This document shows, in pieces, positions 1-64,000 of a stretch of DNA of 64,000 bases. Below the pieces are notes generated by a model. That model made no database searches, was not told the origin of the DNA, and worked only from the letters and a program-made list of their open reading frames with translations. Every line of letters starts with the position of its first letter. The first letter of the stretch is position 1. Made by a program: the position numbers and the translations under genes. This stretch comes from Carcharhinus longimanus (Eukaryota), in the NCBI GenBank assembly GCA_030264375.1, contig JASCQW010000043.1, positions 82,939,093-83,003,092 on the forward strand. Direction: 5' to 3'.

Positions 1-77
1 CTGGTGGGTGAAACTAGAACTAGGGGGCATAGCCTCAAAATAAGGGGAAGCAGATTTAGGACTGAGTTGAGGAGGAA
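1..77 (+). mobile_element. CR1 LINE 3' ORF2 fragment (truncated by window start)
   Basis: Reads ...ETRTRGHSLKIRGSRFRTELRR, the typical C-terminal TRGH motif of CR1 ORF2. Confidence 0.8.
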
Positions 78-1231
78 GTAAGTAAGGAGACATACAGTGA
101 GAGAGGAAAGATTGAGACTGGAAGACAGATCAATGAAAAGAGAATTAGCTGGAAGGTACAAAGTTCATTGCAAGGATGGTTTTGCTTTTTTTGTGTGAAC
201 AAAGCCACAGAATCTCCATTAGTGCATTTTAAGGTTACAGAGTGTGACAACTTTGTAGTCCTCATTTTCAAATCTCTGGTGAACTCAAATCACTGTGGGT
301 GACCAACCTTTTATTGGCTTGTAGGAAAAGTTGTTCCAGATTACATGTCACAAGGGTCCTTGTCCTTCAATAAATGGACTCGAGATTGTGTTAGTCATAT
401 GAAATCTTGAGGACAACACGGATACTCTGATCTCTGGGATTGCCATGTGCAGATGTGTCTGCAAAATGCCCAGGAGAGTGTGTGTGCCCTTCTCTCTTCA
501 GCCCTTTCACCAAAAGAGATAAAAGGATTAGTGAGACATATAGTAAAGTTTCCTGAGGGTCAACCCCTTCTGTCATTGCCTGGTTTATGCATGCTGCTGT
601 TGTAATGTCCTGGAGTGTCATTTTAAATGCTGCAGTCTAACTTCCATATAAGTAAGTAATTAGCCATAATCACTATTTCAAGTAGATATGCAAATGAGTG
701 GGTCCAGGAAATCCTGTTCAAACTAGTTCTCCTGATCACTGATGGAGGCCAGAATTTTCTTGCGCTATGAAGTAGTTGTGAGCACACAACTCACTGCATT
801 GAAATTCTCCCCTTATAAATTTGCACAGTTTGCCTCTGTCTCCCCATTGCTAAACCACCTTCCTGGAGGAAGTAGCAGACCCGCTAAACTGGCTACAATA
901 ATCCACCCACACACAAGCAAGGGTGCCAACTACAAGTCCAGAACTCCGTGTTCTGCAACCCAGTTTAACCTCAGGTATCAAGAACAAACAAGTTGCTTCT
1001 ACCCTTATAGCTTCATTGTGTCTGGTACAAGCAAAATCATCTAGAAACTTTTCTGTATTTATGTACTCTCCCTGCAAGCACTGTGTAATTTAAATAACAA
1101 TTATGCAAAAGTACTTGAAAATGCAAAACATGCTCACAGGGTTAATTCTATCTAATGCAGAGGCTAGCATGAAGTGCCAATAAAATCACAGTAACAAAAA
1201 CTTAAATTGTAACTTTATTAGTATCAACAAC

Positions 1232-1500
1232 ATGGGGAGGCAGTGTTAGTGATATTGTCATTCAGTAGTAATCCAGAGACCCGGGGTAATGCTCTGGGGA
1301 CCTAGGTTCAAATCCCACCATAGCGGGTGGCAAAATTTATATTCAATAAAAATCTGGAATTAAAAATCTAATGAATAGATTGTTGATTAAGGAAGGAAAT
1401 CTGTCATTGTTCTGTGTTCTGGCCTATATGCTATTCCAGATCCACAGCAATGTGGTTGACTCTTAAATGCCCTCAGGGTTAGACAATAAATTCTGGCTCA
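1232..1500 (+). mobile_element. tRNA-derived SINE (shark type, LINE-derived tail)
   Basis: B-box-like GGTTCAAATCC near 1305; body with GGAAGGAAATCTG and CCACAGCAATGTGGTTGACTCTTAA; ends CAATAAATTCTGGC followed by an A-run. Confidence 0.7.
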
Positions 1501-2104
1501 AAAAAACAGCAGCAACAGAAAAAACTATTCAGAAATAACACTGTAACAACTGTTGAGACTTTAACTGCTGTATTCTTGTCAGATATATTTGCCGCAACAG
1601 GCAAATAGATAGATACAATAATTTCGATTTTTGTTATTCAAGTTATCCAGCATGTTGAATCTACCTGATGACTTACAAATAAAAACAAGAAAAAAGAGCT
1701 TTTCTTGATGAATAAAACCATTTAATCCTTTTCATTGATTTCATTCCAGTGCTAAAGTATTGCCTTTTTCCTGTCTGTCTAGCTTTTATTCGAGACATAA
1801 TTTAAAAATCCGGTACTTGCACACTATAACCCCAGGGTCAATTGATTTATTCCGGACCTTCATTTTTCTCCTCCAGTTTCAGTTTTCTGAAAGATGAGAA
1901 TGTTTTGGTGAAAATTTATTGCTTTACCTTCAGTCCAGGGTTGTTAAAAAGGCAGCGAAATTAGACAACTTTTTTGTGCTTTTCATACTCTGAAAATGTT
2001 ACACCTGTCCTTTTGGCAAAATACACCAGTGTGCAGCTCTGATATATGCATTAGATTTAAACTAATCTATATTCAACTATTCTTGCTTTCCCTTTCCCAC
2101 AATT

Positions 2105-2600
2105 AGCTCTGGTGTCCCTGAAGGATCTATCTTTGGCCCCTTTGTATTTCTTATTTACATGCTGCCCTGTAGCATTGTTATCCGAAAGCACATCAAGTCC
2201 AACTCTACCTCACCACCACCTCTCTCTACCCCTCCGCTTCCTCTAATTTGCCAAGCTAGCATGACATTTCTCTCCCTTGTTTTCATATCACCTTAATTGT
2301 CTCGCCCCTCCTCATCTCTGAAATTTCCTACATAATCCTCCCGAAGTATCTGCGCTGCACAAACTCTAGCCTCTTGTGCATCCCCGATTTTAATCCCCCC
2401 ACCATTTACAGCTGTGCCTTAAGATGACTCAATTCTAATTTCAGGAATTCACTCCCCAGTGAATATCTCTACCTCTCTCCCCTTTTCCTCCTTTAAAATC
2501 TACCTTTTTGCCCAGACATTTGGTTTGATATCTCCAGTTGTGGTTTGTGTCCATTTTTGATTGGTAACACTCCTGTGAAATATTTTAGGATGATTTGGTG
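2105..2600 (+). mobile_element. Degenerate L2-type LINE fragments
   Basis: GGTGTCCCTGAAGGATCTATCTTTGGCCCC reads GVPEGSIFGP, an RT GVPQGSxLGP-like motif; followed by L2-like 3' sequence. Confidence 0.6.
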
Positions 2601-2689
2601 TATTAATTTACTTTGGCAGGGATTTTCCAGCTCTACACAGACACGCACACAAACACACAGACACAGCCAGGAAATTGCAGTTGATGTGA

Positions 2690-3255
2690 GGAATCAAAAG
2701 GGAAGAAGATGTATTGAGTAAACTGGAATGAAAAATATAAAAACAGTAAGAGTTTCTAGAAGTAGATAAAAAGGAAGAGAGTAGCTGAAATAAACATTGG
2801 TCCCTTAGAGGGTGAGACTGGTGAATAAATATTAAGAAACAAGGAAATGGCTGAAATTTTGAACAAATATTTTGTACGTTCTTGTGGTAGAAGAGACTAA
2901 AAATATCCCAATAATAGTAAAAAATGAGGGGACAAAGGGAATAAAGAACTTAAAATAATTACTACCACTAGGAAAAAAATAGTAGGCAAACTAATCTTAG
3001 ACAAAGATGAGGCCAAATTTCTTCTCTCAAAGGGTCGCGAATCTTTGGTATTCTCTATCCCATGGAACTGTAGTGGCTGTCATTGAATATATTAAAGATT
3101 GAGATGGACATATTTTTGATCTACACAGGTGTCAAAGTTTATGAGGAACAGGAGGGACATTGAAGTTGAGGCCAAGATCAGATCAGCCCTGATCTTGATG
3201 AATGGCAAAGCAGGCAGGAAAGGCTGTGTGCCCTGCTCCTCGTCTTAATGTTCTT
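2690..3255 (+). mobile_element. Degenerate CR1 LINE fragments
   Basis: CR1 ORF2-like segments (EMAEILNKYF) joined to a CR1 3' end (NFFSQRVANLW-like, GATCAGCC...GAATGGC). Confidence 0.7.
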
Positions 3256-3521
3256 TAAGGCTCTGTATAGGAAATGCGTGCAAAAAAAAAGTGAAAGAAT
3301 AACTTGAGCGCATGTTTCTGTTTCACAGAGGACTTAACTCTTACTTAAAATGTATTAATCATTTTGTTTGCCCGTAACACAAAATATTGTTTTGAACTTT
3401 ATGTCTCTGAGTGCACATTTGAGTTATATGTGAGTTTAAAATCTTATTCAGACATGAATATTGCTTAAAACTGGTAAATGTACACAGTTGTAAGTAACCA
3501 TCCTTTTATTTTCCTTTACAG

Positions 3522-3808
3522 AGGGGCGTTTGCATCTCCAGGATATCCCTTCTATAACCAGCAGAGGGCACCTGGAGGCTACCCCAGACCTGGTAGTGGA
3601 CTCTTCCTACTACAGCAACTTTTATCAGCCATCTCTCTATCCAGCTTACTACAACAATTTATACAACTATCCCCAGTACCAGGTGGCGGTGGCAGGAGAT
3701 TCACCTGCTTCTGACGTCAGCTCCACACTGGGAGGGACAACTGTGAAAAACAGCCTTCGAGGCCTGTCTGCATCACTAGTGTCTGGTCAGACAGGAAACC
3801 AGTGGCAG
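3522..3808 (+). CDS. DMRT1: DMRT1 coding exon (orthologous to human exon 3; P/Y-rich region)
   Basis: Acceptor ttcctttacag at 3521; phase-1 (G)AG start gives [54 protein letters not shown]...[22 protein letters not shown], matching human [39 protein letters not shown]...GQTGNQWQ; donor CAG|GTAGGC. Confidence 0.97.
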
Positions 3809-4437
3809 GTAGGCTGGACATTGATTTTCAATGACAAAATATTATTATTGTCATTTTGCTAATGAGTATATAAGTATTAGAATTCATGAATAAGCTGAAT
3901 GAATTGTAGTAGCAAAATAAGGTAGTGAAATGCTGATTGTATGAAAACAATGGTTTGTGTAAGGAAGCTTTGGAGAGGTTTTCTGACCTTTTTCCACAGG
4001 GTACACTGATTTCCCAGCTACACACTGGAGGATAAATGGAATGGGACCCAATCAGTTTTGAGTCTTTTACATGTGTTTGGATATCTGGGACTTCCCTTGC
4101 AGGATGGGCCTATTGGGTATCACCTCATTCATTTGAATGGGAAGTGAGGGTCTGGATGTGTCCCTAACACCTGATCCTATTTTTTGAAATTGGTCCAAAG
4201 GGCATCCCACTGTGGGGTGCTTCTAGAAGCTGGGACGGGCCTTGTGTCAGAATCCCTTACCAACTTTTTGTTTGTTTGTGTTTGTNNNNNNNNNNNNNNN
4301 NNNNNNNNNNNNNNNNNNNNNNNNNNNNNNNNNNNNNNNNNNNNNNNNNNNNNNNNNNNNNNNNNNNNNNNNNNNNNNNNNNNNNNNNNNNNNNNNNNNN
4401 NNNNNNNNNNNNNNNNNNNNNNNNNNGTTAGGAAGAT

Positions 4438-4725
4438 CCATAAAATCCCTACAGTGTGGAAGGAGGCCATTTGGCCCACCACGTCTGCACTGACTCTCCG
4501 ACAGTGATCCCATCCTTGCCCTATCCTCTTAACCCCATATCTTGGAACACTTAGGGGCAATTTAGCATGGCCAATCCATCCAACCTACGCATCTTTGGAC
4601 TGTGGGAGGAAACTGGAGCACCCGGAGGAAATCCACGCAGACATGGGGAGAATATACAAACTCCACACAGACAGTCACCTGGCTGGAATTGAACCCACGT
4701 CCCTGTTGCTAATCACTGTGCCACC
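4438..4725 (-). mobile_element. HE1-like V-SINE
   Basis: Reverse strand carries the V-domain (plus strand GGACTGTGGGAGGAAACTGGAGCACCCGGAGGAAATCCACGCAGAC), a tRNA B-box (plus strand GGAATTGAACC) and a CR1-like tail. Confidence 0.85.
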
Positions 4726-5588
4726 CCCAAATGATGGGGTGAGTGGACAAATGTACCATATTAAGGACCTAGGACACCAGATTTGGCTGTGCCTGGCCTA
4801 AGAAGGCACAATACTGTACAGAGTGGGAGAGAGAACCAGGAACTTTGTCTTTTATATTCCTTGACATGTAAATTTAAAAAATGATCCTTTTAATCCTTTA
4901 AATTAAAGGAAGCATTTTGAAGCATTGCTACTAAATTAATTTCACACAATTTAGTTTAGATATGTCTTTACTAATGCAGCTGCCCATTCTACATCTGTTC
5001 ATCCCATTGCCTCACCAGTCAATGTTCCCTTTATTTTCTTTCTTTGCTTTAATTTAGGTTCTTTCTCTCTCTCTCACACACACATTCCTCCCCACTGCGC
5101 CCTGTGCTGTCCCCTAACAAGATGAGCAGGTAAACTAGTCTCTTCAGTCAGTATAAGGAAAGGCATGAGTCACTTGTAAATTGTCAGTTTCTCTGACAGG
5201 ATTTCAGGATGTCCTGACAGAGGGGCTTTAGATTAGAAACTTGAAATATGGACATTCGTAGCAGGAGCTAAGTTTCTACCACTCCAAGCCACAGAGGGAG
5301 CATTTTGAACCTGTCAGAATGGTGGTATTGGGATGGGGAGATGTCATTTTAAAGAAGAAATCTCAATCCCTTTGCCAATCTGCTCATTTCTGGATTGAGC
5401 AGAGATGGGATGGGGGTTAATTGTGACCAACCAAACACCTTGCAGGAGGAATTTAATCATCTCAGCATTTTAGTGGAACTTGGGCCTTGTTTTTAACCTG
5501 CCTTACAAGTTTGACCCTGGCCGGCCAGATTTTGCAGGCCATGGGAGTTCAGAGCTGAAAGGAGGTAAGGTAAAGCTGTGTGTTCTTG

Positions 5589-5811
5589 CAGTAAAAAGTC
5601 TGACAACACCAGGTTTTAGTCCAACCGATTTATTTGANNNNNNNNNNNNNNNNNNNNNNNNNNNNNNNNNNNNNNNNNNNNNNNNNNNNNNNNNNNNNNN
5701 NNNNNNNNNNNNNNNNNNNNNNNNNNNNNNNNNNNNNGGTTGGACTAAAACCTGGTGTTGTCAGACTTTTTACTGTGTTTACGCCAGTCCAACGCCGGCA
5801 TACCCACATGA
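5589..5811 (+). mobile_element. Penelope-like inverted-repeat insertion spanning an assembly gap
   Basis: Perfect 38-bp inverted repeat at 5589-5626 and 5738-5775; unpaired tail of about 36 bp at 5776-5811; flanking duplication TGTTCTTGCAGTA at 5581-5593 and 5812-5824. Confidence 0.75.
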
Positions 5812-6513
5812 TGTTCTTGCAGTACAGCTTGTGGGCCAGGAAAAGTAAGAATGCTTCCTCCAGCCCATCAAGCTACCTTCATTTCAACCCTCTCCCCTCC
5901 CACCATCCAATCTGATCTCTGTGCCATCTGATCCTTGTTAGGAGATTTGAACCCCCTCCCCAATCCCCAATCCTGCCCTCTCACCAATGTGCCAGTTTCC
6001 TTTTCTGCACCCTCCTACTTCCTGCCTGACAGAGAACCCAGTCTGTTGATTGATTTACCTTTGGGTGGGAGCCTATTGGAAAATAAATAGGTGCACAATT
6101 AAAACTTCAGAGCATCCCAACCAGAACCCCATCCCATTTCCATATTACTTGAGTAACCTACTGCTTAGGGCTTTAGGGCTGTTGTTCACCAGCCAGCTGT
6201 GTGCTGCTTTCTTGTTTTATTAGTGAATGTTTGACTTCATATTTCTTTAATGCTCATCAGCAAATCTAATAAAACCTATGTAGCTATGTACCTGAGTACT
6301 GGTAACCTGTTAATCAGCATAATGATTGTGTGTTAAACCTGTACTTAGAAACACAAAACAGCTTGAAAATTTGACACCTTCTAATATTCCCATTACTTGC
6401 TTTGACTTGTGGACGCAGACATGTTTTGTTAAAAATAGGTTGCATTCGTCAGATCTAATATTGCATATCTGGGTGAAAGGATTTATTTACATTGCATATG
6501 TTTTCATTTTCAG

Positions 6514-6534
6514 AGAAATGAAAGTGATGAGAAG
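6514..6534 (+). CDS. DMRT1: Candidate 21-nt in-frame DMRT1 microexon (RNESDEK)
   Basis: ttttcattttcag|AGAAATGAAAGTGATGAGAAG|gtaagt; phase 0/0 fits between exons 3 and 4; TGCATG at 6560 and 6646. Confidence 0.55.
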
Positions 6535-9500
6535 GTAAGTACTCATGTTCATTAGTTTCTGCATGGCAATTTCTTCCCTCCTCATTTTTTCAAAATGCTT
6601 TCAGATCTAAGATCTTGGTTTCTCTGAGTACTTTTGTCCATGTACTGCATGCGCTAATTTTATGTTTTTTCTCATTTTGTGCTTTTTTAACCTTGCCTTT
6701 TACCAAGATTCGCGTGGAGTTCTTGTAGCTGAGACTGTACTATATATGACTTTCAACATCACGGTTTATCCTTGTATTAATACTGCAGGGACATGTCATG
6801 TGGATATTATAACAAACAGAAGGCCCTGCATACGTTACAGGTGAAATTTCTGGCTGGGCCTCACACACAGTCTTGTTGAAAAATCTCTGGCATTGCATCT
6901 GAAGTATGTTGCCTATATAACCAGTGCTGCTGGCCTTAAACTGAATTTTACTTTGAGTTTCAAGAAAGGTTATGAATTGGAATAGATGATTGTTGGAACT
7001 GGCTAGTAATCTGAATTCTGGGCTTTAAGACCGTTCAGAGATTGTCCTGCTGTTAATGCCTTTGTTAAAGTAGCAGCCAGAAAAGCTTCATATACACTCA
7101 CACTCATTAACACTGCACCCCCATTTAGTTTCCCAGAACAAGTTAGTTTGCTGTCACCCTCAAAAGAAAGAGCACACTCTGGAAAAACCGTAACAAAAAT
7201 AATCTAAGCAAAATGTTCAAGCTTAGTCAAATTGTCAAAGGAAAAGAATCAATGGGCTGAGGCAATACTGAAAAGTAAAATCCAGTGCAGTGCTCAAAGA
7301 AGAAAGACACGATCGTGCTAATAGGCCACTGAAGAACTCTAACCTGACCAGAGGAATGAGTGGGAAGCTCTTCAAAATTGTACCTGATGTCAAAACATCC
7401 ACCGTGGATTCACAGATGCTGAGTAAGTCCTAACTGTATTTACTTTAACTGTGATAACTCTCAGGCAGAAAAAGCAATGCACACAATTGTAAAGTAAATG
7501 CACTTAAATGTTAAAATCTCTCTAAATACCTGTCAATTGTTAGTATTTTTCAGGGTTATTTTGCTTCTCGGTGTATAAATCTAACAGTTCGTTTTTGTTT
7601 GCTACCCTTTTTTTGTGTTCACAGATAAATCTCAATCAACTAGTTCCAGTCATTTATCATAGAGGGCAAAATATTGTGGAGAGCACTGCGGACGTATCAG
7701 AACCAATTCACGCTGTTTCCACAGAGCTTCTGCTTGAATTACAATGAGAAATCAGGCCCATCCCACAGAAGTTGTCCTTTCCAGAGTCCGGTGATGAGAG
7801 GAAGATTTGTTGTCTGGAGGCGACAAAATGTTTCCATTCAGGGGAGGGTATTCTGGAATCAGCTGCTGAGTGGTTTAGAGAGCCAGTTGGTGCCAGATTC
7901 TCTAAATGGCTTATTGGAAGCTTTTCAAACTTCCAGATGATCCGTCATCCATTGAGGCAGATTCTTGTATCATTTCCAGAATCTCACATTGCAGAATTTG
8001 GGCCTTCTGCAGCATTTGTTGTACAGTGACCGCGCTAGCACTAGCTTGAACTGTGTGATGTTATGAAGTTGGGCTGGACATGATTGACTGAGCTCTGTAG
8101 CTCATTACAATGGCTGCACTCCCCTGGTGGTATCACAGTGCAGCTAGGTCATTAATTCAGGGCCCTCTTTAATTTTTTCATGTCTTTGGTAGCCTCTTTT
8201 TCTGTTTTGCTTTTTCCAAACCCAGATCCTGCGAGGGTTCAGACTTTTACCAGTGTGGGCCCTCCCTTTGTGCAGCAGAACTAAAACTGTCTCGGGAATG
8301 TCTGTCTATGGTTTTTTTTCTCGTGGGGGCACTGAAAACCATGTGTCATTAGGATGGAGACAACACTACCTTCACTATAAAGTCAACTTGTGACAGGTAG
8401 AGCTACTCTCCATATCAATGCCTCTAAGCTCCCAAAAACCAAAACAGTAGAGCTAATGGAGGGTAAGTTGAGCTCAGTAGCATCCATTCTTCAGGTGTTA
8501 CATGGGCTTCTAAGGAACCAAAATGTCAGGCATGAGGTTGATGTACAGCTCTGATGGTACAGGGCTGTTGCCTACCATATTGGGAAGGGACAAACAAGAC
8601 GTTGTTTATCAAAAACAAAATGCCTAAAGCAGGTGATACTACTTTTGTATATATAAATACAAGGCCTAACACCTGCTTTAGTTTACTGCTGCAGCTTTGG
8701 TTTACCTTGATGCAGCCAATGCCTGTCTCTAGGAGAACTAAATCAAAACATGACGCGAGTAAAATAAAAAAGCAAGCAGTCAGCACCAATCACTGCCATT
8801 CCTAGAGTCTCAACTCCTCACTCCCTCCAGCCTGACAATGTCCTCAAGCTGCCTGATGATCTTGTACCCCAAGGCACACAGGATTACCACTCACCTGTTA
8901 AAAAATTGAAGCACTTACACTTCCTGCTGCGTCACCTTTATGATGATGAGGTCAAAGACTCTGTACAGGCCTCTCAAACCTCAAGATCTGAAAAGTGGTA
9001 ACAGAAATTCTGTCCTGGTGAGTTTGCCAAATTATGATTTGGGGATCAGCAGAAATTTTGTGAGATGTGACAGGCTGTCTCACCTTGGGACTCCTGGTCA
9101 GGTTATTACATTTATTTCTGTGCTGTAGCCAGGTCTTGGTGTAAATGTTGCTTGGGTCCACATACTGTGCCACTTCTCAATATGTCCATCCACCAATTCA
9201 CTTCAAGAAAAAGGCACCTGCATTTTAAGCTGTGGCAAACAGTTAAAAAACTGCTGCACTATTAAATTTCTAGAACCTAGCTCCAGCCACGGTAGGTGTC
9301 CTTCACACTAGAATCTTGTCTACCATGTGCTGCTGTGGGAAAACTGAGACAGGTTGTCCACTGGTTACAGAGGCAGCCATTCCATTTTTTCCACTCTTCT
9401 GCCAGTTTTACATAGGGAGACTAAAATCAGCTGTACTTTATGGTTTTCTTTGAATCAGTGCAACCTTTTTGACACCGCTCCCCCCCCCCTTTAAGGTTTT

Positions 9501-9900
9501 CACTATGTTGAGACTTTAAAGGGCATACTTTCATTATCTTCATTTGATTTTAGTATTGGGGGGGTGGGTGTGTGGGGGGTAATGAAGTAGGTATATCGGA
9601 GTTATGTTTTACCCCCACAAACCTTGGCACTGCTGAAGAAATGATGTGGGGGAAAAGGGGGCAATTAGCAAATCTGATCCCTTTCACTACTTCTACAGTT
9701 ATGAGATTCAGGAAAAAGTAGGCCCTTAACTTTTACACTTGATTCTAAATGGCTGGTTATGTGACTGCAGTTTTTTTAAAAAATCACTGTCATTTGAAAA
9801 ATAGAGATTAAAATGTATGTAGAAAAGTCTGAATTGAGAATTGGGTTCGCATCCCAAGACACGGGTTTGGAGTCTGTGGAGATGGTAGGATGGAAACAGA

Positions 9901-10025
9901 GGGTGGCATTTTCCCACTCCCTCGCCACAGGAATGGTAGTGGGCAGAGGCGGACCATGCAAAGGTCTGTTCACCTCAGATGGGATTTTCCGGTCTTGGGG
10001 CAAGCGCGGCTGGAAAATTCTGCCC
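9901..10025. mobile_element. Harbinger-type MITE (~125 bp)
   Basis: Ends GGGTGGCATTTTCC and GGAAAATTCTGCCC are imperfect TIRs; AGA on both sides suggests a 3-bp TSD; related copies at 18044 and 34209. Confidence 0.65.
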
Positions 10026-13000
10026 AGAATGACGGAAACTGATTACTTGAGTTTCTGGTCACCCTTTCAGTCCTGACCTGACCTCTAATGATACATTTAG
10101 GCTGAGTCCCCAGGTGGGGGTCTGGCTGCTGGCTTGGTCATCACTGAAATATGGAATCACATCTGCAAGTATTTAAATGCCAGCAGCAGACTTTTGGAGT
10201 TGGAACGTCTTGTAAGATGAATGGAATGAAGATATTCATATTATAGCACATTTAAACTAAATGGAGTGTCACAGTTGAAGAACTGCTAAATTTTGTATTG
10301 TACAAGATGAAGTCCTGTTGCATGAGATGCATGCGTGGGACCTCAAGGCACCTTCTTCAGAGCAGAGCTGTTTGTGATACCTGGACTGGTATAATGCCGT
10401 CTCCAAAATCCACTGAACCTGGATCCAAATGAACAAGAAGGTAAAGGACTTGAAGAGAATGACTAAGATAATCCAAAGGTGTCCAACACCCAGAAGCCAA
10501 ATCACGTTTGAATGCTGCACATTGTTCCCTCTTAACTTTTAAACTTGTACTGTTAACCCATTCAAAATATTGGTTAAAAAAAACCTGAGAATAAAAGAGC
10601 AGGNNNNNNNNNNNNNNNNNNNNNNNNNNNNNNNNNNNNNNNNNNNNNNNNNNNNNNNNNNNNNNNNNNNNNNNNNNNNNNNNNNNNNNNNNNNNNNNNN
10701 NNNGCAGGTCATGTCTTAATGCTGCAAATGACCAAGTTTACACTTGTCGCACTCACCACTTAAATAACATCGACACTAAACACTCACACAACACGTGGTG
10801 CATGTTTATTAACTCACATATTGAGTTACAGCTGGACACTTGTGTGACTCAATCATCTTTAACGTCCTTTTGTCCTCGGGTTTGTAAAATTTCCTGATAT
10901 AACCAAACAAATGTTTCTGCAGTCTCTGCTGGCCTTTTAATCCCGCAGTGATACCTGACTACCTATTTCTACCTGGTGAATTCCCACTGCAGGGCCTTTT
11001 CCACATTGGAAGGTGGCATCCATTGTGCAATTAATATTGATTCCTTAATTAGTTGCAAGGTTAATATATAAAGGGTCAGACAGGTTGTTCTTTTGCACTG
11101 ACCCAATTCTGCTGATATTGCATTTTCTGGCTTCTCAATTACTGAAGTAAGGGGCTTATTGCCTGTTCCAGACAGCCACCATGGACACCTGACAAATGGT
11201 CCAATCCAGTATCAGGTCAGAAGTCCTTCAAATAATAATGGGAGATGAAACATGATCCCCAAATTTGATCCATGTGTCTATTTTACTTCGGTATAAGTGG
11301 CACAGCTAGACCTAATTTGTTACTCCCTTGTGTCATTTAGAATGTAGATTTTTTTGACATTTGTGGTCAAAATTAACAGAGAGATTTTAAAGATGCATGG
11401 AGAGGGATGGAGAAAAAAAAATTACACGTCCCAGAACAGCATTAGAAGAATATGATAAAATGGGGGAGCAGTAATCTGGATATAAGACTGTTCATGTATT
11501 CGTTGGCTTTGAGGCTTGAAATGCAGAAGACAGTCAGCATCTGAAAGAAGATACATTAAAGCTTTGGCAAGAATCCCTCACTGCATCTATTTCTCCTGGT
11601 AACCTATCTCACTTTCAGAGGCTGTGTGATTTACAGCTAATCTCTCGGAGTTTCTAGCGTAATTGCAAATAATGTTGCATTCTATTTATAATGTTAAGCA
11701 TTTTCCTTTTGATTGTTGTAAAATTCTCGTAATTCTTCTTAGAGATATCAAGATAGATTAGACGAACAGGAAACAGAATTTCAGTGTGTAACAGTGCTGC
11801 TCCTTGTTTGTCTACTAGGTTATCCAGATTGTTGTCAGCACCAGCTTGCTGCAATAAAGATAATTTTCTAATTTAAATTGCAGCCTCCTCTTTAAACAAA
11901 ATTCAGTAAATCTTCACAATTTTGCTGTTCAGTTCCAGGATTCAATTCCAGTCCATAATTCCAACTAAAATGATGTAGGTTTTAAGAAAACATTTAAATC
12001 ATTTTTACAATTTGAGTGCAGTCATGAGTGTATAGCATTTTAATTTGTGACACTGTCTTAACCGGCCGCATTTTAAATTATTTTATGTTTTTTATCATCT
12101 TTGTTTACCCTTTTACACATTCTGATGTTTTGACAGGAAATCCACCAGCCTTGTAATTAAATGAGTAATCTTGAAAGCATAAGATTATTGATGAAACAGA
12201 AAGTATATTATAGCTTAAGAAAAGAAATGAACATTATTCAGACTGATCGATTAACCAAAACAATGAGATTAACATCACTGTTGCATATACTGATTTGATG
12301 ATAAAGGAATTAAATATTGGAACAAAGAGTTTGAAGAAAAATTGCTGGGTGCGTGATACAAGGAACAAAATAAAATTAAAATGGACATATAATAAAACAG
12401 AATGTGCTAAAAATGAGCAGCAAACAAATCGGCATCTGAAAGAAAGATTGGTTAGCATTTTAGGTATAGCCCGTCAAAAGAACCACTAGGTATAAAACTT
12501 ATACAAAAAGGTTGTGGAGCAATGCGGTCCTTAGTCCCACCTCCAAGAACTACTGGCTAGTCAAAGGTCGACAGCCCTATTGTTCTCAGCTGTGCCACAG
12601 GGGAGGTGGTTGTGCTGCAGGTACAATACCCACCAAGGCCTCAAATCAAGAAGGGGCTCAGGCATGTGAATGTTGGTGGGGACGGGGTTCTTGTAGGGAG
12701 GTGTGAAATGGCTGCAAGGGCAGTAGGTGACTTTCAGGAGCCTTCCACCTTCCTGATGTTGGGTCTCTTGAGAAGCATGAAGTGCTTTTGAACAAGGGAC
12801 ACCACCACTCCCAGTTAGACCGCAAGCAAGCACACCAAGGTTTCCCTGTGCTCCCTGCAAAGGATCTCTTGCCTGCTATTGACTGAATACCGGTGGTGGT
12901 GGGATCAATTGTTAGGGCTGGATGGCCACCTTTGGACCTTCCTGCTATGGATATAATCGGGTTAGAGGTGGGAAGGTGGCATGGTCCACACCTGCTACCC

Positions 13001-13399
13001 CCCTGCCCAAATAAATTCCTCCCCCCACCTTGAGGGCATAAGACTTTGCCCTGTGATTTCCTTCTCATCTTTATTGTTCATTTATTCTGGGATCACACAT
13101 GGAAACATTTATGTTTCACTCTTCAGATGGTTTTTGACTTGCCCTTCTCAATCTTTGGGAGAATATCTTGTGGATCTACTGCAGCTCAAAGATAAAACTA
13201 AACAAAAATTGGAGCTTTAAATGAAGTGTGGTCTTCAGTAACTGCAGAGAGATGATTAAAAAAATGCATCTCACTTAACATAATGACATAACTTGCTGTA
13301 AATATGTAAATCAAGATGTGACAAATAAAGGTGTGCCACACTTCACAGTTACACAAATACTTCCATCTGTGTCCAATTGGCTTCTGTTCATTATATGTT

Positions 13400-14517
13400 A
13401 ATTGCCCTCCACCCTGGAAACCCTGAATGAACCTGTATCTGGGGTTACCATTGTAGATGTTAGAGCAGCTTTCTCAAAGATAATCCATGGAAAGCGACTG
13501 GCTCAAATTGGGTATCCAGATGAGCACTCAGATCCTGCACGGATCAGCTGGCAGGGATATTCACAGACATCTTCAGCCTCTCTTTACAATAATCTGAGGT
13601 CACTATTTGTTTTAAGAAGACGACCATCAAGCTGGTACCTAAGAAAAAAGTGTGCCTTAATGACTATTGTGTGGTGGCTCTGGCATCTATCATTATGAAG
13701 TGCTTCAAAACGCTAGTCATGGCATGAATTAATTTTAGCCTCCTGGACTACATGGATTCACTACAGTTTGCCGACTGCCGCAACAGGTCCACAGCAGGTG
13801 CCATCTCCCTGGCCCTGCACTCAACCCTGGAACATTTAGATAACAAAGACACCTATGTCAGACTTTTATTTATCGACTACAGCTCAACCTTTAACACCAT
13901 TATTCTCATGAATCTCAACTCCAAACTCTATGGCTTGGGCCTCGGCTCCTCCCTCCGTGACTGGATCATGAACTTCAGTAAGGCTAAGTAACAAGACCTC
14001 CACTTTCCCTCTCAACACCAGTGCCCTACAAGGCTGTGTTCTCAGCCCCCTACTATACCTTACTATACTCCTTATACACATATGACTGTGTGGCCAAATT
14101 CCCCTCGAGTTCGATTTTCAAGTTCGAATGACATCACCATTGTGGGACAGACCTCAAACAATGATGAGTTGAGAGTACAGGAATGAGATAGAAACTGGTG
14201 CAGCGACAATAATCACTCCCACAATGTCGACAAAATGAAGGAGATTGTCACCGACTTCAAGAAACATAGAAGAGAACATGCCCCTGTCAATAACAATGGG
14301 CACAAAGTAAAAAGGGTCGAGAGCTTCAAGTTTTTAGGTGTCCAGATCACCAACAACCTGTCCTGGTCCCCCCATGCTGACACCATAATTACAAAAGCCC
14401 ATCAATGCCTTTACTTTCTGAGAAGGCTAAGGAAATTCGGCATGTCAGCTACAATTCTCACCAACTTTTACAGATGCACCATAGACAGCATTCTTTCTGG
14501 TTGTATCACAGCTTGGT
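13400..14517 (+). mobile_element. Rex1/Babar-type LINE reverse transcriptase remnant (frameshifted)
   Basis: ORF pieces [95 protein letters not shown]. Confidence 0.9.
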
Positions 14518-15684
14518 NNNNNNNNNNNNNNNNNNNNNNNNNNNNNNNNNNNNNNNNNNNNNNNNNNNNNNNNNNNNNNNNNNNNNNNNNNNNNNNNNNN
14601 NNNNNNNNNNNNNNNNNATGCATATGACATTCAGATTCCGTGGAATTTATATTGAGAAGGATCATCATCACCATCTGCCTGACTCCGCTGCTGCTTTCTC
14701 AAAGCCCGAGAGAATCTGGCAGAGGAAAAAAAATCAATGACTGAATTATTAAATTATCTCAGTATTTCTTTTCAAAGCTGAGTGTTGCTTTTTGACAACA
14801 GTTAGGTCAGGAGACATTGACAAATATTGCAGCTCTACGGCATGTAATATAAGTATATCTATTGTGAGATTAATATAAATAATACAGAACGTCTTACAAA
14901 GCACTCCAGACAGCTCATAATGCTAATCCACGTGGCTTTGAAGGGAACAGATTGAATATTTATGACAGGGGACAGAAGCTCTTGTGTATTACTGCACCGT
15001 GCATTTGAAATGTCCTACAATCAGCTTTGATGCTGTGAAAGGTTTACTTCAAATATTAGACAATACTTAAACTGAGGATATTCATAAGGTAAAGAGCCTT
15101 CTGTCTCTTAGTTTGCAACCAATGCATTAAATTGCTTTTATTTTGTAACTAGCAAACTAAATCCACATCATATGTAATGATCCAGATAAATACTTCAGGA
15201 CACTGAGGTTAAACCATATCAGGGAGGCTTGTAATCTTATTATGGAGAGTTTGAGTAATCAGACTGAACATCTATCATATGGAGGGGCCAGTCAGAGAGG
15301 TAGAGATAGACATCAGTAATGAACTAAATGCAAGGCAAGTGCATTTATTTATTTTCACTGTGTTAAAGGTGCTAGTCTGTGTTACCAAGCAATGGGCTTG
15401 AATGAACCCAAACTGAAGCATCTATTCGAGTATCTATAGTGTACTCAGCAGGAAGTTAATTGACGTGGTGGGTCAGTCTGTCTAGGCAATGTCAATCCAT
15501 ATGTTACAGACTCCAGAGGGATAGATTTTCAATTTTCCCCAAGGGGATCGAGCAATGTAAAATAACATGCTGCACACATGGAGTGACACTCTCGTTCCTG
15601 CCTGGTTCTGGTATAGATCATATACCAGACTGATGTACCAGGGTCATTTTACTAATTTGATGATATACTAATCAAAAACAACTG

Positions 15685-15825
15685 TGGGAATTCTCCCAGT
15701 CCAGTCCAAGTGTTTATCCCTCAATAAACATTAGTAAACCAGGTTATCTCTTCGTCATTCCATACTGCCAGTTGTGGAATTGGCTCTGTCTTCCCCAAAT
15801 TGACTATGCTTCAAAAATTACTGCC
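15685..15825 (+). mobile_element. DeuSINE 3' fragment (degenerate)
   Basis: TTCTCCCAGT..TTTATCCCTCAATAAACAT..GTTATCT..GTCATT resembles the Deu-domain 3' half. Confidence 0.45.
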
Positions 15826-16044
15826 CCCATCATTGACTTCAGCTGATATCTCATTTTCTCACAACCAGTTCATTTCAACAGGGCTCCCTATTTTATCCCA
15901 TAGCTTGCCAGCTCCTGTAAATGCTGCCCAACTCCCAAATTGGATTTCACAGTGGTAACGTCAAATGGGCAGCGCACGCACTTATCCTTAAGTCTATCCA
16001 GTGCGCACCTCAAGCTAAAATTATCTCCATTCTTTAAAAATGGT

Positions 16045-16257
16045 ATTGACAGCTTCTTCCCTGCTGCTGTCAAACTTTTGAATGGACTTACCTTTCATTA
16101 AGTTGATCTTTCTCTACACCCTAGCTATGACTGTAACACTACATTCTGCACTCTCTCATTTTCTTCTGTATGAACAGTATACTTTGCCTGTAAAGCACAC
16201 AAGAAACAATACTTTTCACTGTATGTTAATACAAGTGAATAATAAATCAAATCAAAA
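16045..16257 (+). mobile_element. Rex1-like LINE 3' end
   Basis: ACAGCTTCTTCCCTGCTGCTGTCAAACTTTTGAAT (SFFPAAVKLLN), then a 3' UTR ending AATAAATCAAATCAAA. Confidence 0.7.
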
Positions 16258-17562
16258 TTTTATACTGATATAGGTGAGCATATAAAATAATAAGAAATAA
16301 AGAATATTATTATGCAATTATAATTACGCGCATTGCAGTATTTACCCTGACAGTTAGTTCTTTTACTCAGGTAGCCTACATATACAAGCTAAACAGCACT
16401 GAATTTCCCCCTTTAAGACATCTTAACTTTTATGGCTAATTCATTTATTTATTGGTTTATTGAAGCTATTTCAATTAATATTTATCAGAGGGGAAGATAT
16501 ACAAAAGTCCTGAACAAATCAAGCTCTAGTTTAAGAAAATAAATTAAAACAACTGTAAAATGAGCTGCAGATTCACTTTTGCCCATTTTCTATTTTTGCT
16601 GAAGCCCAATCCCATATACATAAACACTGAATCATGAAAGGCCATGCTATGTTGAAAGGTATGTACTCCATTTAGCAATCTAACGTATGCTCCTATCTCT
16701 TACTGTACACATCTCCCAAGGATAAGCTGCAGTTGTCAGTACTGGAGATGAGGCCAGCACCTCACATAATCCTGCATCACTCATAGCGCTAGTCACAAAC
16801 TCCAAGTCTACAATAGACTGTCTTTTATGGATCTGATGAACTGGGCATGGATGAAGACAGCCATTTCATATTGCCTCACTTCACTGCCTTCATTACTACC
16901 CTGAAATTTGCTCCCAGACAAGTCGACGGACTTGCTGAGGACATGCCTAATAACAGGCATGTGCTGGAATAGGTACGGATGTGGCTGCTGCCTTTCAGCC
17001 ATCCAGCCTAGCTTATCTTGCTTAATAAATGACAGAACATTTGCCAGATGGCCAGCTGGATCAAAAAAAAGCATTGAGGAGTCAGATATAGTGACAGCAG
17101 TTACAGGGACGTCTGATGACCCATCAAAATGAAGCACAGGATAGGCAGTTACCTTCCACAGTGAGAAACTCTTGAGTTGTATGGTGATACAGATCTTAAT
17201 AGGTCTACTTTCAAATGGAGTTTGATACTACAGTAGGACTGGAATGAGACATCACTTGTCACCTTGCACACAACACAAGAGGGTGATCTGCATGGTGCAA
17301 TAGCTACCCAATTCTGTCTTTCATGTCATTGAAGTATTGGATTGTGCACTGAGTTTGGCAGTTAAGTACATGACAATATGTGTGGTCTCTGCTCTGGAAA
17401 CCTTGGATATACTGTATATATTAAATCTTTGTCAACATTCACATTCCTGCTGTGGAGGCTTTGCACTAAAACTCCAGGATGCAATTAATGACCACCTTCA
17501 TCTAACTACTCAGCATCTTCTGCTGCCAATTCACTATTCAACTATCAGCAATGGTGCTTAAA

Positions 17563-17940
17563 ATATAAGAAATGGGAATTGGAATAGACCATATGGCAGT
17601 GCCATTAAATAAGATTATGACTGATCCATGATGTTAATTCCATATTTCTGTCCGATCTCCACATTCTACGGTTACCCTAGAGTTCAAAAACCTAGTGATC
17701 TCAGCCTTGAATATTCCCAATGACAGCAGCCACAGCCCTCTAAATTTGGAGAATTCCAAAGATTCACAACTCTCTGTGCGAAATGGCTAACATTTTTATC
17801 CTGAGACTATGCCCTCTAATTCTAAACTCGACAGCCAGGGAAAACAGCCTGGGACACCTACTCTGGCAAGTGCTCTCAAAATCTTATATGATGAGAGGAC
17901 CTCATTTTTCTAAACTCTGGGAAGTATAAGCTGACTCTCC
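17563..17940 (-). mobile_element. CR1 LINE 3' fragment
   Basis: Reverse complement of a CR1 3' end (plus strand GAGAATTCCAAAGATTCACAAC, CCCTCTAATTCTA). Confidence 0.7.
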
Positions 17941-18043
17941 TTGTAGGTAAAACTCGCTCTTAAGTACTGAAGCACCTAGTAATGAACGTATGTACCTGTC
18001 TAACATTCACAAATAGCAAACATCATTCCCAAACACACACTAC

Positions 18044-18170
18044 GTGTGGAAATTCCTGGCAACACTCACCCCACAACTAGAAAATCCCGTCCGAGATCAA
18101 CAGACCTTTGGATGGTCTGTGTCCTGCCCGCTACAATTCCCATGGCGGGCGAGATGAAAAAATTCCACGG
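18044..18170. mobile_element. Harbinger-type MITE, same family as 9901-10025 (opposite orientation)
   Basis: Ends GTGTGGAAATT and AATTCCACGG; TAC on both sides; internal AACAGACCTTTGGATGGTC is the reverse complement of the 9901 copy interior. Confidence 0.6.
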
Positions 18171-18852
18171 TACATATATTTAAGCATCAGTTCGACCCAT
18201 TGTGCATGTGCTCTTGTCTATGTACTACATGTTACCATTTATTTATTGCAATGTGACTTTCCTATCCATGCGTTTCATTATTATTCTAATCTTAATCTAA
18301 TTTCATGTTGAGTACCATTATTGACTTCATTGCACTTGAGGTGAAGCATGGATTACAAGACCATTACCTGAAAGAAAGTGCCTTCCAACCTCTTTCTTTT
18401 GGTACCAATTTTAAACTTGTTATCAATTAACTGTCTGGTGGAAATAACCTTTCACTAATAACCTATTTTTATATTTTTGAAGAGTTTATAGGCATTTAGC
18501 CATCCCTCCCTTGTAAATGTTTCCATATCCCGCACACATCTTTAATCATAATTACATATTCTCTCATTTCTGATGCCATTCTACTAAATCTACATTACAC
18601 TTTTTTGCATGATGCTCATTGCTACGTCTCTAGTAAAATGCTCAGAACTGAGCACAAAACTACAATAGTGAATTAACTTGTGCCTTGTACAGGTTCACCA
18701 TTACCTCTGTGCATCTTTAGGTAAAACTTAAAATTTCTAACTGGAATCCAGCATTTAATGATCTGTATATTTATAGCCCACAGCTCTACTTATTCACTCC
18801 ATTGTAAAGTATACTTTGTTTCTATTCTCTTGTTTTCCTCTAAAATAAAAGT

Positions 18853-19132
18853 TAGAAGTTTTATTTATTAGTCACAAGTAAGCTTACATTAACATTGTAT
18901 TGAAGTTACTGTGAAAATCCCCTAGTCGTCACACTCTGGCGCCTATTCAGATACACCTGAGGGAGAATTAGCATGGCCAATGCACCTAATTAACCAGCAC
19001 GTCTTTCGGACTGTGGGAGGAAATCGAAGCACATGGAGGAAACCCATGCAGACATAGGGAGAACGTGCAGATTCAAGCTGGGAATCAAACCTGAGTCCCT
19101 GGCACTTTGAGGCAGCGGTACAAACACCGTGC
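18853..19132 (-). mobile_element. V-SINE (subfamily with GTCACAAGTA..GAAGTTACTGTG tail)
   Basis: V-domain core and tRNA head on the minus strand; same family at 47825, 50373, 59124 and 63562. Confidence 0.85.
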
Positions 19133-20729
19133 TGGATTTACGCTCCTTGGTTTGAAGGTGTGGGTGTAACTTGTAAAATCCAGCTTTTTGTCCACCCCTG
19201 GCCAGTCAGGTCTATTAAGGCCTTAAGGAGACAACTAGTGGATCCTACCCCTGCCTATATTGGCCAGCAGCTCTCTAGGGTGGAACCTCTTCATGAGAAT
19301 GGCAGAAGGCTTGTCTGCAGGATAGCCATCTCCCACCAACTCTTTGGCCAGGGGAGATTGGGAACCATAGCGCCCTGCTACATATCTGACTACATGCCTG
19401 ACCTGCCAAAATGAAACTCACTTTCTTCATCTTACTCTTTTTTTTGTTATGCACATAAACTCAACTATCAGAAAACCAATTTAAAAATTTTTTTTAAAGG
19501 GACCTGGGCATCGTTGGCTGTAGGCCAGCATAATTTTCTCCCCCCAGTTTCCCTTGAGAAGGTGATGGTGATCTGTCCTCTAGAGTCACTGCAGTCCATA
19601 TGGTACAGAGTGATTTTGGCTCACGCATTGACTTCTGCAAGTAGCTGGAAGACTTCTGGTAGAAAGATTGATGTGCAATAAAAGTAACTACCGGCCTTTG
19701 GAGAGTGAGCAATCCTCATAACGCTATTACAATTCATAAAATCTCTGAACTTTGCAGCACCCAAGTTGGCCTTTGTGCCTCTGCTGGTTTTGCTTTGACT
19801 ATTGACCTCTACTTCTGGCTGCCTTTGTTGCCCTCGTACGTTTTTCCTCCACCACTGTTAGCAGAGCCTTCAGCTATTTTGGCACTATTCTAGAATCCAG
19901 TCCGCAAACTCTTCCATCCCACTTTCTGTTTCTGTGCGTCCTTAAAAGTCTTCTTGCTAACTGTTCTTGACTTCTGGTTAACTTTCCGAATGCGATGTTG
20001 ACTTGTTTTTTTTTCCCCTCTGAAATGTTTTGGGAATATTTTGTATGATAATACCACCATTTAAATGGAGGTTTTTAGTTTTTTTCCTAAATGTGAGATA
20101 TTTTAGAACCCAGATGCTTAAAATTGTGTGGTAAAGTTTATAAAGCTGCAATAGTCCTAACCTTATCAGTGTAACGCCAGAAACCATGCAATACAAAATT
20201 CAGTGAGAAATAGTAATTCATAGATTCAACCAGTTAGTTATTTTTGATAATAGACCAAGCATCATGTTCAATTATTCTCTGGATTAATGCAAATATATTG
20301 TTCAGTTTATAAATCATGAAATATATATTTTATATATTGCTCAGTGTTTATTTTAAATGTGTATTATTGTATTACTTAGACCTTGATGCTTGGTCAACGT
20401 GTAGCGTTTTACAGCCAGCTGGCTAATGTGGAAAAATTGGTTTTGGGTTTTAGTCAACTATAGAGGGTCAGAGCCAACCTGGTTATGTTTTCACTTGGCA
20501 CCTGCACATACTGAACTTATAATGGGAATAATTGAATATTAGCTGGTTTTCATCCAAGCAGCTCTGATGCAAATTGCAGCCTACATAATGTTGCCCACAT
20601 GAGATCAGCTAACTCAAAAATGACCCATCCCAAATATCAGAATTCATTTTGTGCTTTGCAGGCTCATATATAGCATAGGCTAGCGACAGCTTCCCTCTAC
20701 TGTGTCCAAATAGCAAGCAGAATGTTATG

Positions 20730-21112
20730 TCACCTGTGGACAAATTTGCAAGGGTGGGTGGGAGGATGGCCTGTAGAAATTCTGTGGATGCCTTACCTTC
20801 CCACCCCAACCTAGTTATGACTTAACAGGTGGCGGGAAAGCTCCACACAGTCCTCGCGTCCTAAATGACCACTTCCTGACAGGCCCCTTTTCCATCAGAG
20901 GCCTGACACCTCTCACCACCTTTCCAGTAAAGACCCAAGCAGGCATACTCACTCTTAGATCAAGCGAGTTGGCTGGCAGATCTCTGAAGCAAGTCATTCT
21001 GGCCAGTTGACCAATTATCAGACCGTTGAATAGCTACGGAGCAACCCATTTGAGTGGGGGCAAGTTTAAACCAACTTTATTGATGAAATTCTGCCACCTG
21101 TAAAATCCTGCC
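20730..21112. mobile_element. Degenerate non-autonomous DNA transposon (Harbinger-like MITE)
   Basis: GC-richer island ending TGTAAAATCCTGCC, like the termini of the other MITEs. Confidence 0.4.
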
Positions 21113-21516
21113 TAATGTGTCTAAACTCCACAATCAAAAGTGGGGGGGGAGGTGGTGGTGGGTGTTCTGCTAACTTTTTACATACTGATCCACAGGGGGA
21201 GCTCCTCAGTCATTTACTAATTGTATATCTCAGTGTGTTGATATATATATCCAGTTTGAATTATATTTTTCTCCATTCACTAAATATACTATGAAAGTAG
21301 ATGCAAGTAAAAAGGCAACTTTTCCAACTTCATACCCTGAATTATTAATCAGCATAATATAGCTCCACTGTATATCTAATTATCATTTTGTCCCAATGGG
21401 TTGTCTCATACTTGGGTAAATTGCCATAAATAAACAAAATACTAAACACTGCAGACACCTTACTATTGTTCAGCATAAAGGATTTATAGGTGAATAACAT
21501 TGTTTTTTTATTGCAG

Positions 21517-21691
21517 CAAATGAAAACTCCAGAGAACCGGTTTTCGGGCCACAATGTGACACCACAATACAGGATGCATTCTTACTACTCTGCAGCCTCA
21601 TACCTGGGTCAAGGCCTAAGCACAGCTGCTTGTGTTCCTCAGCTGTTTACTCTGGAAGATGGTTCCTCTTTCTCAGATGTAAAATCCAATG
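21517..21691 (+). CDS. DMRT1: DMRT1 coding exon (orthologous to human exon 4)
   Basis: Acceptor ttttttattgcag; [58 protein letters not shown] matches human [38 protein letters not shown]; phase-1 donor G|GTAGGT. Confidence 0.96.
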
Positions 21692-22799
21692 GTAGGTTAA
21701 AGTTATTTTTTGCTCAGTTCTATTACTAAAACTTCATTGTGTTAAAAAAGGCAGATGACTCAGTGTACATTCCTTTCAAAGTCAACTTACTTGCAATGCA
21801 CATAAAGTCCTTATTTGGAGTGGATGAATTACATGCTCATGAAGGTGGATAGAATTGGGCAATAGAACATTTTTCCTTCCTTAATTGAATGTCAGCATCA
21901 GGCACTCCGGAGATTGTACATAGCAAAGGCCATATACAGGGTAAACTTTCCTCTACTCTGTCCAAAGAACGTGTTAATTATGACCTCGAAGTGTACTCCC
22001 CACTGCACCAGTGCAACCTTTTTTATTTCCCATATCTTCCTATGCAATTTTTTTTAGCGTGTCCCCCTTTATCTTTAAGTGATGTTATTTTTCTTTTTTA
22101 CTGTGAAAAATTAAGAGAAGTATCAAAATACTGCAGTTACAATGCCTATTAATTTTTCCACAAGTACTTTATTATTCTATTAGCTTGCATCTCAAAACAT
22201 TAGAACATGGTTAGCCAAGGGTAAAGGTCCATGACAAAATAAACAAGAAGTGAAAAAAATGTCTCAGTTCACCATTCTCGCATCTGAAACAAGACTTTTA
22301 TATATAAATGCAAAAGGAATATTACAGATCTTTAATAAAGTGGGTAAAAACTGAAAGTGCAGAGAGGTTAGTCAGCATATGAAAGTAAGGTGTGCCCAAC
22401 AGTTCAAATGTAGTTCTTCACCAGAATTTCGGTCCGAACTGAATGCTCGGTGTCTTTGTTTAATAAACATTAAACATTTAATCATTTAAAATAGCCAATA
22501 GGAACTAAATTAAACACTTTCCTCTCCCATTTTTCCTTATTCTGTCTTTATTCCTCTTTTATTGCACAATTTGCACCTATGTTATTGTCAGTTCATTGCT
22601 TGTGTGTTCATTCTGCACATGAGCAACACTGCAGCTTTTAAAAATCTCGAACTGTGGCTTTGTGGTTGAATTCTGCTGAGCCGTGGCTGTCCTAGAATGA
22701 GGGATATGATTGCTGTAACCAGGGTTCCTTTGTCATTGGATTCCTTGGGATGATCTTGGATTCCCATGGTAGGCAGCTTGCAGCTTGAGGTTAATCAAA

Positions 22800-23142
22800 G
22801 AATCCATAGAATCCCTACAGTGCAGAACGGGGCTATTCGACCCACAAGTCTGCACCGACTCTCTAGCAGAGCATCCTACCCAGGCCCCATCCCTATAACC
22901 CTACGTATTTACCCACTAATCCCCTAGCCCACACATCCTGAGACACTAAATGGCAATTTAGTATGGCCAATCAACCTAACCTGTACATCTTTGGACTGTG
23001 GGAGGAAACTGGAGCACTTGGAATAAATCCACACAGACACAGGGAGAATGTGCAAACTTGATGCAGACAGTCACCCAAGGCTGGAATTGAACCTGGGTTC
23101 CTGGCGATGTGAGGCAGCAATGCTAACTACTATCGTACCACC
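22800..23142 (-). mobile_element. HE1-like V-SINE, near full length
   Basis: Tail CATAGAATCCCTACAGTGCAGAA, V-domain, and tRNA head (plus strand GGAATTGAACCTGG..GTGAGGCAGCAATGCTAAC). Confidence 0.88.
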
Positions 23143-24069
23143 AGGCGAAAAACTAGTTACTGTGTTGGTGTCTGTTTTCTACCACTAGAGGAATGCTTGT
23201 TTACTTAAGATGTGCAGGAAGAAATGAGATTGGCCACTAATGTATGTAGAGTGAGAACAAATTAGTTTACTGAGTGAGAGAGATGCTGTAAGGAAACTCA
23301 GAGAGAAAGCCATGAGTCCTTTACCCTTTTTTCTTCAGTGGCAGTGTTTAAAGATAAGTTCTTCATCACAGCAGGACAGATTCTAAAGCATGGGATTGCA
23401 TGATCTGTGGATGCCCGTACAGTCTCTCTGAGCAGTTGTCAGTTGAACAAAATTATGGCAAAATGTTGGGCTTGAGACTGCCAAAAGCTTGTTAGAATAT
23501 TTATAGCTAGCAGAGAGAGAGAGCTTCCATTCCACCTTGCAAAAGACTAATTGTCCACAATTTTTGTAGACCTCCCAGTCCAATGATGTTTTTTTCTGCA
23601 AACACATTGCAACTATTTTGCTACCTATCAATATAGTGCAGTATGTATCTGTTCAGAGATTTAATGGAATAATACCCTTGAGAATATGTTCATCATTCCA
23701 GTGCATTTTAGAGTAGTCCTGCCAGAAATCCGAAAGGAATGGGAATTCTTGCTGAGCGCAAACAATCCAACAAACAGAAACCTCAACCCAATTTAGTTCC
23801 AACCGTTGGACAATTCTCCAGAACTTGCCAAGGCTTGTTACGTTTTCCAAATTAGATTTTAAAATGTGCATACAGCTTTACCTGCATCTCAGTTGCTGCT
23901 GAACTGTGTGCTCGTCAAGTGTAGAATTTATTTTCCGCTGTGTGTTATATATGTAACCTGCAGGTGGTATGTTCTACACTGTAGAGGAATAAACACTGTA
24001 TAACTTAAAGGTGTAATTTAGACTCCTTCCAAATGATGAGAGGATAAAGACCAAGTGTAGCACTAACTT

Positions 24070-24400
24070 TTACAGAACAGAAGTTCACGTCTTAGTCCTC
24101 CATCTGTTCTGTTTGCTGATCTCAGCTGCAGTAATGCTTAGGTGCAACAATTTTTGCTTAGCTGACTTAGAGTCCTTGAACCAGTGGCAGAGAATTGTAG
24201 CCTATGTTCTGCTTCTCATTACTATCCAGTCGCTTCTGCTGGTGGTGCACATATATTTGCATATGTACGTGAAGATTGCATTGGATTAACGACGCTACTC
24301 ATGGATAAATAGTTTAATGGCACTCATTGTCTCAACACATATATTAGACTATTGAGAAAGTTACCAGAGAGATATCAGTGTCTCTTGAACTATCTTCAAC
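24070..24400 (+). mobile_element. Old degenerate SINE-like repeat
   Basis: GCTGATCTCAGC..CTATCCAGT..CTGCTGG..CACTCATTGTCT pattern recalled from an old chondrichthyan interspersed repeat; not verified. Confidence 0.35.
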
Positions 24401-25144
24401 AAGAGACAGAATTTTCAGGAAGGAAACAATATAAATGGTACTTCCATTTACATGTAAATAAATTTTTCCAGTTTTGAAACCAAAGTGCCATTACTGTCAC
24501 AAATGCCCACAAGTACTATTTTTCCCATTCGCCTATCATTGGAAACTGCACAGTCACTGCTAACGCTCTGGTGTGTCCCTGGCATCCAAGATTGCTAAGT
24601 GCCTGGGGAGGGGATATAAATTTTAAATATTTTTGGCAATGCCTTTGTGGAGTGATTGACTGTATGAGCAGGACTGCCATTCAACATTGAGGCATTTCAA
24701 AAAAAATGTCATGGCTCAGCCTCCATTTGTCTCCCAACTTAGCCAGGGTAGTTGTCCCAGCTGTGTTGGCAACTTCCCAAGATATTTAATTGCACTTTAT
24801 TCCCAAGAAAGATAGGGAATAGACAAAGGGCAGGTAGGATGTTCAGTCCCCAGGATGGTTCCTGCTGAATTTAGGCTCTGCACATGTTACATCAGTTACA
24901 ATATTGCACACTAATTGTTAATGGGAGGAAGAAAGTCAAGGACTTGATCAGCAGACATCTGGTACTGATCACAGAGGATTGCAAAACTGTCAAATATCAG
25001 TCACAAAAACTAACTGCAGAAGAGATGATTTGTGTGACAGGACAACATTAAGTTGTTTAGATTCCCTTTAATCGTGTTTCTAGTTTGATTTCATTCATTT
25101 ATTTGAGGATGCATGCCTGTAAAAAAAAGCTTTACTGTTAGCAC

Positions 25145-25618
25145 TGAGAGTCTCCTGTCTCATGTAATGCACTGGAAGGTATTTTAGCACACTATTGTTT
25201 CACTTCTGGTATCTGGCTTTAAGTCAGCCCAGGCTGATGGGATGAAGGTCTCCTCTCTCTGTTGGCTGTAAGGATCCCATGTGAAATTAATTTAGGCAGT
25301 CTCAATTTAGTCCCTAGTGGGTATGGACCGACAACACAAAACTGCTCTTAATTTGATACTAATTGGCAATCTTACTCAGAGAGACTGGTGTATGGGAAAT
25401 GGAAATATTGCACTGGTGCAGTAGGGAGTGCTCTCCTGAGGTTAGGATTAAGGCGCTTTGTTGGAGCAAAGTAAAGGGAGCTTTACTGTGCAGCTGCTGT
25501 TGCTGTGCCTGACCTGGGAATTCTTTACACTAATACTGGGTAACTGAACAGGGAAAGTTTTCCATTACCCCAACACTACCATTTCTCGATGAGGATTAAA
25601 ATTCATCGAAAAAAAAAA
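25145..25618 (+). mobile_element. LF-SINE-like element, near full length
   Basis: Ordered LF-SINE-like blocks TTTCACTTCTGG, CAGCCCAGG, ATGTGAAAT, GTCTCAATTTAGTCCCTAGTGG, CACAAAAC, ACTAATTGGCA, TGCTGTGCCTG, ending AAATTCA plus poly(A). Confidence 0.65.
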
Positions 25619-27371
25619 TCTGCAGCGATTAGAACAGTTGTTGGCATCAATACACCAAGCTCAGAATCCTCTCTGATGACACTATTGACAACATCCAGAA
25701 GCCCTGACTACCCTTCAGGAATGCCACTCAATGCAAGCTGCTGAGTGTCTCTGGAGACAGGAACCTCTGAGTCCCTGAAGGTAAAGCTTCTTGATAATGA
25801 TCTTGTCACATTTTCTCTACTGAAAGTGCTCAGTTATCACTCTGAATAGCAATATAATGTTCCAGTAAAGGAATGGCAACATTATGTTGGCAGTACTATA
25901 TGAGCCGTACAAACACTGTTTAGTTTGCTTACCAGATTCGCCAAAGGAATACGAGTGTGAGGACTTCTCAGCCTGAAACTGTTCCATCACCAGAGGTAAT
26001 GTCAGGGAATACATTACAAATAAAAGATTCTTCTATCCGTTTTTTGTAGTCAAGCTTTTTGTTCATCATTTTATTTGTTACTGTTTTTTAATGGAGAAAA
26101 CCTATAGATTCTATCTAAAACATGTTCAAAATACTAGATTAATTTCTCAAGAAGGTAATTGTGCACAATTTCTGCATATGGTTTAAAATGGTGGAAAAAT
26201 CAGACTAATGAACACTGTTGCGTAGATTCATCTGGAACTTTCAACACCTTCCAGGTCTAGTGGAGGAGAGGTTTAGGTCACCTAGCTCCAAACTGAGACA
26301 GTAGCAACATACTTAGAAGAACTACAGTGAAAGCGCATGTCACTTGCAGCTCACCCTTTCCTTCTCATTCAGTCAAGCAGTGAGGTGAATACTAACCGGT
26401 AACTAATCTATAACATCTGGGCATCAGTCAAATTCTTAACTCTGTTTATTACAATGGAGCCTAGCTGTAAGAAAATGTGATAGAACTATAGTAGATGGAT
26501 TAGATCCAAATTGGTTGAATTAATTTACTCATCATTATAACATGATTAGCAATTATTTTTACAGTTCAGTTAAGTGTGTGTGAGAGAAACTGTTGCTTCA
26601 TATAGCAAAAATTTGAAGATTGAACAGCTGGAAGCTAAGACCTACTCCCTAATATAGTGGTTAATGTTACAGCTCAGTATCTTTATAACTGAGATTAAGA
26701 CCTCAGTTCTTTACTGAGATACAGTTTACTGACCTGCTGGATTCTGGCTTTGAGTTTGTTTACTAAGTACAGCTTTTCTGAATTCTGATATTTGTACAAT
26801 CAGCTAATACTAAGTGTTATAAGTGTAAATATGTGAATGAAGAGTTGAGTGCACGAATATCAGTGTACACTAGAGTGATACTGCAATGTATTCTGTCAAA
26901 TTACCAAAAATATAATTGGTACAATATCTGCAGAGTTTTTGCAGGTAAGTAGGACAATTGTTTTGGGTTGGTATTTCAGGAAATTATGTGCAGGAACTGC
27001 TTCTGCAGTTGTACTTACTTTGAAGCATAGCCATCGTGTTATTCATTTCAGTTGTCCTTTGTATCTGACCATAGTGAAGAAGGCACTGCCTGCAGATTTC
27101 CAGCTTCCCCTCTCTTTCAACCAGTGCAAGTAAATTTAAAGAAGGGCTAACAGATGCTAGAACCAAAGAATCTCTACAGTGCATAAAGAGGCCATTTGGC
27201 CCATCAAGTCTACACAAACTCACAGAAAGAGCATTCCACCCATTAAAAAAACTCCTAGGTTAAAATAAAACAACCTTTTAGTTTAGTTGCCGACTTAAAG
27301 ATCTTATCCTGTGAACTATATATTTTGGTTAGTAATAGTTAAGAATGTTGGACTGAGCATATACATAATCT

Positions 27372-27990
27372 GGGCAGAATTCTCCTAGGCCCCAGCCGGC
27401 GGGTTTGATGGTGGGCATGAAGGGAGAATATGGTGGGAGGTCCAGAAATCGGTTTCATAGCGGCATAAATTTACCGTGAGATCTTCTGCTGGTGTCCGCC
27501 ATGATGGTTGTTAAATCTGCCAGGGGCCGGCTTGACCCTCACTTGCTTCCCAATAATTGGACGTGCTCAAAGGCCAGAACCCCATGCCAGATTCTCTGCG
27601 CTACCAGCAGCAAAACATGTCGATATGAAACACATTCGGGACAAAGTGATGTGCAGATGTTGGACTCACCTGAACAACCTCTGGGATTGCCTCAGGAGTT
27701 CAGGATGGAGGCCACCCCACAATCCTGGATCTTGAAACACCACACAGTGGATCAATGGTGCACCTGCAGATGAACCTTCCAGATTAGCTACCCTGAAGGG
27801 GATCCATCTTCCAGCCTCAGAATGTTCCTGACGATCCATCTTCAGTCTCAGGAGATCCATCTTCCAGTCTCAGAGTGCCCCTCTAGATTTATCTTCATTT
27901 TCAAGAGCGGGTCAGTGATGTTGACTGCCTTTTCAATATGGCACCCAGCACAATTGGCGGACTTCACACCATCCAGGCCTGCCCACCACT
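27372..27990. mobile_element. Non-autonomous Harbinger-like element with internal short repeats
   Basis: Starts GGGCAGAATTCTCC (the MITE terminus); three copies of GATCCATCTT(C)CAG(C/T)CTCAG at 27801-27873. Confidence 0.55.
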
Positions 27991-27991
27991 A

Positions 27992-28510
27992 AATATTAGA
28001 GGAGCACATAGATCTCGATGGGTTGCAGAGCTGGAAGAGGTTTCAAACAGGGAGGGCGGGATGAGGTTGTGAAGGAATTTAAAGATGAGTGAGAAGAATT
28101 TTAAAATTGAGGTGTTAGCACATTGAAAACAAATGTGGGTCAGCAACCATTGGAGATTGGTGAATAGAACTTTGTGCGAGTTAGATTATGGCGGCATTGT
28201 TTCGGATGAATTCACGGCTGGCCTTGAAAACATTGAAATGGTCAAGTTTAGATATACTAAGCATGGGTGAGGGTTTCATGAGCGAATGGGTTGAGTCAGG
28301 AGTGGAGTCAGGCAGTGTTACAGGGAAGTAAGTAGGTCGTCTTGGTGAAGGTACAGATAGGGGTTTGCAATTTCATCTCGGGGTCAAATATGAGACCAAG
28401 GCTTTGGTTTGCCTGTTTCAGGCTCAGACAGTGGCTAGGGAGAGAGGTTGAGCTGCTGACTGGGGAATGGCGTTTGTGACAAGGTGCAAAGATAGGGTTT
28501 CACTCTTTAA
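27992..28510 (-). mobile_element. L2-type LINE fragment
   Basis: Purine-rich reverse complement of L2 ORF2 3' region (GAATTTTAAAATTGAGG, GTCATCTT-like and GGGTCAAATA motifs). Confidence 0.6.
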
Positions 28511-28554
28511 TATTTTATTTCCTCTGTGGGGACAGCCTGCAACAAGGAGGCTTG

Positions 28555-28815
28555 GGCTTAAAATTGGAGCTAGACATTCTGCAACGAAATCAAATAACAT
28601 TTTTCACACACAGGCCAATGGAAATTAGGAACACTTTCAAAAGGATGGCTTAAGGGATGGGTGAGGAGTGTGATTTCAAGACTGAAATTGTTAGGTTTTG
28701 TTAGGTAAGGGTATCAAAGACTATGGATCAAAAACAGGTAGTGGAATTAGATATAGATCAACCATAATCTAATTCAATTGGTAAAGGAGGTTTGGGGGGT
28801 GCTGTTTCTATGTTC
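28555..28815 (+). mobile_element. CR1 3' fragment
   Basis: TTTTTCACACACAGG..TTTCAAGACTGAAATTGTTAG..AAGGGTATCAAAG..GATCAACCATAATCTAATT. Confidence 0.6.
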
Positions 28816-30545
28816 TTCCTGTCGAATGCCAAAATAATTGTACAGTGATCCTGGTTGACGGGCTAAATGGGAAATAAAAAAGCAAAGGACCAGAAAAGAT
28901 CATTGTACTCCATCTGATTGGTTCCAGTGAATCCCATTTTGCATCCTTTATTTTCTGCAGGGACAAGGCAGAGCCCAACTACCTTCGGCATATTGTCCAA
29001 TCCATATTAAAATCCAGTTTAAATAAATCGTAAAACTTGTGTTGTTTTTGCATTTGGGTTGTGTCTCTGTGAAACACTGTGACATTTTCCTGTATTACAG
29101 GCACTGAATAACTGCAGTTATTTTTGTTTGATGTAGAAGGATATACAGGGTAACTGCACAGCAGGCTATATGTAGCTCAGTGATAGACTTACAAAAGAGG
29201 CTCTACATGTTTACCACTATGCTGTAGAAAGCAGTGAAGTCTTCATTTATCAATGTTGTGGGGGTTGAAGTGAAAACATCAATATATTTAATCTGTCAAG
29301 TATCAGACACCTTGATGTATTGAACGATCTAAATATCAGAGCTTTGATAGGATGAATTGTGGTATACTATTGAATTCACATTACTGAAAAATAACCAGAG
29401 GGTATACATTTTGTAAGAAAAACTCATTATGCTAAGATTAACTATGTAGACTGTTGTAACATGTTTAAAATGTGTATGCAACACTGTGTAGTAACAGCAT
29501 ATTTGGGGTTTATTGGAGCTGAGGTAAATAGCATGCATTTACACCATAAAACAATTGGGGGAAATATATCAATATCAGTGAAGACTGCCATGCTAGGTTC
29601 ATAGTTAGGCCCTGACGGCACTGTCTGCATGCATGGAAATCAACGTAGACCTGCAGAGCATTGCTGGAATGGACGCTGTATGAACGGGTTTTTCTCCTGT
29701 GTTTACATCACAGGAACAGACTATTTGGCTGACAGGTCCATGGCAGTGTTTATACTCCTCATAAGCCTCCTCCCACTCTACTGCATTTCATTTCATGTGT
29801 ATATCTGGCTTTCTCCTAAATGTATCTTTGCTCATCACTAGAACTACCCCTTCTGGTAATAAACTCCAATTTTAGTCATCCCCCATCCCCCCTCAGGCTG
29901 CCGACTGTGACTGCCCCGGAGCCCAGTGAGTATTGATTGACTGCATGCAGGACTTCCGTCTCTTGCTTGGCAGAAATTCCTGCTCCAAGAGCTGCTGGTC
30001 AATCTGATTGGCTGCCAGCACTCTGATCCCTGCAGCGACAGTGCTGCAGTGGACAGAAGAGGAAGTTCAAGAAGATGTTGGAGACTAAATGTGGAGGCTG
30101 GGTGGGAAATGACAGGGCCACCACCTCTGCACAACATTCAACTAATGGGCTAAATGTAGTTGGATCGAGGTGTTCTGCAGATTCCACCAGTGAGATTTTT
30201 ACCTGTATCCGTTAGCTCAAATTTAATTTCTATTACAATGTGCTGGAAATATGAGCTTGTATCAACACACTGAGGGCAACAGGGCATCTAGGAGCTTTGT
30301 GAATGGCAGAACTAACTGATCATCTTCACCAATGGGATTTAAGAATTGAGAAAGAAAACAGACCAGTGGAGCAGGCAGGCAATCTAGAGACAAATCAAAC
30401 CCAGAAAGAAAAATGGAATAAAAGCAAACAGCTGAGAAGTGTGATTCAACTAACAAGTCCTGGCGTTTTGGAGCTTCATGGTTTTACATGGCTTATGAAG
30501 ATGGTCAACGCCAGTGCCAAAGTCATCCTCAGCAACCCCAAGCTA

Positions 30546-30790
30546 GAACAAAGAACAAAGAACAACACAGCACGGGAAACAGGCCCTTCAGCCCAACGAG
30601 CCCGCGCCGCCACTTTAAGATTGTGAGTGCCCTCTTCTACCAGTGGCCTTTGTCTATGCCTGTTGGGGAAGATTGAGGGAAGACTAATTTAGGGACAACT
30701 TGTTAACACCAGTCAGCCTAAGAGCACGTTTTTGGGGTGTGGGAGGAAACCGGAGCACCCGGAGAAAACCCACTCAAGCACGGGAAGAAA
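30546..30790 (-). mobile_element. V-SINE, 5'-truncated
   Basis: (AGAACAA)n tail and V-domain GTGGGAGGAAACCGGAGCACCCGGAGAAAACCCAC. Confidence 0.75.
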
Positions 30791-30852
30791 GCTATTGGAC
30801 AAAGGAGAAGGAAACTCCAAGAAGACTATTGCTTAGGTAAATGACTTCATCA

Positions 30853-31380
30853 TTTTTGTTTATTCGTTCATAGGACATAGGCGCCGCTGGCTGGTCACCA
30901 TTTATTGCTCAACCCTAGTTGCCCTTGAGAAAGTGGTGACGAGCTGTCTTCTTGAATTGCTGCAGTTCACATGTTGTGAGTTGATCCACAATGTCGTTAG
31001 GGAGGGAATTCCAGGATTTTGACCCAGTGACTGCAAAGGAACGGCGATCTCTTTCCAAGTCAGGATGGTGAGTGGCTTGGAGGGGAACTTGCAGGTGATG
31101 CTGTTCCCATGTATCTACTGTTCTTGTCCTTCTAGTTGGAAGTGGTCGTGGGTTTGGAAGATGCTGTCTAAAAAGGATCTTTGGTGAATTGTTGCAGTGC
31201 ATCTTGTAGTGCACACTGCTGCTACTGAGTGTCAGTGGTGGAAGGAATGGGTGTTTGTGAATGTGGCGACAATCTAGTGGACTGCTTAGACCTGCATGGT
31301 GTTCAACTTCTTGAGTGTTATTGGCACTGCACCCAGCCAGGCAAGTAGGGAGTATTCCATCACATTCCTGACTTGTGTAC
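30853..31380 (-). mobile_element. CR1-group/L2-like LINE 3' portion
   Basis: Minus ORF with YKMHC..LPNPRPL..SFAVTGSKSWNSLP..LQQFKKTARHHFLKGN; same family as 62640-64000. Confidence 0.8.
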
Positions 31381-34208
31381 TTCTGGGTGCCAAATTTGAC
31401 TGTTATCGTTTACCTTTCATTTTTGCATCCTTCTAGTTTTGCCGATTCAGCTGCCACATTATCAGACTACTTCCCACACACCACCTTCCCAAGCAACTTG
31501 GGTTTTTAGCTGTTTGCCACTGCAGACTTCACCAATGGCAGCTGAAATTTTCATGTTTCTTTTGCTTCCCTTTCTCTCTCTTATTTCTTGGGGCTGGTTG
31601 CATGTACTGCAGCAATGCCTCATGTCCATGCTGCATCCCCATTGTTGCAGTTGGTGAGGATTGTCGTAGTATACAGATTAAAATAAATACAGCTCAGAAT
31701 GCTACAGATTTGTTCTTTTGACCCTTAGCTTGGCTTTGCTTTTGCATTAAGCTATGTAACCAGAAAACAAGTGCTTTGATACATTAAGATTTTTCATTCA
31801 TATTTTAAAGTTAAATCCAATACAATTAGAATTTCAGGTCCAAAAGGAAACTAAGACATAAATGCATTGAGATTTTCGATACTATAAAGTATATAGTTAA
31901 AGAGGATGGGGTGTGAAGGATGAACACTATTGCATATAATTTGTGTAGTAAGTGTGACCATTGCCCCATTTACTAAGCTTACTGTTAAGTTGAATAACCT
32001 TCAGAGCTGAAGCTCTGTCCTTCTGTTGGTTGTTGTCTTTGAAAATTGCATCCAGAATTAGTGAGCAGGAACAGTTAAGATTTACAAACAATGATGGAGC
32101 TTGTCATGCTTCTTTCACAATTCATCATCTGGGCACAGTGGCAGGGCGGTGAAGTGTTCTTCATAAAACCAGCCCAGTGTGAAATACGCCTCACTGGAGT
32201 CTATACTGCTCTAAAACTCCTTGGCAGTCTTCACTGTAAATTCGCATTGCCACCTGACATTACAGTATATCATTAAGGAATGCAGGACTTGAATCTGTGC
32301 ATGAGTGCAGTTGACATAACGCTGAACTGCTCAAAGCTGCGTTAGGGTGAAGTCGTTACCACCATCTCGATGTTACATAGGGCACTTCTGAACCGTAGAA
32401 ATCTCAGAATTAACACAAAACTTTTTCAAATTTTTGAAATGAATTACATGGTCAGATGTTGCTTATGTATTTATGTATTCATCTTTGGATGTTGTGTTCT
32501 TTTGTTTGAATATGTTGGTTCTGTATTGTGACAGAGTTGCGTACATGTTATATTCAAGTCTACGTTCAGTTACAAAATACCAGCAGATTATTACAAAAAA
32601 GAGAGGCAAAATACTATGATTGCTGGAGATCTGAAATAAGAGCAGNNNNNNNNNNNNNNNNNNNNNNNNNNNNNNNNNNNNNNNNNNNNNNNNNNNNNNN
32701 NNNNNNNNNNNNNNNNNNNNNNNNNNNNNNNNNNNNNNNNNNNNNGCTGGAGATCTGAAATAAGAGCAGAAAGTGTTTCTAGTACTTTCTGTGGTACATT
32801 ATTCTGTACGACTCTGACTTTCTGACCCCCAAATCTCTCTATCACTAAGACCACTTACTTCCACCTATCCTAACATCACCTGTTTCTGCTCCTGCTCATA
32901 TTATCTGCTGCTGAAATCCTCATCTATTCCTCTGTTAACAGTCCAATTGCTCTGCTGGCTGGCCTCACACCCTATACCTTCAGGACACCTGTTCTCATCC
33001 AAGACTCTGCTGTTTATATCCCAACTCGCACAAATTCCCTTTTATTCATCATTCCTGTCCTTGCTGGCTTATGTTGGTTCCCGATGCAGATTGTTTAAGG
33101 AACTTGAGACCAACAAATTGGTGTGTGCTGCACTTGCCAGCCTAAATTTGGATCTCATTTAAATTGCATGAGGCCAACAAACTGGATGCTGTGAAAATAA
33201 TTTAAATTCTGACTCACTTTGATGCTGGCCTTTGGGAGAAAAGGAAACTTTTGGATGGAAGGAAGGTGAGGGTCAGCAGCCAGATTTGATGCTGCAATGG
33301 AGCTGATTGGGGGGGTGTGATTTGTAGAAGCACTTTGCACTGCTCCACATTCAGAAAAACATTTTTCAAATATATGATCAGCAGCAAACACTTTAACATC
33401 ATGTGTAGACCAACAGCAGCCGTGTTCCACTCCACCCAGTTTAACATTGTAAACCTCAAATGGGTATCAGTGCTGTAAAGGGTCTAATACCTGCATTGGG
33501 TACTGACTTTCCTTCAATCGTCCAAGCATTTTGTCATGCAAAGTTCACACTTAACGATGCTTAAGCATTGAAAAGGTAGTAGAGCTCCCAGGGTGGGGAA
33601 AAGTCTGAAACTGGTCTACATCTGGAACAGGAAGCAATCTCACAGTAATTTAGCAGACAGTTTTCCTCCGTGTCTGATTTTGTTTCCTATTTGTACATAA
33701 AATTAACATCTGCCTTTTTGCCATATGGAAGAAAATATCTTCCAATTAAGAGAACTGGACAGTGGAAAAATTACTCTGCTCTTTGATATAATTTTGGCCA
33801 TGGAGCAGCAAAAACCTCACGTTTGGGCAGTTTTATCTGAGGTTTTTGGCAATGAAGTTATAGCAGACAAGCAGGAAAGTCTCTGTGAGTATTCATGATG
33901 GTTAGCAGGCTGCTTGATTGTGATGGGGGCTGGTGGGTGTTGGGGGTCACCGTGATGTAACCTGATGCTGTTCCAATCTGAAAACCACATACAAGCTCAG
34001 AGGAACAGAGGGATCTTAAGAGTAATTATTCACAGATCCTTGAAGTCAAAAGTACAAGAAGAGGATAGTTAAGAAGGCACGTGGGACACTTGCTTTGGGA
34101 TTCGTGTGTCTTTAGTGGTAATTATTGTCAGTGCAGACTTGATGGGCTGAAGGGCCCTTCACTTTGTGACTCTAAGCTCAGATCATGTAGCAAGCTTTGA
34201 GAAACTGT

Positions 34209-34334
34209 GGTGGGATTTTACGGCCTTGCTCGTCCCGAAATCGTGAAATCCCAACCAAGGTCAACGGACCTACCTATGCTCCACCCCTTAACGGTTCCAA
34301 TTCTTATGACAGGCAGGGCAGTCAAATTCTAGCC
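34209..34334. mobile_element. Harbinger-type MITE (family of 9901/18044)
   Basis: Ends GGTGGGATTTT and AAATTCTAGCC; internal AAATCCC..GTCAACGGACCT. Confidence 0.6.
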
Positions 34335-37300
34335 AGTGTGTTGGGAGCAAAACTTAAAATGCTGCGATGTACTGACATTTTAGTATTGGACGCACTCATC
34401 TTTTGCTTTTGGAGAAGTACATGTTTTTGTGCAGTCAAGATTGCATTATTATCACAGTCACCTTTACATGTAGAATCTGGGATGAAATTGATTTACACCA
34501 ATAATGAAGAACAAGCTCATCATGGATTAGATCATAGCCTGTTTTTTTTCTGTATCTGATTTTGCTTTCATTCAAAGTCAATCTGTTGCCACCAGTTTTC
34601 TGTCTGGTAGTGAAAGTTAAAATCTACCCGCCTAATCTCCATTTACTCCCTTTATTGTGTTAGCAAGCTAACTGGGAATTAGACATAAACCATTGTGCTC
34701 GCATTTTGTATGGCAATAACAAAGAAGATCAGTTCAGAGTATTTAGAACACCTGCCTGCTGGAGAGTTCAAATAGCTATTTACATTTCTCATATTATTCA
34801 GGCTTGGAAACTAAACCTTAGTGCCTTGTCCACTTTTGTAAACATTTTTAATGTTGGACATTGAATTCATTATATTTTTAGGTAAATTGCTATTAATGCT
34901 CCTTTGATATTGTGCCTTACTATGTCTCATTAATTTCATTTCATCACAGCTGTACACTATAAAATCTGTAGCATATGTTAGTTAATTTTAATAAGTTGTT
35001 AGACTATTTGAATGTGGAACCTAAGCCAGACCTAAAGTGAATATCAGTAACAAAGTAACAAACAATTCAGGAAATGTGACCCTAATACCCTCCTCACTGC
35101 ACTCCTCCCCCCACTTTTGATTCAACATTGTGGCTGAGCACTGCATTTAAGTACAACTTAATTTCTTATTGCTGGTGAGATCACAGTCTTAGTTGCGCTG
35201 GAGTAGCACTACCTCTTGGTACAGTTGGGAGAGTTGTATCACAGATCACTGTTATGTACTGCCAGATAAGTAACTCAAAGAAGCCCAACCATGATGACAC
35301 GGCTATTCTGGGGCTCAGATCATGCTGGCTAGAGATGTTGGAAGGATGAACTCATGTGATGGCATCCTGAGAGTTACCAAAGATTAAATCTGAACTTTGC
35401 ACTGGAACTTTAGTGTGTTAAATCTGTTAGAATCTAAAGACCCTAGTGAATGAATCACATTTTTTGGCAGAATAACTTACAGCTTCCTTTTTTTTGGAAT
35501 TAGATGCATTACTGATAGAAAAGTTGAATTCAGTTCATTTATCCCTTTGAATAACAAGGATTTGAGCAAAGGACACTATAATCCAATACCACTTCATTTT
35601 TGTCAAATGTGTGATTTGGAATCAGCACTGTGGCTCTGTATTAGAAGTAGCTAATAATTAGGGAATCCATTAGCAAATTATATTTTTATGCAGAGGATCT
35701 ACCATAAAAGATCAAAGTTAATGAAATAGGAAAACATTATTTATTTTCTTGTCTTCCCTCCACTAACTGTAATCTTCACAAATGGCTCTCCTTTGTTCTC
35801 AGAATACACAGTGGGCTTAGAGCAGCCCACATCATTTGACAACATCAAGTAAGTAGAACTCCACAGATATTTTATTTAAATAAAAAGCAATAAAGCTTCA
35901 CTTTCAGAACAGGAGGATAAATAAGTGATCAGTGGAAGCAGTGCAAATGTATGCGATGATCTCCACTACTGATTCTAGGACCTCTTACTCAGCAAGACTC
36001 CACACCAGAATCATACCTCACAAAAGTTCACCTTATTGAGTTTGATCTGCTCCATAATTAGTTTTTTAAAAATCCATGTATGTGGCTATTAAAATTCACT
36101 CTGGCTAAGACTTGTTTAGTAGTTTCCTAAATGAGAGGTAGTTCAGCATCTTTCCAACACGTCTTTCATGACATTTAATGTGGTGAGTGTTAATGTATTT
36201 TCCCTTTTGCCAAATCTAAAGGCTGCAGACCTGCATCCATGTCTGTAATTAAAACAAAAGGTTAAAAATGAAGACTAAAAGTGTATTGGGTAGTTTAGCC
36301 TATTGTCGGGTTGGTGGACTTTTTAAATTTTGGTTTGTGCTGATTGCATTTATACAGTGTGAAATCAAGATGGTGTGACTGCTGCTTCTCCAGTAAAGTG
36401 TCACGAGACCCTTAGTGACATAAAAAGTGCTGCATAAACGCAAGCTACATGTTAGCATCAATGCAGAAATGTCAATTAAAACTTGAGTAACCAGCGGCAA
36501 ATCCAGATTTACAAAATAACCCTTTTCACTTGGTCAGGGCAAACAGGGCTTTTTTTTATCTTTGGATATTTGTTAGAAGTGACTGCAGAAAATCTGCCAT
36601 CCACTATGTGTCTTTCCAAATTGAGATATTTCCAGGCAGTTGATAATGTTACCCACTTTACAAAATCACTCAAAGTTAAAATTACCCCTCCAAGACTCAA
36701 AATTCACATGATTTTAAGGGGGGGGGGGTGGAATCCACTGACAGCAAACAATTAATTTTCTTGGTTTGTTTTTTTTAAAACAAAGTGGCATGGTCAAAAT
36801 TGAAAAATAAAGATGAAACTGTCATATGTTTAGTAAAGGATGCTTTTCTAAAAAGTTGGGTGAGTTTTTCTGTGTAAATTAAATCTACATTCTATGTTGC
36901 AACTCCCACACGTTAAGCAGCTGGAGGTAAATGTTGTGCAGCTTGTTTCTGTGTCACCATGCCACTTTGACTACTATACTGATGAGCAATAATGTGCTAA
37001 ATACTAGATAATTGTCAGCGACAACAATATGTGATCTCATAACACCATATCAGGGTCTCCATTAGCTATATAACCTGAGGCAATTGCCAGACCTGGCAGA
37101 CACTAAGCTTTATTTGAAGTGCATTGTTTGGTCAATATTTTTTTTAAGTCTGTATTTCTAGATGTAAGCAGGACTGGTTGATAAAATGGAGCAAGGTGGA
37201 GGTCACTAACCAGTAATTGCCCTTTGCCCTCTACATGATAATTTCCTTTAGTGTCCAATCCACATTAACTGATTCTTGAGTTGTTGGCTTTTACGTGCTT

Positions 37301-38399
37301 ATGGATCAATGTAATTGTTTTGGACAACATCACTGGGAGACTGTCATTAGAAATTAACCAAAGCCAGCTGAAGCATGTAGTTCACATTACAGCAAAAATA
37401 CAAGTAAAATGGATGACATTAATTGCATTTAAGGGGCTGTGTTGGCTTATCAGGCATTTGGGTGGGCACGCAGCGAGTGATCAGAACAAACTGAATGCTT
37501 TTCTTTAGCAAAGTGTGTACAAATGTGTATGTGTACAGTGGGTGGGGGACAGTTAAAATAAAATTACTCCTGAACTGCCTGAAAGTGGATTAGATATATT
37601 AACATCGGCTTGCTGTGTCATTGCACAGACTATATTCTTGTTTTAATTTTTATCCTAATCTATTTTATTTACTTTATGCTGTCATGTCCTCCTGATTGAT
37701 TCCTGCAGTAACATTTCATTATGATGTAGAATTCTAGCCTCCCAGTTACTCTTAGTGGGCGTCAAAGGGCGAGGACTTAAATTTTTCTTTCACTTTGACT
37801 GATGTAAAACAGTTTTATGACAACAATCATAAGAGTTACTGGGGCTTTTCAGATGAATGTTTGTATTAACCACCAGTGTGGGATGACACCTCACCATTAT
37901 TGAATTAATTTGTTTTCCTGCTGCTGTTTAACTGAGTATCAAAATAACTTGTCACAAGAAATGGCTATTATTAGCCACAAAAACTACAGCACAAAACAGC
38001 AGGGCTGTATACCAGATACACAGGGCTGATCTGTAGGGGCATGTGGGTTTGGGAGACATGGTGGGTTTAAAACTGGTGAATCTGACAGCCCATCAAGGAC
38101 CTGATTCCAATCCATTAACTTGCTCATTTGGCTCCAGCACATTGGGCTGCCTGTGCACAACCCCCTTGGGAAAGATTGGTTACCTATTTCCATTTACTAA
38201 TCATTTAATTAGGGTAATATTGACATAGGGCTCACTCTTAACGTTGGATCCAGAGATTTTCTGGCTTCCTGAAAGTGGAAGGCGAATCCACAGCAGCCTT
38301 TTGTGGATTTGAAACAATCTCAGTCCAAGATGTCAAAGGATACCCACTACTCACAGTTAATTTCTTACCTGCCAGTGAGAAAAGGGTTACTTATTTTCA

Positions 38400-39445
38400 G
38401 TGGGAAGTTTCTTTGTGCATTCTTTACAAAAAATTAGAGCTTATGAGATTGGATGCAATATACAAACGAGGACTGAGCATTGGTTAATGGACAGTAAACA
38501 AAAAGTGGGAATAATGAGTCAGTTTCAGTGTAACTCGGAGGGTGCCACAAGGATCACTGGAAGGACTTCAGCTATTGACAATCTTTATTAATGGCGTAGA
38601 TGAAGAAACTGAATGTAATGTACCCATGTTTGCTGTTGATGCAAATGTAGACATGAAAGTAAGCTCTAAGGAGTTGCAAAAAGANNNNNNNNNNNNNNNN
38701 NNNNNNNNNNNNNNNNNNNNNNNNNNNNNNNNNNNNNNNNNNNNNNNNNNNNNNNNNNNNNNNNNNNNNNNNNNNNNNNNNNNNTTGCAAAAAGATACGG
38801 GCAGGTTAATTGAGTGAGCAAGAATGTGGCAGATAGGATATAATGGTGAGAATTGTGAAGTTTTCCACTTTGATAGGAAGATAGAATACTTTTAAATTGA
38901 TCAGAGGCTGGAAATGTTGGTATTCAGAGGAACTTGGATGTCCTTGGCAGAAATTTCCCCTCAAAAAAAACTATTGGGAGAAAACGCTGGACTGTCAGGG
39001 GTGTTCCAGCCAGCAGTTATTCCACACCCAGTCACCTTGGGCGAGTGGTGATTTGTTTGCAGGGATGACATAAACATGCCAGTGAGCCCGGCTGCAGAGC
39101 ACTCGGGCACCGTTTTGCAAGGCTGCCCCGATCTCTCAGCGCACTGGGAGACCCTTTTCCTCCCACACCCCTCCCCAACACGGGTTGCCAGCATTGGGGC
39201 CCTCCCGATCGGTCCCCCTGACTGACCCCAAACGCGGTCCCCTTCATGCTACAACCCCCCCAGCATGGTGCCCCCAGCCTGTTATAGCCCTCACTCAGTA
39301 ATGGATAGATTATCGGATATTAAGGGAATTAAGAGATATGTGGATAATGTGGGAAGGTGGATTTAAAATAGAAGATTAGCCAAAATTTGATTGAATGGCA
39401 GTGCAGGTTGGAAGTGATGAATACCCTATTCCTAACTCACATGAT
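38400..39445 (+). mobile_element. Degenerate CR1 LINE interrupted by a MITE-like insert (~38947-39290)
   Basis: IFING.DEETEC..MFAVDA and LQKDTGRL.EWA..WQ RT motifs; CR1 3' end at 39295-39445. Confidence 0.7.
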
Positions 39446-39448
39446 CTT

Positions 39449-39585
39449 GCTCAGAATTCTTCAGCCGTTCACGCTGGTGGCATTTTCTGGTCTTGCTGCA
39501 GTGAACGGAGTTTTGCCTGAGCACCAAATTCTCTGTCGTCAATTGCAGTGGTGGTGGGGTGGGAATGACCAGAAAATTCTAGCCC
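39449..39585. mobile_element. Harbinger-type MITE
   Basis: Ends GCTCAGAATTCT and GAAAATTCTAGCCC. Confidence 0.5.
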
Positions 39586-40129
39586 TTGTGTGCAATTTAA
39601 AGGTCACTTCCTATGCTTTGGCGGTTTCCTGTATCATTTCAGGATGCTTATATTACCTTAGATGAGGACCAGTAAGAACAGCCACAGAACATATACCTGA
39701 CAGCTGCTAACAGACTTCAGGTTTTGCAGCAGAGAGGTGCAGCTCACAGGAGCACTATTCACATATCAGAGTCTACAGTCAGCCAGTGAGTTTCCTTGAC
39801 ATGTCTAGTGTCTGAGGAGTCTCAGAACATCGTGTAAGATGTCAGACATCTGCTGCATCCTAGAAGATGCACCTGGTGACCTCACATGACCACTGCCTCA
39901 ACTTTTTATGCCTCCTGATCCTTTCAGACTCTTCCCAGATGAATGTAGGATCCTTCAGTCAGTTGCACACAAATTCACAAGACATGACTGATAGCAAATT
40001 TGCCAGGTAGTAATCATGTCATCGTAACCACTGATGATGCGAGGAAGAGTGAATGGGCACTTGGCTTTGTAGCTCTACTTGGACTCCCACAATTGCAAGG
40101 CACCATTGATTGGACAGACGTGGCAAAAC

Positions 40130-40515
40130 AACCATACTTTTTCATCAAGCACAACTCTATCATTGCGCAGCAACCATAAACATATTGCCATGCAAGTGTG
40201 TGCAAGTTTCCTGGGCAGATGAAATGGTGCTGTTGTTCTCCAGAAATCCAAGTTGTCTGATCGATCTCTTCGTTTCTGGAAGTAGATTTAATGGGCAGTT
40301 GCCAAATGTGAAGGAATCATCTGCAAACTTGATTCATGATATGTGCCAGAAATCTAAGACAAAATAGTTGCCACTAGATGTGCAGTTGAACTGGCATTTG
40401 GCATGCTGAAAATGTACTTCCAATGTTTTGACAGATTCGGAGAGGTCCTTCAGTATGTACCAGCCAGGGTCGCCAGAATGCGCACTGCACAACATTGGCA
40501 CAGCAGCAAGGTTCA
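40130..40515 (+). pseudogene. PIF/Harbinger (HARBI1-like) DDE transposase remnant
   Basis: MQVCASFLG near 40190, then ATRCAVELAFGMLKMYFQCFDRFGEVLQYVPARVAR and ALHNIG at 40367-40500, matching the Harbinger pattern TR..IE..FG.LK.RFRCL..GG.LQY.P..V..I...C.LHN. Confidence 0.75.
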
Positions 40516-41999
40516 TTCTGCAAGTAGAACAACTTGAAAAGCTCAAATGCTCCTTCAACAATTTGGGGGTTGGATACTGAGCGCTATGCATTCCTGGCTG
40601 CTCACATTGCTGTGAGGAATACCATGAAGAATGCAAGGTTCACTTAGCTTCCACCATTGCACCAATATTGCTAGCAAGTGCAAAAGCTTCTCTTGCCCAT
40701 TATCCTTCCTCAATGCCACTGACTCAAAGCAGTTCTACAATTTACCAACTTCCCTTCAATATCCCTCCCATTGGTGCCCTTCAACCAATGTTCTCACATT
40801 CATAAACAAGTTACAGGCCACCCACCATCCAGCACACAAGAATGGATAAGACAGATAGGTGGTGAAAAATAACATGCTAAATAAGGAACAAAAACTTAGC
40901 AAACTGGCATTTTCTCAGGCACCCTTCTCCATCCCATTGTGCAACTACATAGCCTTACTCTTCCCTTTTCTGCTAATCTGATGTGACTTTCCTAAGGCTT
41001 CAGCAGTGGTAGAGGCAGGCTGCCCCGATCCCTGCTCTTACTGCTGAGGTGCCTTTGGCTGATGTCCTTTGTATTTTGGAGGTCATTAAAACCCTGCCAA
41101 AGACTACTTCATCTATGCCAATGCAGGAGCAAATCTGGCCATCAGGAGACAAGCCAGCATACAAGGTACTGACTAAATGGTGGGCTGTGGGTGAGAAAAA
41201 AGTGCTTTGAGTAAAATCCCCACTCCCATGTCTTACTTCAACCCTCTCTGCTGCACCTCAGTGCTGTTGTGTGCTGAAGAACACTTTAATGCAGATCAGT
41301 GCTGCTCCACAAGGCCAAGACTAAGGTATCTGGTAACGTATGAAAGGTGGCAGGCATGTTGGTATCCAGGGTCAGTACAGAGCACATCTCAGTCCATTGT
41401 GTCTATGGTCCTCAGAAGAAGATATCACACAGTAACCTGTGACAGCACCTCTTCATACTTGAGATGCACTGTGTAGTTGTGGTTGGTTTACTTTGAAGGC
41501 TTATCAATGCATGGCATGTTATCTGCTGCTCAGCGATTCTCCTTTTCATCGACAGTACAGCATCTATACGCAACAGAGCTTGGAAAGGCTGAATCCTCTG
41601 ACACAGATTCCCCATGCTGACTGTCTTCACCATTTGCTCTTGCTCATTTGTGAAGAGTGTAAAAACCAGCTACTGGATTACTTGCCCCACTGAAGTGTGA
41701 GGATCTGAACTGGTGCACGGTCTGCCTGATTCCTGTGATGATGTATTCTCAGAAAGATTTAGCTTCGCTGAGAATCGTCATCAGTGACCTCCACTATTGC
41801 TGATACACATTTGAAGGGCTGCAGGAGATAAAAGACATGAAATGGTCCCAGTGAGATGTTACAAGTTATTATCAAGATTGTATTTCACTTGCTGTTGAAA
41901 TCAAGTCAATATGAGTGAGTGTCAAATGACATGGACAGCTTTTATTTAAGTGTGTCATTAGCTGGGAACTCCCTGTCTCTTGCCACCAACCCTCTAGGG

Positions 42000-42620
42000 C
42001 TGCCAAAAGTGCTCTGATTTCCAAAATTACCTCCTCTGCACTTGTCAGTCATGAGATGTTTTATAGTCCCATTCCGGGTTGCTCCTTCTCCCTGTTATTC
42101 TGCGATTTCTATTGCAGAGGCATTAAGAAAAAGAGACCTCTGGCCTAATTTAAAGGCATATATTGATCCAGTGAATGATGTGAATTTGGGAAGAATAACT
42201 GAGGAAGAGGCTTGACACTATATTAGGTAGAGAGATGAGTAGAAGTGGTGGATGGGGATAGATGGGGATGTGAGCAAGTACTGATAAAGAGTGGTAAATA
42301 CTGCAAGATAAATGGGGGTGAGGAGTGATGTTCTTCAGTAGGGAAGGCAGAGTGAGAAGTTGAGGTGATGAGCAGAGCAGCATATAGGCAAATGTGTCAC
42401 TATCTACCTACCTATGCCTGAAGTGTACACTTTTCCTGAAGTGTATAGGTCATTAAAGTGCTTAATGCGGAAAATCCATGAGAATCGTAGTATACCCTTG
42501 CTGCTCATCTCCACTGCTAGCTCCAATCATGGTCTCTATTGTAGGCCTTTTCTGGTTAATAGGAAAGATCCGTTTGAGAATCTGCAGCACATCCAAGGAG
42601 GAGTCACTAAGATACAGCTT
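42000..42620 (-). pseudogene. Harbinger Myb/SANT-like accessory gene remnant (two exons)
   Basis: Minus strand LSDSSLDVLQ..IFP..KRP, then *LELAVEMSSKGILRFSWIFRIKHFNDLYTSGK; probable intron at about 42120-42428; then KSQNNREKEQPGMG and LTSAEEVILEI. Confidence 0.6.
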
Positions 42621-42634
42621 TAGCTCGGATAGAT

Positions 42635-42735
42635 TCCATTCTGCCATTAGATTATACGCTAAGTATCCAGAATGGGACTTTAGTCCATAACCTTCTGACC
42701 CAGAGACAAGTATTTCCAATGTGCCAAGGCTGAAA
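42635..42735 (-). mobile_element. DeuSINE-like tRNA head fragment
   Basis: Minus strand TCAGCCTTGGCAC..TCTGGGTCAGAAGGTTATGG..AAGTCCCA. Confidence 0.45.
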
Positions 42736-42799
42736 TCAAACTTGTCCACATTGCCTGGGTATAATGCTTCTGAAGGATGACAAATCAGACTGATATAAA

Positions 42800-43480
42800 G
42801 TTCATAAACTCTAAGAAGTAGGAGCAGGGGTAGGTCATTTGGTCCATAGGGTCAATAGCTCTGCCATTCAATAAGATGATGGCTAATTGGATTGTGGCCT
42901 CATCTCCACTTTCCTGCATGACCATCAAAACCCTCAACTCCCTTGTAGATCAAAAATCTAACTCAATCTTGAATATATTCAGTTACACAGTCTCCTGTGC
43001 TCTCTGTAGAAGATAATTTCAAAAACCAATGACCCTCTCAGAGAAGAAATTCTTTCTCAGCTCAATTGTAAATTTTTAAACTGTGTTCCATAGTTCTAGA
43101 TCCCCCCCATGAGGGGAAAAATCCTCTCAATGTCTACTCTGTCAATGCCCCTTGGAGTCTTACATGTTTCAATAAGATCACCTCTCATTCTACTAAACTT
43201 CAATGAGTGTAGGCCCAACCTGCTGAACTTTTCCTTCTAAGAGAACTGTTCATCCCATGAATCAGAGTTATGTGAACTTTCTCTGAACTCTGTGCTGTGC
43301 AGGTATGATAAGGTGACCAAAACTGTACATAGTACTCTAGGCATGGTCGTACCACTGTCTTGCACAATTGTAGCAATAATTCATTTTTATTTTCCATCCC
43401 TCCTGCAATGAAAGCCACCATTCCGTTTGCCCTCTGAATTGCTTGCTGTATCTGCAAGCTGACCTTTTGTCATATTTTAT
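42800..43480 (-). mobile_element. CR1 LINE 3' portion
   Basis: Minus ORF QQAIQRANGMVAFI..LLQLCKTVVRPCLEYYVQFWSPY. Confidence 0.85.
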
Positions 43481-44274
43481 GAAGTTATATGAGTGATAAA
43501 CTTTCCAATTCTTCATGAAAACTGGAATGCCCCGAGTGTGGTGCCTACATTGCATTGAAACCATCCTTGGCTTCAGCCATGACTATATATTTTTTTAAGT
43601 AGGGGCAATGTTTCTTTTGTGTTCCAATTCTCTTCCCGAACCAAGTGGGAAGACATTTGTCTATTTCTAAAACAGGTCACTGGTCTGTCGCCAGAGACTT
43701 CTTACAGCATGATGGGGACACCACAAATGTGGCTGATTAGGAGGCACGTTGGAAGGATTTGCAGGTTGACACCAGTTGGCCATCGAGCTCTGGCTTAGAG
43801 GCAGGGATGCTACCTTCTGTGCCATAAGACCTCCCTCTTTGGTACTGGTTAGAATGTATCGTCCCAAAATGAAGAATGATCTTCTACTGAATGAACAGAC
43901 ATTTTGTACCATATTTTGGTACATTGCTGTTTCTCTATCTGTTCTATCTAGGAACACAAATGTTGCTTAAATTGAGCATCAAAGGTTCTTTTTGTCTTTA
44001 CAAGCACACAACAAATGTGTAGACCTAATGCCTTTTATATCTTTTATATCGTGGAGTAGCCCTGTAAACTGTTCAGTTCTGTTGGAGAGTCCCTTGACAC
44101 TAATTTACATTGCATGGTAGAATGCAGATAATCAAACATAATAAACTGACACTTACACCAAAGTGCTGTATTGACTGTGGTGATTTAGCTCCATTCAAAG
44201 CATCCTACTACCTGGGCACTTTGCTAATTGCATCATAGATTTCCTCTTAATGAACACAAGCCAAATTAACAGCA

Positions 44275-44310
44275 GAGCATTAATGTACCTGTGAGCATTA
44301 ATGTACCTGT
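44275..44310. repeat. Perfect 18-bp tandem duplication
   Basis: GAGCATTAATGTACCTGT occurs twice in tandem. Confidence 0.9.
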
Positions 44311-46569
44311 GCACTATGGTCATTTGTACGGGCAACACAGCCAGAACCTCATGCATTTAGCTACACAAACATTATTGTTAAATGATTGGCTGCTTGCAAT
44401 TGTTGACAGATTGCAGCCGTATGGGAGACCGAGGATGAAACCAATCAGGAAGTTAATGAGGAGAAAAATTACCACTGTGCCTGCTCCATAATTACATTTA
44501 TGCTGGGCAAGAATAGGAGGTGTGGGTGGATTTGAACTCAGCTGTTATTTGTAAAGGTTAGGCGGGTCAAGAACCTTTCAATTGGTTCATGTATCTTCCG
44601 TGGCTGGTAATCTGATAGGTTATTACAGCTCAGGAATATCGTGGCTTGGCTACTCTCGATTTTAGTGTTTTTATTGTGGCCTTCATGCAGTTATAGGCCA
44701 CACACAAAACGTGGCAACATTTCAAGGCGCTGAGTCAATTTGTGTGTTTGTTTTATTTGACAGTTCCGGTGCTCTTTTAGTTCACGAAATTAAATTATAA
44801 AAAATAACAAGAACCCAGTTGGAATAATTATGGTCAGTAAGTGATAACAATAGACACTTCCTACTGCCTGTTGTTCTGTTAGTCCTTCCCCACTCACCCT
44901 CCCCCCACCTTCACCTTTTGAAAACATGGGGGGAGGAATTCAAACTTGTACCAATTCGCAGTACCAAATGGTTAACACATTGAGAATGTCAGCGAGAGGC
45001 TTGAGCTTGTTTCACTACTGAACCCCAAGTGAATGGGACAGGCGGGCTGTGGATGCCTTTGAGGCATTCTGATGTAGCTTGTTGGTCTGGGCTTCAATAT
45101 TTGCGGCTGGCTCTAATGACGAGTTGGCCCGCAGGTAAGCGTCTGAGTCTGGGCTGCCAAGGCCTTCAGGCAGATTCTTGGGGTGGGGTGGGGTGAGGTG
45201 AGGCGATGTGGAGAGGGCCAAGAACAAGCCAGCAACAATCCACTTGCGCTGTTACTAGGCACCGCAGAAATGCAACTCATTAAAGACTTGCTGGTTATAT
45301 TTAACAACAGTCCGTTTAAGAGGTGCTGGTTAGGATGCATGAACAAGAATGATTAGGCACAGGAGGCATGGCACAGACTTCACCCAATTGTATGCCAGTT
45401 TCATTTGGGGTTGTGCAACCAGTTTTAAGATCTCTATTTGCATATGTAAGGTACATGGCAGTGCTTGAGGTAGATCTGCTCGCACAAATGAAAGTTAGCT
45501 TCACATTTGTCAGCTGGAATAAGTCCATGGTGATCTGGTATGGGAGATGGTAAACCAGAACTCATCCCAGATGGCAGTGAGGCTCAAGAACTGAAGAGTA
45601 GCAGAAATGTGAATGATCTTTTTTGTTGAAATAAGTTTTTGTAATCATTTGTGCGAAAAACATTAATTTGAAGTGGAATGTTGTCAAGTGTCAGACACCC
45701 AGCTCTTGTGTTGCACTGTTGGATGTAGAGTGCTGGTCCCAGTCTGCCTATTGAAACATCATCACCCCACCTCAGAAGAATATAATTTCCCACTCCAGCC
45801 TTTCCTTGACCTGTGAGTGAGAATGCTGGTCCTCTACATAATTATTCACAGTTTTCTGCTGTAGGTGAAGATAGCCAAACCTCATTCACAAAAGGACCAC
45901 TACTACCAAGATTTTTGTTCCAAATGTTGTGCTCGATTTCAGCCAAGTATCTTGTAGAAATGAAAGGACTACCTGGCACACTGTATGTGAATACCCAAAC
46001 ATAAATGAGCAATAGTTTTAGATTCATCTAAAGGTTTGTGCTGATCATATGTTTTCCAAATATTTCCCTAAACCCAATATTTTAGGAGCAGTTTTTTTAA
46101 ATGACAGTGAAGAGTGTTTGTTTTTATTCTTTCTCACTAATGGAATTAAGTCAGCTGCCCTAGTGCTGGTCGTTATCAGTGGAGGTTGTTGTATCATATA
46201 CGTTGAGTATTTTAAATCCAGTCTGTCTGGATCCTAAATGAGTGTGAAGGGATATGGGGACAGGGAGGATGTCAAAATCGTGAGATTTGTCAGTCACCAA
46301 GATTCTGTATTCTGTTTATCAGTTCACTGATGTGATAAGTGTGTCAGCACTGCTACCCTAAATTAAAAATGTTCAGAAATCAAAAGACAGCAGAAGTGGA
46401 CAGAAAATTATTAAGATTTTATTTTGTTTGAATCTTCTGAATAGAGAGCTCCTACATCTGGCCTCACCAGTCTGACCTCCGATCTCACTCTGCAGTCACC
46501 TCTCCTGTGCTGCTCACTGGTGCTAACTACTCAACTAGCAGGGGGCAGCTGTCAATGGTGCAATGGTGA

Positions 46570-47230
46570 TAGAAAGATCATCGAACCCCAGGAAAGTTAT
46601 CTTGCTGAAAGGCCATTCAGCCTATTGTGACTATGCTCGCCAAAAAAGAAACTATCTATTCATTTTAATCCCACTTTCCAGCACCTGGTCTGCAGGTTAC
46701 AGTACTTTAGGTAGTTTTTTAAAATGAGTTGAGCATTTCAGCCTTGACCACCAACTTAAGCAATGAATTCCAGCTGCCCATCATCCTGGGTGAAAAAGTT
46801 TTTTTCTCACGTTTCTTCTAATCCTACAGCTCACCCTTAAATCTGTGCCACTTAATAATTGACCCCTCAAATAGGGGGAAATAGGTCTTTCCTGTCAACC
46901 TTAGCTAGATCCCTCATAATTTCTGACCTCAATTAGGCCTCCTCTGTTCCAAGGAAAACAACTCTTACCTATTCAGTCTCTCCTCTTAGTTGCAATTTTC
47001 AACCCCTGGCAGCATTCTTGTAAATCTCCTCTGTACTCTCTGCAGAGCAATTATGTCCTTTCTGTAATATAGTGAACAGAACTGTACACAAAATTCCAGC
47101 ATTTTATACAGTTCCAATATTACATCCCGACTCTTGTATTCAGTACCTTGTCCAATAAAAAAAGCATTCCATACGCTTTTTTGCCCACCTGTCCTACCCC
47201 CTTCAATGACCTGTGAAATGCACTCCAAGG
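46570..47230 (-). mobile_element. CR1 LINE 3' portion
   Basis: Minus ORF EYKSRDVILELYKMLEFCVQFCS..RKDIIALQRVQRRFTRMLPG. Confidence 0.85.
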
Positions 47231-47824
47231 TGTCTCACAAGAGATTGAAAGATGCAAATGAAATTAAAGGTTGTGAGGCAGGTGAGGAGATGGGCAAGAA
47301 AATGGCAGGGTGATACAGAGGAATGTTATTGCAACATCGTATCACTTTGCCAACTATTCAGATGGTTATGGCATGCGGAAACACGTGCTTGGATCTCCTT
47401 GATCATTAGGGAGAAAAAATATCAAGGGAAATTGCATATCGTGAAGGTCCACTAAAGAACATTTCATTGGAGCAGATTTGTCTCACTGCTGTCTCGGCTA
47501 GGGGATTATACATACTGCCGAGGAGAAGTGCTGTTTTAATGTGCAAAGGGAACCAAATTCACAAGCTGCAATTTATAACAGGGAGGAGGGCAGGGTGGAC
47601 ACAAAATTCAGATGGCTTAAATTGATAGAGAGTTGGACTCCCACCCATCACTGGGGAGGAAGTCCTGCCTTCAGCTGCTGCCAGCCAGTCCGATTGTTTG
47701 GCAGTGCCAAGAGCTCAGTAGTTGGTACAGCCAGAACTACAACTAGTTTCAAGATGAAGGCCCAGTGGATCCTGGAAATAGGTTCAGTCAGGGTATTGGG
47801 CCGGGTGGGTTTGGCCAGTTTGTT

Positions 47825-47930
47825 TGAGTTTGTTCATTAGTGTCACAAGTAGGCTTACATTAACATTTCATTGAAGTTACTGTGAAAATCCCCTAGTCGT
47901 TGCACTCCGGTGCCTATTCGGATACGCTGA
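47825..47930 (-). mobile_element. V-SINE 3' tail fragment
   Basis: GTCACAAGTAGGCTTACATTAAC..GAAGTTACTGTGAAAATCCCCTAGTCG. Confidence 0.75.
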
Positions 47931-48054
47931 GAGTGGGGACAGTGGGTTTTGCAGAGCAAGTGGGTATGAAGAAAGCCAGGATACCATCTAAGCAGGTGAC
48001 TTTGATGTGCAAAGGGCACTCCCTGAAGATAGTTTCTCTCCCACCTTTCACAGT

Positions 48055-49720
48055 GACCAGGATTGGGTGCTCAGCATTCCAGAGTCTGCAATGTTTCAAG
48101 AGAACAGGCCAAAGGGGAAAGGAGATGGGGGGGTGGTGGGGGGTGGAGGGTGGTAGCATTGTTTATCAAGGAATGTTTCAGAGCAGTGCTGTGTCATGAT
48201 ATAAAGGCAGTGGATAGTGATGTAGAGTCGTTTTGGGTTGAAATCATGAATAGCAGGGGAAGGAAGATGAGTAGGTGTAGTCTGTAGACACCTACAATGT
48301 GACTCAAGAAGTCAGTGCGTAAATGGGGAAATATCAAGGGTATGTTTAAAGGAAACTGCAATTATCATGGGAGATTATATTGATTGGATAAAACAAACCA
48401 GCAAGGGTAGCATAGAAGAAGAATTAGTGGAATGCATCAAGGAATGTTTTTTAGAGCAATGTGTTGCAGAACCTACCCAGGGATGGGCTATTTTAGATTT
48501 GGTTTTGTGTAACAAAGAAGTTAATAAGGGATCTTGTAGTTAAACATCCCTAGGGGGTAGTGACCACAATATGATAGAACTCCAGATACAGTTTGTGGGT
48601 GAACGCCATAGGTCCACAACCTGTGCCCTCAACTTAAATAAGGGCAATTATCATGGTATGAGGGAGGAGATGTCTAGGATGAACTGGGTAAACAAGCTTT
48701 TACTAGCTGAACCTGCAAGCTAACTTTCTGTATCCTTGTATCAGATCTGTCTGAATTCTGTCTGAATGTCAACATTTAAAAGTTTCATGCCTTTTAAAAA
48801 ATGTTCTGCTTTTAATTCTTACTTCCCATCTCGGACACCTTGTTTACTCATCTAACCAGTCTCTTTAAGTCCTCCTTTCACTTTCAATTTAAATAAGGCC
48901 AATTTTAGTGGTATGAAGGAGGAGTTGTTTAAGGTGAACTGGGTAAACAAGTTGAGCAGAAATTCAAACAGCTGATCTAAAACAGTCAGCAGGAGTTTAT
49001 CCCTATCAAAAAGAGGGATTCCACAAGAAAAGGGCACAATCCATGAAGGTTAAGAATAATGTTGCATTGAAAAACAGCATAAATAAAGTGACAAGGGATA
49101 GTGGAAGACCAAAGGACTGGGATTTTTTTGGATCCAGCAGCAAAAGACCATAAAGCTCATAAGGGTAAATATGAATTTTGAGAGAAAACTTGCATATAGC
49201 ATTTAAACAAACAGAGTTTATGTGGATATATAAAAAGGAAACGGGCAGCGAAGGTATATCTACTGAATGAGGTAGATGAATTGAAAATAGCAAACAAAGA
49301 AATGGCAGGTATGCTAAATTAACTTTTGCATCAGTTTTCACTGTGGAAGACATTGCAACTATCCCTAAGATATCAGACGGGCTGATTTCAAATAACATGG
49401 TAGAACTTACAAAAATCCCAATCACAAGCGACAGAGTATTAGAGAAACTCAAGGGGCTAAAAGTAGACAAGTCGCCAGGACCCAATGAACTGCATGCCAC
49501 GGTTTTGATGGATGTGGCTACAGGGATAGTGGATTCATTGGTTGCAATTTTTCATAACTCGTTAAACTCTGGGAGGGTACCAGAAGATTGGAAAACAGCC
49601 AATGTGACACACTTGTTTAAAAGGGGAGACAGGCAGAAGGTAGGGAGCTATAAGCCAGTTAATTTAACATCTATTATTGGCAAGATGCTGGAGTTAATTA
49701 TCAAATAGGAAAAAGCTAAT
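48055..49720 (+). mobile_element. CR1 LINE ORF2 remnant (endonuclease to start of RT)
   Basis: LDLVLCN and GSDHNMI endonuclease motifs; VLEKLKGLKVDKSPGP..PEDWKTANVTHLFKRG..YKPVNLTSIIGKMLE. Confidence 0.9.
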
Positions 49721-50372
49721 AANNNNNNNNNNNNNNNNNNNNNNNNNNNNNNNNNNNNNNNNNNNNNNNNNNNNNNNNNNNNNNNNNNNNNNNNNNNNNN
49801 NNNNNNNNNNNNNNNNNNNNNNATCAAGGACATGGCTACCTCGTGGCTCCTTCACAATGAGATCATTACTTACCCACAATCAGGAATCTATTAATCTCTT
49901 AAACATGTTTATTAATCAGAAATAATTACTTGCCATAAATCGATAGTGTAAAGTACTGCTTCTCTTTGCAGTCACCGTTTAACTGAACGATGGAAGAAGC
50001 TGGAGGTATGATGATCTAAGAATCTTACCTGTCTGTGCTACACACTAATGCCTCATCGTGGACACCCGTGGTGAGGATAATGCGACAGTCCAATGATAAG
50101 GAGATTGATTTCACTCCTCCAGAACGACATGAATGACACTGAGTTTCAGAATGCAGTGCCTGCAGAGTGAAAAGTCAGGCTTTAGTTTGGCATGAGGCGT
50201 CCCTGGGTAAACACCAAAGGAAGCAATAATTCATTTAAACTCAAACATCAACCAGCAGGAGACTCCCGCATCATCCCAAAGGTATGTATGTGAGTGAGCG
50301 ATGGGAGAGATAATGCTGCAGCACCAGGGTTGAGACTTCATTTCCATTTCTTATAAGTTAGGAATGTAACAA

Positions 50373-50668
50373 CAGTGGCACAGTGCCACAGTGGATTAGC
50401 ACTGCTGCCTCCCAGCACTAGGGACATGGGTTCAATTCCAGCCTCGGGTCACCGTCTGTGCGGAGTCTGCATTTCTCCCCGTGTCTGTGTGTGTTTGCTC
50501 CGGTTTCCTCCCACAGTCTGAAAGATGTGCAGGTTAGGGGGATTGGCCATGCTAAATTCTCCCCCAGTTTATCTGAACAGGCACCAGAGTGTGGCGGCTA
50601 GGGGATTTTCATAGTAACTTCATTGCAGTGTTAATGTATGCCTGCTTGTGACAATAATAAATAAACTT
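50373..50668 (+). mobile_element. V-SINE, full length
   Basis: tRNA head (CAGTGGATTAGCACTGCTGCCTC, GGTTCAATTCC), V-domain CTCCGGTTTCCTCCCACAGTC, tail ending AATAATAAATAAAC. Confidence 0.88.
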
Positions 50669-50677
50669 AAAAAAAGC

Positions 50678-51390
50678 CAGAGGCCATTCAACCCACTGAG
50701 CCTGCTCCACCATTCAATATGATCATGGCTGATCAGACACAGCAGTGCCTTTTACCTCTATTACCCCCATAATCATTACCTTATTATTAATCAGAAGTCT
50801 GACAATCTCTGTTTTAAACACACTCAGTGACTGAGCTTTCTCTGGGTGAGGAGAATTCCAAACATTCACAACCCTCTGTGTAAAAACATTTCTCCCCACC
50901 TCAGTCCCGAGCAACTTCTCCCTTATTTCGTAATTTTGCCCCTGGTTCCAGACTCCCCAGCCAAGGGAAACATCGTACCCTCATCTCCCCCCGTCTATCC
51001 CTGGCAGTATTTAGATGGTCTAAATGAGATCATCTCTCATTTTTCGTAACTCCAGAGAATACCGGCTCAGTTTCCCCAATCTCTCTTTATAAAACAAGCC
51101 TGCCAGCCCCACAACAAGTCAGGTGAACTTTTGTTCCACTCTTTCTCTGGCAATACCATCCCTTCAAAGGTAAGAGAACCAAAGTTGCACGCTGTATTCC
51201 AAGTATGGTCTAACCAGGCTCCTATATAATTGAAGCAAGACTTTGCTACTTCTGTACTCAAACGCTCTTGTGAGAAAGGCTAACATCTCTTTAGCCTTCC
51301 TAAAGCTTTGCTGCATCTGCATGCTACCCTTCAGGAACTTACTGATGAAGATTACCCAGGTCCCTTTGTCTATCCACACTTTCTAATTTC
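50678..51390 (-). mobile_element. CR1 LINE 3' portion
   Basis: Minus ORFs LQLYRSLVRPYLEYSVQLW and RNVFTQRVVNVWNS. Confidence 0.85.
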
Positions 51391-51629
51391 TTACTGTTGT
51401 GACATTAGTGTATCTTTCAGAAATGTGTGTTTTTTAGATCATGTTCTCTGCGGTTGTAAGCTGGCCTTTTAGTTTCATTATTGTCAGGCTGTCTGGTTAG
51501 AAGTCCTTTTATTGCTGCTTCAGTGGTTTAAATGGGGCTTAGTTTGTTTTTACTCTGGGCCTCAGATACTTTCTGGGATTCGTTTTATGAGCCTGTGTTG
51601 TTAGGGGGAAGACTGGTGGGCAGGTTGTG

Positions 51630-52447
51630 ATGAGGATATTGTGATTCTGCAACAGAATGTAGATAGATTGGATGATTAGGTGAAAACATGGCAAATGGAG
51701 TTTGTGGGGAAGTGTGAGGTCATGCACTTCAGTCAGTCGGAAGAATGAAAAGGCAGATTATTGTCTAAATGGGCAGAGACTGCAGGTGAGTGAAGTACAG
51801 AAGAAAATAGGCATTCTAGTGCGCGAATCACAAAAATCTGGCAGGCAGGTCCAACAAGTAGTTAAGAAGGCAAACAGCAATTTGGCCTTTATTGCAAAGG
51901 GGTTGGAGTTTAAACATAGGGCAGTTTTATTGCAGTTTTATCCTAGAAAGGATATAGTAACATTGGAGGCAGTCCACAGGAGATTCACCAGGCTAATTCC
52001 TGGGATATCCTATTAAGAGAGACAAAATAGTCTGGGTCTGTATTTCTTGGAGTTTATAGAAGTGAGGGATGACTTATTCAAACATGTAAGATTCTGAGAG
52101 TGATTGACAGGGTAGGTGGTGAGATGTTTTCACTAGGCGGAGAGCCTCAAACAAGGGGACATAGCCACAAGATAAAGGGCTGTTCATTTAAAACTGAGGT
52201 GCATAGAAGTTTCTTCTTGTAGAGGGTGGTGAATCTCTGGAATTCTCCACCCCAAAGGGTGGCAAAGGTTGGACCATTGGAGTGGAGGTGGATAAATACT
52301 TGATAGGTCGAGAAATAGAGGGCTATGGGGAAATGGCACAAAAAAGGAGTTGAGGCCAGCTGGCATAGATCAGCCATGATCATATTGAATGCCCGGATAG
52401 GCTTGAAGGGCCTGGTGGCCCCTCCTGTTTCTATTTCTTGTGTTCCT
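51630..52447 (+). mobile_element. CR1 LINE 3' portion
   Basis: QVQQVVKKANSNLAFIAKGLEFK..LEAVHRRFTRLIPG; RVVNLWNS; CR1 3' UTR. Confidence 0.88.
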
Positions 52448-52587
52448 TTCCGTACTTTCAAAAATGTTTTAAAAAAACAGCCTGCCCCACTGTCTACAGC
52501 AATCATATTATGGCATCGGCAGTGTAGTATTGGGGTCAGTTCACATGGTAACAAGCTCAATTGACTTTTAATTATTTATTTACATAT

Positions 52588-52717
52588 GGTGGGTGATTTG
52601 CCGATTTTGACGCCATCTGCTTATCATGTGATGGGGGCGAGTTCAGGGGTGGGTGAAAAGAGGGTGGTTGGGCATCCGCCGAAAACACGTTCAGCTGAGG
52701 CATGTGAAATCCACCCT
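52588..52717. mobile_element. Harbinger-type MITE
   Basis: Ends GGGTGATTT and AAATCCACCC; CpG-rich interior. Confidence 0.45.
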
Positions 52718-53749
52718 CAACTCTGTTCCATTTGCAGTGGGCTGAATGTTAATTAACCTGATATATTGTAATTCTCATTTAAATGCAAATAATTAATATT
52801 GACAGTCACTGCGTTCAAAATGTCAGTTATCATTCGACCTTGAACTCAGTTTGCAAACCCATATTTCTTGAAGAAGAAAAGAATGAATACTCCAGGAAAA
52901 CCAGTCATTACAATAGAAAGTAGCTGAGTTAATCGTCCTGCTAGCCAGTGACCAAATTTGTTCATGGTGACCAGAGAAAAATGTCTTCTGCCTCCATCCC
53001 AGACTCTCCATCCTTTCCAGAGGAAAGAGGAAGTGTGCTGATGATAAACAAAATTTCATCAGAAAAAGGGTTACTTTGAAATTACCAGTAAATTATATCT
53101 AATATAAGGTGATAGCTCCTCTCACCACCACCCCCTCTGCCCCCCACATGTTAACTGTAAGCCTTCACCTCACCCAAGTCTATTTTTTAAAAAAATCTAT
53201 GATGCTGTGTTTTAGTGAAGATGCCGGTGTTGGAGAAGGGTACAGTTTTCCCATCCAAGCCTTTATTGTCAGCACCAAGCATTCCAAGACCAGGTATTCC
53301 ACAACCAGTTTAGAGCAAGGTTTTCTAACCGAAATGCACCATAACTTGAACCACTGAACGGCACTCAGTTCCCTACACGCAGTCATCCTCTGTTTTCTGA
53401 TTGAGATTCCTATCAGTGTTAGTTTTATGCAGCTGGTCCATATGTAGTCCATTCATCAGACTAAGATTATCCAACTTCACTGCACAGAAGATAGCAATCG
53501 CTGGAAGCTAGGGGATACTTTTATCCTGTTTGTTTGGGGTAGATTTCTCTCCAGACCCCAGATGTAAAAGGAAGTTTTCTAACCTGTTGGTCCACCAAGG
53601 ATCTCTTGATTTATAAGGTTTTTTTTAAACATGTAACTTACTGAATGTGGTGTACATCTGAATTACATGTGGGTTAAAGTTATTTTTTCATGAATTATCA
53701 GAGACATGAAAAATATTAAACCAGGTTTTTACTATTTGTTTCATTGCAG

Positions 53750-53898
53750 TATTTTCACCTTCCAGTAGTCAGGACTCAGGTTTGATCTCTCTGTCCAGCA
53801 GTTCCCCTGTCAGCACCGGAAGCATTAAACAAGAGTGTGAATCTGTCACCGAGTCTGGCACCTTCTCTGTCGATTCCATTATTGAGAGTGCAGAGTGA
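53750..53898 (+). CDS. DMRT1: DMRT1 terminal coding exon (orthologous to human exon 5), including the TGA stop
   Basis: Acceptor tttgtttcattgcag; phase-1 join G|TA gives [49 protein letters not shown], matching human [51 protein letters not shown]; too short for the ORF track. Confidence 0.96.
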
Positions 53899-56800
53899 GT
53901 AATGAGAATGATGCTTAAACTGCTGGAATTACAAAGCATGAATCTGAAAAGAGTATTTTAGCATCTGCTAAAATGGAGAAAAACTGTTTTTGTTGTATTT
54001 CTTACACTGTTGTTGAATAGTTTCAAAAACTACAGTTCAATAAATAATGCCACAGCAATTAATTACTAACCCTTTGCCACCCTGACTGAAAGCATTACTT
54101 GATAGTGTATTTTTTTGCCAGGCTGCATACACTGTTCTTTGGCTCTGAATTAACAGATACAAATTTTTACGCATCATGTGTACACATGGGCAGTCTAATT
54201 AGTTGTTGAACAATGGGCTGATTTTCAAAGGTCTGGCAACTGTATGGGCCATAACAGATTTTGTGATCTTTTTTGAACTGCAATTTGCATATGCTGGACT
54301 GAAAGCTTCACACATGCTCACAGATTACACTTTTTTTTGTAATCAAAGGTTATATAGAATTAATCTTGTCAAAATAAATCACTGTATAATTATCAAGAAC
54401 TGATCACTAAAGTCATGACTTTGTATCAGGATTTGTCAGGCTCTTTGGTAAGCACGGGTCAACCGAATTGGTTTGGCATCCAAATATGTATCCACACCCC
54501 TCGATCTGTATTACATGTCATTCAGGTTTTCTTTTTAATTTTTCTCAGGGCAAAATTGAAGTCAGATATTGAGATTTGATATGTTTTCTATTAAGTTCAT
54601 GCATAAGCCATGAAATTTTGCTATTTTTCATCCTAGCCAACCATGTGATTGAAATTCCACTGTGCAATATTAGTAGCATGTTCTCATGAAATTCCCCTGT
54701 TCTGCAATTTTAGTAAAGGTAGCAACTCATTAAAAAAAATGCTTCCATTAAAAGGCAAATACATTTGGTACAAACATGTTCATTACTAATCAAACAAAGC
54801 ATATTCCGCCTACATAATATTTAACCAAGAAAATAGTGAAAACATGATATACCCTTGATACTCAGGAGTGGTGGGTATTTCTGCCTTAATTAGAAACACA
54901 ATTTAGTAAAATCTTTCAAACTGCAGATGTTTGTTAATGACATAAATTACTTTTTGGGAAAATGAAAGACTCAAAAGTCCAACCATGTTAAGGTTTGCAA
55001 CCATGAATAAACCTCTCATCTATCCCCACATATATGTACCCTTGTGGTGGCGGATGATGTTTTCTCTTCAATAATCATTCATTTATATTTTGTAAATTAA
55101 GCACTGAAGATACGAGTGTGAATTTTTACATAAAAGAAAATCACAAGCGATAAGATGTTCTTATATCATGAACTTGCTGAAAATCAGACCCAGAATTTGA
55201 TTAATACAGTTTTATTTCCCCTGTACCCAAAGTAATCATTAAACAAAACTACAGAGTTCAAACAGTACTTAAGACCTTTGTATGCAACCTCAATGCTTGT
55301 ATAATAAGTTGAATATGTATAGTATTGTATTTCATATAATAACTGTGACACAATCGAAAGCAATTGCTGAAGGCATTGATACTTTGTCCTCATCAGGCTT
55401 TTGTCGCAAACTAGTCTAGGGTGGCAAATGAAAATTAAGTATATTTTGCAGCATTGCCATATAGTGGGTCATTTTAAGAATAATTTTTTTGTCTGTAAAG
55501 TAACTTTCAACTGTAATGTGTGCAGGGTGTTTCTGCATTTGGTTTGATGCATGTGCAATTATTGTTAATTTTATTTTTATTTATTTGCATATATATGTGC
55601 GTGTTTATGTATGTATGTATGATATTTTTTCCACCAGAATGTAGAAAAGATGTAATTGTTTGGTTACACCTCAGCAAATTCAGAACAAATTGGCTCAGGA
55701 AGGCCATTTCTTTTGTGTGTTAAATTTAAGACAGATGCTTGTATTAAATGAAAACAACTCAGTCTGGGGAAGAGCTCAACCTCTGCGTGTTACATGTAAT
55801 CAGTATTGACATTAAAAAATTATGTGGGTAGGGGAGGACTTTCTGCAGGGGTCTTCCAATCCATTTCTGATGAAGGACCATGGGGCTCCAGATTAACAAC
55901 ACTTTTCCAAGGTGGATAAGACTTGTCCCATTAATGTTACAACAAATGTTTGCAAACCATCCCCACAATCTATCCCTCCCCCCATAAAAATTCACCCCCA
56001 AGAAATTTTGTGTTTTCCCACCTTTGTGTCCATTTATTTTTCTCTTTCACCTTTGGATTTTTTGAAATTAATTTTATAGCATACCCTTCTTACTGGTCTT
56101 TCCTACAAGTCCTTTCAATTATTTTAAAGTCAAGTATTGTTGATGACAGATGCAATAATCTCATTCATACATCTGTCCTGTTGCAACTCATGTCCACGGA
56201 ATTGGTTAGCTGCAAATGAGACGTAGAAGGGAAAGAAAATACAATATCTGGTGGCCTAGTTCCTATAAAATAGAAGCCCTAGTAGAGTGGAAGATCATAG
56301 CTGTGCCATTTTTTTATTCTTAGACTTCTTCTTAGATTTGGTTCTCTTATCTATTACAGACTGCTATGTCAAATTATTATCTGTGGAATTCAGTATGAAC
56401 CATTCTTCCACTTAAGTGGCCTGTCTAAAGCATAATTTCTTTGAATCGGATTTACACTGCAGCTGTAACATCAGTATGAAGATGCTTCAATTTGGACCCA
56501 TCCTGTAGTTGCAGAGCACATATGGTGACACTAAAACAAAATGGGAAGGGATGTCTCATTCCACTTGACTTCAGAGTCACTTCAATCCTTAACACTGCTT
56601 TCTACTATAAATGTTTAGTAGTGACATTAAAGCTGGAATCAGGCAAAGCATACTGATGTTAAATGTGTAATGTGAGTACACACAAAGTGTTCCTTTTTCT
56701 GGCTTTTTTTGCTCATTAAAATAACTCACTATATGAACTTGTTTATTTTTATGTAGGGGATTGGAAAACGTTATAAGCAGAAAAATCTTTTTAAAAATTG

Positions 56801-57890
56801 CTTATTTGTAGAAGTGTTACTGTTAAGGCATGAATTTTTAGGGTTAAACTGGTAAAACCAGACTATATTCTACTTCAGCCCCTCTTTGCAAAAGGCAGAA
56901 ATAATTGCTCATTGTTGCCAAGTCTTAAAACCGTGCACTCAAAACGGGGAATCACTGTTAACTGTTGAAATCTGGTAAACATTTCTCCTGATCACTATGT
57001 TAGTTTCATTGTAAACAGAGTAGGAAGATTTTGTATATTAGTTGAAAGTGTTCTGAAGGAGCATATTTATGATTTTACTGGGAGTAGCAATAAGACTAAA
57101 TCTTCTTGCTGTGTTTACAAAATCTCTTAACACTTAGCACGCAGAGGAGGTCTTCCTGACTCCCAGAGTTTGCTCTGATGATGATGATCTGAGAAAAAAA
57201 ACAGGACGCTGTGATTCTGATTTCCTATTCACAAGTCTTGCATGAAAGAAGTGTAATTAAAAGAGTCATTTCACCCAACTTGTTCTTCATAGTGGGCAGA
57301 GGTTTCAGTGTTGGCAGGGGTGTAAAAGGACAATACTGCATTAACTGAGCATAAACTCCACCCAATTTGCCTTTGACTCGGAGTGGGTGGGGGGTGCAAT
57401 GTGAGGAGGAATGTGCCCATCCAATATCACACATTTACACCTGAAGTTACAAATTCTGGTGAATGCCTCCAGTGAATCTCAAACTTGACATTTTGAACAT
57501 TTAATATTTTCACCCAATTTTAGATTTTTAAATGGATTTCATATAAAATAATTTCCTGACTTTCATTACAAAAAAACCTTGAAGAAATCATGCCTTGCTT
57601 ACTGTTACTAAACAGTAATTATTTTTGGTGTTGTTTACATTAATGCATTTTACCAAGTGTTTTTGAACAATTTGGTTCTGTGTTGTAAGTTTTTGTCTTT
57701 TTATAGAATATCTGATAACATGATTGTAAGCATCAAGGACATACACAGTCGTCGCTGACTTAGTGTCAGATGAAATTTTTGAATTGTATTGAATTTCTTG
57801 GCAGATATATATTTGATGCTGGATAGAAAAAAAAGAAATTACTTGTATTTTCTTTGCTTTCTGCATTAAAAATGTCTCTTTGATTTCACC
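53899..57890 (+). other. DMRT1: Putative DMRT1 3' UTR; end uncertain
   Basis: AT-rich with no recognisable TEs; AATAAA at 54039, 54373 and 55006, and ATTAAA at 57865. Confidence 0.4.
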
Positions 57891-59123
57891 ACATCCATTG
57901 TAATCAATAACTTGGCCATCTTGTTTTTTTTATTAAATGCACTTACTCTTAATTTCATCCACCAGTGGTTTTAGGGAGAATAATGTTGAGTTACCTATAT
58001 AGGTCTGACATTATAAATCACTTCTTGAGACCAAATTGTATGGTAGTATCGATTGATCCTGATATATCACAGAAATTTACTGTCACTTCTGTTTTCAATT
58101 AAAGATACAATCAGTCAGATAATGACTTAATTGGATTTCACAGAAGATTGAGTTTTATTACCCTGTGGTTTACGAGTTTAGTTAAGAAAGACCATTTCAT
58201 CACACTTGTCAGGCTGCAGCATGAGTATGCCCTGGCCCTGTAGTAACAAGCCTCAATGGTAGAGAAACCAAGATAGGAGCTGTTGGTGGGTATTCATTCC
58301 ATACCTGTCTGTTGCAATATCTTATTAAAATCAATAAAACACACTTTAAACAATCAAAATGGCCAGTATTTTGTTGCACTTTCATGTTATGTTTCAAATG
58401 TATTAGTAAATGATAAATTCCTCCTGAGGCAAAATGAATCCAACAAGACAGTGCTCATTATTAGTGAATAATTCATAGTAAAAATTAAATCTCCAACAAC
58501 AATGTAAGAAATCATAAAACCTGGTTAAGCAATGTTAATTACTGTAAATGATTATGTAAGGGGATACACCTTCAGATATCAACCTCATAATTTATTGTGA
58601 TGATTCTCTGATTCTTGGGAAATGTGATACTGTTACTAATGCATGATGCATTGTGCAAAGGCATCACTCTTGTTGAAGTGTCATAATTTTATTCATCTAC
58701 AAAAAGAATATGGTTAAAATCAAGGAACAGGTAATTGAGTTTTATACATATGCAAAGGAATGAGAGGTTATCAGGAATTCGATGTGGTTTTAGCTTGGGA
58801 GAAATGCACGTATGAAATTTAAAAATGTACCATGTAGCACAGAACAATATTTCCATTGTTCAGTACTGTGATGATTCATAAAGATGGAGAATTGTTCCAT
58901 TCTTCCGCATTCAGTCATTACCTTTATGTGCAGAGAAAGCGCTCAGAATATAAAAAGAGAATTCAGTAAATAAATGCACAATGATCACCTGATAAAGGGG
59001 TTCAGGAGATAGTGTAAAGTGCAGTTTGCAATTTATTGCTGACATCTGCAATCAATGTTATCACTTTGAATTGACTCTCTTGTATACATTTGTATGTGTT
59101 TTTTTAATTTAGCATGTAGCTTT

Positions 59124-59405
59124 AAGGTTATTCGTTTGTGTCACAAGTAGGCTTACATTAACATTGCAATGAAGTTACTGTGACAATCCCCTAATCACCA
59201 CAGGCTGGTGCCTGTTCAGGTACACTAATGGAAAATTTAGCATGGCCAATGCACATAACCAGCACATCTTTCAGACTGTGGGAAGAAATTGGAGCACCCA
59301 GAGAGAACGTGCAGAGTCTACACAGACAGTGACCCAAGCCGGGAATTGAACAGAAATCCCTCATGCTGTGAGGCAGCAATGCTAACCACTGTGCAACCGT
59401 GCTGC
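59124..59405 (-). mobile_element. V-SINE
   Basis: Same tail, V-domain and tRNA head as 50373-50668, reverse orientation. Confidence 0.85.
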
Positions 59406-60796
59406 ACTACTGTGCCAAATCAAATCAAAAATGACCGCCATTCATAATTTTTCCGTTCCTGCCATGGTATGTTTAGCGGTGATGAAGGCAGCCGGCCACT
59501 GTCAACTGAATGTCCCATTGTTCACATCCTCCGCTGCCAGGGTCATCTTCAGCAGGATTAGAAAGTCCCACCAGCGGGTCAGCGGAAAATCCCAACAACT
59601 ATCTTCTGACTTAAAAGTGAGAGTGCTACCTCTGAGCCATGGCTGACACATTAGCCCAGATTTTGCAACAACAATAATGGTGAGGTTCCTAGTGCTCACC
59701 ATCACTGAGGAACTAAAGGCAGCAACATCTGGAATCCACATATGTGCAGTTAAATGTGGAAATCTTTATGTTGCTCCGGAGTTACTTATGTCACCCAGAA
59801 GCTTCACTGCACTGGTATCTTCCTGAGAAACTTGGAATTCAGACAGATGAATTGTGTTAAATTGCGGTCCATACCCACTACAGACTGAACAAACTCTGTA
59901 GAAAATATTCTGGTTTGTCCAATCAAGTATAATTGAATTTTTACTGGTGCGATAAGCAATGCTCCCTCTAAACTGCCATGCAGAAATTGAAAGGAACAAA
60001 TAGGCTGTATGTGAGCAATCGTCCCTTTAAATGTGTACATGTATAACTGTGCAACAAGACAGCCATGCTTAACAAGCAGAAGTTAGAAGGAATGTTGGTG
60101 GTAATTACTAACAAAAAGCCACGGGCACGTCAAATTTACTTTTAATTTTAATGGTCATTGGAGATTTATGTATTTTTATTTCAAACTCCTTTATCTCTCA
60201 TATTTCCATCATTCTTTTTGCTCTATTTCACTTTCTTTACATGATTTGGCAGTCAGCCATTAGAGATGGAAATAAATGCCGCCAGTCTTGCCAACAACCC
60301 TCTATCCCATGAATGATATCCCATGAATGAATTTGAGATATAAGTTCTCTAACCTATTCTTACTGGTTTAGATTCTGAAAACACAAATTAGTCTTCATCG
60401 TGGCACTCAGGGCAACCCTAAGTGAGCGTTCATCCTCCTGGAGGTGAATGCTGGATCATCAGCTACTTCCCATGTGGCTGCCACCTGTATACATCAGAAG
60501 CAAGTGATGGGATGCCATCTTGACATTAAACAGATTAATCAATTGATGTGACACTGGACTTCTGAATTGTGGACATGCAGGTCCAGGCAACACATTTGTA
60601 CATTCCAAAGAAGAAGCATTAAGCTGCAAGAGGGCCTTACACTTGCATTACTTAGAGACAGATATCCAACGTGCAGGTATGAAAATTTTGAAGAACTTAC
60701 GCTGTTGCAAAATGTCGAAGGATTGCAGGATGTTTTTAGAAGTGTTTTGGAATAGGTTCCTGGATTTACCAATGTTGCTGCATCTGCACAAGAATG

Positions 60797-61102
60797 ACGG
60801 GCAGATGCCAGCATTGGATTGGGGTAAACACAGTAAGAAGTCTCACAACACCAGATTAAATTCCAACAGGTTTATTTGGTAGCAAACACCATTAGCTTTT
60901 GGAGCACTACTGCTTTGTCAGGTGAGTGGGAGATCTCATCCTCACTGCTTGACAACACCAATGTTGACAACGTGTTTTCAAGCGACGAGGATGGGATCTC
61001 CCGCTCACCTGACGAAGGAGTAGCGCTCCGAAAGCTAGTGGCATTTGCAGCCAAATAAATCTGTTGGACTTTAACCTGGTGTTGTAAGACTTCTTACTGT
61101 GT
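60797..61102 (-). mobile_element. Penelope-like palindromic insertion (two 131-bp arms plus tail)
   Basis: Arms 60828-60958 and 60972-61102 are inverted; tail 60797-60827 is homologous to the reverse complement of the tail at 5776-5811; flanking repeat TCTG(C/T)ACAAGAATG at 60783-60796 and 61102-61115. Confidence 0.8.
61006..61040 (+). ncRNA. Minimal hammerhead ribozyme motif (Penelope-associated type)
   Basis: CAC-CUGACGA-A-GGAG(uagcg)CUCC-GAAA-GC-UA-GUG: core boxes, stem II hairpin, CAC/GUG stem I, and a palindromic AGCU in place of stem III. Confidence 0.6.
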
Positions 61103-61179
61103 CTGTACAAGAATGTCAGAGGAGTACGTGAACAATTACACAAAGGCTACAACAGGTAATAGGGTTGGAGCTGCAGTGC

Positions 61180-61740
61180 CCCTGGCTGAGGCTTTAAATA
61201 AGTTTTTTGCCTCGGTCTTCACGGAGGAGGACACGAATAGTTTGCCGGATCTTAAAGATAGAAGGATGGTAGGAGTTGAGGGCCTGAATGCGATTACTGT
61301 CACTAGAGNNNNNNNNNNNNNNNNNNNNNNNNNNNNNNNNNNNNNNNNNNNNNNNNNNNNNNNNNNNNNNNNNNNNNNNNNNNNNNNNNNNNNNNNNNNN
61401 NNNNNNNNNNNNNNNNNNNNNNNNNNNNNNNNNNNNNNNNNNNNNNNNNNNNNNNNNNNNNNNNNNNNNNNNNNNNNNNNNNNNNNNNNNNNNNNNNNNN
61501 NNNNNNNNNNNNNNNNNNNNNNNNNNNNNNNNNNNNNNNNNNNNNNNTACACGTGATTAGGATTTGGAATGCACTGCCTGATACAGATTCAATAGCAGCT
61601 TTCAAAATGGGATTGGATAAAAACTGGAAGTGTGTAGGAAAGAATGGGAATGTGGGAGCATCTGAATTGCTCTTCAAAAGAGCCAGTGCAGACTCAATGA
61701 ACCCAAGGGTCTCCTGTGCTGTACTATTTTATGATTTCAT
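61180..61740 (+). mobile_element. CR1 fragments around a gap
   Basis: AEALNKFFASVFTEED before the gap; RVIRIWNALP..FKMGLD after it. Confidence 0.8.
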
Positions 61741-61844
61741 TTTGAAGGAATTTCATTGCAATGCTTCGCCCTTTCACCTCCTGAGTATCCCCCACTACTG
61801 CAAACATGCCAGGAAAATCCTGCCCTGTAAATTTCCCCCACTCT

Positions 61845-62025
61845 AGAAACTCAAGCAAGTAATCTAGGCTGACACTTAAGTGCAGTACTGAAGAAGTGCT
61901 GCACAGTAGAAGGTGCAATCTTGTAGATGTTCGTTCAACTGTGACCTCTTTTGCCCTCATAGATGGACATAAGAGATCCTAAAGTGCTATTTGAAGAAGA
62001 GTTCAGAAATTTTCAACATTTCCTT
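61845..62025 (+). mobile_element. DeuSINE (SacSINE1/AmnSINE1-like) central Deu-domain fragment
   Basis: AATCTAGGCTGACAC..GTGCAGTACTGA..AGTGCTGCAC..AGGTGC..TGGACATAAGAGATCC..CTATTTGAAGAAGAG. Confidence 0.7.
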
Positions 62026-62089
62026 CTTGTGAAATTCTTAAGATTTGTCATTCCATAAAAGAACCTTTGTCTTCTTGACTTTCTTCCCA

Positions 62090-62505
62090 AAACAAGGATG
62101 TGGAAGCTTTGGAGAGAGTGCCAAGAAGATTCTAGTCTCAAGAGTGTTGGCTGAGAAGAGGTTGAAGAAACTAGAATTGTTTTCACTGGAAAGACGGAGG
62201 CTGAGGGAAGATATGACGTCTACAAAATTATGAGAGGCATAGACAAGGTGGATAGTCAAGCTTTTTCCAAGGGTAGATGTGTCAATTACAAACGGGCACA
62301 GGTTTAAGGTGAGAGGGGAAAATTTAAGGGAGATGTGCAGGGAAGTTTTTCATGCAAAATGGTGGGTGCCTGGAATATGCTGCTAGAGCAGGTGGAAGCA
62401 GACACATAGCAACATTTAAGAGGCACCTGGATAGTCACATAAATAGGGAGGGAACAGAGGGATATGGACCGAGTAAGGGCAGAAGGCTTTTTTCTAATTA
62501 GGGCA
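62090..62505 (+). mobile_element. CR1 LINE 3' fragment
   Basis: LERVPRR..RLKKLELFSLERRRLREDM; TNGHRFK. Confidence 0.85.
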
Positions 62506-62639
62506 ACAGATAAAAGCTCTGCTGTCATATCCAATGATGAACGATAGTGGACAATTAAATAACTAGTTGGCAAAGGAGATGACACAAATATCATCTTCAA
62601 TGACAGTACAGCCATAGTCTTTCATTCCACTGCATTCAG

Positions 62640-64000
62640 CCTTAGTCCAAACAACTCAAGAATTGTGGTGAGAGTGACTGTCCTTGACATCAAGGTAGCA
62701 TTTGGCCCAAAATGGCATCAAAGAGCTGTAGCAAAACTGGAGCCAATGGAAATCAAGGGGAAAACTTCTATTGATTGAAGTTATACCTAACCCAAAGGAA
62801 GATGGTTGCAGTTGTTGGGGGTCAATCATCTCACTTGGGCAGACTGCTGCAGGAGTTCCTCAGGATTGTGTCCTTGGCCCAACCATCTCCAGCTGCTTCA
62901 TCAATCATATTCCCTCCATCATAAGGTCAGAAGTGTGGATGTTTGCTGATTATTTGCATAATGTTCAACACCATTTGTAACTCCTCAGACACTGAAGCAG
63001 TCTGTACCCATATGCAGCAAGGCATGGACAATATTCAGGCTTGGGCTGGTAAGTGCAAGTTAACATATCAGGAAATGATCATGTCCAACCAGAGAGAAAT
63101 TAAACATTCCCCATGACAGTCAATGGCATGATCATTGNNNNNNNNNNNNNNNNNNNNNNNNNNNNNNNNNNNNNNNNNNNNNNNNNNNNNNNNNNNNNNN
63201 NNNNNNNNNNNNNCTAAAAGAGCAATTCAGAAATTGGGAATTCTGAAGAGAGTAACTCACTTCCCCTCTCCCCAAGGATTGCCCCACCATGTACAAGGCA
63301 CAATTTAGGTTTGTGATGGAACACACTGCGCTTGGTCAGATGATTACAGCTCCAAATACACCCAAGAAGCTGGACACCATCCAGGACGAAGCAAACTGCT
63401 TCATTGGCACTCCATCCACTACATTAAACAATCATATCCCCCGCCAATGACGCAATGTGTAACATCTACAAGATGCACTGCAGCAAATCACCAGAGCTTC
63501 TTCAACAGCACATTCTAAAGCTGCAGCCTCTATCACTTTGAAGGGCAAAGACATCAGATGAAAAGTTAAAGTTTATTAGTCACAAGTAGATTTATATTAA
63601 CACTGCAATGAAGTTACTGTGAAAATCCCCTAGTCGCCACACTCTGGTGCATGTTCAGATACACTGAGGGAGAATTTAGCACAGCCAATGTACCTAATCA
63701 GCATGTCTTTTGGAGTTGGGAGGAAACCCACGCAGACTCTGCAAAGAAAGTGACCTGAGCCAGGAGTTGAACCCGGATCCCTGGAGCTGTGAGGTAGCAG
63801 TGATAACCACCGTGCCACCATATCACCCCATTAGAACACAATCACCTGCAAGTCCCCTGGAAGCCACACATCATCCTGATTTGGAACTATTGCTGTTCCT
63901 TTACGTTGCTGAGTCAAAATCCTGGATCACTTCCTAACAACACTCGGGATGTGTACAGACACCACGTGGACTGCACTAATCCAAAAAGACAGCTCACCAC
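62640..64000 (+). mobile_element. CR1-group/L2-like LINE RT and 3' region, interrupted by a SINE
   Basis: VLDIKVAFG..WHQ and GVPQDCVLGPTI..FINHIPS..MFAD motifs; continues after the SINE at 63830 to the window end. Confidence 0.8.
63562..63820 (-). mobile_element. V-SINE nested in a LINE
   Basis: Same family as 50373 and 59124; LINE sequence is collinear on both sides. Confidence 0.85.

Follow-up and report, generated by a model that had tools for sequence, protein, structure and literature searches.

A 21-nt DMRT1 microexon spliced in relatives of the sequenced shark and restricted to cartilaginous fishes among the proteins surveyed

The 64-kb stretch of DNA analysed here, which we call the window, holds the 3' part of DMRT1; the exons of the DM domain lie outside it. 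The gene is recognised by its exon 3, which is 99-100% identical to that of a Scyliorhinus torazame model named DMRT1 and carrying PF12374 and PF00751, and in tblastn the same model matches exon 3, exon 4 and the final exon at 98-99% identity, values which point to a shark as the source of the window. Exon 3 (3522..3808, plus strand; placed by tblastn and by transcript contigs) encodes the Tyr-rich Dmrt1 region, ends in NQWQ and has a phase-0 donor. It is present in a single copy in the genome, and the stretch around the microexon described below also matches once. Exon 4 (21517..21691, plus strand; tblastn) starts in phase 0 and reads QMKTPENRF...DVKSN, and the canonical last coding exon (53750..53895, plus strand; 98% by tblastn) ends in ...IIESAE. 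An alternative last exon (25924..25976, plus strand) has two acceptors 12 nt apart, which give VCLPDSPKEYECEDFSA from 25924 and DSPKEYECEDFSA from 25936, each running to a stop; it is matched at 13/13 positions by peptide and tblastn comparison and also occurs in models of sharks and rays.

Between exons 3 and 4, at 6514..6534 on the plus strand, lies a microexon of 21 nt which is in phase 0 at both ends, encodes RNESDEK and is represented in contigs of three studies and in 25 database proteins. The flanking introns measure 2,705 nt and 14,982 nt, 18 of the 21 letters are purines, and the symmetry of the exon means that skipping would preserve the reading frame. A T-rich pyrimidine tract with its CAG acceptor occupies 6498..6513 (AG at 6512-6513), and the use of this acceptor is seen in contigs of related species; there is no other AG within 33 nt upstream of it. 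The branch-point consensus is yUnAy, and a motif scan finds a putative branch-point-like TTTAC at 6486..6490 with its A at 6489, which is -25 from the microexon. A TGC at 6493..6495 (-21 to -19) falls between this putative branch point and the AG. On the downstream side a strong 5' splice site (6535..6541) is followed by two TGCATG motifs, putative elements of the RBFOX type, at 6560..6565 (+26 from the microexon) and 6646..6651 (+112), all of these features being on the plus strand. The original prediction for this locus had described a 21-nt exon with a CAG acceptor and an AAG|GTAAGT donor, a TGC upstream and TGCATG at 6560 and 6646; coordinates, splice sites and motifs are all as described, and translation confirmed the 0/0 phases and with them the in-frame insert NQWQ-RNESDEK-QMK. 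Its further statement that human DMRT1 joins GNQWQ directly to MKN holds in part: mammalian DMRT1 records show both forms of the exon 3-4 junction, with and without Q, so that the direct join does occur among them, but the record of human isoform X3 reads QWQ-QMKN.

Transcript evidence was taken from assembled contigs of related organisms, other than the species of the window. There were 14 runs in all, eight of which were presumed to be RNA, the other six being larger and likely DNA; the analysis covered four of the eight, which were aligned to exon 3. In these alignments the intron flanks have no coverage, an absence that carries no weight by itself. In three of the four (X1, X5 and X8, which come from three organisms and three studies) the match ends exactly at 3808 and is followed by the 21-mer and then by the start of exon 4, whose first 9 letters stand directly after the microexon. 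On the other side the same three contigs continue into sequence reading as exon 2 of database models, which means that the contigs represent spliced molecules. The contig of the remaining run (X3) ends at 3753, short of the exon 3 junction, and is uninformative. Both junctions implied by the original prediction, 3808^6514 and 6534^21517, are thus present in contigs of three of the four runs, and the microexon is real, being genuinely joined to exon 3 on one side and to exon 4 on the other in transcripts of related species. Its 21 letters are identical in X1 and X5 (21/21 each) and nearly so in X8 (20/21), which is the most divergent of the contigs: 33 of 290 exon-3 letters differ, and its exon-2 residues are of the chimaera type (as in P0005 and P0006); the single change of X8 within the 21 nt is synonymous. 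It could be argued that a piece of intron matches here by accident, or that an error of annotation has passed from one gene model to another, and the 11 of 36 named chondrichthyan records without the peptide would fit such an explanation. It is hardly credible, however, given that both junctions occur in assembled contigs of three studies, which are independent of annotation, and that the most distant contig differs by a synonymous change only. A skipping join from 3808 to exon 4 was not found among the joints and loose ends of the four aligned runs, with the proviso that contigs lose rare variants, and this suggests that inclusion is the main form in those contig samples.

The distribution of the microexon was addressed by a protein survey in which 269 proteins were fetched: 36 named chondrichthyan records, one unnamed fragment, which ends at the exon-3 donor and was excluded from the count, and 232 others, including a few unrelated hits. 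The pattern RNE[S/N]D[E/D]K is carried by 25 of the 36 named chondrichthyan records, which represent 11 of the 20 species sets and extend to the chimaera, and by none (0/232) of the other proteins fetched. The claim that the exon is specific to a lineage is therefore borne out, as it is restricted to cartilaginous fishes among the records fetched. The carriers are Scyliorhinus torazame, S. canicula, Pristiophorus, Rhincodon, two Chiloscyllium sets, Leucoraja, Rhinoraja, Narcine, Hemitrygon and Callorhinchus. Within the peptide only position 4 (S/N) and position 6 (E/D) vary, the Ser being Asn in Narcine and Hemitrygon. For six species sets with several isoforms, all 17 of 17 isoforms include the microexon despite differing last exons. 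In Callorhinchus two short UniRef models are without the peptide and three other records have it.

Nine species are represented only by a model without the microexon, one model each, and these single models mostly look homology-guided. Those of Carcharodon and Amblyraja have unrelated C-termini, while those of Heptranchias, Cetorhinus, Pristis, Heterodontus and Hypanus pass from YNYPQYQ straight to exon 4, as ray-finned fishes do. In Heterodontus the model also resembles sturgeon over a stretch where exons 2 and 3 meet; we infer that fish proteins served as the guide for these five models and that no reads from gonad entered them. Both Mobula models are without the peptide although otherwise complete-looking, and for this reason a real loss in Mobula is possible. 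The gene models of all nine species should probably be re-examined. A metagenome scan for shark DNA with the exact pattern gave 0 matches, and two weak loci found there with the exon-3 peptide (L002 and L003; 63% over 24 residues) were taken as unrelated.

Outside the cartilaginous fishes, exon 3 is joined to exon 4 directly in lungfish (3 records), coelacanth, amphibians and amniotes, with the exception of five long unrelated inserts at this junction in sheep and echidna models. In the records of sturgeon, paddlefish, reedfish and teleosts exon 3 ends earlier, and the microexon is also absent. No DMRT1 of a jawless fish was recognised among 63 representatives or in three protein searches, and because of this a gain on the chondrichthyan stem and a loss on the bony-fish stem are, by sequence comparison, equally parsimonious. 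We conclude that this is a real, deeply conserved and chondrichthyan-restricted microexon of DMRT1. DMRT1 has a central role in the regulation of the testis, and the cartilaginous fishes stand as outgroup to the bony vertebrates as a whole. From sharks to chimaeras, which separated more than 400 million years ago, the microexon is nearly unchanged, and it thereby marks a site under constraint in the C-terminal half of the protein, which is poorly understood. Each gnathostome lineage, moreover, has remodelled the exon 3-4 junction in its own way, with the microexon in chondrichthyans, the shortened exon 3 in ray-finned fishes and the tandem acceptor (with or without Q) in mammals.

The donor of the microexon (AAG|GTAAGT, 6532-6540) holds the single AAGGTAAGT of the 64-kb window. 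Compared with the generally known consensus complementary to U1 it is the best of three donors, with 9/11 matches as against 7/11 for exon 3 and 6/11 for exon 4, and its 9 matches are contiguous, from -2 to +7. The pyrimidine tract adjoins the acceptor AG, and the T content at -20..-5 is 9/16, compared with 11/16 for each of exons 3 and 4. In human about 81% of micro-exons of 51 nt or less are constitutive, and fewer among the shortest; according to the available part of the same study the constitutive ones are characterised by strong splice sites, dense exonic enhancers, T-rich sequence just upstream and short flanking introns, and TGCATG is enriched downstream of alternative and not of constitutive micro-exons (PMC4317164). 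The DMRT1 microexon mixes traits of both classes. Like the constitutive class it has a very strong donor, a tract next to the AG, a purine-rich body and observed inclusion, and its fit to the constitutive profile in the strength of the donor, the T-rich acceptor and the share of purines favours inclusion by default (PMC4317164, in its available part). Its two downstream TGCATG and its long introns, on the other hand, are atypical of that class, as far as human tendencies described there apply, and count against default inclusion. So do the T content upstream of the acceptor, which is lower than at exons 3 and 4, the chondrichthyan records without the peptide, which include the complete-looking models of Mobula, and the nature of the contigs, which lose rare variants and have no inclusion level, tissue or sex attached to them.

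On balance we put slightly better than even confidence in the reading that the microexon is included by default in the main, and likely gonadal, transcript of DMRT1, with RBFOX as a helper. With its 21 nt the exon would be too short for easy exon definition and would rely on the near-perfect U1 donor. On the acceptor side recognition would be assisted by the T-rich tract right at the AG and the branch point at -25, and the purine-rich body would serve as an enhancer. The two UGCAUG downstream would let RBFOX proteins top up inclusion, and a skipped product, if there is any, would be minor and frame-preserving.

The TGCATG pair downstream of the microexon is unusual. Two such motifs occur together in 12 of 6174 intervals of 120 nt and in 38 of 6044 intervals of 250 nt (overlapping intervals, the microexon's own pair being included), that is in 0.2-0.6% of the intervals of the window, and no TGCATG lies within 250 nt of the four other DMRT1 exons in the window. 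This raises the possibility of an RBFOX-controlled cassette, included where RBFOX is abundant (in the samples that supply most dmrt1 reads, likely the adult testis) and skipped in other cell types or stages, with few dmrt1 reads, which would give two DMRT1 proteins differing by seven residues. The symmetry of the exon, which keeps the frame on skipping, agrees with such a cassette, as do the positions of the motifs at +26 and +112, their rarity and their absence near other exons, and in human a downstream TGCATG marks alternative micro-exons (PMC4317164, in its available part). It should be noted that in juvenile bamboo-shark gonads dmrt1 is male-biased and that it was undetected in the gonadal primordia, so that the available evidence is probably testis-heavy and a cassette of this kind is plausible (10.1101/2025.03.13.642935, as far as that report is available). 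Known RBFOX-enhanced alternative micro-exons are likewise short and symmetric and have TGCATG in the intron that follows, but what defines them is skipping that was measured, mostly in brain, heart and muscle, and flanks that are conserved, whereas the DMRT1 exon is known from contigs and gene models (PMC4317164, with the same restriction). The genome has Fox-1_C matches on four contigs; the presence of both the RBFOX and the SRRM family is expected, however, and has little weight. What speaks against the cassette is that the aligned contigs have no skipping join and that no RefSeq species set has both forms. The part of the original prediction that concerned RBFOX retains some weight as to the pair of motifs, present and rare, and falls short as to regulation, neither a skipping join nor a skipped isoform having been seen. 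We regard the RBFOX-controlled cassette as the main rival reading, tentative and less likely than default inclusion.

SRRM3/4-dependent microexons have a length limit of 27 nt, and the DMRT1 exon, at 21 nt, resembles them in being <27 nt. A microexon of this kind would belong to a neural/endocrine programme and be included only where the factors are expressed. Two SRRM_C matches over the cut-off are present in the genome, and a TGC between branch point and AG is a further likeness to these exons (10.1101/2024.09.17.613571, in its available part). The upstream TGC had been put forward in the original prediction as a sign of SRRM3/4 regulation, but a TGC at -25..-6 is found in 86 of the 231 acceptor-like sites of the window (37%) and is therefore common; as evidence it is weak and was discarded. 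The pyrimidine tract, besides, adjoins the AG and is not displaced, whereas in SRRM3/4 exons both tract and branch point are set back from it (same source, likewise in part). Inclusion is also the assembled form in every junction-spanning contig (3/3), and an SRRM3/4-dependent microexon is on the whole improbable. Separately, a downstream cluster of YCAY motifs (Nova-type), five in 150 nt, is matched by 858 of 6144 intervals (14%) and is attributed to chance.

A tissue- or sex-regulated isoform, as was also proposed, is so far unsupported, inclusion being seen in 3/3 spanning contigs and in 17/17 isoforms. A sex-specific splice switch echoing insect doublesex, with inclusion in testis and skipping in ovary, would suit a frame-preserving, purine-rich exon in a vertebrate doublesex relative, and sex-specific splicing of dmrt1, there involving the DM-domain exon, is described for barramundi (PMC6143260, in its available part). 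Against this, no skipped form was seen among the aligned contigs or the chondrichthyan multi-isoform models, and the sex bias of shark dmrt1 in the available part of the bamboo-shark report is one of expression level (10.1101/2025.03.13.642935); we consider a switch of this type very improbable. There is also a small chance, of the same low order as that given to SRRM3/4 dependence, of an ancient RBFOX switch with inclusion in testis and skipping in the ovary or in a single cell type of the gonad, the exon having been lost in bony vertebrates (or gained in chondrichthyans), with a possible second loss in Mobula. If true, it would mean that DMRT1 activity is tuned by splicing in a vertebrate doublesex relative, and the microexon would matter much more if its inclusion were sex- or cell-type-specific.

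The insert RNESDEK, seven mostly charged residues, corresponds by alignment to residues 260-266 of database model P0138. This places it in the C-terminal half and far from the DM domain, in agreement with the charged C-terminal insert originally proposed. In the AlphaFold model residues 157-373 have pLDDT <50, with a mean pLDDT of 44 overall and one helix only, which gives weak support to disorder of the C-terminal half around the insert. Its most likely role is that of a charged spacer through which contacts with cofactors could be adjusted; the DM DNA-binding domain would stay untouched, and such contacts would be tuned at most. Since there are only conservative changes, at two of the seven positions, the comparison suggests selection on the protein or on the enhancer sequence, two targets which it does not distinguish. 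A role of the insert in phosphorylation or SUMO modification was rejected: it does not fit the consensus motifs, and the Ser is replaced by Asn in Narcine and Hemitrygon.

Chondrichthyan DMRT1 models in RefSeq and UniRef carry the same insert at the same junction (XP_072372978.1 of Scyliorhinus torazame, XP_055488793.1 of Leucoraja erinacea, XP_042201382.1 of Callorhinchus milii). The microexon is thus already annotated in the automatic RefSeq models of 11 species sets, and neither microexons nor splice variants of Dmrt1 are new as such. These models are automatic and silent on regulation, and those of nine other species omit the exon. A description of the DMRT1 microexon was not found in the literature covered, subscription papers and supplements being outside its scope. 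Known vertebrate Dmrt1 isoforms resemble the inserted form in that the C-terminal half is altered in frame and the DM domain is preserved, as in the pair of European sea bass, where one isoform has an additional 78 bp inserted in frame between the Tyr-rich and the Ser-rich domain (PMC7085901). The isoform table in the available part of that paper covers nine bony vertebrates, with no cartilaginous fish and no microexon. The non-canonical Dmrt1 forms known from it are minor, whereas in chondrichthyans the inserted form is the one that is seen.

In some of the database models the Ser-rich terminal exon of DMRT1 is swapped for an alternative last exon, which lies at 25924-25976 in the window and carries two acceptors spaced 12 nt apart, leading to the endings VCLPDSPKEYECEDFSA* or DSPKEYECEDFSA* (asterisk, stop). 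This exon is conserved, being present in models of Scyliorhinus, Pristiophorus, Chiloscyllium, Leucoraja and Narcine. The part of DMRT1 that is demonstrably alternative in the annotations is the last exon and not the 21-nt microexon between exons 3 and 4, and it may be the better regulatory lead of the two. The microexon is absent from both Mobula models (P0003 and P0128), in which the end of exon 3 is also altered (SQWP), and it is present in Hemitrygon, a relative of Mobula; its absence in Mobula could represent either a lineage-specific loss or an annotation miss.

Exon 3 itself contains a putative internal donor, CAG|GTGGCG, at 3682-3688. The Dmrt1 exon 3 of ray-finned fish stops at the matching point (YQ|), with the loss of about 42 residues, and the white sturgeon protein "form ST2" (P0232) continues past YQ| with a degenerate version of the half dropped by the ray-fins. 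This suggests that ray-fin Dmrt1 moved to an internal donor. No splicing at this donor was seen in the related-species contigs matched to exon 3. In the model of S. canicula isoform X2 (P0197) the Tyr-rich stretch within exon 3 is missing and ATPDL runs straight into YQVAV, which looks as though splicing had removed a segment from the middle of the exon.

At the start of exon 4 (CAG|CAA, 21514-21519) the window DMRT1 has an extra Gln fixed by the CAA codon. This codon reads CAG in the most divergent of the related-species contigs, and both QWQ-MK and QWQ-QMK are found among mammalian DMRT1 records; these sequences are consistent with an old tandem acceptor.

Across the whole window the sense strand has 29 copies of TGCATG, the RBFOX-type element, and the opposite strand has 15. 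Intronic open frames at 49280-49705, 51684-52013 and 61059-61300 resemble LINE (CR1/L2-type) reverse-transcriptase remnants.
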